Origin: an uncultured Chloroflexia bacterium
GTDB taxonomy: Bacteria > Chloroflexota > Limnocylindria > Limnocylindrales > CSP1-4
Direction of reading: 5' to 3'
DNA: 64,000 nt
Assembly (NCBI GenBank): GCA_963777975.1
Contig: CAVZSO010000009.1
Location: 1,481 to 65,480, forward strand
Below are positions 1-64,000 of the stretch, piece after piece. The notes beneath the pieces were generated by a model that searched no databases, had not been told where the DNA came from, and worked only from the letters and a program-made list of their open reading frames with translations. Both the position numbers and the translations under genes were made by a program. The stretch's first letter is position 1, and every line of letters begins with the position of its first letter.

Positions 1-174
1 GCCTTCGCCGCCGCGCGGCTGCAGCGCGCGGACGCGGACGCGGCCCGCATGAACGTGCGGGGCACGCCGACGCTGACCGTCGAGCGCGGGAACGGCCCGG
101 AGCGCGTGTTGCAGGCCAGCCCGCTCGACGCCGCGGCCGTCCAGGCCGAGCTCGATCAGGCGGCGGCCCGATGA
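1..174 (+). CDS. DsbA-like thioredoxin-fold protein, C-terminal fragment (5' end lies outside the window)
   Basis: Frame 1 is open from base 1 to TGA at 172-174. The translation ...MNVRGTPTLTVERGNGPERVLQASPLD... resembles the C-terminal 'GTPT' region of DsbA-family proteins. The stop overlaps the ATG of the next gene (ATGA). Confidence 0.55.
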   Translation, partial: AFAAARLQRADADAARMNVRGTPTLTVERGNGPERVLQASPLDAAAVQAELDQAAAR

Positions 175-588
175 GGGCCGCCGCGATCGGCGTCGCGCTC
201 GCCGGCCTCGGCATCGCGACCTACCTGACCGTCGTCCACTACACCGGCGGGCAGCCGGTCTGCGCGGTCGCCCACGGCTGCGCGACGGTGCAGGCCTCCG
301 ACTACGCGAAGCTCGGGGGCGTGCCCGTCGCTGCTCGGCGTGCTCGGCTACCTCGGCCTGCTCGTCGCGCTGGCCCGCGACGGAGAGGTATCGCGCACCG
401 CGGCCGCGTTCCTCTCGCTCGCCGGGCTCGCGTTCTCGGGCTGGCTGACCTACGTGGAGATCGGGATCCTGAACGCGATCTGCATCTGGTGCGTGGGCTC
501 GGCGATCTGCATGGCGCTGCTGTCGGTGCTGACCGTCGCCCGGATGCTCCGCGCGGAGCCCGCCGGGGGTGCGCTGTCGGCCCGTTGA
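171..588 (+). pseudogene. Vitamin K epoxide reductase (VKOR) family membrane protein; one frame change near 325-340
   Basis: The ORF from 171 gives MRAAAIGVALAGLGIATYLTVVHYTGGQPVCAVAHGCATVQASDYAKLGGVPVA. It continues in ORF 340-588 as LGYLGLLVAL...WLTYVEIGILNAICIWCVGSAICMALL. A loop Cys pair plus CxxC (CIWC) in a TM helix is the VKOR signature. It follows a DsbA-like gene. Confidence 0.75.
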
Positions 589-637
589 CTCGTCCATCCG
601 GCCAGCCGGGGCCGTCGCCGCCGCCCGCGCGCCTAGG

Positions 638-1356
638 GTGGGCACACCGTGCCCGCCCCCGCAGACGCCGGCCGTCCGCCGCGCTCGTCGTCGCGCTGCT
701 CGCGCTCTTCGTCGCCGTCGGCGGGCCCGCGGAGGCGGCGCGGCTGATCGGCTCCAAGGACGTCAAGAACGGCTCGCTGAAGACCGAGGAACCTGTGCGC
801 GCGCAACGCCGTAGAGACGCTGCAGGCGACCCCGCGGCGCTCGATCGCGGAGCGCGAGCTGCGCGACGGCGCCGTCGCGACCGCGAAGCTCCGCGACGGC
901 GCGATCACCCCGGTGAAGATCGCCCCGGCCGCGATCGGCTCGGCCCAGCTCGCGGTCGACGCCGTGGGTCCGCGCGAGCTGCGGGCCGGCGCCGCCGGCT
1001 CGGTCCAGCTCGCCGACGGGGCGGTGACGGGCGCGAAGGTCGCGGACGGCTCGCTCGACTCGCGCGACCTCGCTCGCTTCTCAGGCCGCTTCCGTGTGTC
1101 CGTGCCGGCCGTCCCGGCGCGCGAGTGCTGGTCGGGTGAGCCGGTCGGCCTGGCGCCGGAGGTCGCCGGCGCCGACCTCTCCGGCGACCTCGTGCTCGTC
1201 ACGCCGGACGCCTCGTGGCCGGAGCGCTCGCTCGCCTTCACCGTGCGCGGCTCCGCGATCCGCTCGCGCTTCGTGCTCGCCGGCTGCAACGTGACCGGCG
1301 CGGCGACGGCGGCGGTCGAGGTCGGCTTCCGCTACGTCGTGATCGACCTGCCCTAG
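638..1356 (+). pseudogene. Hypothetical membrane-anchored or secreted repeat protein; frame change near 790-810, start uncertain
   Basis: A hydrophobic segment RPSAALVVALLALFVAVGGPAEAARLIGSKDVKNGSLKTE lies in frame 3. The reading then moves to frame 1: RELRDGAVATAKLRDGAITPVKIAPAAIGSAQLAVDAV...GAVTGAKVADGSL (ORF 913-1356). No family recognised. Confidence 0.4.
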
Positions 1357-2069
1357 AGGATCGTCGCGACGGTCCCGCCGTCGACCGACCACGCCGCGCC
1401 GGTCACCTTCGACGCGCGCTCGGAGCAGAGGAACGCCACGGCGGCGATCTCCTCGACCGTCGCAAGCGGCCGAGCGGGTCGCGCTCCTGGATCTCGATCG
1501 CCTCCTCGCGGCGATCCGCGCCCCGCCGCGGTCTGGTCGACCAGCGCGCCCTCGGCCGTCCACTGCCGCGCGCGACCGCGGCCGGGAGTCACGGCGTTGA
1601 CGAGCACGCCGTGCGCGGCGTACGTGTCGGCGAACACGCGCGACAGCGAGAGCTGCGCGGCCTTCGTCACCGAGTAGGCGGCGTTGGTGAGCGACGGGCG
1701 CTTGCCGGCCGACGAGGCGACGTTGACGATCCGCCCCCAGCCGCGCTCGGCCATGCCGGGCGCGAACGCGCGCATCAGCCGCATCGACGCCATCACGTGC
1801 AGCTCCCACTGGCCGTTCCACTCGTCGTCGGTGAGGTCGTCGAGCCGCGGCGAAGCTCGTGCCGGCGTTGTTGACGAGGATGTCGACGGGCGCCCGGGCG
1901 AGCTCGGCGATCCGCTCCGCGGCGTCCGGCGCCGTGACGTCGATGCCGTCGCCCGCGACACGCGGACGACGCGCGCGCCCTCCGCCTCGAGCAGCGCGGC
2001 GGTCGCGGCGCCGATGCCGCGGCTCGCACCCGTGACGACCGCCATCCGGCCCTCGATCTCCAGGTCCAT
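1353..2069 (-). pseudogene. SDR-family short-chain dehydrogenase/reductase; internal compensating frame changes
   Basis: The 238-aa ORF has MAVVTGASRGIGAATAALL (TGxxxGIG), NVASSAGKRPSLTNAAYSVTKAA (catalytic YxxxK), VNAVTPG, and a C-terminal ...EEIAAVAFLCSERASKVTGAAWSVDGG. Segments in between read as Arg/Ser-rich nonsense. Confidence 0.8.
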
Positions 2070-2079
2070 GCCCTGAGTC

Positions 2080-3421
<1,342 letters not shown>

Positions 3422-3428
<7 letters not shown>

Positions 3429-4568
3429 CTCTCGACAATCATCGCCTGCCCCATCCCGCCGGCCACGCACATCGTCTCGAGACCGTTGGTGCCGTCGGTC
3501 GCGTCGAGGCCGTTCAGCAGCGTCGTCATGATTCTCGCGCCGGTCATGCCGAACGGGTGACCGAGGGCGATCGCGCCGCCGAACGGGTTGAGCTTCTCCG
3601 GGGTCGATCCCGCAGCTCGTCACGGCACGGCACGACCTGGGCGGCGAACGCCTCGTTGAGCTCCACCATGTCGATGTCGTCGATCGTCATCCCGGCCTGC
3701 TCGAGCACGCGCCGACCGCGGGGATCGGGCCGAGGCCCATGATCTCCGGCCGGATCGCGGCGACCGAGGAGGCGATGATGCGGGCGTTCGGCTTCACGCC
3801 CAGCCTCGCGGTCGCGTCGGACATCACCAGCACGGCGGCCGCGCCGTCGTTGAGCGGGCACGCGTTGCCGGCCGTGACCGTGCCGCTCTCGGGGCGGAAC
3901 ACCGGCTTGAGCTCCGCCAGCTTCTCCATCGTCGTGCCGGGGCGCGGGCCGTCGTCGCGCGCGCCTCGGGCCGTGGCGTCGCTGACCGGGACGATCTCCG
4001 CGTCGAAGTGCCCGCCGTCGCGCGCCGCGACCGCGCGGTCCTGGGAGACGTCGGCCCACTCGTCCTGCGCCTCGCGGCAGACCTTGCAGCGCTGCGCCAC
4101 GTTCTCGGCCGTCTTCCCCATCGGGATGTAGACGTCGTAGGGCGCGCCGCTCGGAGCCGTCGAGCCTCGGGTGGGGTTCCCACGGCTCCGCGGCGGGGAA
4201 GCGCGACACGGCCTCGACGCCCGCCGCGACGTACTGGTCGCCCTCGCCGGCCTTGATCGCGTGGAACGCCATCCGGATCGTCTGCAGCGAGGAGGCGCAG
4301 AAGCGGTTGACGGTCGTCGCCGGCATGTGATGGTCGATCCCCGACAGCAGCTCGCGTTGCGGCCGACGTTGTCACCCGCTTCGCCCACCTGGAACCCGCA
4401 GCCCATCATGATGTCGTCGGTCTCGCCGAAGTCGACGCCGGGGTTGCGCTCGACGAGCGCCGTCAGCGGCACGGCCGCGAGGTCGTCCGTGCGGACGTCC
4501 TTGAGGGATCCCTTCGCCGCGCGCCCGATCGGCGTGCGGATCGCGTCGACGATGACGGCTTCAGGCAT
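3422..4568 (-). pseudogene. Acetyl-CoA C-acetyltransferase (thiolase); spread over three frames
   Basis: MPEAVIVDAIRTPIGRAAKGSLKDVR (ATG at 4566-4568), VNRFCASSLQTIRMAFHAIKAGEGD (active-site Cys), GNACPLNDGAAAVLVMS, NEAFAAQV, NPFGGAIALGHPFGMTGARI, and CVAGGMGQAMIVERLH followed by a stop. Confidence 0.85.
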
Positions 4569-5469
4569 TCGTCTCCTGTTGACTGACCAGTCGATCGGTC
4601 TCGAGGTCGGGCTCCGGGAACGCCGACGGCGCGCGCCGCGAGCGCGCAGCCCGCCGCGAGCTGCTCCGCCGGCTCCGCCCCGGCCGCGCGGGCGGCGAGC
4701 AGCCCGGCGGCGAAGGCGTCGCCCGCGCCCGTGGTGTCGACCACCTCCGCGGGCTCGGCCGAGCAGCGCAGCACGCGCTCGCCGTCGCTCCAGACGGCGC
4801 CCGCCGCCCCGCACGTCACCACCACCTCGCGCCCGCCGCCGGCGAGCATGCGGGCGGCGCGCGACGCGTCCGCCTCACGCGTCAGCACGCGCGCCTCGTC
4901 GGCGTTGGGGAGCAGCAGCGCCGCGCCGGCCGCCCAGTCCAGGAACGCGGGCTCGGCGGCCAGCGGGAGCGGCCGAGGAGGGATCGACCGAGACGGTCAT
5001 CCCGCGCGCGGCGGCCAGCTCCAGCGCGCGCAGCATCGCCGGCCGCGAGCCGGGCCGCGGCGGCCGTAGCCGGTCAGATGCAGATGCTCGCCGTCCGCGA
5101 GCTCCGCGAGCTCGAGCGCGTCGTTGGCGCCCGCGTCGGGGATCATCGTGCGCTCGCCGCCCGGGTGCACGAGCACGATGCAGGTGCCGGTCGGGAGCTC
5201 CGCGTCGCGCTCGACCGCCAGCGAGACGCCGCCCAGCGCGGCGACCGCCGCATCCCCGAGCGGGTCCGCGCCCGCACGGCCGGCGAAGGCGACCCGCGCT
5301 CCCGCGTGCGCGAGCCAGGCGGCGACGTTGGCACCGAGCCGCCCTGGTGCTGCGCGATCCGCGCCGGCGTGTCGCTGCCGCGCGCCAGCTCGCCGGGCAG
5401 CGCCGCGACGACGTCGACCATCAGGTCCCCGACCACCACGACGCGCGCGGCGGCCCCGCGCGCGCTCAC
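4561..5469 (-). pseudogene. psuK: PfkB-family carbohydrate kinase, probably pseudouridine kinase; frame changes, 3' end uncertain
   Basis: VVVVGDLMVDVVAALPG..., VAAWLAHAGARVAFAGRAG, IVLVHPGGERTMIPDAGAN, and DTTGAGDAFAAGLLAA (PfkB signature). The GTG start overlaps the psuG stop (GTGA). It lies immediately downstream of psuG. Confidence 0.7.
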
Positions 5470-6371
5470 ACCGCGGCGGCGGCGATCCGCGCCGCCAGCT
5501 CGGCGTTGCGCAGCACGATCCGCACGTTGACCTCGAGGCTCGCGCCACCGGTCTCGCGATGGAAGTGGTCGAGCAGGAACGGCGTCGCCTCCTTGCCCGT
5601 GGCGCCGGCGCGCTCCGCCGCGGCGAGGCCGTCCGCGAGCACGCGCGCGTGCAGCGCCGGGTCGAGCTGCTCGGCCTCCGGCAGCGGGTTGGCGACCACG
5701 ATCCCGGCCTGATCGCCGAGCGCGGCGCGGGCGCGCACGACGGCCGCCGCCTCCTCGGGCGTGTCGACGCGCCACGGCGCCGGGTGGCCGGAGTCGGCAA
5801 GGTAGAAGCCGGGGAACGCATCGGTGCCGTAGCCGAGCACGGTCACGTTGAGCGTCTCGAGCCGCTCGAGCGTCGCGCCGACGTCCAGGATCGACTTCAC
5901 GCCCGCGCAGACGATCGTGATCGGCGTCGCCGCCAGCGTGCCGAGGTCGGCCGACTCGTCCCACGTCTCGCGCGCCCCGCGATGGACGCCGCCGAGCCCG
6001 CCCGTGGCGAACACGCCGATCCCCGCGCGCACGGCGAGCGACGAGGTGGCGGCGACCGTCGTCGCCCCGTGCGCGCCGCGCGCCAAAGCCGGCGGGAGGT
6101 CGCGCACGCCGCACTTGACGACGTCGGGCGAGCTCGCGATCACCTCCAGCGCGGCGTCGTCGAGCCCGATCCTCACCTCGCCACCGACGAGCGCGATCGT
6201 GGCCGGCACGGCGCCCGCCGCGCGCACCGCGTCCTCGACCTCGCGCGCGACCGCGAGGTTGCGCGGGCGCGGCAGGCCGTGGGAGATGATCGTGCTCTCG
6301 AGGGCCACCACCGGGCGGCCGCTCGCGAGCGCTTCGGAGACCTCGTCATGGATGCGCATGTGCGGCGCCAA
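5466..6371 (-). CDS. psuG: Pseudouridine-5'-phosphate glycosidase
   Basis: Intact 301-aa ORF: [22 protein letters not shown]..., [69 protein letters not shown]. This is the typical YeiN/PsuG pattern. Confidence 0.92.
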
Positions 6372-6414
6372 CTCTAGGCGTAACGCTTGTACGCCTACCT
6401 AGACTCAGAGGTAC

Positions 6415-7077
6415 ATGTTCTTCACCCGCCACAAGACCAATCTGCTCGAGCCGGAGCAGGTCCTGCCCGGCCGCGAGACGCCGCATCCCCGTCCCGGATC
6501 GCCACGACGTGCTCGGGACGCCGCTCGAAGCCCCCGTTCCCCGACGGCCTCGAGACCGCCGTCTTCGGCATGGGCTGCTTCTGGGGCGCCGAGCGGATCT
6601 TCTGGCAGGCCGCCCGGCGTCTACACGACGGCCGTCGGCTACGCGGGCGGGCATCACGCCGAACCCGACCTACGAGGAGGTGTGCTCCGGCCGCACCGGC
6701 CACACCGAGGTCGTGCTCGTCGTCGTTCGACCCGCGCGCAGATCGCCTACGAGGCGATGCTGCAGGCTCTTCTGGGAGAACCACGACCCGACCCAGGGCA
6801 TGCGCCAGGGCAACGACGTCGGCACCCAGTACCGCTCGGCGATCTACGCCACGACGCCGAGCGCAGCTCGAGGCGGCCGAGGCGTCGCGCGAGACCTACC
6901 AGGCGCGAGCTCGGCGACGCCGGGCTACGGCGAGATCACCACCGAGATCGCCGACGGCCGGCGACGTTCTACTACGCCGAGGACTACCACCAGCAGTACC
7001 TGGCCAAGAACCCGAACGGCTACTGCGGGCTCGGCGGCACCGGCGTCTCCTGCCCGATCGGGATCACCGCCGCCTGA
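6415..7077 (+). pseudogene. msrA: Peptide-methionine (S)-S-oxide reductase MsrA; about 9 frame switches in 663 nt
   Basis: Motif fragments alternate among all three forward frames: [17 protein letters not shown] / [12 protein letters not shown] / [20 protein letters not shown] / [26 protein letters not shown] / GYGEITTEI / [30 protein letters not shown]. Confidence 0.85.
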
Positions 7078-7638
7078 GAGGCGGCACCTCCTCGCCGGCG
7101 CGCGCGGACTCGATCAGCATCGCGAGGCGGCGCTCGCGCGTCGCCTCGCGCTTGGCGCTGATCACCCAGCCACGACCGCGCGCCGGTAGGACGGCGCCGC
7201 GACCCTCGAAGTCCGCCTGCGCTCTCGAGTCCGCCGCCAGCGCCGCCGCGTAGGGCTCCGGCAGCGACTCCGGCCGCTCGCCCTGCTCGAACGAGTAGAC
7301 GCCGGAGTGGGTCTCGGCGCGCCGCGAACGCCGCGCGCCCGGCGGCGGTCATCCTGCCCGCGGACTCGAGCTCCTCGACCCTGGCGACGTTGACCTTGCT
7401 CCACGTGCTGCTCGGCTTGCGCGGCGTGAAGCGGTTGCGGTAGCTGATCTCGTCGATCGGGTGGCGCATGCCGTCGATCCAGCCGAAGCACAGCGCCTCG
7501 TCCACCGCCTCCGACCACGTCATGGTCGGCAGTCCGTCGCCTTGGCGGAAGCCGACCCAGACCTCGGTCGCCGTCGCGTGGTGGGCCTCCAGCCACGCGC
7601 GCCACTGCGCCGTGGTCTCGAAGAAGTGCACCTCCACG
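7064..7638 (-). pseudogene. YdeI/OmpD-associated (OmdA) family protein; frame change in the C-terminal half
   Basis: VEVHFFETTAQWRAWLEAHHATATEVWVGFRQGDGLPTMTWSEAVDEALCFGWIDGMRHPIDEISYRNRFTPRKPSSTWSKVNVARVEELESAGRMTAAG. In another frame: ...[30 protein letters not shown] followed by a stop. Confidence 0.7.
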
Positions 7639-7683
7639 CCCCCAGTATGGTCCGCGATCTCCCCGATTCCGTAGTCCCCTGAC

Positions 7684-9093
7684 GTGCCGAAGGATCCGAA
7701 GGCTCCCCCCACCTCCCGCATCGCCCGCACCGGGCGCGTCGGCGGCCTCGTCGCCGGCCAGAGCCTGCGCTGGGCCGGCACGCGCGCTGCGAACCTCGTG
7801 CGCTCGCCCGAGCGCGCGGAGGAGGCGACCGGCGAGCGCTCGGCGGCGCTGGCGCGCGAGCTCGTCGAGCAGCTCGGCCAGATGCGCGGCGCGGCGATGA
7901 AGGTCGGCCAGGTGCTCTCGACCGTCGACTTCATGGCGATCCCGGAGGGCGAGCGCGAGGAGTTCAAGCGCACGCTCGCGTCGCTGCGCGACGAGGTGCC
8001 GCCGCTGCCCTTCAAGCGGATGGAGAAGCTGCTGCGCGACGAGCTCGGGATCCCGCTCTCGGAGGCCTTCGCCGACTTCGAGCCCGAGGCGTTCGCGGCC
8101 GCCTCGATCGGCCAGGTGCACCGCGCCGTCACGCACGATGGGCGGCGCGTCGCGGTCAAGGTCCAGTACCCGGGCGTCGCCGAGGCGGTCGAGACCGACC
8201 TGCGCAACCTGCAGGTGCTGCTGCCGCTGGTCAAGCGGCTCGCGCCAGGGCTCGACGTCAAGGCGCTCGCCGCCGAGCTGCGCGAGCGGATCGCGGAGGA
8301 GCTCGACTACGAGATCGAGGCGCAGAACCACCGCGCCGTCGAGCGCGCCTGGCGCGGGCACCCGCTGGCGTACGTGCCGCCCGTCGACACCTCGCTCTCG
8401 AGCCGCCGCGTGCTCGTCACGGAGCTGATCGAGGGGAAGCGCTTCGAGGAGGTCAAGCAGCTCCCCGAGCCCGAGCGCGACCGCTTCGCCGAGATCGTCT
8501 TCCGCTTCTTCTTCGGCACGCTCGCCCACCTGCGGCGCGCGGCGGGCGACCCGCACCCCGGGAACTACCTGCTGCTCGCCGACGGCCGCGTCGGCTTCCT
8601 CGACTTCGGGCTGATGCGCGTCGTCGACGCCGACTACCTGGAGACCGAGCGCGAGATCGCCCGCGCCGCCGCGGCCCTCGACGCCGCGGGCACCCACGCC
8701 GCGCTGGCCGCCGCGGGCTACCTCCCCGACCCGCGCGCGTTCGAGCCCGAGCGCCTGCTCGCCCAGATCCGGACCGCGGGCGAGTGGTACTTCACGCCGG
8801 GCTTCTCCCGCCTGTCCCCGGGCTCCGTCGCGGACCTGATGGAGCGCGCCTCCTCCCCGCGCTCGGACTTCTACGAGGAGATGCGCCAGGAGACCGTGCC
8901 GCCCCAGGCGCTGCTCATCCGCCGCATGGAGGGCCTGGTGCTGGCGGTGCTGGGCGAGCTGCGGGCCGGCGGCGACTGGGGTCCGCTGGCCGCGGAGTAC
9001 TACGACGGTGCGCCGCCCTCGACCCCGCTGGGGGAGCAGGACGCGGCCTTCTGGACGAACGACGGGCTGGCGCGCGGCGCGGGAGCGTCATAG
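7684..9093 (+). CDS. ABC1/AarF/UbiB-family atypical protein kinase
   Basis: Intact 469-aa ORF: GAAMKVGQVLSTVDF, FADFEPEAFAAASIGQVHRAV..GRRVAVKVQYPGV, DPHPGNYLLL, and LDFG. Confidence 0.9.
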   Translation: MPKDPKAPPTSRIARTGRVGGLVAGQSLRWAGTRAANLVRSPERAEEATGERSAALARELVEQLGQMRGAAMKVGQVLSTVDFMAIPEGEREEFKRTLASLRDEVPPLPFKRMEKLLRDELGIPLSEAFADFEPEAFAAASIGQVHRAVTHDGRRVAVKVQYPGVAEAVETDLRNLQVLLPLVKRLAPGLDVKALAAELRERIAEELDYEIEAQNHRAVERAWRGHPLAYVPPVDTSLSSRRVLVTELIEGKRFEEVKQLPEPERDRFAEIVFRFFFGTLAHLRRAAGDPHPGNYLLLADGRVGFLDFGLMRVVDADYLETEREIARAAAALDAAGTHAALAAAGYLPDPRAFEPERLLAQIRTAGEWYFTPGFSRLSPGSVADLMERASSPRSDFYEEMRQETVPPQALLIRRMEGLVLAVLGELRAGGDWGPLAAEYYDGAPPSTPLGEQDAAFWTNDGLARGAGAS

Positions 9094-9105
9094 GCTGCCG
9101 CGTCG

Positions 9106-9591
9106 ATGCTCCGCCCGCTGCTGCTCGCCATCGCCCTCCTGACCGTCGCCGCGCCCGCCGCGAGCGCGCGCACGATCGACGTGCCGAAGCGCTTCGCGAC
9201 CCAGCTCGTGCGCGCGCACGCCCAGACGCAGGTGCCGATCCTGCTGCCCCAGAAGATGACCGCGGACTTCCGCCGCTTCTTTCCCGAGGGCCGCGCGACC
9301 GCGGGCGCCTGGCGCTTCGACCTCGCCGCCGCGCAGGGCTGCAACCAGGCGACGGCGTGCTTCATCGCCGAGTTCAAGGGCGTCCGCGACGGGAAGCCGA
9401 GCGGCCGCCGCTCGATCCGCCTCAATCGCGGCCGCACCGGCTACTACACGCGCGGCTCCTGCGGCGCGTCCTGCACTCCGCCGAGCATCGAGTGGCGCGA
9501 GCGCCACACGCTCTACTCGATCCAGGCGAAGGTGCCCAAGCGCGAGCTGATCCGGATGGCCGACTCGGCCATCCGCAACGGCCCGCGCTGA
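9106..9591 (+). CDS. Hypothetical secreted protein (signal peptide, four Cys)
   Basis: Intact 161-aa ORF. The N-terminus MLRPLLLAIALLTVAAPAASA is a signal-peptide-like segment. No family recognised. Confidence 0.55.
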   Translation: MLRPLLLAIALLTVAAPAASARTIDVPKRFATQLVRAHAQTQVPILLPQKMTADFRRFFPEGRATAGAWRFDLAAAQGCNQATACFIAEFKGVRDGKPSGRRSIRLNRGRTGYYTRGSCGASCTPPSIEWRERHTLYSIQAKVPKRELIRMADSAIRNGPR

Positions 9592-9594
9592 GGC

Positions 9595-10438
9595 CTACGC
9601 CTTCCGGTACAACCGCACCGTCAGCGGCGCGAACACCGCGGTCAGCACGCCCGCGCTGAGCAGCGAGATCAGGATCGACCCGGTCTCGGCGTCGCCGCCC
9701 ATCAGCCCGCGCGAGGCGGTCGTGAGGTGGGTGACCGGGTTGTGGCGCACGAACGCCTCGCAGCCAGCCCGGCATCGTCTCCGGCGCGACGAAGATGTTG
9801 CGTCGGGAACGTCGAGCGGCATCAGGAACACGAAGCTGGTGGTCATGACCGACTCGGGCGTCTTCACCTTCATGCCGAAGATGATCCAGATCCACGAGAG
9901 GCCGAAGGCGAACAGCGGGACCAGCCCGATCGCGGCGAGCACGCCGACGCGCCGCCGTCGGGCGGAAGCCGATGATGAGGCCGAGCAGGACGACGATCAC
10001 GCGACGCGACGAGTAGCGGACGCGTCGCCGATGAGCGCGCCGACGAGCGGCGCGGGCTGCCAGATCGGCAGCGAGCGGAAGCGGTCGTAGAGGCCCTTCT
10101 GGATGTCCGTGTTGAGCGCCGACGCCCGTGTAGACGGTGATGAAGATGATCGTCTGCACGAGGATGCCGGGGAGCAGGAACTGGATGTAGTCGCCGGTCG
10201 ACCCGGCGAGCGCGCCGCCGAACATGTACGTGAACAGCAGCGTGAACATGATCGGCGTGATCGTCACGTCGAACAGCTGAATCGGGACGTGCTTGATCTT
10301 GAGCATGCCGCGCCAGCCGAGCGTGCAGGCGCTGGGAGACGGCGCGGACGCGCGGGCCGCTCGCCCGACAGCCAGCGCGGCGATGGACCTGCTCGCGCTC
10401 CGGGGTGCGCTCGGCGGTCGGTGCTCGACGGCGCTCAT
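9595..10438 (-). pseudogene. ABC-2 type transporter permease (DrrB-like); frame changes
   Basis: MSAVEHRP..., [100 protein letters not shown], and SLLSAGVLTAVFAPLTVRLYRKA followed by a stop. Confidence 0.75.
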
Positions 10439-11420
10439 GCCGGTGACCTCCTGCTGCTTGGCGTCGTCCTCGGCCGGACGGCCGGTGAGCGCGAAGAAGA
10501 CGTCGTCGAGGCTCGGCTGGCCGAGCGAGAAGTCGGCGACGCCGGATGCCGCGCGCACGAGCGCGGCGAGCGCCTCCGACGCCTGGTCGGCGCTCGCGGC
10601 ACGTTGCACGCGACAGCGCCGGCCGGATCGGTGGCGAGCAGCACGCCGTCGCCGAGCACCGGCGATGACCGCGGCGCCGCGGCGCGGTCGCCGGGCTCGA
10701 CCAGCCGCAAGTGCAGCGCGCTGCTGCCCGACCGAGGCCTTGAGCTCGCGGCTGCGTGCCCTCCGCGATCACGCGCCCGTGGTCGATCACCGCGATCCGG
10801 TCGGCGAGCCGGTCGGCCTCCTCCAGGTACTGGGTGCGTCAGCAGCACGGTGGTGCCCTCGGCCGACGATCTGCGCGGACGATGTCCCAGACCTGGTTGC
10901 GGCTGCGCGGGTCGAGGCCCGTGGTCGGCTCGTCGAGGAACAGGAGCTCGGGCGTGTGACCAGGCTGGCGGCGATGTCGATGCGGCGCCGCATGCCGCCC
11001 GAGTAGGTCCGCACCTGCTTGGCCGGCCGCGTCGCGAGGCCGAACGCCGCCGAGCAGCTCGGTCGCGCGCGCCTTCGCGCCCGTCCACGACAGGCCCGAG
11101 CAGGCGGCCACCAGGACGAGGTTCTCGCGGCCGGTCAGATCCTCGTCGACCGAGGCGTACTGGCCGGTGAGGCTGACCGTGCGAGCGCACCGCGTCGGCC
11201 TCGGCGACGACGTCGTGGCCGAGCACGGAGGCGCGGCCGCTCGTCGGCTTGAGCAGCGTGGTGAGCATCCGGATCGTGGTGGTCTTGCCGGCGCCGTTCG
11301 GGCCCGAGGAGCCCGTAGACGGTGCCGCTGCGGATCGTGCAGGTCGACGCCGTCGACCGCGCGCGTCTCGCCGAAGGACTTGGCGAGGCCCTCGGCCTCG
11401 ATGGCGGGAGTCGTACTCAT
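10435..11420 (-). pseudogene. ABC transporter ATP-binding protein (DrrA-like); frame changes
   Basis: [78 protein letters not shown] (Walker B region), and [12 protein letters not shown]. Confidence 0.8.
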
Positions 11421-11500
11421 CTTTTCCTCAGACTGTCAGGTGGCGCGGAACTCATCGGTGCGGGCAGCACCCCATTGGTCGCGCGAGGTTCGAGTCCGTT

Positions 11501-12524
11501 TCAGGAGACGGTGCGGCCGACCAGCGAGGCGTGCGCGGCCACGTTCCGCGCGAAGTCGGCGAAGTCGCGCGCGTAGAGCGCCTGCGGGCCGTCGCAGAGC
11601 GCCTCCTCGGGGTCCTCGTGGACCTCGACGATGATGCCGTCGGCGCCGACCGCGGCGGCGGCGCGCGCCAGCGGCTCGACCAGCCGGCGGTCGCCGGAGG
11701 CGTGGCTGGGATCGACGATCACCGGCAGGTGCGTGTGCAGCTTCAGCCACGGCACGGCGCCGAGGTCGAGCGTGAAGCGCGTCGCGGTCTCGAACGTGCG
11801 GATGCCGCGCTCGCACAGCATCACGTGCTCGTTGCCCTCCTTGAGGATGTAGTCCGCCGCCATCAGCAGCTCGTCGAGCGAGGACGACAGGCCGCGCTTG
11901 AGCAGCACGGGCTTGCCGAGCTTGCCCGCGACCTCCAGCAGCGCGTAGTTCTGCATGTTGCGCGCGCCGATCTGGATCACGTCGGCGTGCTCGGCGATCG
12001 CGTCGGCGTGCTGGGTGTCGAGGAACTCGGTGACGATCGGCAGGCCGGTCTCGGCGCGCGCCTCGGCGAGGATCTCCAGCCCCTGCACGCCGAGGCCCTT
12101 GAACGCGAACGGCGAGGTGCGCGGCTTGAACGCGCCGCCGCGCAGCATCGAGGCGCCGGCGGCCGCGACCACGCGCGCGACGCCGAGCGTCTGCTCGCGC
12201 GACTCGACCGTGCACGGGCCCGGCGATCAGGCAGAACGTCTCGTCGCCGCCGACCCGCCGCCCGTCGACGGCGAACGCGGTCGGCTCGTGGTGGGCGAGC
12301 TCGGAGGAGGCGAGCTTGTACGGGCGCGAGATCGGCACGACGCGGTCGACGCCGGCCATGCCCTCGAGCCCCAGCTCGCGCACGCCCTCGGGATCGCCGA
12401 TCGCCCCGATCGCGGTCGTCAGCTCGCCGGGCAGGACGAGCACGTGCACGCCGGTGGTCTCGAGCTTGGCCTTGACGGCCTCGATCTCGACCTCGCCCGC
12501 CTCGGGTGTCATCACGATCATCAC
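11501..12524 (-). pseudogene. 3-deoxy-7-phosphoheptulonate (DAHP) synthase, class I-beta with an N-terminal regulatory-like domain; one frame change near 12200
   Basis: The N-terminus MMIVMTPEAGEVEIEAVKAKLETTGVHVLVLPG...CLIAGP lies in ORF 11436-12524. ORF 11501-12172 then gives [27 protein letters not shown]..., [34 protein letters not shown], and [20 protein letters not shown]. Confidence 0.85.
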
Positions 12525-12528
12525 GGCG

Positions 12529-13169
12529 TCACAGCCCCAGTTCCCGTACTCCGAGCTCGTCCGCGCCGAGATGGTGGGCCAGCTCGTGGCGGACGGTGCG
12601 CGTCACCTGGGCGCGCAGCTCGTCCGGGTCGTGCCCGAAGTCGCGCAGCAGCGTGTCGCGGAAGATGACGATCCGGTCCGTGGTAGTTGTCGCGCGCGAC
12701 GGTGTCGCCCATGTAGAGCCCGTAGGCGCGGTGGCGCCGGCCCTTGTCGGAGATCACCACCGGCGACGTGGTCGAGCGCCGCGCAGCAGCAGGTCGGGCA
12801 GGTCGTCGAGCGCCTCGCGGACGAGCTCCTCGAAGTCCTCCGGGTTGCGCGGGTCGAGCTCCATGAACTCGTCCTCGTCGGGCTCGGCGGCGAGGTTCTC
12901 GCGCGCGAGCCGCTCCGAGCGGCGCACGAGCAGCTCGAACTCCTCCTCGTCCTCAGGGTCGGTGTAGTCCGCCAGCCGGTTGGTGACGAAGTTCATGACG
13001 ACCCCGATCACGACGATCGCCGCGAGCGTCGTCGCGATCATCTGCATCACCTTGACCGGGTAGCTCGGCGACAGCCCGCCGGCCAGGGTCACGACCAGGA
13101 TCGCCGACCGACAGCGCGACCACGGCCGCGATGGCGATCCGGCGCGCCAGTCGGCCAGTCGGAGAGCAT
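12529..13169 (-). pseudogene. Membrane-anchored metallopeptidase-family protein (DUF1025/zincin-like, HExxH); frame changes, start uncertain
   Basis: Hydrophobic MQMIATTLAAIVVIGVVMNFV, an acidic tract, then FEELVREALDDLPDLLL and (other frames) AYGLYMGDTVARDNYHGPDR...RTVRHELAHHLGADELGVRELGL followed by a stop at 12529-12531. Confidence 0.55.
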
Positions 13170-13178
13170 GCCCAGACG

Positions 13179-14349
13179 CTAGCGGAGAGATGCGCGCGAT
13201 CACGAGCCGCTGGATCTCGTTCGGTGCCCTCGTAGATCTGCGTGATCTTGGCGTCGCGCATGTAGCGCTCGACCGGGTACTCGGTCACGTAGCCGTAGCC
13301 GCCGAGCACCTGCACCGCCTCGACGGTGACGCGCCATCGCGGTGTCGGAGGCGAACAGCTTGGCCATCGCCGAGTACTTGCCGGGGTCGGGCTCGTGCGC
13401 GGTCGATCTTCGCGCACGCCCGGTAGAGCAGCTCGCGCGCGGCGGCGGTGCGCGTCTCCATGTCGGCGAGCTTGAACTGGATCGCCCTGGAACTCGGCGA
13501 TCGCCCGCCCGAACTGGCGGCGCTCGCGCGCGTAGGCGGCGGCGTGGTCGGTCGCGCCCTGCGCGATGCCGACCGCCTGGGCGGCGACGCCGAGGCGCGA
13601 GTGGTCGAGCGTGCCGAGCGCGACGTGCATGCCCTTGCCGACCTCGCCGATCAGGTTCCCGCCCGGGACGCGGACGTCGTCGAAGATCGGCTGGCCGGTC
13701 GGCGAGCCCTTGATGCCGAGCTTGTGCTCGAGCTTGCCGACGCTGAAGCCGGGGCGGTCGGCCTCGACCACGAACGCGCTGATGCCGCGCGAGCGCCCCG
13801 CCTTCGGGTCGGTCTTGGCGAACACGACGTAGAAGTCGGCGACGCCGAGGTTGGTGATCCAGTTCTTCGTGCCGGTGACGACCCAGTCGTCGCCGTCGCG
13901 CACGGCGCGCGTGATCATCCCGCCCGGGTCCGAGCCGGCCTCGGGCTCGGACAGCGCGAACGCGGGCGACCACTCGCCGCTGGCGCAGCGCGGCAGGAAG
14001 CGCTGCTTGAGCTCGTCGGAGCCGAACAGCTTGATCGGCAGCGTCCCGAGCTCCTGGATCATCAGGATCAGCGCGCTCGACGCGCACGCGCGCGCGATCT
14101 CCTCGATCGCGACGTTGAGCATCAGCGTGCCGGTGCCGGTGCCGCCGTGCTCCTCGTCGAACGGCAGGCCGAAGCAGGTCGTGCTCGGCGAACAGCCGGC
14201 GGAGGTCCCACGGGTACTCGGCCTTGGCGTCGATCTCGGCGGCGCGCGGCGCGACGCGCTCGGCGACGATCTGGCGGATCGTGTCGCGGAACTCGAGCTG
14301 CTCGTCGGTGAGGGCGTAGGTGTCGGAAGGCGGCGGTCGTCGTGGCCAT
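13179..14349 (-). pseudogene. Acyl-CoA dehydrogenase; frame changes, 3' end uncertain
   Basis: MATTTAAF... start, then ORF 12953-14122: IARACASSALILMIQELG, EWSPAFALSEPEAGSDPGGM, WVVTGTKNWITN, GISAFVVE, HKLGIKGSPTG, LDHSRLGVAAQAVGIAQGA, RRQFG..IAEFQ, and QIYEGT.EIQRLVIAR. Confidence 0.85.
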
Positions 14350-14404
14350 GCGCCTGAGCCTAGACGGGGGTTTGCTCGATGACCTCCATGGAGATGCCGG
14401 GGCT

Positions 14405-14618
14405 ATGGGCATCGGCACATCACTCTTCCTCGATCGCCGTCGGCGCGATCCTCTACTTCGCCGTCGACGCCAGCATCTCCGGACTGGAGATCGCGACGAT
14501 CGGAATCATCCTCATGGTCGTCGGCGTGATCGGCCTGCTGATCTCGCTGTTCATGGTCTCCTCCGCGCGCCGCGCACCCGCAGAGCGCACGGTCGTGCGC
14601 GACCGCGAGCCTTACTAA
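14405..14618 (+). pseudogene. Small two-TM membrane protein (DUF6458-like); frame change near 14425
   Basis: MGIGTSLFL (ATG at 14405) in one frame. It continues in ORF 14379-14618 as IAVGAILYFAVDASISGLEIATIGIILMVVGVIGLLISLFMV. Confidence 0.5.
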
Positions 14619-14721
14619 TAGGCGGCTCATGAGAGACGGCCTGCCCGATCGGGCAGGCCGCTTGACCTGCCCTCCGCGGGTGGGGGAGGCTTGCCTGGAG
14701 CCATCCCCCAGGAGGTCCCAG

Positions 14722-16095
14722 ATGACCAGCCTCGCCCCTGCCGAGCTCGAGACCGCGATGCGCGGCACGATCACCGCGCCAGGCGATCCGGACTACGACG
14801 ATCGCCGCAAGCTCTACAACGCGATGATCGACCGCCGGCCGGCGCTGATCGCGCACTGCACCGACGCCGCCGACGTGATGGCCGCCGTCGGGCACGCCCG
14901 CAGCGAGGGCCTGCCGCTGGCGATCCGCGGCGGCGGCCACAACGGCGCGGGCCTGGGCAGCGTCGACGACGGCCTCGTGATCGACCTCTCGGGGATGCGC
15001 GGGGTGATCGTCGACCCGGCGTCGAAGGTCGCGCGCGTGCTGGGCGGCTCCCTGCTGGGCGACGTCGACCACGCGTGCCACCCGTTCGGGCTCGCGCTGC
15101 CGAGCGGGATCATCTCCACGACCGGGGTCGGGGGCATCACGCTCGGCGGCGGCCTCGGGCACCTGACCCGCGGCGGCGGCCTGACGATCGACAACCTGAT
15201 CGCGGCCGACGTGGTGCTCGCCGACGGGCGGCTCGTGCGCACCAGCGCCACGGAGCACCCGGACCTGTTCTGGGCGCTGCGCGGCGGCGGCGGCAACTTC
15301 GGCGTCGTCGTGTCCTTCTCGTTCTCCCTGCGCGAGGTCGGCGAGGTGCTCGCCGGGCCGACGCTGTGGCCGGTCGAGGCCGCGCCCGCGATCCTGCGGG
15401 CCTTCGACCGCTTCATCGCGACCGCGCCCGACATCGTCGGCGGCTTCTTCCTCTTCCTCGAGGTGCCGCCGGCCCCGCCGTTCCCGGAGGAGCTGCACGG
15501 ACGCAAGATGTGCGCGATCGCCTGGTGCGTCACCGACCCCGACGCCACCGACGTCTTCGACGACATGCTGGCCGTCGCCAAGCCGGAGCTGCACGGCGTG
15601 ATGCGGATGCCGTTCCCGATGTGGAACTCGGCCTTCGACGGCCTCTACCCGCCCGGGCACCAGTGGTACTGGCGGGCGGACTTCTTCGGCGAGCTGTCGG
15701 ACGCCGCGATCGCGGCCCACATGGAGCACGGCCCGAACCTGCCCACGATGCAGTCGAGCATGCACCTGTATCCGATCAACGGCGCCGCGTCGCGGGTGGG
15801 AGCGGACGACACCGCGTGGGCCTACCGCGACGCCAAGTACGGGATGGTGGTCGTCGGCGTCGACCCGGACCCGGCCAACGCCGGCCTGATCCGCGACTGG
15901 ACCGTCGGCTACCACGAGGCGCTGCACCCGCACTCGATGGGCGGCGCCTACGTGAACATGATGATGGACGAGGGCCAGGAGCGGGTGCGCGCGAGCTACC
16001 GCGGGCACTACGACCGGCTCGCCGCGATCAAGGCCGAGTACGACCCGGGGAACCTCTTCCGGGTCAACCAGAACATCCAGCCCGCCGCGCGCTGA
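14722..16095 (+). CDS. FAD-binding oxidoreductase (FAD_binding_4 plus berberine-bridge-like C-terminus)
   Basis: Intact ORF. AGGAGG lies 6 nt upstream of ATG 14722. Motifs: PALIAHCTDAADVMAAVGHARSEGLPLAIRGGGHNGAG, GVGGITLGGGLGHLTR, and NLFRVNQNI at the C-terminus. Confidence 0.88.
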   Translation: MTSLAPAELETAMRGTITAPGDPDYDDRRKLYNAMIDRRPALIAHCTDAADVMAAVGHARSEGLPLAIRGGGHNGAGLGSVDDGLVIDLSGMRGVIVDPASKVARVLGGSLLGDVDHACHPFGLALPSGIISTTGVGGITLGGGLGHLTRGGGLTIDNLIAADVVLADGRLVRTSATEHPDLFWALRGGGGNFGVVVSFSFSLREVGEVLAGPTLWPVEAAPAILRAFDRFIATAPDIVGGFFLFLEVPPAPPFPEELHGRKMCAIAWCVTDPDATDVFDDMLAVAKPELHGVMRMPFPMWNSAFDGLYPPGHQWYWRADFFGELSDAAIAAHMEHGPNLPTMQSSMHLYPINGAASRVGADDTAWAYRDAKYGMVVVGVDPDPANAGLIRDWTVGYHEALHPHSMGGAYVNMMMDEGQERVRASYRGHYDRLAAIKAEYDPGNLFRVNQNIQPAAR

Positions 16096-16129
16096 GCGCG
16101 GCGAGCCCGCGGGCGCGGACGGCCTCGCC

Positions 16130-16914
16130 TAGAGGCCGTCCGGGTGCCGCACGGTGTAGCCGTCCGTCGGGCGCATCTTCGCCGCACCAGCGCGGGCCGT
16201 CGGAGGCGCGTCGTTGCAGCCCGTGTCGAAGCGCAGGCCGGCCACGACCATGGACGCCGTGGCCGCCGCTGCCGTAGGTCGTGATCCACTGCCCCTTGCC
16301 GGGCTTGCCGAAGCACGAGAAGTCGCCGGACGTCAGCGCCCGGTCGACCAGCCCGGCGCCGTGCAGCGCGTACGACATCGAGCCCGAGCAGTCGTAGCCG
16401 GAGTCCTCCCAGCGGCCGTGGCCGCCGCCGTACTTGTACGGCTTGCCGACGATCCTGTTGCCGGCCGCGATCGACGTCCTTGACCTCCTCGGGGCCGACT
16501 CGGGCGCGGTCGCGGTGCCGTCGGCGTCGAGCACGGCCTTCTCGCCCGCGGCGGGCGCGACGGGCGCCGGCTGGGCTGCGGGCTGGCGAACAGCGTGATC
16601 GCCGGCGTTGACCTGCTGCGCAGCTTGCGGCCGTCCGAGCGCGACACCCGGCCGTTGACGCGGCGCTTGCGAGCGGCGCTCCCACGACTTCACGCGGCGG
16701 GCGGTGAGCGGACCGTACTGGCCGTCGACCGAGGTTCGGAGACCGACCCGCGTGAGGTAGTCCTGGAGCACGCGGACGTCCCGGCCGGCCATCCCCTGGC
16801 GGAGGTTCCGATCGCCCAGGGTCAGCCGGGCGGCTTCCGCCGGGCGCGGAATAGATGGGCACGAGGGCCCCGGCCATGGCCAGAGCCGTCGACGAGCGTA
16901 CGACTGCGTGGCAC
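16130..16914 (-). pseudogene. Secreted NlpC/P60-type cell-wall hydrolase with a PG_binding_1 domain; frame changes
   Basis: Signal-like ...STALAMAGALVPIYSAP. PG-binding GMAGRDVRVLQDYLTRVGLRTSVDGQYGPLTARRV. Catalytic IVGKPYKYGGGHGRWEDSGYDCSGSMSYALHGAGL. The end ...GYTVRHPDGL is followed by TAG at 16130-16132. It is preceded by a riboswitch candidate. Confidence 0.65.
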
Positions 16915-16935
16915 GACGGACGATCCTTTCTTCTA

Positions 16936-17083
16936 CCGCCTACGGGGTTAGCTGTCGGGCTCGCGCGGAAAGAAGGTCGCGCTACGCGAATACGTGGCGA
17001 TTCGCCCCTGGCCGGGTCTCCCGGCCCACTGCTCGGTTCCCCCGTTCCCCTCCGGCCCCGCGGCCGGACGGGGATTCGGCGTT
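16936..17083 (-). promoter_or_regulatory. ydaO/kimA-type (cyclic-di-AMP) riboswitch candidate in the 5' leader of the NlpC/P60 gene
   Basis: The minus-strand RNA is AACGCCGAAUCCCCGUCCGGCCGCGGGGCCGGAGGGGAACGGGGGAACCGAGC...GGCCAGGGGCGAAUCGCC...GAGCCCGACAGCUAACCCCGUAGGCGG. It has two GAAUC boxes, G-rich GGGGA segments, and a 3' CCCGA..AGCUAACC.CGUAGGCG block, as remembered from the ydaO consensus. An RBS GAAAGGA and GTG 16914 follow. Confidence 0.65.
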
Positions 17084-18367
17084 ATGTCCCCTACGAAGCG
17101 CGCCACTCTAGCGGACGCCCTGGTCGCTAGCGTCCGGGCCGTGACGGATCTCGACGAAGCCGATCGCGCCCGGCTCGACGCCGCCACCGCGCACCTCGAG
17201 CCGCCGTTCGCGGTCGTCGACCTCGACGCCTTCGACGCCAACGCCGCCGACCTGGTGCGGCCGGGCCGGCGGGCAAGCCGATCCGGCTGGCCTCGCAAGT
17301 CGGTGCGCTGCCGCGCGCTGGTCGACCGCGCGCTGGCGCGGCCGGGCTTCGCGGGATCATGGCCTTCACGCTGCCCGAGGCGCTGTGGCTGGCCGGCGCA
17401 CGGCTCTCGAGGACGTCGCTCGTCGCCTACCCGACCGCCGACCGCGCGGCGCTGCGCCGAGCTCGCGCGCCGACGACGGCGCGCGCGGCGCGATCACGCT
17501 GATGGTCGACTCGTCGCGCACCTCGACCTCGATCGACGCCGTCGGCCGCGCCGGACGCGGGCCGCTCCGTGCGCGTCTGCCTCGACCTCGACGCCGTCGC
17601 TGGCGGCCGCTCGGCGGCCGGGTGCGCGATCGGCGCCCGCGCTCGCCGCTGCGCACGCCCGCGCAGGCCGGCGCGCGCTGGCGCGCGAGGTCGGCGCCGC
17701 GGCCGGGCTTCGTGCTCGACGGGCTGATGGCCTACGAGGCGCAGATCGCCGGCGTCGGCGACCGCCGCCCGGGCAGCGCCGCTGCGCGGCGCGCGCGATC
17801 CGCGGCGATGCAGGCCGCGTCGGCGCGCGAGCTGGCCGGCCGCCGCGCCGCGGTCGTCGCCGCGGTGCGGCGGTCGCGCCGCTGCGAGTTCGTCAACGGC
17901 GGCGGCACCGGCTCGCTGGAGCGCACCGCCGCCGAGGACGCGGTCACCGAGGTCGCCGCCGGCTCGGGCCTCTACGCGCCCGACGCTGTTCGACGCCTAC
18001 CGCGCGTTCACGCCGCGGCCCGGCCGCGCTGTTCGCGCTGCCGGTGGTGCGCCGGCCCGCGCCCGGCGTGGCCACCGTGCTCGGCGGCGGCTACCTCGCG
18101 TCGGGCGCGGCGGGCCCCGACCGGCTGCCCGTCGCCCCACCTGCCCGCCGGGCCTGCGGCTCGACGCGCAGGAGGGCGCCGGCGAGGTGCAGACGCCGCT
18201 GCTCGGCGCGGCGGCCGCACGCGCTGCGCGTCGGCGACCGCGTGTGGTTCCGCCACGCGAAGGCGGGCGAGCTGTGCGAGCGCTTCGACGCGCTCCACCT
18301 CGTCGAGGGCGACGCGGTCGTGGCGACCGTGCCGACCTACCGCGGCGAGGGCAAGACGTTCCTGTAG
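17084..18367 (+). pseudogene. Amino acid deaminase/aldolase (alanine-racemase-N fold, D-Ser deaminase / D-Thr aldolase-like); many frame changes, true start may be downstream
   Basis: LEPPFAVVDLDAFDANAADLVR, PIRLASKSVRCRALVDRAL, GFVLDGLMAYEAQIAGVGD, FVNGGGTGSLERTAAEDAVTEVAAGSGLYAP, and RVGDRVWFRHAKAGELCERFDALHLVEGDAVVATVPTYRGEGKTFL followed by a stop. Confidence 0.6.
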
Positions 18368-19645
18368 CCGTCGGGCCCAGGACGCGGCGCGCCCAGGCGT
18401 TCTCGAACCGGCCGTCGGGATCGAGCTCCGCGCGCGCGGCCGCGAACGCTCCCACTCCGGGTAGCGCGGTCCGCAGCTCGCGCGCGGCCAGGAACGAGCG
18501 CTTGCCCCAGTGCGGGCGCCCGCCGAGCTCGCCATCAGCGCCTCGACCTCGCGGAAGGACGGCTCGCACGCCATCCCCGCGAACACGTGCACCGCGACGT
18601 ACGCGGTGTCGCGCCCGTTCGCGGGCGAGAGCAGCGCGTCGTCGGCGGCGACGAAGCGCAGCTCGACCGGGAAGACGACCGGATGGCGCTCGAGGATCTC
18701 GCGCGCACCGCGCACGGCGTCGGCAGCAGGCTCGCGCGGGCACCGCGTACTCCATCTCGGTGAAGCGCACGAGCCGCGGGCTGGCGAAGATCCGGTGCGA
18801 CGCGTCGACGCGCTCGCGGCCGGAGGCGGCCGACGCGGCGAGCCGGTTGAGGCGCGGGATCGCGCGCGGGAAGCGCCGGCCGGCACGCGAGAGCAGCCGA
18901 ACGCGTCGTTGTCCAGCAGCACGTCCTCCAGCCAGGCCGTGCCGGCGCCGGGGCGCCGCGACGGCGCGTCGGTGCGGTGTTCGTGCGCGTGAGCGCGAGC
19001 GGCGAGTGCGGGAACGTGCAGAACTCGAAGTGCTCGTCGGCGCCGGCGCGCTCGTCGAGCCCGCGAGCACCTCCTCGAGCGGCAGCGGCTGGTCGACGCC
19101 CCGCAGCCGGAACGCCGGCACGCAGCGCAGCGTCACCGCGGTCACGACGCCGAGCGCGCCGAGCCCGACCCGCGCGGCACGCAGCAGGTCGCCGTCGTCG
19201 CCCGTCAGCGTGCGCCGCTCGCCCGTGCCGTCGACGAGCTCGACCGCCTCGACCTGGGCGCAGAGGTTCCGCAGCCGCGCGCCGGTCCCGTGCGTGCCGG
19301 TCGCGATCGCGCCCGCGATCGATCTGGGCGTCGATGTCGCCGAGGTTCGGCAGCGCGAGCCCGAGCTCCGTGGAGGCCCGCGCTCAGCGCGTGCAGCGTG
19401 ATCCCGGCCTCCGCCGCACGAGCCCGCTCGCCGGGTCGGCGTCGAGCACGCGGTCCATCCGGTCGAGCGAGAGCAGCGTCCCGTCGGTCGGGACGCGGGG
19501 GTGAACGAGTGCCCGGAGCCCGCGACGCGCACGGTCCGGCCCGCGGCCGCCGCGCGGCGCACCGCTCCGGCGACCTCGCCGGCCGACCTCGGGCGCTCGA
19601 GCGCGGCGGGCGCGCACGTCTGGTCCCGGACCAGTTGCTCCACAT
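18338..19645 (-). pseudogene. FAD-linked D-arabinono-1,4-lactone / L-gulonolactone oxidase-like oxidoreductase; frame changes, 3' end uncertain
   Basis: MWSNWSG.DQTCAPAALERPRSAGEVAGAVRRAAAAGRTVRVAGSGHSF, IAGAIATGTHGTG, VVTAVTLRCVPAF, FTEMEYAVP, FPVELRFVAADDALLSPANGRDTAYVAVH, GGRPHWGK, and LDPDGRFENAW. Confidence 0.75.
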
Positions 19646-19670
19646 GCGCCCGAGGCTAGTCTCCCCGCCC

Positions 19671-21255
19671 ATGACGTGGGAGCCCGAGCTCGAGGAGCTG
19701 CGCCGCCGTGAGGCGCTCGCCGCGACCCGGCGTCGCACCGGACGGCGAGAGCGCGTCGAGCGCCAGCACGCCGCGGGCAGGCTGACGGTCCGCGAGCGCG
19801 TCGAGCGGCTGCTTCGACGCCGGCACGTTCCACGAGGCCGGGGCGCTCGCCGGCGACGGCGGCTACGGCGAGGACGGCGAGCTCGACACGTTCATGCCGG
19901 CGAACGTCGTCGTCGGGCAGGGCGACTCGACGGCCGCCGCGCCGTCGTCCAGGCCGACGACTTCACGGTCCGCGGCGGCGCGGCCGACGCGGCGATCTGG
20001 GAGAAGATGGTCTAGGCCGAGCGCATGGCGCACGACCTCCGGCTTCCCGCTCGTGCGGCTGGTCGACGGCACGGGCGGCGGCGGGTCAGCGTCAAGTCGC
20101 TCGAGCAGATGGGCTTCACGTACGTGCCGTTCCTGCCCGGCTTGGAGGTCACGATCGACAACCTCGCCGGCGTGCCGGTGGTCGCGGCGGCGCTCGGGCC
20201 GGTGCGCGGGGCTCGGCGCGGCGCGCGTCGTCGCGTCGCACTTCTCGCGTGATCGTGCGCGGCAGCGGCGCAGCTCTTCGTCGCCGGCCCGCCGGTGGTC
20301 GCCGCGGCGATGGGCGAGTCGCCCGACAAGGAGGCGCTCGGCGGCGCGCGCGCGCAGACGCGCGCGGGCGCGGTCGACAACGAGGCCGCCGACGAGGACG
20401 ACGCGCTCGCGCAGCTGCGGCGCTTCCTCTCCTACCTGCCCGTCGAACGTCTGGGAGGCGCCGCCGATCGCCGCCGCCACCGACGCCGCGGACCGGCGCG
20501 AGGAGGAGCTGCCGTCGATCGTCCCGCGCGACCCGCGCAAGCCCTACAAGATGCGCCGCGATCCTCGAGCTCGGTGTTCGACGACGGCTCGGTGTTCGAG
20601 CTCGGCGCGCGCTTCGGCCGCTCGCTGATCACCGCGCTGGCGCGGCTCGACGGCCGCCCCGTCGGCGTGCTCGCCTCGGACCCGACGCACTACGGCGGCG
20701 GGCTGACCGGCGACGCGTCCGACAAGCTGGCGCGCTTCGTCGACATCTGCGACCAGTTCCGCCTGCCGGTCGTCAACCTCGTCGACCAGCCCGGCTTCGT
20801 GATCGGCACGCGAGGCCGAGCGCGCGGGCACGATGCGCCGCGGCGCGCGCGCGCTGTTCGCCGTCCACCAGGCGACGCGTGCCGTGGGCGTCGATGCTCG
20901 TGCGCAAGGTCTACGGCGTCGCGGGCGCCGCGCACGGCAGACGCGCTCGCGGCTGAACCTGCGCTACGCCTGGCCGTCGGGCGACTGGGGCTCGCTGCCG
21001 ATCGCGGGCGGGCTCGAGGCGGCCTACCGGCGCGAGCTCGAGGCCGCCGACGACCCGGTCGCGCTGCGCGCCGAGATCGAGGCGCGGCTGAACGCGGTGC
21101 GCTCGCCGTTCCGCACGGCCGAGCGCTTCGGGGTCGAGGAGATCATCGACCCGCGCGAGACGCGGCCGCTGCTGTGCGAGTGGGCGCGCCGCGCGCACGA
21201 GCTCGTCGCGCACGAGGCCGGCGGCGGGCCGAAGGCGCGAGGCCCGCGCCCCTGA
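19671..21255 (+). pseudogene. Acyl-CoA carboxylase carboxyltransferase (beta) subunit; many frame changes
   Basis: MTWEPELEELRRRE, LTVRERVERLL, DDFTVRGGAAD, PLVRLVDGTGGG, FVAGPPVV, AVDNEAADEDDALAQLRRFLSYLP, GRSLITALARLDGRPVGVLASDP, DKLARFVDICDQFRLPVVNLVDQPGF, YAWPSGDWGSLP, and VEEIIDPRETRPLL. Confidence 0.8.
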
Positions 21256-21259
21256 CGCA

Positions 21260-21282
21260 AGAAAGGGGTCAGACCCCTTTCT
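21260..21282 (+). terminator. Hairpin after the carboxyltransferase gene (possible terminator)
   Basis: AGAAAGGGG (21260-21268) pairs with CCCCTTTCT (21274-21282) across a 5-nt loop, 5 nt after the stop at 21253-21255. There is no clean U-tract beyond the stem. Confidence 0.4.
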
Positions 21283-21303
21283 GCGTCGGTACCGTGTCGG
21301 GCC

Positions 21304-21641
21304 ATGCCAGGGGAACGTCGACATCACGCCCGACGAGGCCGAGGCGCTCGTCCGCGACGGGGCGCAGCTGATCGACGTGCGCGAGGACTACGAGTGGGAG
21401 GCCGGCCGCATCGGCGGCGCCCGCCACATCGAGCTCGAGCGGGTCGCCTCGCAGGCGCCGACGATCGACCGCGACCGGCCCGTCGTCTTCTACTGCCGCG
21501 TCGGCGCGCGCTCCGCGATGGCCGCGAACGCCTTCCGCCGCGCGCGGCTACGACGCCTACTCGCTGGACGGCGGCCTCAAGGCGTGGGACGGGGAGGGCT
21601 GCCGCTCGAGCCGGACGGACGGGCACGTCGCCGACCACTGA
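21304..21641 (+). pseudogene. Rhodanese-like single-domain sulfurtransferase; frame changes
   Basis: MPG(N)VDITPDEAEALVRDGAQLIDVREDYEWEAGRIGGARHIELERV...RPVVFYCRVGARSAMAANAF...LDGGLKAW. The active-site pattern is CRxGxR. TGA lies at 21639-21641. Confidence 0.75.
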
Positions 21642-23197
21642 TGCGCGCGCTCGCCTGCTGCTGGCGCTCGCCGCCGGGCTCGCGCTCGCCGCCGCCGCCG
21701 GCGCGGCGCCCTCGCTGGTCGAAGATCGGCGACTTCGCCACCCCGACCTACGTCACCTCCCCGCCGCGGCGACCCGCGCCTGTTCGTCGTCGAGCAGGCC
21801 GGGCTCGTGAAGATCATATCGGCGGCGTGACGCGGACGTTCCTCGACGTCACCGCGATCACCGACTCCGGCGGCACGAGCAGGGGCTGCTCTCGATCGCG
21901 TTCCCGCCCGACTACGCCGCCACCGGCCGCTCGTACGTGGCTCCTGACGGCCGCCGACCGGCTCGCTGCAGGTCTCGAGCACACCTGGTCCGCCGATCCC
22001 GACCGGCCGACCCGGGCAGCCGCAGGCTCGTCATCTCGATCCCGCACACCGAGCGCGTCCAACCACAACGGCGGCCAGCTCCAGTTCGGACCGGACGGCA
22101 TGCTCTACGTCGGCACCGGCGACGGCGGCACCGAACGACACGCCGACCCAGGACGCGCAGAACACGGGCTCGCTGCTCGGCAAGATCCTGCGCATCGACC
22201 CGCGCGGCGCCGGCCAGGGCGTATACACGGTCCCCGCCGACAACCCGTTCGGCAACGCGGTCTGGGCCTACGGGCTGCGCAACCCGTGGCGGTTCTCGTT
22301 CGATCGCGCCGACCGGCGACCTCGTGATCGGCGACGTCGGCCAGAACCACCGGGAGGAGATCGACTGGGCGACCGCCGCGAGCGGGCGCGGGCGCGGGGT
22401 GAACTTCGGCTGGCCCTGCTGGGAGGGGACCGTGCGCACGACCGCTGACCCGAACCAGCCCGAGGGCTCGCCGCCGCTGTGCTCCGACGGCGAGCTGCCC
22501 GGCGGCGCCACGTTCCCCGTGATCGACTTCACCCACGCGGGTGCGGGCTTCTGCTCGATCATCGGCGGCTACGTCGTCCGCGATCCGGGACTGCCCACGC
22601 TGGCGGGCCGGTACCTCTACGCCGACTTCTGCAACGGCGCAGCTGCGCTCGCTCGCGCTCCCGGACGCCGCCGACCGACGCGCCGGCGGGCTGCCGGTCG
22701 ACAGCCCGACCTCGTTCGGCGAGGACGCCTGCGGCCGGCTCTACGTCGCGTCGCTCTCCGGCCCCGTCTACCGGATCGTCAGGACGGCGCGGCGAGCCCG
22801 TGCGTCCCGTCCGCGCCGGGCGGGGAACGGGGACGCCGGGCACGCCGGGCGGCAGCGCGGCCGACACGACGAAGCCGCGCCTCGGGTGCGTGTGGCGGGC
22901 GCGCGCACGCTGGTGCCGCGACGGCGGATGCGGGTCGCGGTGCGCCGAGCGAGCTCGCGACCGTGCGGATCGGCGGACGGCTGCGCGGGCTGGCCGGCTT
23001 CAAGGTCGCGCGGCGGCAGGTCGCTCGCCGGCCGCCGCGTCGGTGCTGACCGTGCGGATCACGCGGAAGACGGCGCGGAAGCTGCGGCGCACGCTGCGCC
23101 GCACAGCGCGTGATCGCGGGGCTGACGATCCTGGCGCGCGACGCCGCGGGCAATCAGCGCCGTGTCACGCGCCGGGTCGAGATCGCGCGGCGGCGCT
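21641..23197 (+). pseudogene. PQQ-dependent sugar (glucose/sorbosone) dehydrogenase-like beta-propeller with a signal peptide and C-terminal extension; frame changes
   Basis: MRALA..LALAAAAGAAPSL, FATPTYVTSPP, SNHNGGQLQFGPDGMLYVGTGDGG, GKILRIDP, VPADNPF, VWAYGLRNPWRFSFDR, DLVIGDVGQNHREEIDW, NFGWPCWEG, CSIIGGYVVRD, YLYADFCNG, and GEDACGRLYV. Confidence 0.75.
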
Positions 23198-23627
23198 AGC
23201 CGCGGTCGTGTCGTCGCCGTCGTCGGAGCGCTCGCCCTCGTCGGAGTCGTCGCCGGACTCCTCGTCTTCCTTCTCCTGGCCGATCATGGCCGGGTCGGGC
23301 GGGGCGTCCGGGTCGCTGGGGCCGCCTGGGATCGGCTCGCCCTTGTAGTCGTCGGGGTTGTCGACCTCTTCGCCGTCGACCGTGACCGAGCCGTCCTCGT
23401 GATGGCGCAGGTTCGACGGGCCGAGCTTGGCCGTCGCGCCGTCGTCGTAGCCGCCGTCGCCGGAGTCGGGGCCGCCGTAGGTCTGGTACTTGGCCTTGCC
23501 TCCAGGCCAGTCCTCGAGCTTCTCGGGCGGGTCGCCCTCCTCGAGGCTCCTCCATGACCTTCTTGGCCTCTTCGACCTCTTCCTCTTCGCTCTGTGCCTT
23601 GGTGGCTGCGTCGTCGTCGTCGGTCAT
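23196..23627 (-). pseudogene. Hypothetical acidic protein; frame changes
   Basis: MTDDDDAATKAQSEEEEVEEAKKVMEE. Other frames give EDWPGGKAKYQTYGGPDSGDGGYDDGATAKLGPSNLRHHEDGSVTVDGEEVDNPDDYKGEPIPGG and MIGQEKEDEESGDDSDEGERSDDGDD. No family recognised. Confidence 0.35.
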
Positions 23628-23651
23628 GACGAGCGCCTACCCGAGCGGCGC

Positions 23652-23690
23652 TTAAAGAGAAACGGCCGTGTGGTGCAGCCACACGGCCGT
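23652..23690 (-). terminator. Rho-independent terminator of the FAD oxidoreductase gene
   Basis: A perfect 12-bp stem, ACGGCCGTGTGG (23662-23673) with CCACACGGCCGT (23679-23690), and a 5-nt loop. On the minus strand it is followed by UUUCUCUUUAA and lies about 40 nt after the stop at 23732. Confidence 0.65.
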
Positions 23691-23731
23691 CCCTGAGCGA
23701 ATCCTTCCGCGCCTCCTCCGTGAGCGGGCCG

Positions 23732-25349
23732 TCAGGCCCAATCCGTACGCCCTCCAGACGCTGCCCAGCCTGTCACCACGTCCGGACGCCGGACCATCGG
23801 ACATGCGTCCACAGCGTCGGCCGGGGACTCAGGAAACTCGGAGCGTCTGGCGAGCGGCTCGCGCATCGACCGCGTCTCCGGCGCGCGCTTGTACGGGTGC
23901 TCGTCCGCCACGTCCTCCTCGTGGTACACGGACTCCGCGTTGACCGCCCAGATGTCGTGGTTCGCGCCGTTGGTGATGTTGTCCACCGCGCGCATCGCCG
24001 TGAGCATCGAGTGGTCGGAGTTGTTGTACCGGTGCAGGCCGTTGCGGCCGACCTGCAGGAGGTTGGCGATGCCCTCCAGCCAGTCCCGGATCGCGTCCAC
24101 GCGCTCGGCGTAGTCGGCGTCGTACATCGGGTAGGCGAGCGGCACGCGCGTGACGTAGCCCTTCTCGACCTTCGCCGGATCGCCGAGGCCGAGCTGCGCC
24201 GAGCTCGTGCTTGGCGAGCTCGACGAGCTCGTCGTCGTCCATCTCCCACAGGTCGTCGCCCTCGAAGCAGAAGTACTCCAGGCCGACGGACGCCTTCGAC
24301 TGGTCCGGGACCATCCACGGGCTCCAGGAGCGGAAGTTCTGGATCCGGCCGACGCGGACGTTCGGGTCGTGGATGTAGATCCAGTTGTCCGGGAACAGGT
24401 CCTCGCCGTCGATGACCAGCGCGACGGTCAGGAAGTCGCGGTAGCGCAGGCCCTCGCGCGGCGCGCCTGGACCTCGCCGGAGGCGGCGGCGCCGGCCATG
24501 CCGACGGTCGCGCGCAGCGGCAGCGAGGAGATCACGTGGCTGGGCTCGATCCGCTCGCCGCCGGCCTCGATCGCGACGATCCGGCCGTCGCGGACCTCGA
24601 GCTTGGTGACCGGCGTGTTCAGCCGCACCTCGCCGCCGCGCGGCGATGATCTCGTCGGCCATCGTCTCCCACATCTGGCCCGGGCCGAAGCGCGGGTAGT
24701 GGAACTCGTTGATCAGCGACTTGATCTTGTTGCCCTTGTTGCCGAAGAACGCGGCCTTGGCGGCGGAGAAGAACGACAGGCCCTTGATCCGCTGGGCCGC
24801 CCACTCGGCGCGCAGCTCGGTCGTCGGGACGCCCCACACCTTCTCGGTGTAGGTCTTGAAGAAGTGCTGGTAGAGCCGCTTGCCGAAGCGGTTGGAGACC
24901 CACTGCTCGAGGTTCTCCTCGCTTGCCCTTGGGCTTGATCGCGGCCCACAGGTAGGAGAGCGCCGGAGCGGACGAGCTCGACCGGGCCGAGCTTCTTGAC
25001 CACGTCCATGCCGTTGAGCGGGTAGTCGAGGAACTTGCCGTTCCAGTAGATGCGCGACATGCGCGGGCGCTTGAGGAACTCCTCGCTTCATCACCTCGTG
25101 CCAGAGGTCGTCGACTTCCTTGGACTTGGTGAAGAAGCGGTGGCCGCCGAGGTCGAAGCGGTAGCCGTCGCGCACCTCGGTCTTGGCGATGCCGCCGACC
25201 TGGTCCTCGGCCTCGAAGACGATGACGGGTCGGCCCTGCCGGGCGAGCAGGTAGCCGGCCGTCAGGCCGGCCGGGCCGCCGCCGAGGACGGCGACGGGAC
25301 GGTCGGAGCCACCGCGCTCGAACGGCGCCGCGGTGTCGTCGAGAGCCAA
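23732..25349 (-). pseudogene. NAD(P)/FAD-dependent oxidoreductase (UDP-galactopyranose-mutase / amine-oxidase-like); frame changes
   Basis: TTG start, then RPVAVLGGGPAGLTAGYLLARQGRPVIVFEAEDQVGGIAKT (dinucleotide fold). Also GYRFDLGGHRFF, NRFGKRLYQHFFKTYTEKVWG, FHYPRFGPGQMWE, YRDFLTVALV, WIYIHDP.VRVGRIQNF, and VGRNGLHRYNNSDHSMLTAM. Confidence 0.75.
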
Positions 25350-25468
25350 GGGGACTGTCCCGCACCCCCGGAACCGATCCTGGTGCCCGCTACAGCCCTT
25401 CAAATCCGGCCGCCGCAAGAGCGGCTCCTAGCAGGCCTAATCGCCCGCCGGGCCGCTACGCTCAGACC

Positions 25469-26163
25469 GTGCAGACCGCACGACGCTCGACATCCTGCTG
25501 GTGGACGACGACCAGCCGCTGCGCGAGATGCTCACCCGCTCGTTCGAGCGCGAGGGCCACCGCGTCACCGCGGTGGCCGACGGCCACGCGGCGCTCGACG
25601 CGGCGGCGGACCGCCCGTACGACGTCGTGCTGCTCGACGTCGCGCTCGGCGCCGGGCCCGACGGGCCACGACGTGGCGCGATGCTGCGCGGCCGCCGCGA
25701 CGTGGTCCCGATCATCATGCTGACCGCGCTCGACAGCGAGGCCGACGCGGTCCAGGGCCTCGAGGCGGGCGCCGACGACTACGTCACCAAGCCGTTCGGG
25801 CTCGCCGAGCTGCGCAGCCGCATCCGCGCCGTGCTGCGGCGCGCGCGGGCCGCGTGGTCGAGGGCAGCCTGCGCGTCGGGCCCGTGACGCTCGACCAGGA
25901 CGCAGCGCGGGTCGTCGGCGACGGCGGCCGGTCAAGCTCACGTTCAGCGAGTACGAGCTGCTGCGCCGGCTGATGAGCCGCCCGGGCACGCGTTCAACCG
26001 CCAGGAGCTGCTGCGCTCGATCTGGGGCGACAGCGCCTACCGCGACCCGCGCGCGATCGACGTCCACATCCGCCACCTGCGCGAGAAGCTCGAGGCGAAG
26101 CCGGAGAACCCGACGCTGATCCTCACGGTCCCCGGCCGCGGCTACCGCTTCCGGGAGGCGATG
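25469..26163 (+). pseudogene. OmpR-family response regulator; frame changes, no stop in the reconstructed frame before the kinase ATG
   Basis: ILLVDDDQPLREMLTRSFEREGHRVTAVADGHAALDAAADRPYDVVLLDVAL, IIMLTALDSEADAVQGLEAGADDYVTKPFGLAELRSRIRAVLRR, and (other frames) LTFSEYELLRRLM...AIDVHIRHLREKLE...LILTVPGRGYRF. Confidence 0.8.
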
Positions 26164-27650
26164 AGGCCGCGGCTCGTCCCGCGAGGCCTGCGCGGCCGGC
26201 TGCTGGCGCCTTCGTGGTCACGAGCGCGCTCACGCTCGTGGTGGCGGCCGCGGTGCTGCTCGGCCCGCTGCAGGACCAGCTGCGCAAGCAGAGCATCGAC
26301 GAGCATGCGCGAGGCGGTCGACCTGCGCGCGCGAGGGCGTTCGACGCGCGCGCTCGCGGGCACGGAGCCGACACGCGACCCGTCTCGCGGTCCAGCGCGC
26401 GGCCGAGGACCGCGCCAGCGCACCGACAGCGCGTCGTCGCTCGTGCTTCGACGCCGACGACCACCGGCGGGGCTGCCGACCTACGACACGAGTCCAGCGG
26501 CGCCGGCCGCCGCACCGCCACGCTCGATCGCCCTGCGCGCGCTGCGCACGCGCGCGACGACGACCGACATCCGCGGCGACGACGTCCGCGTCGGTCATCG
26601 CGGCTGTTCAGCGCCAAGGGCGCGCCGCGGCGGCGTGCTGGTCGCCCAGCGCCGGCTGACCGAGGTCACGACCGCGGTCGACCAGGTCCGCAACGCGCTG
26701 CTCGCCGCCGCCGCGATCGGCCTGCTGGTGGCGGTCGTGCTCGGCGTCATGCTCTCGAGCACGCTGCTGCGCCGGCTCGCGCGGCTGCGCGCCGTCGCGC
26801 TGCGGATCAGCGCCGAGGGCCCGGACGCGCCGCCCGCGCGCGACAGCGGCCGCGACGAGGTCGGCGACCTCGCCCGCGCGCTCGCGCGCATGCAGGAGGA
26901 GCTGCGCCGCCAGGAGGCCGCGCGGCGCTCGTTCGTCTCGACCGCGTCGCACGAGCTGCGCACGCCGCTGACGATGCTCCAGGGCACGATGGAGCTGCTC
27001 GAGGAGGACCTGCGCGACGGCGGCTCGACATCGAGGACGCCCAGCTCCAGGTCACGAACGCGCGCCGCGAGCTGCGGCGGCTGTCGGCCTGGCCGGCGAG
27101 CTGCTCGACCTCAGCCGCCTCGACGCCGCCGTGCAGCTGCGCTCGGAGCCGGTCGAGCTCGGCGAGCTGGCGCGCGCGGTGGCGGCCGAGTTCGACCTGC
27201 GCGCGCACGAGCGCGACGTCGAGCTCGAGGTCGTCCCGCCGGACGGCGGCTGCTGGGGCCGCGGCGACCCCGACGCGGTCGCGCGCGTCGTGCGGATCCT
27301 GCTCGACAACGCGCTCCGCTACGGCCCGCCCGCCGAGCCGGTCAGCATGCTCACGTCGGCTGCGGAGGACGAGCGCGCGCATCCGTCGGGTCGCCGACCG
27401 CGGGCCGGGCATCCCGCCGGAGGAGCGCGAGCACATCTTCGAGCGCTTCCACCGCGGCCGCGGCGCCGGCGCGGAGAGCGGGTTCGGCCTCGGCCTGGCG
27501 ATCGGCCGCGAGCTGGCCGAGCGGATGGGCGGCACGCTCGGCTCGCCGACGAGGAGGGCCGCGCGGCACGCGCTTCGGGCTCACCTGCCGGTCGCCGACC
27601 CGGGCCCGATGGCGCCGGAGCCCGGCCCCGCCACGGCCGGTCGTGCCTAG
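26161..27650 (+). pseudogene. Sensor histidine kinase (HAMP, HisKA, HATPase_c); frame changes
   Basis: TM segments ...VTSALTLVVAAAVLLGPL and LLAAAAIGLLVAVVLGVMLS. Also RDEVGDLARALARMQEEL, FVSTASHELRTPLT (H-box), RILLDNALRYG (N-box), VADRGPGIPPEEREHIFERFHRG, and GFGLGLAIGRELAERMGG. Confidence 0.8.
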
Positions 27651-29218
27651 CGCTTGACCAGCACGGTCGCCCGGAGCCGGTTGACGCCGTTGTCGGGCTC
27701 CTCCGGGCGCACGGAGAGCGGAGAAGCCGCGGGTCGTTGCTGACGTACTGGCGCCACTCGGCCGAGCGCACGCGCACGAGCTCCGTCCACGGCGCCTGCC
27801 AGCGCCGATCTCGTCGGTGATCGGCTCGACGAGCACGAGCCGCTGGCCGATCGGCAGATCGTCGAGCAGCGGCTTGAGGTCGCGCTCGGCGGTCGTCGCG
27901 CGGAGGCGCTCGGCGCCGTCGCGCCAGTCGGTGACCCCGGTGTCGCGGACCGGCCCCGGTGAGCGGTCGCGTAGTCCAGGCCCGTCGGGCAGGTAGTAGC
28001 GCAGCACGGGCGACCTGCTCGGGCTGGGTGGAGACGACGAGGTCGCCGGGCGCCAGGCTCGGCGCGATCGCCTCGGCGATCGCGCGGACGTTGCTCTTGT
28101 CGTCCGGCGCGGTCGTGGCCGGCCCAGATCACGGCCGCGACCACCAGCGCGCCCACGATGCCGAGCCGGCCCGCGTGCGCGAGCCCGCCCGCCGACCGCC
28201 AGCAGCAGCGGCGGCAGCGCGACGGCGAGGTAGCGGTTCGCCCAGGCGGGCGACACCTGCGAGCGGCGAAGGCGACCAGCAGCGTCGCCACGCACAGCCG
28301 CGAGCCAGGACGCGAGCAGCGCGCGCCCGCCGCGGGGAGGAGCGCCCCGACCGGCGGCTCAACAGCGCGCCGAGCCCGGCGCCGGCCGCGAGCAGCAGTC
28401 CGACCTGGGCGACCGTGCCGAGCATCTGCCCGGGCGCTGCGAGCAGGCGCCGAGGTCGGCGCCTTCGACCACGGCGCCCCGGTGTGCGCGGCCTGGAACA
28501 GCGAGCGTCGGCATCCACGGCGGTACAGCACGAGCGCCCCGCCGAAGCCGATCAGGCCGTCCTGGAAGAGCTCGCGCCGCCCGTCGCCGCGGCGCGGCGA
28601 GCAGCAGGGCCAGCCACGTCAGCCCGCAGCCGAGCGCGAAGAACAGCGCCCAGTTGTGCGTGTACAGCAGCGCCGCGAGCGCGACGGCGAACAGCGCCGC
28701 CCAGCGCCGCCGGGCCGGGCGGGCCGGCGCCTCGGCGGTGCCGGCGAGCCGAACGCGCGCGCGAACGTCCCGCACGCGACGAGCGCGAGCAGCACCACGA
28801 GCGCGTACATCCGCGTCTCCTGCGCGTACTGCGTCAGGAACGGGTTCGTCGCCGCCAGCAGCGCGGCGGCGATCCACGCCGTCGCGCGCCGAACAGCCCG
28901 CGCGCGGCCCACCACGCGACCGGCACGGCGAGCACGGCGAACAGCAGCGACAGCGCGCGCGTGGCCTCCTCCGAGGTCCCGAACACCGCCATCCAGACGT
29001 GCAGCAGCAGGTAGTACAGCGGCGGCGAGCCGTCGAGCCGCAGCGCGTCCGGGATGTCGCCCAGCGGGCCGGTCGGCGATCCCCACCGACAGCCCCTCGT
29101 CGATCCAGAAGCCGATGCCGAGGTCGCGCGTGCGCAGCACGAGCGAGAGCAGGACCACGACCGCCCGATCGCCGAGGGGCGCGAGCAGCCGCGCGTTCCC
29201 GGCGACCGCAGCGGGCAT
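27647..29218 (-). pseudogene. GT39/PMT_2 (ArnT-like) integral-membrane glycosyltransferase family protein; frame changes
   Basis: MPAAVAGNARLLAPLGDRAVVVLLSLVLRTRDLGIGFWIDEGLSVGIADRPLGDIPDALRLDGSPPLYYLLLHVWMAVFGTSEEATRALSLLFAVLAVPVAWW, then ALFAVALAALLYTHNWALFFALGCGLTWLALLL, plus a soluble C-terminal part. Confidence 0.6.
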
Positions 29219-29254
29219 GGTCCACGCCGGCGGCGCGGGCGAGCGTCGCCATCG

Positions 29255-30730
29255 CTCAGGAGGTTAGAGGCATGTTCATCGGCGCACAGGTGCTTCCCGA
29301 CGATCCAGCGCTTCGTCTTCGTGATGTCGGGGAAGCGGGGGTCGCGCGCGTTGCGCCGCGTCCAGTAGGGCGCGATCATCGTGCCCCGGCCCGAACGGGA
29401 AGATCGCGACCTGCTGCTCGTCGAGGTGCAGGTACCACCGCGACCGACTGGCACCTGGAACGGCCCGGTGAACACCTGCCCGCACGCCTTGATCCGCCTC
29501 CTCGCCGCCGGCCTTGGCGATCACCTCGACGAGGTTCGGGCCGTAGCAGCCTCGCGACTCGTAGTCGATCCGCTCGAGCTGGGTGCGCCAGGTGATCCGC
29601 CTGCGCGAACACGAACGGGGCGGCGACCGCGAGCGCCAGAACCCGGCCGCCGCGACGGCCGCGACCGGCGCCCAGCGGCGCAGGATCCCGCACAGCTCCA
29701 CCCATCCCGCACCGGCGAGCACGCAGACCAGCGCGGCCGGGAGCGCGACGTAGCGCAGGTTGCCGGCGAAGCCGGCCTCGGTCATCAGCGCGACCGCGAT
29801 CATCAGGCGCGGTCGCGCACCGCGAGCGACCGCACGACGCGGGCGAGCGGCTCGCGCCGCCGCCGGACGGCGAGCACGACGGCGATCACCGCGCCGACGT
29901 AGACCGGCACCGACAGCACCGACGCCGAGCGGCGGAAGACCTCCACGAACGGGAAGGCGGCGAACGCGGCCGAGTCCGGGTTGGGATCGCGGGCGCGCTC
30001 GGCGGCGCGCAGGACGTCGCCCGAGCCGAGGTACTCCGGCACGAACCACAGCACGAGCGTGAACAGGCGCCGTGCCGACCACGAGCGCGATCTCGCGCCA
30101 CGGCGGGCGGCCGCGCCACTCGACCGCCACGTACCAGAGTCCGTAGAGCGCCCAGAGCGGCCACACCTCGGGCCGCAGCAGCGCGGCGCGCGAAGCCGAG
30201 CAGGAAGGCATCGCGGCGGCGGCCGTCGAGGTGGCGCTCGACCGCCCACAGCACGAGCGCGACGAGCAGGCCCTCGGAGTTGCCGCGCCCGAAGTTGAAG
30301 ATGAACTCGTCCGCGAGCAGGAGCGAGAGCCCGGCGATCGCGCCGGCCACGGCCCGGCCAGCCGGCGCCGAGGCGGTAGGCCATCGCGAACGCGAGCAGC
30401 CCCGCCGGCGCGCGCGACGACGAGCCACAGCTCCGGCGCCGCGTCGTCGCCGAGCAGCGAGAACGGCGCCGTGAACAGCATCGGCAGCGGCTTCCAGGAC
30501 GGCCCGCCCTCCGTGACGAGGTCGCGGTGCGCGACCTCGCGGCCCCAGATGATCCACGCCCACGGGTCGTACGTCGGGGTCGAGGGACCGAGCAGCGACA
30601 GCGCCGCGACGGCGACGCAGGCGAGCACCAGCAGCGCGATCGGGCGCGCCTTGCCGGTGGGCTCCGGCGGGGCGTCGGCGAGCGCGCGCAGCCGGCTCCG
30701 CGGCGGCCGTGGATCGCGGGTCGCGGTCAC
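29255..30730 (-). pseudogene. GT-C-like polytopic membrane protein, paralog A (family not recognised); many frame changes
   Basis: IALLVLACVAVAALSLLGPSTPTYDPWAWIIWGREVAHRDLVTEGGPSWKPLPMLFTAPFSLL, FNFGRGNSEGLLVALVLWAVERHL, LLRPEVWPLWALYGLWY, and MTEAGFAGNLRYVALPAALVCVLAGAG. These motifs align with those of the intact ORF at 42014-43331. Confidence 0.55.
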
Positions 30731-30739
30731 GGCCGGAAC

Positions 30740-31207
30740 CTAGCGGGCCGCGGAGCGGTCCAGGCGCACCCAGCGGATCCCGCCGGGCACGACCCGCTCC
30801 TCGGTGGCCGTGAAGCCGCGCCGCTCGTAGAGCGCGCGCGCCGGCGCGTTCGCGGCGCCGGTGCCGACCGTCCAGTGCGTGGCGTTGCGCTCGCGCGCCT
30901 CGAGCGCGTCCAGCAGCGCGGTCGCCACCCCGCGCCGGAACGCGCCGGGGTCGACGACGAGCCGGTGGATGTCGACCGTGCCGCCCGCGCGCCGGAAGGA
31001 GACCGCGCCGAGCAGCGCGTCGCCGTCGCTGGCGCCGAGGAAGGTCTCGCCGCAGCCGCGCAGCTGCGCCGCCGTTTCGCGCATCGGCGGCAGCTCGGGG
31101 GCGCCGATCAGCTCGGCCTCTATGGCGTAGCTCGCGCGCTGCAGCGCGAGCAGTCGCTCGAGCGTGGCGTCGTCGCCGAGGTCGAGCCGGCGGACCACGG
31201 CGCTCAC
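30740..31207 (-). CDS. GNAT-family N-acetyltransferase
   Basis: Intact 155-aa ORF: VDIHRLVVDPGAFRRGVATALLDAL (acetyl-CoA binding Q/RxxGxG/A-like) and ARALYERRGF. The GTG start overlaps the upstream stop (GTGA). Confidence 0.85.
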   Translation of the reverse strand: MSAVVRRLDLGDDATLERLLALQRASYAIEAELIGAPELPPMRETAAQLRGCGETFLGASDGDALLGAVSFRRAGGTVDIHRLVVDPGAFRRGVATALLDALEARERNATHWTVGTGAANAPARALYERRGFTATEERVVPGGIRWVRLDRSAAR

Positions 31208-32105
31208 TGCAGCGCCAGCGCCGCCAGGACGGAGTCGGGCGGCTCCGCTTCGCGATCGACGGGCGCGTTCGGCGTGGCCCCAGGCGGCGAGGCCACGGTC
31301 GAACGCCGCCAGCGGGAGGCGGCAGGCCTCGGCGAGCGCCGCGCGCGCGGCGCTCCAGCAGCAGGCGGTCGCCGGAGACGAGCAGGCGCTTGGCGGCGAG
31401 CGTCGCCGGATCGTCCTCCCCGCCCAGGAACAGCTCGCCGGCCGTCAGCTCGTAGCGGCCGGCGGCGCCGAGCGCGCTCAGCAGGTCGAAGCGGCGCGCG
31501 CGGCCGAAGCCCGGCAGCGAGAGGCGCTCGAACACGCGCGCGAAGCGGCGCTCGGGCGACCAGCCGGCGTCGCCCGTGAAGGCGGCCTGCTGCGAGCCCG
31601 CGCGCTCCGCCCAGGCGCGGTAGGCGTCGGCGGTGCGGCGGCGGTCGGCGGGCAGGTCATCGGGCGTGCCGTCCTCCCAGCGCGGGCGCGCGACGGCCAG
31701 CGCACCCTGGAGCTCGGGCGACTCGGGGCCGGCGAGCGCGAGCAGGAACGCGAGCCAGCTCGCCTGCTCGAGCTCGGCCTCCTCCGCGATCTCGGGATAC
31801 GGGCCCGGCGGGACCAGCCGCGCGGCGGCCTCCGTGAGCGCGGCGGCGAGCCGGCGCGCGTCGGCGGTCGCGCGCAGCCCGGGCGCGAGCGCGTTGCGGT
31901 AGCCGTCGTCGGCGGCGCGGGCGACGCGGCGCGTGACCACGCCGGAGCGGCCGGTGGAGCCGCCGCGCCGCTTGGCGCCCGACGCGCTGCTCGAGCGCGT
32001 CCGCGGCGCGCTCGGCGGCGCCTTGGAGCGCAGCTCGGTCTGCTGCTCGCGGCTGCAGATCGGGCAGTTGGAGGTCAGGCGGTTGTGGCGGCAGAAGAGC
32101 GACAC
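31204..32105 (-). pseudogene. Hypothetical protein with an N-terminal zinc-ribbon (CRHN..CPIC); one frame change near 31350
   Basis: VSLFCRHNRLTSNCPICSREQQ..., a basic linker, then ASWLAFLLALAGPESPEL..., FERLSLPGFGRARRFDLLSALGAAGRYELTAGELFLGG.DDPATLAAKRLL. This is read from part of the 829-aa composite ORF 29886-32375. The start overlaps the P450 3' end by about 31 nt. Confidence 0.5.
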
Positions 32106-33358
32106 GGCCTCGATGGTTGTAGCGGCTCGGTCAAGACCATTCCGCCGCGCGAGGGGCGCAGGGTCACGGAGCCGCGGATCATCCTCTCCGTGTGCTGCCC
32201 GGCCGGGGCGAGGGCGAAGCGCTCCAGCACGGCGCGCAGCACCTCGCGCAGCTCGAGCGCGGCGAACGCCGCCCCGGCGCAGCGCCGCACGCCGCCGCCG
32301 AACGGGAGGTACGTGCCGGGCGCGGGCGCGGCGCTCAGGAAGCGCTCCGGCCGGAACGCCGTCGGCTCCGGCCACGCCTGCGGGCGGCGGTGGGCGAGGT
32401 AGATGCAGGGCGCGACGTGGACCCCGGGCGGGAGCGTGTGGCCGCCGATCTCGAACGGCGCGGCGACGCGGCGGGCCGCGATCGAGAGCACGGGCCGCAC
32501 GCGCAGCACCTCCTTGACGACCGCGTCGAGGTAGGCGTCGTCACCCGCGCGCACGCGCTCCTGCGCTCCGGGATGGTGCGCGAGCCGCTCGAGCGCCCAG
32601 GCGAGCGAGCCCGCGGTCGTCTCGTGGCCGGCCGCGAGCACGGTCACCACCTGGTCGCGCAGCTCCTCGCGGGCGATGCCCGCCTCCCGCAGCACGGCGA
32701 GCAGCGATCCTTCGGCGTGGCCGCCGCGGTCGATCTCGTGCGCCAGCAGCGCGTCGACCTCGGCCACCGCGCGCAGGAACGCGCTCCAGGTCGCGCCGCG
32801 GTGCAGCGACATCGCGACCAGCCGCGGCAGCGACGCGGTCATGTCGAGCGCGCGGCGGATCGCGGCGCGCAGCTGCGGGCGCTCGACCGGGCCGAGCACG
32901 ACGCGCAGGATCACGTCGAGCGTCAGCGCCTGCATGCGCGGGAGCGTGCGCAGCTCGCCCGCCGTCCAGCCCGCGACCTCGTCCTGCGCCATCGTCGCGA
33001 CCGTGTCGCGCCAGCCGTCGAGCGCCTCGCCGTGGAAGGCGGGCAGCAGCTCCCGGCGGCGGCGCAGGTGCTCGGGACCGTGCGTGAGCAGGATCGAGGT
33101 CGGGCCCGCGAACGGCTCGAGCACGGTCGAGCTGGCCCCGCCGTGGAGCTGCTCGTCGCCGGCCGCGAAGATCCGCCGGATCTCGCCCGGGTCGGCGACC
33201 AGCACCATCGGCGCGTCGGCCCACGCCACCCGGACCGTGAACGGGTCGCCGTGGCGCGCGCGGCAGCGGCGCAGGAACGCGGTCGGCCGCGCGATCCACT
33301 CGACCGTCTGCAGCGCGGCCGGTTCCCTCGGGCCAGGCGGGAGCACGTCCTCCATCAT
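32075..33358 (-). CDS. Cytochrome P450
   Basis: Intact 427-aa ORF: AGHETTAGSLAWAL (I-helix), EVLRVRP (ExxR), and FGGGVRRCAGAAFA (heme Cys-ligand loop). Confidence 0.9.
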   Translation of the reverse strand: MMEDVLPPGPREPAALQTVEWIARPTAFLRRCRARHGDPFTVRVAWADAPMVLVADPGEIRRIFAAGDEQLHGGASSTVLEPFAGPTSILLTHGPEHLRRRRELLPAFHGEALDGWRDTVATMAQDEVAGWTAGELRTLPRMQALTLDVILRVVLGPVERPQLRAAIRRALDMTASLPRLVAMSLHRGATWSAFLRAVAEVDALLAHEIDRGGHAEGSLLAVLREAGIAREELRDQVVTVLAAGHETTAGSLAWALERLAHHPGAQERVRAGDDAYLDAVVKEVLRVRPVLSIAARRVAAPFEIGGHTLPPGVHVAPCIYLAHRRPQAWPEPTAFRPERFLSAAPAPGTYLPFGGGVRRCAGAAFAALELREVLRAVLERFALAPAGQHTERMIRGSVTLRPSRGGMVLTEPLQPSRPCRSSAATTA

Positions 33359-33392
33359 CGCGCGCCGCGGGCCGCGGCACGGCGGGGCGCCG

Positions 33393-33770
33393 CTACAGGG
33401 GGCGGCGCCCGCCGAAGCCCGACTCCGGCGCGTGCCAGTGCCCGACCTCGGGCTCGTCGAGCAGCCAGCAGAGGTAGATCTCCTCGCCGCCGAGCAGCGA
33501 CGGGAAGTCGATCAGGCCGCGCTCGAGGTCGCGCACGACGACGTCGAGCTCCTCGAGCTGGTCGAAGCCGAGCGCCACTTCCAGCGCCGCGGCCGCGTGC
33601 TCGCGGCCCGGCCAGGCGCCGCCGCTGACCTCGGCGAGGGAGGCGAACTCGGGATGGAAGCCCTCGGCGGTGAGCTGCCGCCGGGCGTCGCGGACGCGGC
33701 GCACGATGCGCCCGACGAGGTCGAGCTTCGCGTTCGCCTCGTCGACGGTGTAGTGACGGTGATGGAGCAT
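33393..33770 (-). CDS. DUF2203-like protein
   Basis: Intact 125-aa ORF: MLHHRHYTVDEANAKLDLVGRIVRRVRDARRQL...VVVRDLERGLIDFPSLLGGEEIYLCWLLDEPEVGHWH. This pattern is remembered from the DUF2203 family. Confidence 0.65.
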   Translation of the reverse strand: MLHHRHYTVDEANAKLDLVGRIVRRVRDARRQLTAEGFHPEFASLAEVSGGAWPGREHAAAALEVALGFDQLEELDVVVRDLERGLIDFPSLLGGEEIYLCWLLDEPEVGHWHAPESGFGGRRPL

Positions 33771-33827
33771 CTCTGGCGGGGCTGTTACCCCGCTCCGCCG
33801 ATTGCTATCCGTGCCCGAACGGGCAAC

Positions 33828-34160
33828 TCAGGTGCGGTAGCGACCGCCCGCCTTCGCCCACTCGAGCAGGTGCGCGACGCCGCAGAACCCGTCCGGAATC
33901 CGGTGCTCCCCGCGGTTGCGCACGACCGCCACGTGGTCCTCGGGCGTCAGCTCCCGCTCGCACCACGCGCAGTGGGTGAGCCCGTCGCGCACGCCCTCGG
34001 CGTCGCCGGGCAGCGGCTCCCAGTAGGCGCCGCGGATCGCCCACGGGATCACGTGCTCGAGCCGGCAGAAGACGGCGCGGCGTCCGCCGGCGAGCTCGTA
34101 GGCGCGGAAGCCGTCCCATGGGTCCACGGCGGCGCCGCACCAGGTGCAGGGCTCGCTCAC
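33828..34160 (-). CDS. Hypothetical 110-aa protein with two CxxC pairs (zinc-ribbon-like)
   Basis: Intact ORF: MSEPCTWCGAAVDP...THCAWCERELTPEDH... Its ATG overlaps the stop of the upstream gene (ATGA at 34157-34160). Confidence 0.55.
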   Translation of the reverse strand: MSEPCTWCGAAVDPWDGFRAYELAGGRRAVFCRLEHVIPWAIRGAYWEPLPGDAEGVRDGLTHCAWCERELTPEDHVAVVRNRGEHRIPDGFCGVAHLLEWAKAGGRYRT

Positions 34161-34666
34161 AGGGGGAGCTCGAAGCGGCCGTCGCCGACCGCGAGCAGCA
34201 GCGGCTCGCCGTCCCGGGCGACGATCGTCATCGGCAGATCGGGGTCCTGGGTGGCGAACTCGGCGGTCGCGACGCTGCGGCCGCCGAACGCGCGGGCGAG
34301 CTCGAGCACCGCGCCCCCGAGGTTGGCGATCGCGCCGATCGGCGCGGCCAGCTCGCCCGTCACCGGGTCGGCCTTCAGCGCCGAGGACGGCGCGGGCCGG
34401 ATCTCGGGCAGCGCGCGCGGCGGCGCGGGCACCGGCATCTCCCGCGGGACCTCGTGCGCCTCGCCCTCGTCGATGAGCTCGAGCACCGCGTCCGGCCGCG
34501 CGTCGAGCATGGCCGGCGGGCCCGCGTCGCCGAGGTCGAGCAGCAGCACGACGCGCAGCGCCTCCGAGCGCGCGAGGAACGCGCGCACCGTCGCGATCGC
34601 CTCAGCGTGACGGGCGATCGCCTTCAGCGCGGCGGGATCCTGGGCTCCGGGCTGCACCGCAGCCAT
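34157..34666 (-). CDS. Hypothetical 169-aa protein
   Basis: Intact from MAAVQPGAQDPAALKAIARHAEAIATVRAFLARSEALRVVLLLDLGD... to ...GDGRFELPL. It starts 11 nt after the upstream stop. No family recognised. Confidence 0.5.
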   Translation of the reverse strand: MAAVQPGAQDPAALKAIARHAEAIATVRAFLARSEALRVVLLLDLGDAGPPAMLDARPDAVLELIDEGEAHEVPREMPVPAPPRALPEIRPAPSSALKADPVTGELAAPIGAIANLGGAVLELARAFGGRSVATAEFATQDPDLPMTIVARDGEPLLLAVGDGRFELPL

Positions 34667-34677
34667 GGTGGCACGGC

Positions 34678-35034
34678 TCAGCGCGTGAGCTCGACGGCGC
34701 GGCGCGCCTCGAGCTCGTTCGGGTTCTGCCCGTAGCCCGCCGTGACATAGGAGAGCCACATCCAGAGGCGGCCGTGCTGCTCCTGCCAGACGTGGCAGAG
34801 CTCGTGGCAGATGAGATCGTCCGAGACCTCGGCGAGCGGGTGGCGGATGAAGATCTGCTCGCAGGACTCGTAGCCCTGGAAGCGCCGGAACCACGGCAGC
34901 CGGAACAGCCACGGCGCGTGCCGGATCCGTGTCCGCGCGGTGCTGACCGGGCGCTCGTGGAAGCCGAGCCGGTCCAGCCGCGCCTTCGCGCGGGCCAGCG
35001 CCGCGCGCTCCTCGGAGCTGCCGCGCGCCGCCAT
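34678..35034 (-). CDS. Minimal HExxH zincin-like protein (pattern reminiscent of DUF4157)
   Basis: Intact 118 aa: ...FQGYESCEQIFIRHPLAEVSDDLICHELCHVWQEQHGRLWMWLSYV... ATG 35034 lies 2 nt after the stop (TAG 35037-35039) of the ATPase gene. Confidence 0.55.
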   Translation of the reverse strand: MAARGSSEERAALARAKARLDRLGFHERPVSTARTRIRHAPWLFRLPWFRRFQGYESCEQIFIRHPLAEVSDDLICHELCHVWQEQHGRLWMWLSYVTAGYGQNPNELEARRAVELTR

Positions 35035-35036
35035 GC

Positions 35037-37028
35037 CTACAGCGCGCCCAGCAGCTCCTTGAGGCGGTCCTCGCCGCGGTCGTCGAGGTCGCCGAGCAGG
35101 GGCTCGACGTACACCGAGAAGGCCTCGCGGGCGAGCGTGCGCTCGTCGGCGGGCTCGATCGCGTTGCGCTCGGCGGCGTATGCGGCGGCGGCGGTGAACA
35201 CGCCGGCTCCGAGCGGCCGCAGCTCGCGCAGGTCGAGCAGCCGCTCGGCGGCGTTGGCCGCCGCGTGGTCGCCGCCCGCGGCGTGCTCGAGCAGCGCGCC
35301 GAGGTCCGACTCGGCCGGGAACGGGACCTCGATGTGGGCGAAGCGCCGCGCGAGCGCGGGCGATGCCTTCAATGGCCCGCCGGCGGTGGCCACGACGCGC
35401 CAGTCCGAGGGCGGCTTGACCTCCTCGCCGCCCGGCATCGTCAGCGGCAGGCCGCCGAGGAACGAGCTGAGGCCGCCGAGCGCCTTGTCGGCCTTGGCGC
35501 GGTCGAGCTCGTCGATGACGAGCCAGCGGCCGCGGGTCGCGGCGTCGGGGACGGTGCCCGTGGTGGCGGGGCGGCCGTCGGACGCGGGGCGGCCGAGCGC
35601 CTCTCCTGGCGCTCCAGTGCCCGGTCGGCGTGTACATGACGGCGCCGCCGGCGCGCCCGGACGTGACGGCGGCACGGGCGACGGCGAGCGCCAGCGTCGT
35701 CTTGCCGGAGCCCGCGGGGCCGGTCAGCACGACGTGGCGGCCGGCGCCAGCGCGGCGGCGAGCGAGGCGTAGGCCGAGCTCGGCAGGCGCAGGCCCTGCC
35801 CCTCCGCGGCGGCGCGGATCGCGCCCGCGTCGAGGAAGCCGCTCGGTTGGCGCGGCAGGGGCGGCGGGACCTCGGAGAGCCGCGGCGGCGCGGCGGCCGC
35901 GGCCGGCGCGGGCGCGGGCGCGGGCTCGGCGGGCTGCGAGATGACCGTCGGCGCGTCCTGCGGGGGCGACGGCTCGGGGGCGGGCGGCTCGGGCTCGGGA
36001 GCCGGGGGCTCAGGCTCGGGCGCCGGCGGTTCGGGCTCCGGCTCGGGCGCCGGCGGCTCGGGCTCCGCGGCCGGCGTCTTCGGTGCGGCCGCGCCGACGG
36101 CGGTGTAGGTGCTCGTGGCGTCGTCGGGATCGGCCGTCTCCCAGATGTCCGCGGGCGGCGTCGGGGGGCCGGGCGGCGCCGCGGGGGCCGGCGAAGGCTC
36201 GGGCGCCGGGACCGGGACGGGCGCCCCCGGGCCGACGTCCTGCCACTCGTCCTCCTCCTCGTCAGCCGCGGCGGGCGCGGGCGCGGGTGCGGCGGGAGGC
36301 TCCGGGGCAGCCAAGGGCTCCGGCTCGGCCTCGGGCTCCGGCTCCGGCTCGGCGTGCAGCCGGTTCCATTCCGCCTCGCCCTCGGCGCGCACGGCGTCCG
36401 CCCCGCCGGGGTTGAGCTGCGCGGCGATGTCGGTCATCGACATGTGGATGGGCAGCGTGAGCTCGTTCTTGGTGTCCTGCCCGGTCGGGGTCAGGGCGCG
36501 CTGGTCGTCGATCATGCGCATGTCGGCCATCAGCGCGAGGTAGCGCTCGCCCTGGTTCTCCAGCGTGTTGTCGTTGTCCCAGCCGGCGCGGCCGAGGTAG
36601 CTGAGCGAGCGGCCGAAGTCGAGCCGGGAGATGCGCGTCGCCGGCGGCACGGACGAGAGCAGGCTCAGGCCGATCGCGAGCCCGTGGTAGATCGAGTCCG
36701 TCATGTGCTTCTCGAGCAGTTGGCGCCGCAGCCAGTCGGCCTGCGCCTCCGAGACCTCGAACGGCGCGTCCTGGTCGCCGGCGCGGGTGTAGCGCTTGCC
36801 GATCTCCGTCAGCTCGACGACCCCGCGGTCCTCCTTCAGCAGGCCCGCGGAGCGGGCGTAGGAGACGAACTGGCGCGTCCGGCCCTGCGCGTTGTCGAGT
36901 CCGGGCGGGAACAGATCCTCGTTCTGGAACTCCGTGACGAACTCGTCGAGCCGGACGCGGTCGCGGGTGGAGATGGCCCGCAGGAGGCCATGGGACTCGC
37001 CGATACGGGGGGCCGGGATGGGACGCAT
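35037..37028 (-). pseudogene. Multidomain protein: N-terminal winged-helix-like region, Pro/Glu/Ala-rich linker, and C-terminal McrB/AAA_5-type P-loop ATPase; two frame breaks (near 35740 and 35590)
   Basis: ORF 35724-37028 (434 aa, intact) ends ...LPSSAYASLAAALAPAATSC*. The +2 frame continues directly as AGRHVVLTGPAGSGKTTLALAVARAA (Walker A, whose beta-1 strand has no in-frame start codon). ORF 35037-35675 then gives GRWLVIDELDRAKADKALGGLSSFLGGLPLTMPGGEEVKPPSDWRVVATAGG..SPALARRFAHIEVPFP. Confidence 0.6.
35969..36074. repeat. Imperfect tandem DNA repeats (about 24-nt unit) encoding (PEPEPPAPE)n in the linker
   Basis: ggctcgggggcgggcggctcgggctcgggagccgggggctcaggctcgggcgccggcggttcgggctccggctcgggcgccggcggctcgggctccgcggccggc. 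On the minus strand this translates to EPEPPAPEPEPEPPAPEPEPPAPEPEPPAPEPSPP. Confidence 0.7.
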
Positions 37029-37040
37029 CGCCCGACCTTA

Positions 37041-37078
37041 ACGGGACGCGCGCGGCCCTGGAAGGACCGCGCGCGCCC
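37041..37078 (-). terminator. GC-rich hairpin between the Lys/Ala/Pro-rich gene and the ATPase operon (possible terminator or attenuator)
   Basis: ACGGGACGCGCGCGGCCCTGGAAGGACCGCGCGCCCGT. The outer arms ACGGG/CCCGT and CGCGCG/CGCGCG pair around one bulge. It starts 10 nt after the stop at 37088. There is no clear U-tract. Confidence 0.35.
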
Positions 37079-37087
37079 GTGCAGGGT

Positions 37088-37750
37088 TCAGGAGCCGGTC
37101 TTCGCGGGCGTCTTGGCGATCTGCGCCGCCTCGCCCGCCTTCGTGGTCTCGACCGTCGCCGCCGCGCCGCCGTCTCCGGCCGCGGCGGTCGGCTTCGGCT
37201 CCGCGAGCGTCGCCTTCGGCGTCGCCACGGGCTCCGGCTTCGCGGCCACGGGCTTCGGCGCCGGAGCGGCCGGATCCGGCTTCGGCTCGGCGGCCGCGGG
37301 CTTGGGCGCCGGAGCGGGCTTGGGCTTCGCCGCCGCCGGCTTGGGCTTCACGGGCGGCGGCGCGCTCGCGGCGGGCGGCGTCGCGGTCGTGCCCGCGGCC
37401 TTCGGCTTGGCGGCCGCGCGCGGCTTCTTCGGCGCGGTGCCCGACTTCGGCGCGCCCGCAGCGCCCATCTTGGGCGCTCCGCCGGCGGCCGTGCGCGAGC
37501 GCGGCTTGGCGGCCGGGCGCGACTTGGTCGCGGTGCCGGTGGCGGCGCCCCTCGCGCGAGCGGTCTTCGTGGAGCCCGCGCCCGTGGTGCGGGCGCGCGG
37601 CTTCGCGGGCGGAGCCGCGGCCGGCTCGGGCGTCACGGTCGCGCTCTCCTCCCCGCCGCGGAGGCGGCCGACCAACCCGGCGACTTCATTGACGGCGTTC
37701 TTTCCGGCGCCGGCGACGGCGCCGATGATGTTCTTGGGATTGAGTGCCAT
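37088..37750 (-). CDS. Lys/Ala/Pro-rich basic protein (histone-H1/HupB-tail-like low complexity)
   Basis: Intact from MALNPKNIIGAVAGAGKNAVNEVAGLVGRL, followed by ...KPRAAAKPKAAGT...VKPKPAAAKPKPAPAPKPAAAEPKP... A GGAAGG-like RBS lies upstream of ATG 37750. Confidence 0.55.
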   Translation of the reverse strand: MALNPKNIIGAVAGAGKNAVNEVAGLVGRLRGGEESATVTPEPAAAPPAKPRARTTGAGSTKTARARGAATGTATKSRPAAKPRSRTAAGGAPKMGAAGAPKSGTAPKKPRAAAKPKAAGTTATPPAASAPPPVKPKPAAAKPKPAPAPKPAAAEPKPDPAAPAPKPVAAKPEPVATPKATLAEPKPTAAAGDGGAAATVETTKAGEAAQIAKTPAKTGS

Positions 37751-37779
37751 CCGGGAGGCCTTCCCGCAGGCACGGGCCG

Positions 37780-38022
37780 CTACACAGGCAGCGGGAACGG
37801 GTCGCCGCAGGCGACGGCGAGGGCCTCGGAGGGCGTCAGAATGCGCACCGGAGTCCCGTCGGACGCGCGCAGCTCCGCGCGGATGCGGCCCGAGAAGCGG
37901 CCGAGATCGAAATGCAGCTCGTAGGCGCCCTCGACGGCTGCCTGAGCCCGCTCCCACGCTGCGTCGATCTCGTCCAGGACCTCAGGCGGCGGCCCTGCCG
38001 GGAGCGTGTGGGAGCGGGTCAT
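37780..38022 (-). CDS. Hypothetical 80-aa protein
   Basis: Intact: MTRSHTLPAGPPPEVLDEIDAAWERAQAAVEGAYELHFDLGRFSGRIRAELRASDGTPVRILTPSEALAVACGDPFPLPV. No family confidently recognised. Confidence 0.4.
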   Translation of the reverse strand: MTRSHTLPAGPPPEVLDEIDAAWERAQAAVEGAYELHFDLGRFSGRIRAELRASDGTPVRILTPSEALAVACGDPFPLPV

Positions 38023-38117
38023 CAGGAAGCTGATCTTCTTCAGGAAGGAACTCGCTGCATTCCTTACATCGGCGCGGCCGCGCCGCGCGCGATGGGGTCG
38101 CCACCCCACGAGGCCGC

Positions 38118-38876
38118 TCACAGGCCCGGCGGGTGGCGCGCGACGAAGCCGGCGTTCGAGCGCATCGTGTTCGTCCAGCGCGAACCGGTCTCCCGCGGGC
38201 CGGAGGTGTCGAAGCGGACGCCGGCGACGACCAGGTAGACATGGCCGTGGTTGGCGTAGATCGTCACCCACTTGCCCTGTCCGGCCTCGCCCCACGACAT
38301 CAGCGGGCCGGAGGCGAGCGGCGCGGAGGCAGGCCGGCGGAGGCGAGCACGAACGACACCGAGCCGGAGCAGTCGTAGCCCGTGTCGATCCACTTGCCGT
38401 GGCCGCCGCCCCACTTGTAGGGGGTGCGCGCGATCGAGTTGCCGGCCTCGATGATCTGGCGCACGGCCTCGGGCGCCTCGAGCGGCGGCAGGGCGACGCC
38501 GTTGGAGAGCGCGGTCGCGGTCGTGGTGCTGGGCGTGGACCTCCGACAGCACGCCGGTGGGCTTGCGCCCGCCCGTGCTGGCGGGAGAGGTGGGCTTCGG
38601 GCCGGGCTCGTCGAGACCGGGGTCGTCCTCAGCCGGCTCGGCGGCGCCGCTGCCGGCGTCTCCGGCCTGCGGCTGGACGACGCGCGCCCGCAGCTTCTTC
38701 GGCAACGGCGGCAGCTTCGACTCGCTGCGCGGCTCGGACTTCTTGCCCGTCAGGTCCGGCGAGCCCTTCTCGTCACCGGCCGCGCCGATCGCCAGGTAGC
38801 CGCCGCCGATCACGGCGAGGCCGACCAGGCAGGCGAGCAGGGCGGTGCGGCGCATCCACCGAGTATGGCGGCGCAT
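38118..38876 (-). pseudogene. Secreted NlpC/P60-type cell-wall hydrolase, paralog of 16130-16914; frame changes
   Basis: MRRHTRWMRRTALLACLVGLAVIGGGYLAIGAAG, a Lys/Pro-rich spacer, then (other frame) IARTPYKWGGGHGKWIDTGYDCSGSVSFVL and MSWGEAGQGKWVTIYANHGHVYLVVAGVRFDTSG...GFVARHPPGL followed by a stop. Confidence 0.65.
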
Positions 38877-39502
38877 CAGCGTCCCCTGCTCCAGAAGGAG
38901 GTCCTGGCGGCGGCGCCGCGCCTGGTCATGCCGATGTGCACGTGATCGCGGTGCGCGATCGTCGTGGTCGACTCTTGCGCTTGAGCTTGCCGCGCTTGCC
39001 GTAGCAGACGCTGGTACGGGCTGAACTCGGTCATCCCGGCGCCCCAGTAGCCGCAGTCCCAGATCAGCTCCTCGACGCCCATGCGGCGGGCGAGCGCCTG
39101 CGGGTTGCCCGCCGCGTCGGGCGCCAGCAGCAGGCGGATCAGCCGCTCGGCGGCCGCGCCGGTCGGCGCGGTCCGAGACGTCCAGGTGCCAGTCGATCGC
39201 GCGGTTCTCGGCGTGCAGCGACGCCTGGCCCTTGCCCCACTTCTCACAGCGGTAGGAGCCCCAGAAGACGCCGCGCGCGTTGGCCTCGAGCCAGCGCTGC
39301 AGCGCGAGCATCCCGGGCCGCGGGCCTTCGGCGTGCACTGGCGCGCGCCGTCGTAGATGGAGTCCTCGATCGGCAGCGACAGCAGCCGGTCGGCCGGGTT
39401 GCCCGCGACGGGGGCGGGGTTCTCGGGCAGGCGCACCATCGCGGAGGCGGAGCCCGCGAAGGAGAGCAGGAGCAGCGAGCAGATCAGGGAGAGGCGGATC
39501 AT
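38876..39502 (-). pseudogene. Secreted LAS-fold (hedgehog/DD-peptidase, M15-like) zinc peptidase candidate; frame changes
   Basis: Signal MIRLSLICSLLLLSFAGSASA. SLHAENRAIDWHLD fits SxHxxGxAxD-type metal ligands, and a C-terminal HRDHVHIG supplies HxH. The stop overlaps the ATG of the NlpC/P60 gene (ATGA). Confidence 0.5.
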
Positions 39503-39539
39503 CCCCCAGACGAATCGGCGTCTCCCCGGATCGCTTGAA

Positions 39540-40631
39540 TCAGGCCGGCACGGGGAGGCCCATCGCCTGCGCCAGGTCCGCGACCAGGTCCGCGGCCGCC
39601 TCGATGCCGCACGAGAGGCGCACGAGGTCGGCCGGGACGGCCGCGTCGGAGCCCTCGACGGACTGGTGCGTCATCGCCTGCGGGACCTCGAGCAGCGACT
39701 CGACGCCGCCGAGCGACTCCGCCAGCGAGAAGATCCGACGTCGCGCGCGGCGATGCCGGCGGCGTCCGGGTGGCGGAAGGAGACCATGCCGGCGAAGCCG
39801 GGCCAGCGGACGTCGCTCACGCCCGGCGCGCTCGCGCAGGAACGCCACCACGGCGCGCGCGTTCTCGGTGTGCGCCGCCATGCGCAGGTGCAGCGTGCGC
39901 AGGCCGCGGTGCACGAGGAAGCAGTCGAGCGGCCCGGGCACCGCGCCGACCGAGTTCTGGACGAAGCGCACGCCGCTCGTGCAGCGCGCGGGTCGCGCAC
40001 GATCACGGCGCCGCCGACGGTGTCGGAGTGCCCGCCGAGGTACTTCGTCGTGGAGTGCACGACGGCGTCCGGCGCCGAGCTCCAGCGGGCGCTGGTAGAC
40101 CGGCGTGGCGAACGTGTTGTCGACCGCGACGAAGGCGCCGCCCTTGCGCGCCACGATCGCCCTCGACGTCGACGACGTTCAGCGTCGGGTTGGTCGGCGT
40201 CTCGACCCAGATGAGCTTCGTCTCCGGCCGCACCGCGGCGGCGACGGCGTCGAGGTCGCACTGGTCGACCATCGTGTACTCGAGCCCCCAGCGCGAGAGC
40301 ACCTTGTCGACGAGCCGGTAGGTGCCGCCGTAGAGGTCGTCGGGGATGATCGACGTGGTCGCCCGCCGTGCAGACGGCGGTGATCAGCGCGTGCGTCGCC
40401 GGCCATGCCGGAGGCGAACGCGGTCGCGCGGCCGCCCTCGAGCTCGCCGAGCGCCTTCTCGAGCTGCGTGCGCGTCGGGTTCGCCGAGCGCGAGTAGTCG
40501 TAGTCCTCGACGAACTCGCCGGGCGCCTTCTGCACGTAGGTGGAGGCCTGGTGGATCGGCGGGACGACGCCGCCGAAGCACGGGTCGGGATCCAGCCCGG
40601 CGTGGACGGCGCGGGTCGCGAAGCGGGTCAC
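39540..40631 (-). pseudogene. Cystathionine gamma-synthase/gamma-lyase family PLP enzyme (Cys/Met metabolism); frame changes
   Basis: VTRFATRAVHAGLDPDP..GGVVPPIHQASTY, YSRSANPTRTQLEKALGELEGG, KLIWVETPTNPTLNVVD, VDNTFATPVYQRPLELGA, FSLAESLGGVESLLEVPQAMTH, and LVRLSCGIE. Confidence 0.8.
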
Positions 40632-42003
40632 GAGGCCAGCGACTCGAGCAGGTCCGCGCGGGTGACGATGCCGACCGGGCGGCCGTTCTCGGAGACCGTG
40701 AGCGCCTGGCGGTCGCCGGCGAGCAGCTCGACGACCTCGCGCACGGGGTCGCCGGAGGACACGCTCGGGAACGGCGCCTCCATCACGTCGGAGATCGCGG
40801 CGCCCATCAGGCCGGGGTTGTCGACCGCGTGCTTGAGCAGGCCGCGCTCGCCGACCGAGCCGACGATCTCGTCCGGATCGCCCGCGGCGACCACCGGGAG
40901 CTGCGAGACGCGGTGCTCGTGCAGCAGCGCGATCGCGTCGCGCACGTTCTGGCCCGTCTCGACGACCACGAACGGCGGGATGTCCCCCGCCGCCGTCTTC
41001 GCGCGCAGCACCTCGCCGACGCGCGGTCGGCCGCGGTCCAGGAACCCGTGCTGGGCCATCCAGGTGTCGTTGAAGATCTTCGACAGGTAGCGCGCGGCCG
41101 CCGTCGGGCAGGACGACCGCGACCATCGCGTCCGGGTCGTCGATGCCGGCCGCGACCTCCAGCGCCGCGTGCACGGCCAGGCCGCAGGAGCCGCCGACGA
41201 GCAGGCCCTCGGTCTCGGCCAGCCGGCGCGTGGTGAGGAACGAGTCCTTGTCGGAGACCGTCACGTAGCGGTCCACGACCGACGGGTCGTACGTCGACGG
41301 CCAGAAGTCCTCGCCGACGCCCTCGACGAGGTACGGATGGACCTCCTCGCTGGAGTAGATCGAGCCGACGGGGTCGGCGCCGATCACCTGGATCTCCGGG
41401 TTCTGCTCCTTGAGGTAGCTTGCCGGTGCCGGTGATCGTCCCGCCCGTGCCGACGCCGATCACGAGGTGCGTGACCTTGCCGCCGGTCTGGCGCCAGAGC
41501 TCCGGGCCCGTCGTCTCGTAGTGCGTCTGCGGGTTGGCCGGGTTGGCGTACTGGTTGGGCTGGAACGCGCCCGGGATCTCGCGCGTGAGCCGGTCGGCGA
41601 CCCGGTAGTAGGCCTGCGGCGAGTCGGGATCGACGTCCGTCGGCGTGACGACGACCTCGGCGCCGTAGGCGCGCAGCAGGTCGATCTTCTCCTCGGACAT
41701 CTTGTCCGGCATCACCGCGATCACGCGGTAGCCCTTGAGGCGGGCGGCGATCGCGAGGCCGGTGCCGGTGTTGCCCGAGGTCGGCTCGATGATCGTGCCG
41801 CCGGGCTTGAGCCGCCCGTCGCGCTCGGCCGCCTCGATCATGCGCATCGCCACGCGGTCCTTGATCGAGCCGCCCGGGTTGAAGTACTCCATCTTGGCCA
41901 CGACCTGCGGCGTCAGCCCCGCGCCGATGCGCGACAGGCGCACGAGCGGCGTGTCGCCGATCGTGTCGAGGATGGAGTCCTTGATGTCCGCGGGAGCGGC
42001 CAT
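40628..42003 (-). pseudogene. Cystathionine beta-synthase (PALP domain plus CBS pair); frame changes
   Basis: ILDTIGDTPLVRLSRI, KMEYFNPGGSIKDRVAMRMIEAAERDG, IIEPTSGNTGTGLAIAA, VIGVGTGGTITG, GVGEDFWP, LLVGGSCG, then the CBS-pair region VGEVLRAK...HRVSQLPVV...GIVTRADLL. Confidence 0.8.
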
Positions 42004-42013
42004 GCGCCCAACC

Positions 42014-43331
42014 TTATCGGGGCGGGCAGGCAGTCCAGATCTCCCAGTCGGGCACCGCCGCGACGCGGGTGAGGCCGGTGCGGAAGCGGTCCGGCTCGTA
42101 CGGCTCGCCGTCCAGCGGAGGCGCGCGGACGAGCACGCGGGTCGGGTCGCGCGGCTGGTCGAGGAAGGCGATCGGGACGTGGAGGCGGGAGGCGACGAGC
42201 GCGCGCCAGTAGTAGCCCGACTGCACGTTGCCGCAGCGCTCGAGCGCGGCGAGGCCGCCCGCGCGGGCGATCGCCGTGTCGAGGTGCTCGCGCTGGCTCG
42301 CGCGCCAGGCGATCGAGTCGAGGTCGCGGTCGAGGTGGCCCATCTGGGTGATCGCGAGCGCGAGGCAGAGCACCGCGGCCGCGACCGGGGCGGCGCGCCC
42401 GAGCCGCACCACCCCGGCGCCCGCGAGCACGCAGAACAGCGCCTCGGCCGGCACGAGGTAGCGCGGGTTGCCGGCGAAGCCGCCCTGCGCGGAGAGCGCC
42501 ACGATCAGCACGTAGGCGACCCCGCCGAGCGCCATCGCGCGCAGCACCGGATCGGCCCGCCGCCACGGCACGACCGCGGCCACCGCGAACGGCGCGGCGA
42601 CGATGCCGAGCTGGTCGACCGCGTCCCACAGCGAGGCGAGGAACGGCACGTCGGCGAGCTGGGCCGAGCCCTCCGAGGCCGTCTTGCGCGCCGTGCTGCC
42701 GGCGGCGAACAGGCCCTCGGTGCCGAGCGCGTCGGGCAGCAGCCAGCCGATGGCGATGGCGACGAGCCCGAGCGCGGGCGCGAGCCGGTCGCCCTCGCGC
42801 CACAGCCACAGGCCGTAGAGGCCGAGGAAGGGCCAGATCTCCGGCCGCAGCAGCCCGGCCGTGACGCCGAGCGCGAGCGCGGCGCGGCGGTGGCCGGCGA
42901 GGTGCGCGATCACCGCCCACAGCACCGCGGCGGCGAGCCAGCCCTCGGAGTTGCCGAGCGCGCTGTTGAGCAGCCACCACGGGCTGACCGCCATCACGAA
43001 CGCCGCGACGGCGCCGGCGAGCCGCCCGGCCAGCCGCTCCCCGAGCGCGTACGCGCCCGCGAGCGCGAGCAGCCCGCCCATCCGGCCGAGCGCCGCCCAG
43101 ACGGGCTCGGCGTCGCGGTCCAGCGGCGCCAGCAGCGTCGTGACGAGCACGCTCAGCGGCTTCCACGTCGGCCCGCCCTCCGTGTCCAGCTGCCCGTGGA
43201 AGGCGTCGTGGCCCCAGGTGACCCAGACCTGCGGGTCGAAGGCGAGCGCCCACGGCAGCACGACCACCGACAGGGCGGCGAGCACGGCGCACGCCGGGAC
43301 GAGCGCCGCGGACCGGGTCACGCGGCGGGCC
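42014..43331 (-). CDS. GT-C-like polytopic membrane protein, paralog B (intact)
   Basis: This is the part of the single-frame 546-aa ORF that starts at GTG 43331, which overlaps the upstream stop (GTGA). Sequence: VTRSAALVPACAVLAALSVVVLPWALAFDPQVWVTWGHDAFHGQLDTEGGPTWKPLSVLV..., LNSALGNSEGWLAAAVLWAV, LLRPEIWPFLGLYGLWLW, and AQGGFAGNPRYLVPAEALFCVLAGAG. Confidence 0.6.
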
Positions 43332-43899
43332 GCCGGGCGACGAGCCGCAGGTGCGTGTCCGGCCACGGCAGCGCGGCCTCGCGCTCGCGGGGGCAGCGGG
43401 CGGGGTGCGAAGCGGTGCTCGACCAGCCACGGGTTGGTGAAGCCGTGCGAGCCGGGCGCCACCTCGAAGCCCGCTCGCGTGCCGCCCGCTCCCAGTCCGA
43501 TCGGCCGGCCGCACGACGTCACGCAGCTGCGACCACTTGCGCGCGGCGCCCGTGTCGAAGGCGCGCGCGTAGGTGTTGTAGTCGCGCGTCTCGGACAGCG
43601 CGTCGGTGAGCAGCGGGTCGGTGGGGCACGTCGTCGACGGGATAGACGAGGCACTCCGTCGCCGACAGCGCGGAGTAGCGCTCGATCTGCGCCTCGCGGC
43701 GATGGGCGGGGAGCGGGTTGCGGCGCGTCGTGCCGTGGTCGGCGCTGGTGACCGCGAACACGACCTGCGCGCCGCGGCAGTCGGCCTGCTCGCCCTTGGT
43801 GTCGGGCACGCCGACCGCCACCGCCCGCTCCAGGTAGGCGGCCTGGAAGCGCGTCAGCAGGTGGTGGCGACCGGGGAAGAGGACGTAGGCGTAGGCCAT
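43328..43899 (-). pseudogene. Divergent nucleotidyltransferase-fold protein (NadM/NMNAT-like); frame changes
   Basis: MAYAYVLFPGRHHLLTRFQAAYLERAV sits in the position of the (H/T)xGH motif but is degenerate. Also VVFAVTSADHGTTRRNPLPAHRREAQIERY (compare the NadM 'SA....NPF...ER' block), then ...GSHGFTNPWLVEHRF...LPWPDTHLRLVARRPAA followed by a stop. Confidence 0.45.
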
Positions 43900-43915
43900 C
43901 CCGGCCGGGATCGTG

Positions 43916-44807
43916 TCATCCGACCAGGCGCAGCGTGCGGCTTGCCGCTCCGATCTCGATCCGCTGGCCCCAGTCGACGGCGTACGTGGTCGGCCTCGAT
44001 GCCGTCGCCGAACACGGTCCCGCCCTCCCCCAGCTCGCACGTGATCGTGAGGTGCTCGGCGGCGCGTGATGCGGCCGGCGGTCAGGGTCGTGCCGGTGAC
44101 GGTGCTCGGCCACGCCTCGCGCACGAAGAAGGCGAGCGCGGGGTCCGTCGGGCGCGGGGAGGCCGAGCGGGCGGGCGAGCTGGCGGTTGATGCTCGCCGC
44201 CCAGCCCGTCGCGCCCGTGCCGGTCGCCGCGATCACGCCGGACGAGGACTGGCGCTCGCTGCGCTCCCCGAGCGCGATCGTGTAGCGCGCCGACTGGTGC
44301 GTGGCGTGCCCGACGAAGATCTCGTTGAGCGCGAGCACCTCCTGCCCGTCGTCGAGCAGGGCGCGCGACCATCGTGCGCTCCTCGATCCGGGCGGCGCCG
44401 CTCGCGAGGTCGGCGATCAGGTCGGCGGCCGCCTGCGGCGGGTGGCGGACGAGCACGCCGGGCACGTGCGCCGGGTCCGGGTTGAGGCCGATCACGGGCT
44501 GGCCGTCGAGGTACTTGGCGACGTTGGCGACCAGCCCGTCCTGGCCGAGCGCGAGCACGACGTCGCCGGGCTCGAACAGGAAGCGGTCGAGGTCGGCCCG
44601 CATGACGGTGGCGGCGCGCCAGTCCGCGGGCACCGCGCCGAGCACGGCGCGGTGCGTGGCGGCCAGGGCGGCGTGGCGCTCGAGCACCTCGTCCAGCGCG
44701 CGGCCGCGCTGCTCGAGGAAGAAGCGGACCTGCTCGTGCGTCGCGTGGCGGGCGAGCAGCTCGTCGTACTCGCTCGGGCGCTCGACGAGGACGGCGCGCG
44801 GGACCAT
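43916..44807 (-). pseudogene. ATP-NAD kinase-like family protein; frame changes
   Basis: MVPRAVLVERPSEYDELLARH..., GDVVLALGQDGLVANVAKYL (GGDG-like), NEIFVGHATHQSARYTI, and SGVIAATGTGATGWAASI (compare the NAD kinase TPTGSTAY block). Confidence 0.6.
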
Positions 44808-44810
44808 CGC

Positions 44811-45734
44811 TCACGCCGCCTTCGCGAGCAGCGGCTGCAGCAGGTCGGGCGTGACGGTCAGGTGCTCGACGGTGCCGAGCGCCCCGGCCAGCTCCTGCAG
44901 CGCCAGCGCGCGCAGCACGTCGGGCGGCAGCGCGGCCTGGATCTCCGCGCGCTCGCGCTCGACCTGCAGCTTCGCGCCCTCGACGAGCCCGATCTCCTCC
45001 GCCCGGCTCTCGGCCTTGCGGCGGTCGTTGACGGCGGCCTGCGACACGAGGTCCTCCTCGCGGCGGGCCAGCTCGATCCGGTTGGCGAGCTCGTTCTCGG
45101 CGATCGCGCGCTCCTTCTCGACGGCCATCGCTCGGCGCTGGAAGGTCGCCTCGTCGGCGCGCTGCTGGATCGCCTCGCGGGTCGGCTGGCGCAGGGCCTT
45201 CTCGACCTCGGCGCTCGGCGCGACGTCGGCGACGCGCACCGCGACGAGCTCGATGCCCAGCTCGGCGAGGGCGGGCTCTGCGCGCAGGCCGGCCTCGATC
45301 CGCTGCCGGATCGGCGCCACGCCGGCGTGCAGGATCGCGCGCACGTCCTGCTTGCCGAGCTCGTCGACGACGAACTGCTGGGCGAGCTGGGAGAGCAGGC
45401 CGGCGACCTGCTCGAGCGGCGCCTGCGCCCAGCGGCCGCTGTCGAGGTCGAGCGTGAAGTCGACGCGGCGGGCCAGCGCGGCCGGCGCGGCGACGCGGAA
45501 GGTGACCACGCCCTGGACGGCGAGCTCCTGGAAGTCCGCGCTGCGCACGCGGAACAGGAACGGCAGCTCGCGGTCGTCGATCGGGACCTCGGCGACGGCG
45601 GTGGCGATCGGGCGGAACCAGAACGCGAGCCCGGCGCCGTCGCGGCGCAGGTCACCGTTGCGGTAGCTCAGGACGTGGTAGGTCGGCTCGGAGCGGAGAT
45701 GTCTGACGAGCGGGAATCGCTGGATGGTGGCCAC
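44811..45734 (-). CDS. SPFH/band-7 domain protein
   Basis: Intact 307-aa ORF (GTG start, GAAGGA RBS): GIELVAVRVADVAPSAEVEKALRQPTREAIQQRADEATFQRRAMAVEKERAIAENELANRIELARRE... This is the prohibitin/stomatin-like core plus a coiled coil. Confidence 0.85.
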   Translation of the reverse strand: MATIQRFPLVRHLRSEPTYHVLSYRNGDLRRDGAGLAFWFRPIATAVAEVPIDDRELPFLFRVRSADFQELAVQGVVTFRVAAPAALARRVDFTLDLDSGRWAQAPLEQVAGLLSQLAQQFVVDELGKQDVRAILHAGVAPIRQRIEAGLRAEPALAELGIELVAVRVADVAPSAEVEKALRQPTREAIQQRADEATFQRRAMAVEKERAIAENELANRIELARREEDLVSQAAVNDRRKAESRAEEIGLVEGAKLQVERERAEIQAALPPDVLRALALQELAGALGTVEHLTVTPDLLQPLLAKAA

Positions 45735-45769
45735 GCTGAGTTCCTTCTCTCGTTTTGGTCAGCATGACC

Positions 45770-45797
45770 ATAATAGCATTCCGGCTCGCTCGTCGAA
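45770..45797 (-). promoter_or_regulatory. Sigma-70-like promoter candidate for the SPFH operon
   Basis: On the minus strand: TTCGAC (45792-45797), a 16-nt spacer, then TATTAT (45770-45775), in a locally AT-rich patch about 35 nt upstream of GTG 45734. Confidence 0.4.
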
Positions 45798-46013
45798 CGT
45801 CGACTGCGGCTGGGTAGGGGTGGTGAGAGCGCCGGCCGGGCCGCGGATCCGCATGCGTTTTCGCACACTCGCGCACAGATCGGAATCGACTGTGCGGAAA
45901 GCCTCAGATACCAGGGGGTTTCCGCACAGTCGATCCGGGCCTGCCGCGTACTGCGCGCAAGCCTCGCGGCGGACGGCACCCTCACCGCCCCTACCCAGCC
46001 GCCGTTGACGTTC
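45795..46013. repeat. 219-nt nested inverted-repeat element (40-nt terminal inverted repeats plus an internal 19-bp hairpin)
   Basis: 45795-45834 GAACGTCGACTGCGGCTGGGTAGGGGTGGTGAGAGCGCCG matches the reverse complement of 45974-46013 at 35 of 40 positions. Inner stem: 45881-45900 CGGAATCGACTGTGCGGAAA pairs with 45919-45937 TTTCCGCACAGTCGATCCG (one bulge) across an 18-nt loop. Confidence 0.75.
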
Positions 46014-46030
46014 GCCGGCGCCAACGACCC

Positions 46031-48059
46031 CTACAGGCGCCTCGCGGTCAACGTCGCGGTCACCGAGCCGGCGCTTAAGCGCATGCGGTAGACGCCGCGG
46101 TTTCGCGGCCTGAGCCGAAGCCGGTACGTCCGGCCCGCGGCGGCGTCCACCTTGCGGCGCGCCACCACGCGCTTGCCGCGGATCAGCGCCAGCCGCACCG
46201 GCGCGGCGCGCGTGAGCCGGAACGCGACCCGCAGCGGCGTCCCCTGCCGGCCGCCGAACACGGGCCGCTGGAGCTTGTAGGAGCGCAGCAGCTCGCAGTC
46301 GCCGCGGCGGTAGTGGCGGGCCACGCGCTGGAACGTGCCGTTGCGCTTGCGCAGCACGATCCGGCGGACGTCCTTGCCGGCCATCGTGAAGCGGGCGAAG
46401 TAGTAGCCGTCCGGCACCCGTCCCTTCCAGGTCGCGGGCTTCGTGAAGCGCGCGACCCGGCGCTCCTTGATGATCCGCCGGCCCTGGGAGACCTGGAAGA
46501 CCTCGATCTTCACGGCGCCGGAGCGCTTGCGCGTGAAGCCGAAGCGGACGCGGCGGCCGCGCGGCTTCGCGCTCACGGAGCGGAAGCCGGCGTCGCCCGT
46601 GCAGTCGCCGGACGCGGCGCCCGCGCTGCCGCTCGCGGGGAACGGCCAGCCCGCGAGCTTGACGTCGTAGAAGCCGGAGTTGCCGTCCGTGTACCAGACC
46701 TCGCTGCGCTCCGGGGCGAACGCCGGGCCGCTCATCGCGTAGTTGCTCGGGGCGCCCGCCGTCTGGCTCGTCTTGTTCGGCGCGACGTAGTAGGCCATCT
46801 CGCGCGGCTTGAGCGGGTCCCGGATGTCGAAGATCCGCAGGCCGCTGGCGATCATGCTGCAGGCCAGGATCTCCGGGTCGGTGCGGCGCGGGACGGTGCA
46901 GTAGTGCCCCGCGTAGCCCTGCACGATCAGCCCCGCGCCGGGGTCGCCGGCGATCTTCGCGCGGTTCTCGCGCTGGTGGACGGCGAGCCGGATGTTGCTG
47001 ACGACCTTCGGGTTGCGCTCGTCGCCGATGTCGATGATCCGCGCGGCGCCGACCTTCGGCCCGTTGGAGGCGACGGAGTCGTCGTTCTCCGCGCTCGAGA
47101 ACTCGTCGATCTCGGCCAGGTAGGGGCGGCCGGCGATCGTGATCGGCTGCGCGACCTGCGGGATCGTGCGCTCCGGCCAGTCAAGCTTGGAGATCTCCTT
47201 GAACTGCGCGCCCTGCTTGCGCGCCTGGATCTCGCTCGTGTCGAGGATGAACAGGCCCTGGCTGGCGGCGACGTAGGCGCGGGTGCCGTCGTCGGAGATC
47301 GTCAGGCCGTGCGAGTTGTAGTTCGTGCCGGCGACGATCATCGGCAGCTTCGGGTTGGAGACGTCGATCGCGGTGATGTTCCCGGTGCTGATCGAGGTCG
47401 CAGTAGAAGGTGTTGCCGTCGGGCGCGAAGCCGGACTCGTGGCCGAAGATGCCGACCGGCAGCGAGCTCTTGCAGCACCGGGTTGCGGCAGTCCTCGTTG
47501 AGGTCGTAGAGGTCGACGATGCCGGGGTAGAAGGCGGGGTTGCCGGTGACGGCGACCAGCAGGCCTCTCTTCTGGTTCAGGAGCAGCGACTCGTGCGGGG
47601 TCTGCATCGCGGGCGTGAGCGAGATCGTCGTCTGCTTCGGGTTCTCGGGTCGCTCATGTCCAGCACGGCGACGCCCGTCGGCCGCTCGGAGAGCGTCTGC
47701 GCGTTGGTGGGGAACAGCAGCGTCGTGTCGTAGTACGCGCACTCGCGCCCGGCCTTGTCCGTGAACCTGAGGGCCTTGTAGCCGCCTGAGGATCCGTGGT
47801 GGCCGACGAGGTCGGTGTTGCAGTTGAACCCCTCGGGGTTGCCGGCCGGCACGCGGCCCTGGATGTCGGTCTCCTTGCGGTCCGTTGGACGGCAGTCGGG
47901 GCGCGGCACCGGGGCGGGCTGGGGCGCCTGGGCGGCGTTCGCCGTGATCTTCTCGCCCGGCCCGCCGAAATTGAGCGGCAGCCCGTTCGGGTTGGGGTGC
48001 GCGGCCGCGGGGGCGGCGGTCGCGAGCAGGACGGCGAGCACGAGCAGGATCAGGCGCAT
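46031..48059 (-). pseudogene. Secreted beta-propeller-like protein (LVIVD-repeat-like) with a basic C-terminal domain; N-terminal third frame-shifted
   Basis: Signal MRLILLVLAVLLATAAPAAA (ATG 48059). ORF 46031-47341 is intact: HGLTISDDGTRAYVAASQGLFILDTSE..., GLRIFDIRDPLKPREMAYYVAP, and a C-terminal Arg-rich beta-sandwich-like region. Confidence 0.55.
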
Positions 48060-48263
48060 GGCGCACACGGTGCCGGGTGTGCGCGCGCGACGCGCCGCTT
48101 CCCGGTCGGTCGACGGACTTCGCCGATGCACGAACTTCTCGCTATTTGCGAACGTTTCGGTGGAAACCGGGGCGAAGTACTCAGCGGTTTGCACTAATCC
48201 GGCAGGAAGCCACGCCATGGAGGCCGGCCTTCCGTTCCGTGTCGGGCGTCGTGGAGGAACGCG

Positions 48264-49106
48264 GTGGGAGCAGGAGGGGTGCAAGGACGGTCACCGCTCC
48301 GGATCGCTGATCCGGAGGATCGCGTTGCGTCGGTCATGGCCGAGCACGGCCGGACGCTGCTGCGCACGGCGAACCACTTCTCGCTCTGCCACGACGACGC
48401 GCTCGACGCCTACCAGCGCGCGCTGGAGATCTTCCTCGCCGCGCGGACCGCGTCCTGCCGGAGACCGAGGTCGCGTGGCTGAAGGTCGTCGTCAAGCACG
48501 AGGCGCTCGCGATCCGCCGCGCGCGCTCGGAGCTCGGTCAGCGGCGAGGAGCTCGACCTCGACGCACGCAGTGAGCCGACCGCGCGGCCGCTCGACGAGC
48601 ACGTCGCGGGCGGCGAGCGGGTCTCGCGCTCCGCCGAGGCGCTGCGCGCGCTCAAGCCCGACGAGCGGCGCGCGCTGATGCTCAAGGCGCAGGGCTACTC
48701 CTACGACGAGATCAGCGCCCATCTCGGCTGGACCTACACGAAGGTCAACCGCTGCATCACCGAGGGCCGGCGGCGGTTCCTGAAGGTCTTCCGCGCGATC
48801 GAGTCGGGCGAGGCCTGCGAGCAGTACGTCGCCGCGATCGCCGCGCTCGCCGGCGGCACCGCCACCAGCGCCGAGGTGCTCGAGATCCGGCCGCACCTGC
48901 GCCACTGCGCCGCCTGCCGGGCGACGGTCCGGCAGCTCCACGTGCCGGCGGCCATGCGCCTGAAGCTGCTGCTGCCCGGGTTCCTGCTCGCGCCGGGCGC
49001 CACGGTGCCCCGGGCAGGCGACGCGGCGGCGGGCGCGCGCCCGCCGCCGGCGGGCGGGCCCCGGTGCTGGACGTTGTCGCAGACGTTCTGCTCACGAGGT
49101 GTGTGA
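48264..49106 (+). pseudogene. ECF-type sigma-70 factor fused in frame to a zf-HC2 anti-sigma-like segment; frame changes in the sigma-2 region
   Basis: DDALDAYQRALEIFL / WLKVVVKHEALAIRRAR (region 2). ALKPDERRALMLKAQGYSYDEISAHLGWTYTKVNRCITEGRRRFLKV (region 4 HTH). Without any stop it continues ...GEACEQYVAAIAALAGG..AEVLEIRPHLRHCAACRATV (Hx3Cx2C). Confidence 0.6.
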
Positions 49107-49309
49107 CTCCGCACGTTGTGCGTGGGCGCGAAACAGGCGGCGACCATGGACCGTTGCCCGGCCCGGGCCGAAGACTCGCCCGCCGCAACGTGCCGGGATC
49201 TGGCCGCCCCAGCGATCCTACTCGCTCTCTGCCGCCTGCCCCGGGATTGCTGCTGACCATCACCGGCCGATAGCGATCGGTCTCGTCCGGTTCTGGCACG
49301 ATAACACCC

Positions 49310-50283
49310 ATGAACCAGGCAGAACGCAGCCCTGCCACCGATGGCGTGCCAGGGCGCTCGGGCACGAGGTGTTCGAGATCGACACCCGGATGGCCGGCTA
49401 CGACAGGATCACGGCCGGCTACCTGATCCGGGGGGAGCGGCCGTGCCTGGTCGAGACGGGCACCGCGCCGTCGGCGCCGGTGGTCCGTGACGCACTCGCC
49501 CGCCTGGGTATCGGCCCCGGGGACCTCGCCACCGTCGTGGTCACGCACATCCACCTCGACCACGCGGGCGGCGCGGGCGACATCGCCGCGATGTTCCCGG
49601 CGGCCCAGATCGTGGTGCACCAGCGGGGTGCCCGGCACCTCGCCGATCCGAGCAGGCTGATGGCCAGCGCGCGGCTGCGTCTACGGCAGGGCGCTCGAGC
49701 GGCTCTTCGGCGTGCTCGCGCCCACTCCCGCCGAGCGCATCGTGGCGCTGGAGGACGCCGGCACGATCGATCTCGGCGGCGGGCGGCGCCTGGACAGCCA
49801 CTACTCCCCCGGCCACGCCAAGCATCACGTCGGCCTCATCGACTCTGACACCGGGGACCTGTACGTCGGCGACGCGGCCGGGGTGTACATGCCGGAGACC
49901 GGGGACCTGCGCCCGGCCACGCCGCCGCCCGACTTCGATCTCGGCGCTGGCACTGGCCTCGCTACGCATGTTCGCCGCGCTCGCGCCCGGCCCGGCTGAT
50001 GTTCAGCCACTACGGGCCGGTCGACCAGGTAGCGCAGACGCTGGACCGGTCGGCGGAGGAGATCAACGTCTGGGTGGAGCAGACCCGGCGGGCGCGCACG
50101 GCGGGCCTGGACCTCGACCACGCGGTCGCCATGGTGCCGGATCGCACCAGGGACCGGTACGCGGCGTCGCGCCCGGATGCCGACCCGGCGCTCAGCGGAG
50201 AGGTTCGAGCGGGTCAGCAGCGGCCGCGGCAACGTGGAAGGCATCATGCAGTGGCTCGACAAGCAGGAGCAGGCCGCGCGCTA
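49310..50283 (+). pseudogene. MBL-fold metallo-hydrolase; frame changes
   Basis: AGYLIRGERPCLVETG, DLATVVVTHIHLDHAGGAGDIA (HxHxDH), YSPGHAKHHVGLID, and a C-terminal ...GIMQWLDKQEQAAR followed by TAG at 50281-50283. Confidence 0.7.
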
Positions 50284-50319
50284 GCCGGCGTCCGGCGCGC
50301 CGCTAAGCGCCTCGGCTGC

Positions 50320-50500
50320 GCTAACCGAGCGTCCTCCGCTGGGCCGGCGTCGCGGCAGGGCGGGCCTGCGTCCTCGGGCTGGCCGCTCCTCGGTGCTGAG
50401 CCAGCGTCCTCCGCGCGTGGGCCGGCTCTTCGGGCTGCGCCGGCTTCGCCGCGCTGGGTCAGGTCCTCTGCGGCTGGGCGGGCCTCCTCGGCTGGGCCGG
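50320..50500. repeat. Degenerate tandem repeats (about 5 copies of GTCCTC(C/G)GC..TGGGC(C/G)GG) between the convergent MBL and TPR genes
   Basis: Copies begin near 50330, 50360, 50404, 50462 and 50483. On the minus strand they read as (P/Q)xEDAG-like peptide repeats. Coding status is unresolved. Confidence 0.4.
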
Positions 50501-52438
50501 ACCGGTCGTCTGCTCGCGTCGTCGTCGAGGTCGGCCGTCGGCGGGCTCCGGCGTCGAGTCCGTCGTCGTCGGTCGTGGTCGTCGAGGTCGTCGAATTCGA
50601 TGCCGTCGAGCTCGTCGAGGCGGTCGGCCGCGTCGGTCTCGCCATCGGGGTCGGCTGCCGCGGCCCGGCCGAACGCAGTCCCGCGCCTCGTCCGCGCGCC
50701 CGGCGGCGAGCAGGGCGTCCGCGTAGGCGTAGAACAGCCGCGCCGACCACGGTCGCAGTCGGCCGCCGGTCAGCTCGGGCACCTGCAGGGCCAGGACGGC
50801 GGCGTCGGACAGCCCCTGGTCCCGGCGGATGCCGGATTCGACGATCCGCAGCTCGATCTGCGTGGCGCGGTCGAGGTCCGCGACGCCGGCCTCGCGCACC
50901 AGCGCCAGCGCCCGGTCCAGCCGGCCGAGCGCCCGCTCGCAGTCGGCCATGATCGGCAGGTAGTCGTCGCGCCCGGTCAGCCGCCGCGCGGCGCGGAGCT
51001 CTGACAGCGCCTCGGCCCAGCGCCCGGTCCGGTAGGCGGCGATCCCGCAGGCCTCGCGGACCACGCCGACCCGCGCAGCCAGGCGCTTGGCGGCCTGCGG
51101 AACGGCGTAGCCCTGCTCGGGGTCGTCGGCCAGGTCGGCGGCTACCAGGTACCGGGGCCACGGTGTCGGCCAGGTCGTTGGGCAGGCTGTGCAGCTGGGA
51201 CCGTACCTCGGGATCGAGTTGGTCGGCGGTGACCGTGTCCGGAAGCTGCGGCCCCGTCTCGCGGGGTGGCCTGGCCGGGCCTCGTCCCGCCCGGCCCAGG
51301 CGCGCCCGCGCCGGCGCGGCTCACCGCTCCTGCCTGGCCACCGGGCGCTGCCGCCGGTGCTCCGGCCCGGCGTCCCTGCTCGCCGGCCCGGTTCCGTCGC
51401 CTGCGGGCCCGGGACGGCCGCTGCCCACGCTCGGCCTGCGGTCGCGCCCGGGTCGCTGCCGCTCGACACGTGGCGGCGCGCCTGCCGCCTCCTCGCCCGC
51501 GCCGGCCGGGCCGGGGCCCCGGTCGTGTTCCGCCTCCGTCGCGCCCTCTGGGCGCCGTTCCACGGCGCTGGCCGCTCGGAGCCTGGCCCCGTCGCGTGCG
51601 CCGCGGTCGCATCGCGGCGGCCGGAGCCGGCGTCGCGCTCCGCGCCGCCCGGGCGCGGAATCGGCCGCGCCCGGTGTCACCGGGCCGGGCGTGGCTCGTG
51701 TCCCGTTCCGCCCCCGCCCGGCTCCCACCGGCCCGATACCGGCGCGCGCCGCGGCCCGTCTCCGGCCCCGCCGCGGCCCGTAGCCCGGCCGGGTCCGCCG
51801 CCGCGATCGCCGGCTCTCACGGCCCGAGCCGGAGCCGCGCCGCGGCCCGTGCCGCCCCGCCGCGGCCCGTTGCGGCACCGGCCTGCGGCCTGTCCGCCGA
51901 TCCCGGCGCCCGGCCCGCCTGGCCCGGGTCCGCCCGCGCGGCCCGTGCGCCCCGGCGCGGCCGTGTCCCGTCCGCGCCGCCCGGTCCACCTCGGCCCGAA
52001 CCAGTCCGCCGCGGCGCCGCTCCTGCTCCGTCGCGGCCTGACCAGCGCCCGCCGCGGCGCGCTCTGGCCCCGGCGCCGTCCGGACCGGCCGTCCCGCGCG
52101 CCCGACGCCGGCACGGCCGTCGCCCGCGAGCCGGTCACGCCGACCGGCCCGGCGACCAGCGCGGCCGCCGCGCGAGCCGCGCCGGCCGCCGCCTCGGCGC
52201 GCCGGCTCGGCCCGGCCGCGGTACGACCGGCGCGGCTGCCCCCGGCCGGCGCGGCCGGCCCCGGAGCCGTCCAGGCCGGCGCCCGACCTGCCGGGCCGCC
52301 GCTGGGCTGCTGGCCCGCCCGGAGCCGCGGCCCGCGGGCAGCGCCGTGGCCTCCCGCGGTCCGCTGGCCTCCGTCGCCACGCCCGGACGGCTCCGCCGCG
52401 GCTTGTCCCGCCGCGTACGGCGCCGCGGTTTCCCCCAT
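50459..52438 (-). pseudogene. Actinobacterial TPR-like protein (Rv1691-type core) with a long Arg/Gly/Pro-rich N-terminal region; frame changes, both ends uncertain
   Basis: Core: ...TVARYLVAADLADDPEQGYAVPQAAKRLAARVGVVREACGIAAYRTGRWAEALSELRAARRLTGRDDYLPIMADCERALGRLDRALALV..., then DPDGETDAADRLDELDGIEFDDLD. The region upstream (51300-52438) is RG-rich in every frame. Confidence 0.5.
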
Positions 52439-52503
52439 CGCGTTTCCACCTCTCCGGGCGTGCCAGCAGGGCCCACAGCCATCACAACATCCAGGTCACA
52501 CCC

Positions 52504-52530
52504 AAAAAAGCGGGGGCCGCTTCAGCGGAG
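52504..52530 (-). terminator. Short hairpin plus T6 downstream of 5S rRNA (operon terminator candidate)
   Basis: The minus strand reads ...CUCCGCUGAAGCGGCCCCCGCUUUUUUGGG. The GCGG/CCGC stem, extendable to 5 bp, is followed by six U. It lies about 20 nt after the 5S 3' end. Confidence 0.5.
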
Positions 52531-52548
52531 CGACCCTCGTCGAAACAT

Positions 52549-52667
52549 GTCCGGCGGCGTCCTACTCTCCCACGCGGTCCCCCGCGCAGTACCATCGGCG
52601 CTGAAGGGCTTAACTTCCGGGTTCGGAATGGGACCGGGTGTTTCCCCTTCGCTATGGCCGCCGAAAC
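52549..52667 (-). rRNA. rrf: 5S ribosomal RNA
   Basis: Minus strand: GUUUCGGCGGCCAUAGCGAAGGGGAAACACCCGGUCCCAUUCCGAACCCGGAAGUUAAGCCCUUCAGCGCCGAUGGUACUGCGCGGGGGACCGCGUGGGAGAGUAGGACGCCGCCGGAC. These are canonical 5S motifs. Confidence 0.9.
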
Positions 52668-52756
52668 TCTATGGAGATGTACCGTGCCCGAGGGCCTGTT
52701 GGCGACCGTATCTCGGGAACCGCACAGTGGACGCGAGCAATCAAATGGAGTGAGAA

Positions 52757-55960
<3,204 letters not shown>

Positions 55961-56276
55961 AACTACAGATTGATGCTCGCGTCCACTGTGCAGTTCTCAA
56001 GATACGGGCGGTCCCGGTCCGCGCACCTCCGCATCCGCGGCGGGCGCGGGCCGGTCCGAAGGGATGGCTCAACGCGCCGTTCCCTCAGGACCCAACAGCG
56101 TGCTCGACCAGGCCGTCACCGCCGCCACCCGTTCCAGTCCCGAGGGGCCGTACTAACCGGCGTGAGCGAACGATCGGACCGAATAACCAGTGCTCCACTA
56201 GTGAGCTGCCATCTCGGGACATTCGCCCGAGACATGGCTCTGGACGCGATCTGCCGTAGAGACCGCGCCAGGTGCT

Positions 56277-57800
<1,524 letters not shown>

Positions 57801-58058
57801 TGTCTATATGCAACCGCCTGCCCGGCACGACGGCCTGGCCAGCGGGCTGCTGACATGAAAGAGTGCCTCGCGGGCCGGTTGAACCGGCTCTCAAGGCGAT
57901 CTTGGCATCCGTAGTGAGGTGATGGTCCGTGGCAGCCACAGCCCCTCACTGACGGGGTTGTTGTGCTTGTGCACTGGCTTTTAGCACGCTGTTGAGTTCT
58001 CAAGGAGCGGACGCGCACCGTCACGAGGCTTTCGCCTCAATTCGGGGGCAACCCTACT

Positions 58059-58087
58059 AACTTACCTGCGAGTTGCAGGTCTGTCAA
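58059..58087 (-). promoter_or_regulatory. rRNA operon promoter candidate P2
   Basis: On the minus strand: TTGACA (58082-58087), a 17-nt spacer, then TAAGTT (58059-58064). Confidence 0.5.
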
Positions 58088-58243
58088 CCGGTTTCACGAG
58101 GTTCAACCGACCCGGTAGCTCACTGTATTCCCAGCATACCCCCTGCCCAGGCCAGGTCATGACCGAGCCACGAGCAAGGATCTGTTGCTGACCCCAGGAC
58201 CACCACCAGCCGACGGCGGGTGCGGGTTGCAGGGCAGGACGAA

Positions 58244-58272
58244 ACACTAGGCAGCAAAACCGTTCCCGTCAA
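58244..58272 (-). promoter_or_regulatory. rRNA operon promoter candidate P1
   Basis: On the minus strand: TTGACG (58267-58272), a 17-nt spacer, then TAGTGT (58244-58249), about 450 nt upstream of mature 16S. Confidence 0.5.
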
Positions 58273-58367
58273 ATCGGCAAGCCCGTGCACACCAGCCTCA
58301 TGCGTCACGAGCGCAGGGCATCCGCGGGCCGCGGGCCACCTGGCTGGCCGGCTCAGCGCTGGCCGGT

Positions 58368-58711
58368 TCAGTCGGGGACGACTTCCACCCCGCATACAGT
58401 GCGCTTGCCCCGCCGGATCACCAGGAACCTGCCGTACAGGAGGTCGTCCACGGACGGCACCGCGTCCTGCGCGGTGACCCGCACGTTGTTCAGGTAGGCG
58501 CCACCCCGGCGATCGCCCGGCGTGCCGCCGACTTGCTCGCCACGATCGCCGTCGCGGCCATCAGGTCGGCAACCGGGGGCAGGCCGCGGGCGCGCACGTC
58601 CGCGGCTTTCAGCTTGACCGACGGCACCTCGGCCAGCGCCGCCGCCAGGGTCCTCTCATCCAGTGCCCGCAAATCTCCCTGGCCGAAGAGAGCCCGGCTG
58701 GCCTCCACCAC
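58368..58711 (-). pseudogene. tyrS: Tyrosyl-tRNA synthetase, 3' fragment only (about the last 115 codons, S4-like domain); also one frame change near 58495
   Basis: VVEASRALFGQGDLRALDERTLAAALAEVPSVKL...DLMAATAIVASKSAARRAIA, then (after a 1-nt shift) GGAYLNNVRVTAQDAVPSVDDLLYGRFLVIRRGKRTVCGVEVVPD followed by TGA at 58368-58370. No frame upstream of 58711 encodes TyrRS-like sequence. Confidence 0.75.
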
Positions 58712-58869
58712 CCGGGCGCGTCTGCTACACCGACGCCTCGAGCGGCGATGCGGTCCTAGCCTGGAGCTATGTCGACGACGCGATCATGGTCCGGGCGGTC
58801 AACGAGCACGGCGACTCGAAAGCGTTGTACGACTTCTTCCTGAAGACCTCGACGTACATCGCCCCGTGA
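58712..58869 (+). pseudogene. 3' remnant of a kinase-associated extracellular module (5'-truncated)
   Basis: ...RVCYTDASSGDAVLAWSYVDDAIMVRAVNEHGDSKALYDFFLKTSTYIAP* aligns with the ends of the modules in the two downstream kinases (xxCYxD....I.WSY.D..L...A......LY/F.WW). The stop overlaps the GTG of kinase 1. Confidence 0.5.
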
Positions 58870-60850
58870 CGACGTCGCGTCCCGACTCGCGTCTCGGCAC
58901 GGACCTCGGGCCGTATCGCATCGAACGCGTCCTGGGGCGCGGCGGCATGGGCGTCGTCTACCTCGCCGAGCAGCGCGACCTGGGGCGAAAGGTGGCGCTC
59001 AAGCTGCTCGCTCCCGACTTCGCCGATGACGAGGCTCTTCGTGCTCGGTTCCTGCGCGAATCTCACCTGGCGGCCTCGATCGACCACGCGAACATCATCC
59101 CGATCTACGAGGCCGGTGAGGCCGATGGCACCTATTACCTCGCGATGCGCTACGTCGAGGGCACCGACCTCGACGACCGCCTGAAGGCCGGCCCGCTCGA
59201 CCCGGATCTCACGGTCGCACTGTTGGCACAGGTGGCGGGCGCCCTCGATGCTGCGCATGCCCAGGGTCTCGTCCATCGCGATGTGAAGCCCGCCAACCTC
59301 CTCCTCGCCGACGAGGGCGGCGAGGTCCCACACGTCTACCTGACCGACTTCGGGCTGACCAAGAAGCGCGCCAGCCAGTCGGGCCTGACGCGCGCAGGCT
59401 CGACCCTCGGCACGCTCGAATACATGGCGCCCGAACAGGTCGAGGGTAGGGAGGTCGACGCCCCGGCCGACGAATACGCCCTCGCCTGTGTCGCCTTCCA
59501 GTGCCTGACCGGACGGGTGCCATTCGTACGGGACTCGGACGTCGCTGTCGCCATGGCACATCTCCACGACCCGCCACCATCGGCGGTTGCGCTCCAGTCG
59601 GAGCTGCCGGCCGGCGTGGATGTGGTCCTGGCGCGCGGCATGGCCAAGGATCGGGAGGCTCGCTACGAGACCTGTGCGGCCCTTATGGCCGACCTGCGTC
59701 GCGCATTGGGTGGCGGCAAGATCACGACTCCGTCCGTGCCCGCCCAGCCGACCTCGCGTCGTCGCCCTCTGGCGATCGGCGCCGTGGTCGTCCTCGGTCT
59801 CCTCGCCATCGGCGGCCTGGTCCTGGGTCAGGCGACTCGGCGTGTTCGGGCCGGGTGCGTGGTCGCCTTCGGCACCGGCGCGGCGCCGCCCTGCAGCCGA
59901 CGAGCGGAATCGCGACGCCGGCATCGAGCGCGTTTCCGAACCCGGACGAAGCGGAGCTCATCGCGGCCCTGCCCGACGATCTTCCGGGACCTCTGCGGCG
60001 CGGGTCGATGGCAGACGTCAGCGGCGCGAGCGGAGCGTCGGGCCCACCCATCGCCAGCGTGACATGCACACAGGGAAACGACACCTTCCAGGCGAAGCGG
60101 CTCGACCCGAACATCGTGCGTCCGGACGAGGTCATCGCGCTCCGAGCCACAGAACGGGATCTACCGGCAGGCGACTGTGAGATCGCGGCACCAGCGATCG
60201 GGGCCTGGAAGCAGGGGAGCGAGAGATCGGATCGGCGACCTGCTATCAGGACGGCATCTCCGAGGTCATCGAGTGGAGCTACGAAGACCAGGACTTGCTG
60301 GTGCGCGCGGCGTTCCCATACATGGATGCGAAGTCGGTGGCGAGCTGGTGGCTCGATACCCGCGACCTCATCGGCCCCGACGCGGGCGAGGCGCCCTTCC
60401 CGAACACGGCCGAAGCAGCCCTCCTGAGCCGCATCCCGACCGACCTGCGCCAGGACTGCCATCGCGGTTCGTATGGCCCGATCGCCACCTCCATCTCTGT
60501 CAGACCGATCGCCAGCGTCGAATGCCCCCTGGACCCGGAGTCCGGAGCGAGCAGCTTCACGGTTCGGCAGATCAGTGCGTTCGATGCGCCGACCGCGAGC
60601 GAGGTCGTGGAGGCCATCACAGGTAGCTTGGGCGGTTGCCCACCGCCGGCCCGCGCCGACGGGCGCTGGTCGATCGGCGCACGCGATGTCGGCGCGATCG
60701 TCTGCTACTCCGACCAGCACCCGAGTCCCGTCATCGACTGGTCGTACGACTCCGACCAGATCCTCGCCGCGCGAGGCGGTCGGACGAGCGGCGAGACGTC
60801 CTCTTCCAATGGTGGGTCGCGAATGCGCCGAACTTCGCTCGAGCCCATGA
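58866..60850 (+). pseudogene. Hanks-type Ser/Thr protein kinase 1: kinase domain, one TM segment, and two tandem extracellular modules; frame changes in the ectodomain
   Basis: VTTSRPDSRLGTDLGPYRIERVLGRGGMGVVYLAEQ...VALK..., HRDVKPANLLL, DFGLTK, GTLEYMAPE, DREARY. TM segment RRRPLAIGAVVVLGLLAIGGLVLG. Module 1: FPNPDEAELIAALPDDL...TCYQDGISEVIEWSYEDQDLLVRAAF...SWWL. Module 2: [21 protein letters not shown]...IVCYSDQHPSPVIDWSYDSDQIL...LFQWWV. Confidence 0.8.
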
Positions 60851-62473
60851 CCACCAGCCGTCCCGACTCGCGCCTGGGCACCGACCTCGGACCGTATCGC
60901 ATCGAGCGGGTCCTGGGTCGTGGCGGTATGGGCGTCGTCTACCTCGCCGAGCAGCGCGAACTCGGGCGCAAGGTGGCCTTGAAGCTGCTGCCCGACGAGC
61001 TGGCGCAGGACGCCGACTTCCGAGCCCGCTTCGACCGCGAGTCGCACCTTGCGGCCTCGATCGACCACCCCAACATCATCCCGCTCTACGAGGCCGGCGA
61101 GATCGATGGCACGGCCTTCCTGGCGATGCGCTTCGTCGACGGCGTGGACCTCGCCAGTCGGCTCACGGACGGGCCGCTGGAACCGAGCGAGGCCGTCGGC
61201 GATCCTGGCCCAGGTCGCCGGTGCCCTCGATGCCGCGCACGCGCGCGGCCTCGTCCATCGCGACGTCAAGCCGGGCAACGTGCTCCTCGACCGGACGGCA
61301 CAGGGCGAGCACGCCTACCTGACCGACTTCGGGTTGACGAAGCAGACCGGCACCGAGTCCGGCCTGACCCGGATGGGCTCGTTCATGGGCACGCCGGCCT
61401 ACATGGCGCCCGAGCAGATCGAAGGCCGAGAGGTCGATGGACGGGCCGACCAGTACAGCCTCGCCTGCATGGCCTTCGAGCTGTTGACCGGCTCCGTGCC
61501 CTTCACCCGTGACCAGGAGTTCGCCGTCGCCATGGCCCACGTGCGCGATCGACCGCCGGCGCCGACGAGCCTGCGTCCGGAACTGCCGGCCGCCGTCGAT
61601 ATCGTCTTCGCCCAGGCGATGGCCAAGGACCGCGAGGCGCGATATTCGACCTGTTCCGCCTTCGTCGACGATCTGCGCTCGGCGCTCGGCGGCGGAGCGG
61701 TCATCGCTCGGCCGCTCTCCACGGAGCAGCGACGCCGAACCTCCCTCCTCGTGGCCGCCGTCCTGGGCCTTGGGCTGGTCGCCGTCGCGGGCGTGGCTTT
61801 GGCGTCGGGCCTCCTCGGTGGAGCAGGAAGCCCGTCACCACCGGCATCGGCTCCCCTGGCCGTCGCGCCCACTCCGGCGCCCACGGCTACCAGCTCGCCC
61901 ACGCCGGATCCCTCGATCTTCCCGAACACGGCGGAGGCAGCCCTCCTCGCAAAGCTGCCGGCGAACCTGACGTCGACGTGCGTCCGTGGCGGGGGCAAGG
62001 CGGACACCGCAGCAGCCGGATGGAATGGGCAGATCGTCGTATCGAGATCGGGCAACGCTCCGAACATCGTGAACAACTATGGACCGGTCCAGCCCGGCGC
62101 CCCCAAGGCGTCCCTGATCTGCACACCCGACGGCGGTCCGGATCAGCTCTACATACAGGAACTCCGACTGCCGTCGGGCACGGGCGACGTCGGCGGAGAG
62201 GCGGCATTCTCAGTGGCTGCACTCGCGACGCGCTACGCCATCAAGCCTGGCTCGTGCTCCAGCGGCGCCGAGGCCTCAACGACGTGGTCCGTCGGCGGCA
62301 GCAGCGTCCCCAGCGGCACGGTCGTGTGCATCCCGAAAGCGGGCTGGGACGGCGGGTCGTGGATCTACTGGTCCTTCGCGGGTGGCAACACGCTCGGCTT
62401 CGCCACCCGCAAGGACGCCGACTACGACGCCCTGTACCAGTGGTGGCAGAACCTGACGCTGTTCATCGAGTAG
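60847..62473 (+). pseudogene. Hanks-type Ser/Thr protein kinase 2: kinase domain, one TM segment, and one extracellular module; single frame change near 61200
   Basis: MTTSRPDSRLGTDLGPYRIERVLGRGGMGVVYLAEQ, HRDVKPGNVLL, DFGLTK, GTPAYMAPE. TM segment [21 protein letters not shown]. Then [22 protein letters not shown]...[50 protein letters not shown] followed by a stop. The 5' about 150 nt closely resembles that of kinase 1. Confidence 0.85.
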
Positions 62474-62529
62474 GCAGACCCTCGGCTCCGCTGCTCCCGG
62501 CCGGGCCCTCTGCTACGCTTCGGCCTCCG

Positions 62530-63978
62530 ATGATCGATCCCGCCACGCGCCCCCGCACGCTCGTCGAAAAGATCTGGGACGACCACGTCGTCATCGATGA
62601 GCCAGGCGCGCCGACCGTCCTCGCGGTCGACCTGCACCTCGTCCACGAGGTCACCAGCCCGCAGGCCTTCACCGGCCTTCGCGAGCGCGGCCTCAAGGTT
62701 CGACGCCCATCGCAGACCGTGGCCACGGCCGACCACTCCATCCCGACCCACGACCGATCGCTGCCCATCCTCGACCAGCAGGCGGCCTTCCAGGTCCAGC
62801 AACTGGAGCGCAACTGCGCCGAGTTCGGGATCCCGGCCTACACCATCGGCTCGACGCATCAGGGCATCGTCCATGTCATCGGTCCCGAGCTCGGGCTGAC
62901 GCAGCCGGGCATGACCATCGTCTGTGGTGACTCGCACACCGCCACGCACGGCGCCTTCGGGGCCCTCGCCTTCGGCATCGGGACCAGCGAGGTCGAGATG
63001 GTGCTGGCGACGCAGACGTTGCTGCAGCGCCGCCCGAAGACCTACGAGGTCCGCGTCGACGGCCGGCTGCGGCCCGGTGTCTCGGCCAAGGACATCATCC
63101 TTGCCCTCATCGCGCGCATCGGCATCGGCGGCGGCACCGGGCACGTCTTCGAGTACACCGGCGAGGCCATCCGAGCGCTCTCCATGGAGGAGCGCATGAC
63201 GGTCTGCAACATGAGCATCGAGGGTGGCGCCCGGGCCGGTCTCATCGCCCCCGACGAAACGACCTTCGCCTACATCGAGGGCCGGCGACATGCCCCGCAG
63301 GGGGCCGACTGGGCCGCCGCGGTCGAGCGCTGGCGTCGACTTCCCTCGGACGCCGGGGCGGCCTATGACGCCTCGATCGTCTTGGCGGCGGGCGACCTCG
63401 AGCCGATGGTCACGTACGGCACGAACCCGGGCATGGGCATCCCGATCACGGGCCACGTCCCCTCCCCGGACGAGCTGACCGAGCCCGCGCACCAGCGCGC
63501 GCTGGAGAAGGCGCTCGTCTACATGGACCTCCAGCCCGGGCAGTCCATCCTCGGCCAGAAGCTCGACGTCGTCTTCATCGGCTCGTGCACCAACTCGCGG
63601 ATCTCCGACCTGCGCCTGGCGGCCGCCGTGCTGCGCGACCGACACGTCGCCGACGGCTTGCGTGTGATGGTCGTGCCTGGCTCGCAGCAGGTGAAGGCAC
63701 AGGCCGAGGCCGAAGGTCTCGACGACGTCTTCCGTGCCGCTGGCGCCGAGTGGCGTGAGGCCGGCTGTTCGATGTGCATCGCCATGAACGGCGACCAGCT
63801 GGCGCCGGGCCAGTACGCCATCAGCACCAGCAACCGCAACTTCGAGGGTCGCCAGGGCAGAGGCGGTCGGACGTTCCTGGCCTCGCCGCTGACGGCCGCC
63901 GCTTCCGCGCTGCACGGCGTGGTGACCGACCCGCGGACGGTCATGGATACGAACCCGGCTGTGGTCGGAGGCCAGTGA
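62530..63978 (+). CDS. leuC: 3-isopropylmalate dehydratase large subunit
   Basis: Intact: [105 protein letters not shown], and [12 protein letters not shown]. Confidence 0.93.
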
Positions 63979-63980
63979 TC

Positions 63981-64000
63981 ATGTCGGGCTGGAGCCGCTG
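63981..64000 (+). CDS. leuD: Probable start of the 3-isopropylmalate dehydratase small subunit (truncated by the window end)
   Basis: ATG at 63981, 2 nt after the leuC stop. Only 20 nt are visible, so the call rests on the conserved leuC-leuD order. Confidence 0.35.

Follow-up and report, generated by a model that had tools for sequence, protein, structure and literature searches.

A putative McrB-derived ATPase and a gluzincin-like protein encoded side by side in a vertically inherited chromosomal gene cluster

Does a compact gene cluster that combines an AAA_5 ATPase with a small HExxH protein constitute an anti-phage system, or does it serve the cell that carries it? The question arose from a 64,000-nucleotide stretch (the window) of contig CAVZSO010000009.1, from an uncultured Chloroflexia bacterium, in which a sequence-only reading had described a tight four-gene operon as a candidate conflict or defence module. 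The four co-directional ORFs were present on the minus strand at 33828-37028, exactly where that reading had placed them (Table 1). The two short gaps that it listed were also correct: 2 nt separate the ATPase stop TAG (35039-35037) from the ATG start of the HExxH gene (35034), and 11 nt lie between the HExxH stop (34680-34678) and the start of the third gene, encoding the orphan protein p169 (34666). The overlap between the p169 stop and the start of the Cys-protein gene, given as ATGA, was actually GTGA, with GTG as start codon. The reported upstream GC hairpin was recovered with a fold of -46.9 kcal/mol (z = -5.26), and 0/200 shuffles were as stable. It was terminator-like but had no U-tract, and it separated the cluster from the upstream Lys/Ala/Pro-rich gene. 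Neither a canonical U-tract terminator nor a sigma-70 promoter was found in 33300-38200. The cluster probably continues beyond 33828, where it had been said to end. A DUF2203 gene follows on the same strand, 57 nt downstream of the Cys-protein gene, and probably belongs to the syntenic cluster as its fifth gene.

Table 1. Features of the cluster and its surroundings (window positions)
Feature	Position	Strand	Basis or remark
GC-rich hairpin	~37042..37080	-	Folding against shuffles; immediately follows the stop codon (37090-37088) of the Lys/Ala/Pro-rich gene upstream
ATPase gene	35037..37028	-	Putative derived McrB-family AAA_5 NTPase, ~663 aa after correcting two indels
N-terminal tandem winged-helix domain	36414..37028	-	aa 1 to ~205; AlphaFold2, Foldseek
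Acidic Pro/Glu/Ala-rich linker	35847..36413	-	~190 aa; orthologue comparison
AAA_5 core and helical lid	35037..35846	-	Pfam AAA_5
Out-of-frame P-loop segment	35607..35741	-	Alignment to short-read relatives; GC3 phase
HExxH minimal zincin, 118 aa	34678..35034	-	Homologues, model, invariant residues
p169 orphan protein, 169 aa	34157..34666	-	Present in 26/26 assessable ATPase-bearing loci
Cys protein, 110 aa	33828..34160	-	Two CxxC-x22-24-C-x3-H repeats; GTG start
DUF2203 gene, 125 aa	33393..33770	-	Pfam DUF2203, E 5.5e-28

In the large protein, an acidic linker that carries conserved short motifs joins a tandem winged-helix domain to an AAA_5 core and lid. All the motifs quoted in the sequence-only reading were found (VVLTGPAGSGKTT, WLVIDELDRA, the ...ALARRFAHIEVPFP block and LICHELCHVWQEQHG), together with the Pro/Glu/Ala linker of about 190 aa. 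The suggestion that the N-terminus is winged-helix-like agreed with its AlphaFold2 model (pLDDT 90, pTM 0.88). The best Foldseek matches of this domain were the DNA-recognition domains of FokI, BpuJI and Nt.BspD6I and the winged helices of SspB and Hel308, all weak (E at least 0.03, TM about 0.45), and the Pfam Mrr_N match was weak as well (E 0.007). The domain family is narrow, with 115 representative clusters among 1.84 billion proteins, and its identity among relatives was 69-96%, against 44-87% for the ATPase. The linker has a net charge of -32 and contains the conserved short motifs EEDEWQDVGPG and PPADIWETADPDDATSTY. Orthologue linkers measured 186-337 aa and had very different sequences; they retained E[DE]E[WY]xDV and D[IV]W[ED]xAxP[DE][DE]xT..Y. 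Pfam AAA_5 matched the ATPase with 41.1 bits, well over the cut-off of 22 (E 2.3e-10), and Walker A (GPAGSGKT), Walker B (DELD) and ARRF were all present. In the L008 orthologue Walker B reads D-A instead of D-E, and hydrolysis may therefore not be conserved.

The earlier assignment of this ATPase to the McrB type was supported through an intermediate. Midasin was the best solved relative of the window-type family profile, and McrB was not among the 60 PDB matches listed for it. The window ATPase was 39% identical to the protein P0446 over 268 aa, which is the whole module, lid included, and P0446-type proteins matched the McrB structures 6ut3 (E 4e-10) and 6hz4 (E 4e-9), with no named MoxR-family structure among the 60 matches listed for P0446. 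The McrB ancestry is thus transitive, because it is P0446, and not the window-type profile, that lists McrB. By this route the window ATPase can be classed, on sequence, as a putative derived McrB-family NTPase. Like McrB (6hz4, 6ut3, 6ut5), it has an N-terminal domain of nucleic-acid-reader type, a linker and an AAA_5 core, with Walker A and B, the ...A(L)xRRF double-arginine segment and a small partner gene that overlaps the 3' end. In contrast to McrB, it reads through an array of tandem winged helices, an acidic, disordered stretch of 190 aa occupies the place of the relatives' PUA-like domain, and the gene is vertically inherited in core synteny. McrB has (T)MNxxD, and McrB-like relatives read ATMNVFDK, whereas the window ATPase has ATAGGPLKAS and lacks the NxxD/sensor-1 Asn. 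McrB also pairs with McrC; the absence of a McrC-type nuclease remarked on earlier was confirmed, with no nuclease within +/-8 kb of the window cluster.

Only one outside relative had a readable neighbourhood. This is Conexibacter stalactiti WP_318599902.1, the closest relative outside the family, whose gene overlaps that of a 403-aa partner by 4 nt. The partner has homologues beside plasmid AAA_5 genes, with which it has an invariant RPD...ExK in common. This pair and the P0446-type proteins are uncharacterised McrBC-like modules. They resemble the window protein in the N-terminal tandem winged-helix domain (30-34% identity) and in the ATPase with lid (34-39% identity), and they come from the same bacterial order and have the same overlapping-partner geometry. 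However, they retain a PUA-like reader, DELNRS, ATMNVFDK and a nuclease-motif partner, none of which occurs in the window family, and the family has a zincin where the Conexibacter pair has its PD-(D/E)xK-motif partner. More distant N-terminal homologues combine winged-helix, PUA-like and AAA_5 domains, or MrcB_N and winged-helix domains with a PD-(D/E)xK-like C-terminus. In the window lineage the PUA-like reader has been lost, as have the NxxD/sensor-1 Asn and the nuclease, and the nuclease's position is occupied by the 118-aa HExxH protein.

This protein is a minimal zincin that looks like a gluzincin, judging from its conserved residues: H77-E78-x-x-H81-V-W-Q84-x-Q86 and N104-P-x-E107 were invariant. 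The catalytic residues were unchanged in 85/85 sequences, including those from loci without the ATPase. The 1881 homologues are 116-125 aa long and 60-90% identical, and the model had a pLDDT of 85. The description of this protein as DUF4157-like held in the sense that eCIS_core/DUF4157 was the nearest Pfam family in 38/40 members, below threshold (14.6 bits, where 22 are required), and E values in Foldseek were at least 1. Abylysin, the VgrG2b effector peptidase, SPRTN and IrrE were weak fold or sequence matches. The HExxH helix with the extended motif HE(L/M)xHVWQxQHG and the small three-strand-plus-helices zincin fold with a downstream Glu are shared with DUF4157/eCIS_core, the VgrG2b C-terminal metallopeptidase (6h56) and minigluzincins (abylysin, 4jiu), all these matches being below family thresholds. 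Unlike these proteins, the window zincin is a stand-alone cytoplasmic protein of 118 aa with no toxin, trafficking or eCIS context.

The other small proteins were less readily placed. p169 had no match in Pfam, NCBIfam, PADLOC, PHROGs or PDB and was conserved in its C-terminal half (LPEIRP...TGEL.AP.G...AFGGRSVATA.F...AREGEP). In the Cys protein, previously described as having 4 Cys, the two repeats contain six conserved Cys together with two His, a pattern of the TRASH/FCS-like zinc-ribbon type; its only matches, to zf-FLZ and L24e, were sub-threshold. In L022 it is fused in frame to p169.

We surveyed the neighbourhoods of 86 related loci. The HExxH gene adjoined the ATPase gene in all 34 ATPase-bearing loci, which were found via HExxH except for L001 and L005-L007; these four were found via the ATPase, and HExxH was adjacent in each. 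The conserved neighbourhood that the sequence-only reading had asked to be checked was found for ATPase-HExxH-p169, whose order was kept in 26/26 assessable ATPase-bearing loci, and failed for the Cys protein, found in only about 12/28 p169 loci. DUF2203, which had been left out, comes after p169 or the Cys protein in 18/26 assessable loci. With about half of the HExxH loci lacking the ATPase as well, the idea of a fixed four-gene system had to be abandoned. The wider region was also preserved. The window and L008 are collinear over cystathionine beta-synthase-type, gamma-lyase-type, g198, g248, g87, Lys/Ala/Pro-rich, ATPase, HExxH and p169 genes, and a collinear block with beta-synthase-type, gamma-lyase-type and P450 genes extends to relatives of about 60% identity. 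Downstream, the window, L005, L006 and one further contig each have a P450 gene. No relatives of the window cluster were found on plasmid or viral contigs. The cluster is vertically inherited and chromosomal, in a soil-actinobacterial lineage of Solirubrobacteraceae type.

How far, then, does this synteny reflect a joint function? Of 69 assessable HExxH loci, 35 had no ATPase. Six of these 35 retain p169, and in an unsupported neighbour-joining tree built on the 118-aa protein some of them fall inside clades that carry the ATPase, which is therefore dispensable. Sporadic loss of the ATPase is a pattern that would also be expected of an accessory defence gene. Since the catalytic residues remain invariant where the ATPase is missing, the zincin is independent of it. 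There may thus be no ATPase-zincin machine at all: HExxH, p169 and DUF2203 could form an independent lineage-specific housekeeping unit, with HExxH acting, for example, as a small cytoplasmic metallopeptidase with a partner, and the McrB-derived gene merely lodged upstream and co-transcribed. L034, L079 and L024, which have g87 / Lys/Ala/Pro-rich gene / IF-3, followed by HExxH and p169, and no ATPase, fit such a unit, as do two further locus groups in which HExxH stands alone beside unrelated genes and one clade of 6 loci in which HExxH has the opposite orientation to the ATPase. Adjacency by itself is weak evidence, because the whole region is collinear between relatives. However, the ATPase stop and the HExxH start lie 0-2 nt apart, or overlap by 4 nt as ATGA or GTGA, in about 22/27 loci; this coupling persists down to 43% ATPase identity and has the geometry of the Conexibacter McrB-like/nuclease pair. 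The constant adjacency in the 34 loci, most of them found through HExxH, also argues against chance co-residence, as does the distribution of p169, which accompanied HExxH in 26/26 loci with the ATPase vs 6/25 without it. We consider mere synteny unlikely, though it deserves to be kept in mind.

Somewhat less probable still is an active, undescribed anti-phage or conflict system of the McrBC-like type IV kind. In such a system the winged-helix array would sense foreign DNA, the AAA_5 ring would serve as motor or switch, and the zincin would replace McrC as effector; its proteolysis might cause abortive infection, and p169 might be its inhibitor or immunity partner. The McrB ancestry speaks for this, and the nuclease-bearing sister form has the same gene order; plasmid homologues of that Conexibacter-type ATPase adjoin methyltransferases and restriction genes. 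The HExxHVWQxQHG core motif shared with the T6SS effector VgrG2b, the sub-threshold eCIS_core/DUF4157 matches, a weak match to the small phage protein family phrog_37302 (E 4.6e-4), the presence/absence polymorphism of the ATPase and the tight zincin-p169 pair, which resembles a toxin-immunity layout, point the same way. Nevertheless, PADLOC matched no system to the locus, which lies inside conserved core synteny, not in an island, and has no plasmid or viral copies among the relatives found. The modified-base reader and the NxxD/sensor-1 Asn have been lost. In defence systems the sensor is usually less conserved than the ATPase, the opposite of the window pattern. Fast-evolving effectors, likewise, do not behave like a zincin family that is 60-90% identical over 1881 members and mostly without the ATPase. 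The conflict or defence module proposed earlier draws only on ancestry, and the core synteny, the lack of mobile relatives and the well-conserved sensor oppose it. The cluster gives the impression of inherited, host-integrated genes and not of a mobile anti-phage system. The gene combination is undescribed, in agreement with the first impression, and no PADLOC, Pfam or NCBIfam system matched it.

The integrity of the ATPase gene required separate attention. It had been read as one gene, but the window ORF is split by two indels that the earlier translation spliced across silently. As sequenced, it falls into three frame segments (ORF list, GC3 frame plot). The first frame covers the N-terminal domain, the linker and the first 35 aa of the ATPase module, and runs into a stop at 35726-35724. 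A second frame holds the P-loop segment (about 35607-35740), and the remainder returns to the first. Compared with the short-read relatives L011, L013 and L016, the window is one G short in a G run near 35740/35741 and carries an additional base near 35607. These breaks, which take the P-loop out of the reading frame, and the loss of the ATPase in other lineages would fit a decaying pseudogene with real frameshifts, a relic of a lost restriction system. This we regard as very improbable. The two 1-nt indels compensate each other, the 43 out-of-frame codons still encode VVLTGPAGSGKTTLALAVARAAVTSGRAGGAV... and keep the GC3 phase of their own frame, and the whole ATPase module is 91% identical to L011 at the nucleotide level. 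Over 1.1 kb, the frame switches 7 times in the cystathionine gamma-lyase-type gene nearby, and two more neighbours have several switches each, the housekeeping neighbours showing 2-7 shifts apiece, so the breaks are clustered sequence errors. Similar breaks occur in related long-read bins, even within the conserved N-terminal domain. Because the same artefact is frequent in neighbouring housekeeping genes, the ATPase frameshifts are most likely assembly errors. Single-ORF orthologues are intact at 666 aa (L008) and 778 aa (L009), representatives span 628-871 aa, and P0102 and P0118 each cover both domains of the protein. The earlier argument from the intact small genes carries no weight: at the local rate of such clustered errors, 1.2 kb of small genes would be spared with P of about 0.1, which is not significant.

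A MoxR-type chaperone pair (MoxR-VWA or a similar housekeeping AAA_5 complex) is suggested by the common AAA_5 fold and by the JGI label 'MoxR-like ATPase' for homologues, but is scarcely credible and was rejected: none of the genes called in the eight neighbourhoods that had Pfam annotation was a VWA gene, the window protein had no MoxR-specific Pfam match (a weak bpMoxR match appeared for plasmid relatives only), and among single-domain solved structures the sister form was closest to McrB, not to RavA or CbbQ.

We therefore tentatively favour, at a probability of about 0.45, a derived McrB-family NTPase coupled to a zincin and exapted to a host role rather than to mobile anti-phage defence. 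The ATPase protein would still bind nucleotide and oligomerise like McrB. Its winged-helix array may bind DNA, as the weak fold matches (E at least 0.03) suggest, and the linker motifs might hold a conserved host partner. The ATPase would be co-produced with the small zincin, which it may position or regulate, and the module would serve a cell-intrinsic role. A parallel exists in PcdA of Staphylococcus aureus, a McrB-family protein exapted to cell-division plane selection (PMC10602043). Both are lineage-restricted, vertically inherited McrB derivatives with degraded catalytic motifs and no McrC partner. PcdA has kept two EVE domains, lost the C-terminal helical bundle and degraded its Walker A (PMC10602043), whereas the window protein has kept Walker A, Walker B and the lid and has a winged-helix reader, a disordered linker and a coupled zincin. 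The window module has probably taken a similar course towards a cell-intrinsic role, and PcdA provides the precedent for a restriction NTPase acquiring a host function (PMC10602043).

The four minus-strand ORFs that a sequence-only reading had described between 37028 and 33828 were present in the window, which has a G+C content of about 75%. The ATPase stop codon (TAG, 35039-35037) is separated by a 2-nt gap from the start of the gene for the HExxH protein (ATG, 35034), and an 11-nt gap separates the latter from p169, the 169-aa orphan ORF (ATG, 34666), both as read before. The 4-nt overlap between p169 and the Cys protein gene was also found, but its sequence is GTGA, with a GTG start, and not ATGA as claimed. 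The hairpin past the stop codon of the upstream gene was confirmed and is a strong one (-46.9 kcal/mol, z = -5.3). A scan of 33300-38200 revealed neither a sigma-70-type promoter nor a U-tract terminator. The gene after the Cys protein encodes a DUF2203 protein (PF09969, 98.5 bits against a Pfam cut-off of 24), and a literature search gave nothing useful on this family. Database searches, including PHROGs, returned no match for the Lys/Ala/Pro-rich neighbor. The strong positive charge of this neighbor complements the acidic linker of the ATPase.

Coordinates of the cluster, its neighbors and related features (window positions unless a locus is named)
Feature	Location	Strand	Remarks
ATPase gene	35037-37028	-	tandem winged-helix domain, acidic linker, AAA_5 core
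HExxH protein gene	34678-35034	-	118 aa
p169 gene	34157-34666	-	169 aa
Cys protein gene	33828-34160	-	110 aa
DUF2203 gene	33393-33770	-	
Lys/Ala/Pro-rich histone-H1-like low-complexity protein	37088-37750	-	directly upstream of ATPase; syntenic in L008, L034
g87, small conserved protein (...HDLPAGPPPEVL..ID.AWERA...)	37801-38022	-	always upstream in syntenic block (L008, L034, L079)
Secreted or NlpC/P60-like neighbor	38121-38855		
Secreted or NlpC/P60-like neighbor	38885-39413		
Cystathionine gamma-lyase-type gene	39558-40631	-	
tRNA-Glu (UUC)	5225-5324	-	100 nt (ARAGORN)
g248 (NlpC/P60-like) paralogue	16132-16522		tblastn match
c-di-AMP (ydaO-type) riboswitch	16921-17091	-	68.7 bits; upstream of g248 paralogue
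rRNA operon	52549-57800	-	complete (5S, 23S, 16S)
ATPase gene	L008, 6004-8004		
GCS2 / circularly permuted ATP-grasp / Asn-synthase / GATase cluster	L007, 8323-14609; L008, 8380-10904	opposite	
McrBC-like pair	L094, 6001-9431		Conexibacter stalactiti JAWSTH010000088.1; winged-helix + PUA-like + AAA_5 (NxxD) with 403-aa RPD...ExK protein

As sequenced, the ATPase gene is split between frames. The first frame runs from the N-terminal domain through the linker and 35 residues into the ATPase module, where a stop codon (35726-35724) ends it. The P-loop (VVLTGPAGSGKTT...) sits in the second frame, and the first frame resumes from about 35600. The GC3 phase changes coincide with these frame changes. 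Compared with the short-read relatives L011, L013 and L016, the window has one G fewer within a run of Gs near 35740/35741, and one additional base near 35607, the rest being collinear; in this comparison L011 is 91% identical to the window at the nucleotide level. The 43 out-of-frame codons are as conserved as the flanking sequence. Some 3 kb upstream, the cystathionine gamma-lyase-type gene showed seven frame switches in 1.1 kb, with every piece still matching its orthologue, and the two secreted or NlpC/P60-like neighbors showed several each. Related long-read bins are similarly broken, even within the highly conserved N-terminal domain. Since it is implausible that the housekeeping genes of a genome would carry dozens of mutually cancelling frameshifts, the ATPase frameshifts are almost certainly consensus errors and not real breaks, and it is very improbable that the ATPase is a real pseudogene in the genome of the window. 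The window is an assembly rich in consensus errors, probably a long-read one, so any 'pseudogene' call within it is unsafe. That the three small genes are intact had been offered as a sign of selection. We reject this argument because breaks also pervade the neighboring housekeeping genes; with the frameshifts being assembly artefacts, intactness is uninformative on selection, and 'intact versus disrupted' arguments are unusable in this window. Elsewhere in the window, the g248 paralogue downstream of the riboswitch is frameshifted too, and the unusual length of the tRNA-Glu may be due to an inserted segment or to an erroneous indel. The low-GC stretch of the window is explained by the rRNA operon, whose 23S gene carries insertions, as its match spans 3208 nt against a model of 2925 positions.

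The corrected ATPase has about 663 residues. Orthologues are encoded by single ORFs of 666 aa (L008, on a 2.48-Mb contig) and 778 aa (L009), with representatives of 628-871 aa, and the homologous proteins P0102 and P0118 span both domains, so the winged-helix/AAA_5 fusion is real. Residues 1 to about 205 were modeled as two winged-helix units (pLDDT 90). The best fold matches of this model were the DNA-recognition domains of FokI, BpuJI and Nt.BspD6I, SspB and the Hel308 winged helix, all of them weak (E of at least 0.03, TM about 0.45), and Pfam gave a weak Mrr_N match and nothing else. An exhaustive profile search of 1.84 billion proteins found only 115 representative clusters bearing the domain, which is more conserved (69-96% identity among the 120 matches listed) than the ATPase module (44-87%). 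The linker of about 190 residues is 32% Pro and has a net charge of -32. Although the linkers of orthologues vary widely in both sequence and length, they retain two short motifs, E[DE]E[WY]xDVGPG and PPxD[IV]W[ED]xAxP[DE][DE]xT..Y. The frameshift-corrected C-terminal module matched Pfam AAA_5 (PF07728) over profile positions 1-139 of 139 (41.1 bits against a cut-off of 22, E 2.3e-10), and the intact orthologues also exceeded the cut-off. The module carries Walker A, the Walker B DE and ARRF; the window reads ALARRF, and across alignment A1 every sequence has R167 and most have R166. The L008 ATPase has a Glu to Ala change in Walker B (IDALDRA) and the P-loop GPPQSGKT.

Among the best 60 of 84 solved matches of the window-family ATPase profile, midasin AAA domains ranked best, followed by RecA and generic AAA+ proteins, and McrB was absent. 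Distant homologues of the N-terminal domain showed three architectures: winged-helix, PUA-like (PF24405) and AAA_5; winged-helix, an unassigned middle region and an AAA+-like module lacking a Pfam assignment (P0455); and MrcB_N, winged-helix and a C-terminus bearing a D...ExK motif. The window ATPase is 39% identical to that of the PUA-type P0446 across all 268 residues, lid included, and the N-terminal domain is 30-34% identical to those of PUA-type proteins. The P0446 ATPase matched solved McrB directly (6ut3, E 4e-10; 6ut5; 6hz4, E 4e-9), with no named MoxR-family structure among the 60 matches listed. Transitive homology via P0446 thus points to an McrB-family ancestry of the window ATPase. 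McrB is defined by the NxxD after strand 4 (MNxxD), in the GTP-specificity/sensor-1 region. PUA-type proteins have DELNRS and ATMNVFDK, the latter containing the McrB NxxD. Neither the Asn nor the NxxD occurs in the window or in any window-type orthologue, which read DELDRA and WR(V/I)(V/I)ATA....

A PUA-type protein of the same order, WP_318599902.1 of Conexibacter stalactiti, is encoded by a gene that overlaps by 4 nt the following gene for a 403-aa protein. Homologues of the latter include the partners of AAA_5 genes carried on plasmids of Priestia, Paenarthrobacter and Halorussus (L090, L091, L092), and an invariant RPD...ExK is common to them. Of the three plasmid AAA_5 genes, one lies next to DUF3578 (MrcB_N-type) and two adjoin restriction genes or DNA methyltransferases; an NgoFVII-type enzyme and Vsr are among the genes near these pairs. 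Searches of Pfam, PADLOC and PDB sequences were all empty for the partner family, which we call nuclease-like by its RPD...ExK motif alone, and not McrC. On viral contigs, the P0446 search gave one distant ATPase-only locus (L093, 31% identity). In McrBC systems the adjoining gene encodes McrC, an N-terminal domain plus a PD-(D/E)xK nuclease, whereas the window and 28 related loci have the 118-aa HExxH protein directly downstream instead. Where related neighborhoods had gene calls and Pfam assignments, their flanks contained no recognisable nuclease. Given the homology to the P0446 and Conexibacter forms, and their matches to McrB, the window family is classed by sequence relationship as a derived branch of the McrBC-like module, one that lost the nuclease partner, the NxxD/sensor-1 Asn and the PUA-like domain that reads modified bases.

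The HExxH protein had 1881 homologues, nearly all of 116-125 aa and lacking a Pfam domain; identities were 60-90% among the matches listed. Its model (pLDDT 85) consists of a three-stranded sheet and helices. The fold and sequence matches were all zincins, namely abylysin, VgrG2b (HEMTHVWQHQHG), SPRTN and IrrE, and all were weak (fold E of at least 1), as was the single match in PHROGs. The eCIS_core/DUF4157 family (PF13699) fell below its cut-off (14.6 bits against 22), and the sub-threshold matches to it in 38 of 40 family members (best E 0.011) covered just the HExxH helix. All 85 of the 85 sequences compared have H77, E78, H81, Q84, Q86, N104 and E107. Because position 87 varies (H/D/N) and E107 does not, the metzincin reading of HExxHxxxxxH was discarded, and the protein looks like a gluzincin.

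For p169, nothing was found in Pfam (16 members scanned), NCBIfam, PADLOC, PHROGs or a PDB profile search. The Cys protein has two CxxC-x22-24-C-x3-H repeats, conserved in 12 orthologues, which resemble the TRASH/FCS-type pattern (taken as C-x2-C-x19-22-C-x3-C/H); its profile matches, to zf-FLZ (E 0.21) and to L24e (E 0.007), both fell below threshold. In L022 the two proteins are fused in frame within one 280-aa ORF, which, if not an error, hints at a functional link between them.

We surveyed 86 loci with an HExxH homologue, six of them on long contigs and 80 in soil metagenomes sequenced with short reads, identifying genes by tblastn and tblastx. A same-strand ATPase lay directly upstream of the HExxH gene in 28 loci. 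It was convergent, with the HExxH gene inverted, in six, absent despite at least 400 nt of upstream sequence in 35, and not assessable in 17. The expected neighborhood of the ATPase-HExxH pair held up, with p169 in 26 of 26 assessable ATPase-bearing loci, adjacent in 18 and 0.6-2.6 kb away in eight. In about 22 of 27 loci, the stop codon of the ATPase lay 0-2 nt from the start codon of the HExxH gene or overlapped it (ATGA or GTGA), and this coupling persisted down to 43% ATPase identity. Loci with p169 also had the Cys protein (12/28) and DUF2203 (18/26). The order ATPase-HExxH-p169 is therefore conserved, often with DUF2203 next, and a conserved and translationally coupled zincin-like protein occupies the place of the nuclease. 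In L008, opposite-strand GCS2/ATP-grasp genes intervene between HExxH and p169; this cluster is inserted there in one sub-lineage. The inverted-HExxH clade comprises L007, L031, L043, L053, L074 and L078, with 6-107 nt to the ATPase 3' end and p169 missing downstream.

The ATPase is dispensable. In clean ATPase-less loci, g87, the Lys/Ala/Pro-rich gene and IF-3 are followed by HExxH and then p169, and in two further groups HExxH stands alone beside unrelated genes. Some ATPase-less loci nest in ATPase-bearing clades, in an unsupported neighbor-joining tree of the 118-aa HExxH protein. p169 was found in 6 of 25 ATPase-less loci and in none of the six convergent ones. Such loci would suit a zincin that acts independently of the ATPase, the two being linked by synteny only. 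Set against the stop/start coupling, we consider this explanation rather doubtful, and it is the foremost of the alternatives.

One gene order is common to the window and L008: cystathionine beta-synthase-type, gamma-lyase-type, g198, g248, g87, Lys/Ala/Pro-rich gene, ATPase, HExxH and p169. Downstream, DUF2203 and a P450 gene occur in the window, L005, L006 and one further contig. The named sources of relatives are Solirubrobacteraceae bins, and no HExxH relative was found on viral contigs or plasmids. The cluster is thus core-syntenic and vertically inherited. No VWA, nuclease, methyltransferase or other defense gene was called in the flanks of neighborhoods with gene calls and Pfam assignments. 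PADLOC-DB v2 gave no system match, only short P-loop-region matches (mad8, IetA, TRIP13); the N-terminal domain, the HExxH protein and p169 had no match at all, and the Cys protein had a marginal one to DrmA (E 0.004, 27 residues). The earlier proposal of a defense or conflict module is not favored in view of the missing PADLOC system, the lack of plasmid or viral HExxH relatives and the conserved core synteny. An active defense system with a protease effector, to which the McrB ancestry would be congenial, is accordingly unlikely. A MoxR-type chaperone can be dismissed as extremely improbable, since eight neighborhoods with gene calls and Pfam assignments had no VWA and no MoxR family was among the Pfam matches of the window protein.

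The reading we prefer, with a probability of roughly 0.45, is an exapted, host-directed module. PcdA, an McrB derivative lacking McrC and with a role in Staphylococcus cell division, provides a precedent for such exaptation (PMC10602043). The ATPase of this host-directed module would still oligomerise and bind nucleotide and DNA, the linker motifs would hold a conserved host partner, and the ATPase may position or regulate the zincin. More speculatively, the McrB motor of Solirubrobacteraceae might have been rebuilt into an NTP-gated, DNA-localised protease, made up of a DNA-bound AAA+ ring, two acidic tether motifs capturing a host protein and a co-translated zincin replacing the nuclease. 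Candidates for the captured protein include the syntenic Lys/Ala/Pro-rich histone-H1-like neighbor and a cytoskeletal or divisome protein. Such a machine would serve either in host regulation or in a type IV-like defense armed with a protease, neither of which has been described previously; we offer this full version only tentatively. The parts belong to known kinds, an McrB-family AAA_5 ATPase and a zincin, and neither the literature searched nor Pfam, NCBIfam or PADLOC describes their combination.

Three families emerge for which Pfam, NCBIfam and PADLOC hold no model: the tandem winged-helix domain, p169 and the 118-aa HExxHVWQxQH zincin, the last with more than 1800 members from soil metagenomes. 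The linker provides an example of short linear motifs conserved within a disordered region of a bacterial protein. If the host-directed reading is true, this would be a second, independent exaptation of a McrB-type restriction NTPase after PcdA. One bacterial order would then contain both the ancestral form, which has a PUA-like reader and is coupled to a nuclease, and the derived form, which has a disordered tether and is coupled to a zincin. With both forms surviving there, the transition from nuclease to zincin coupling would be directly studiable and makes an attractive evolutionary case.
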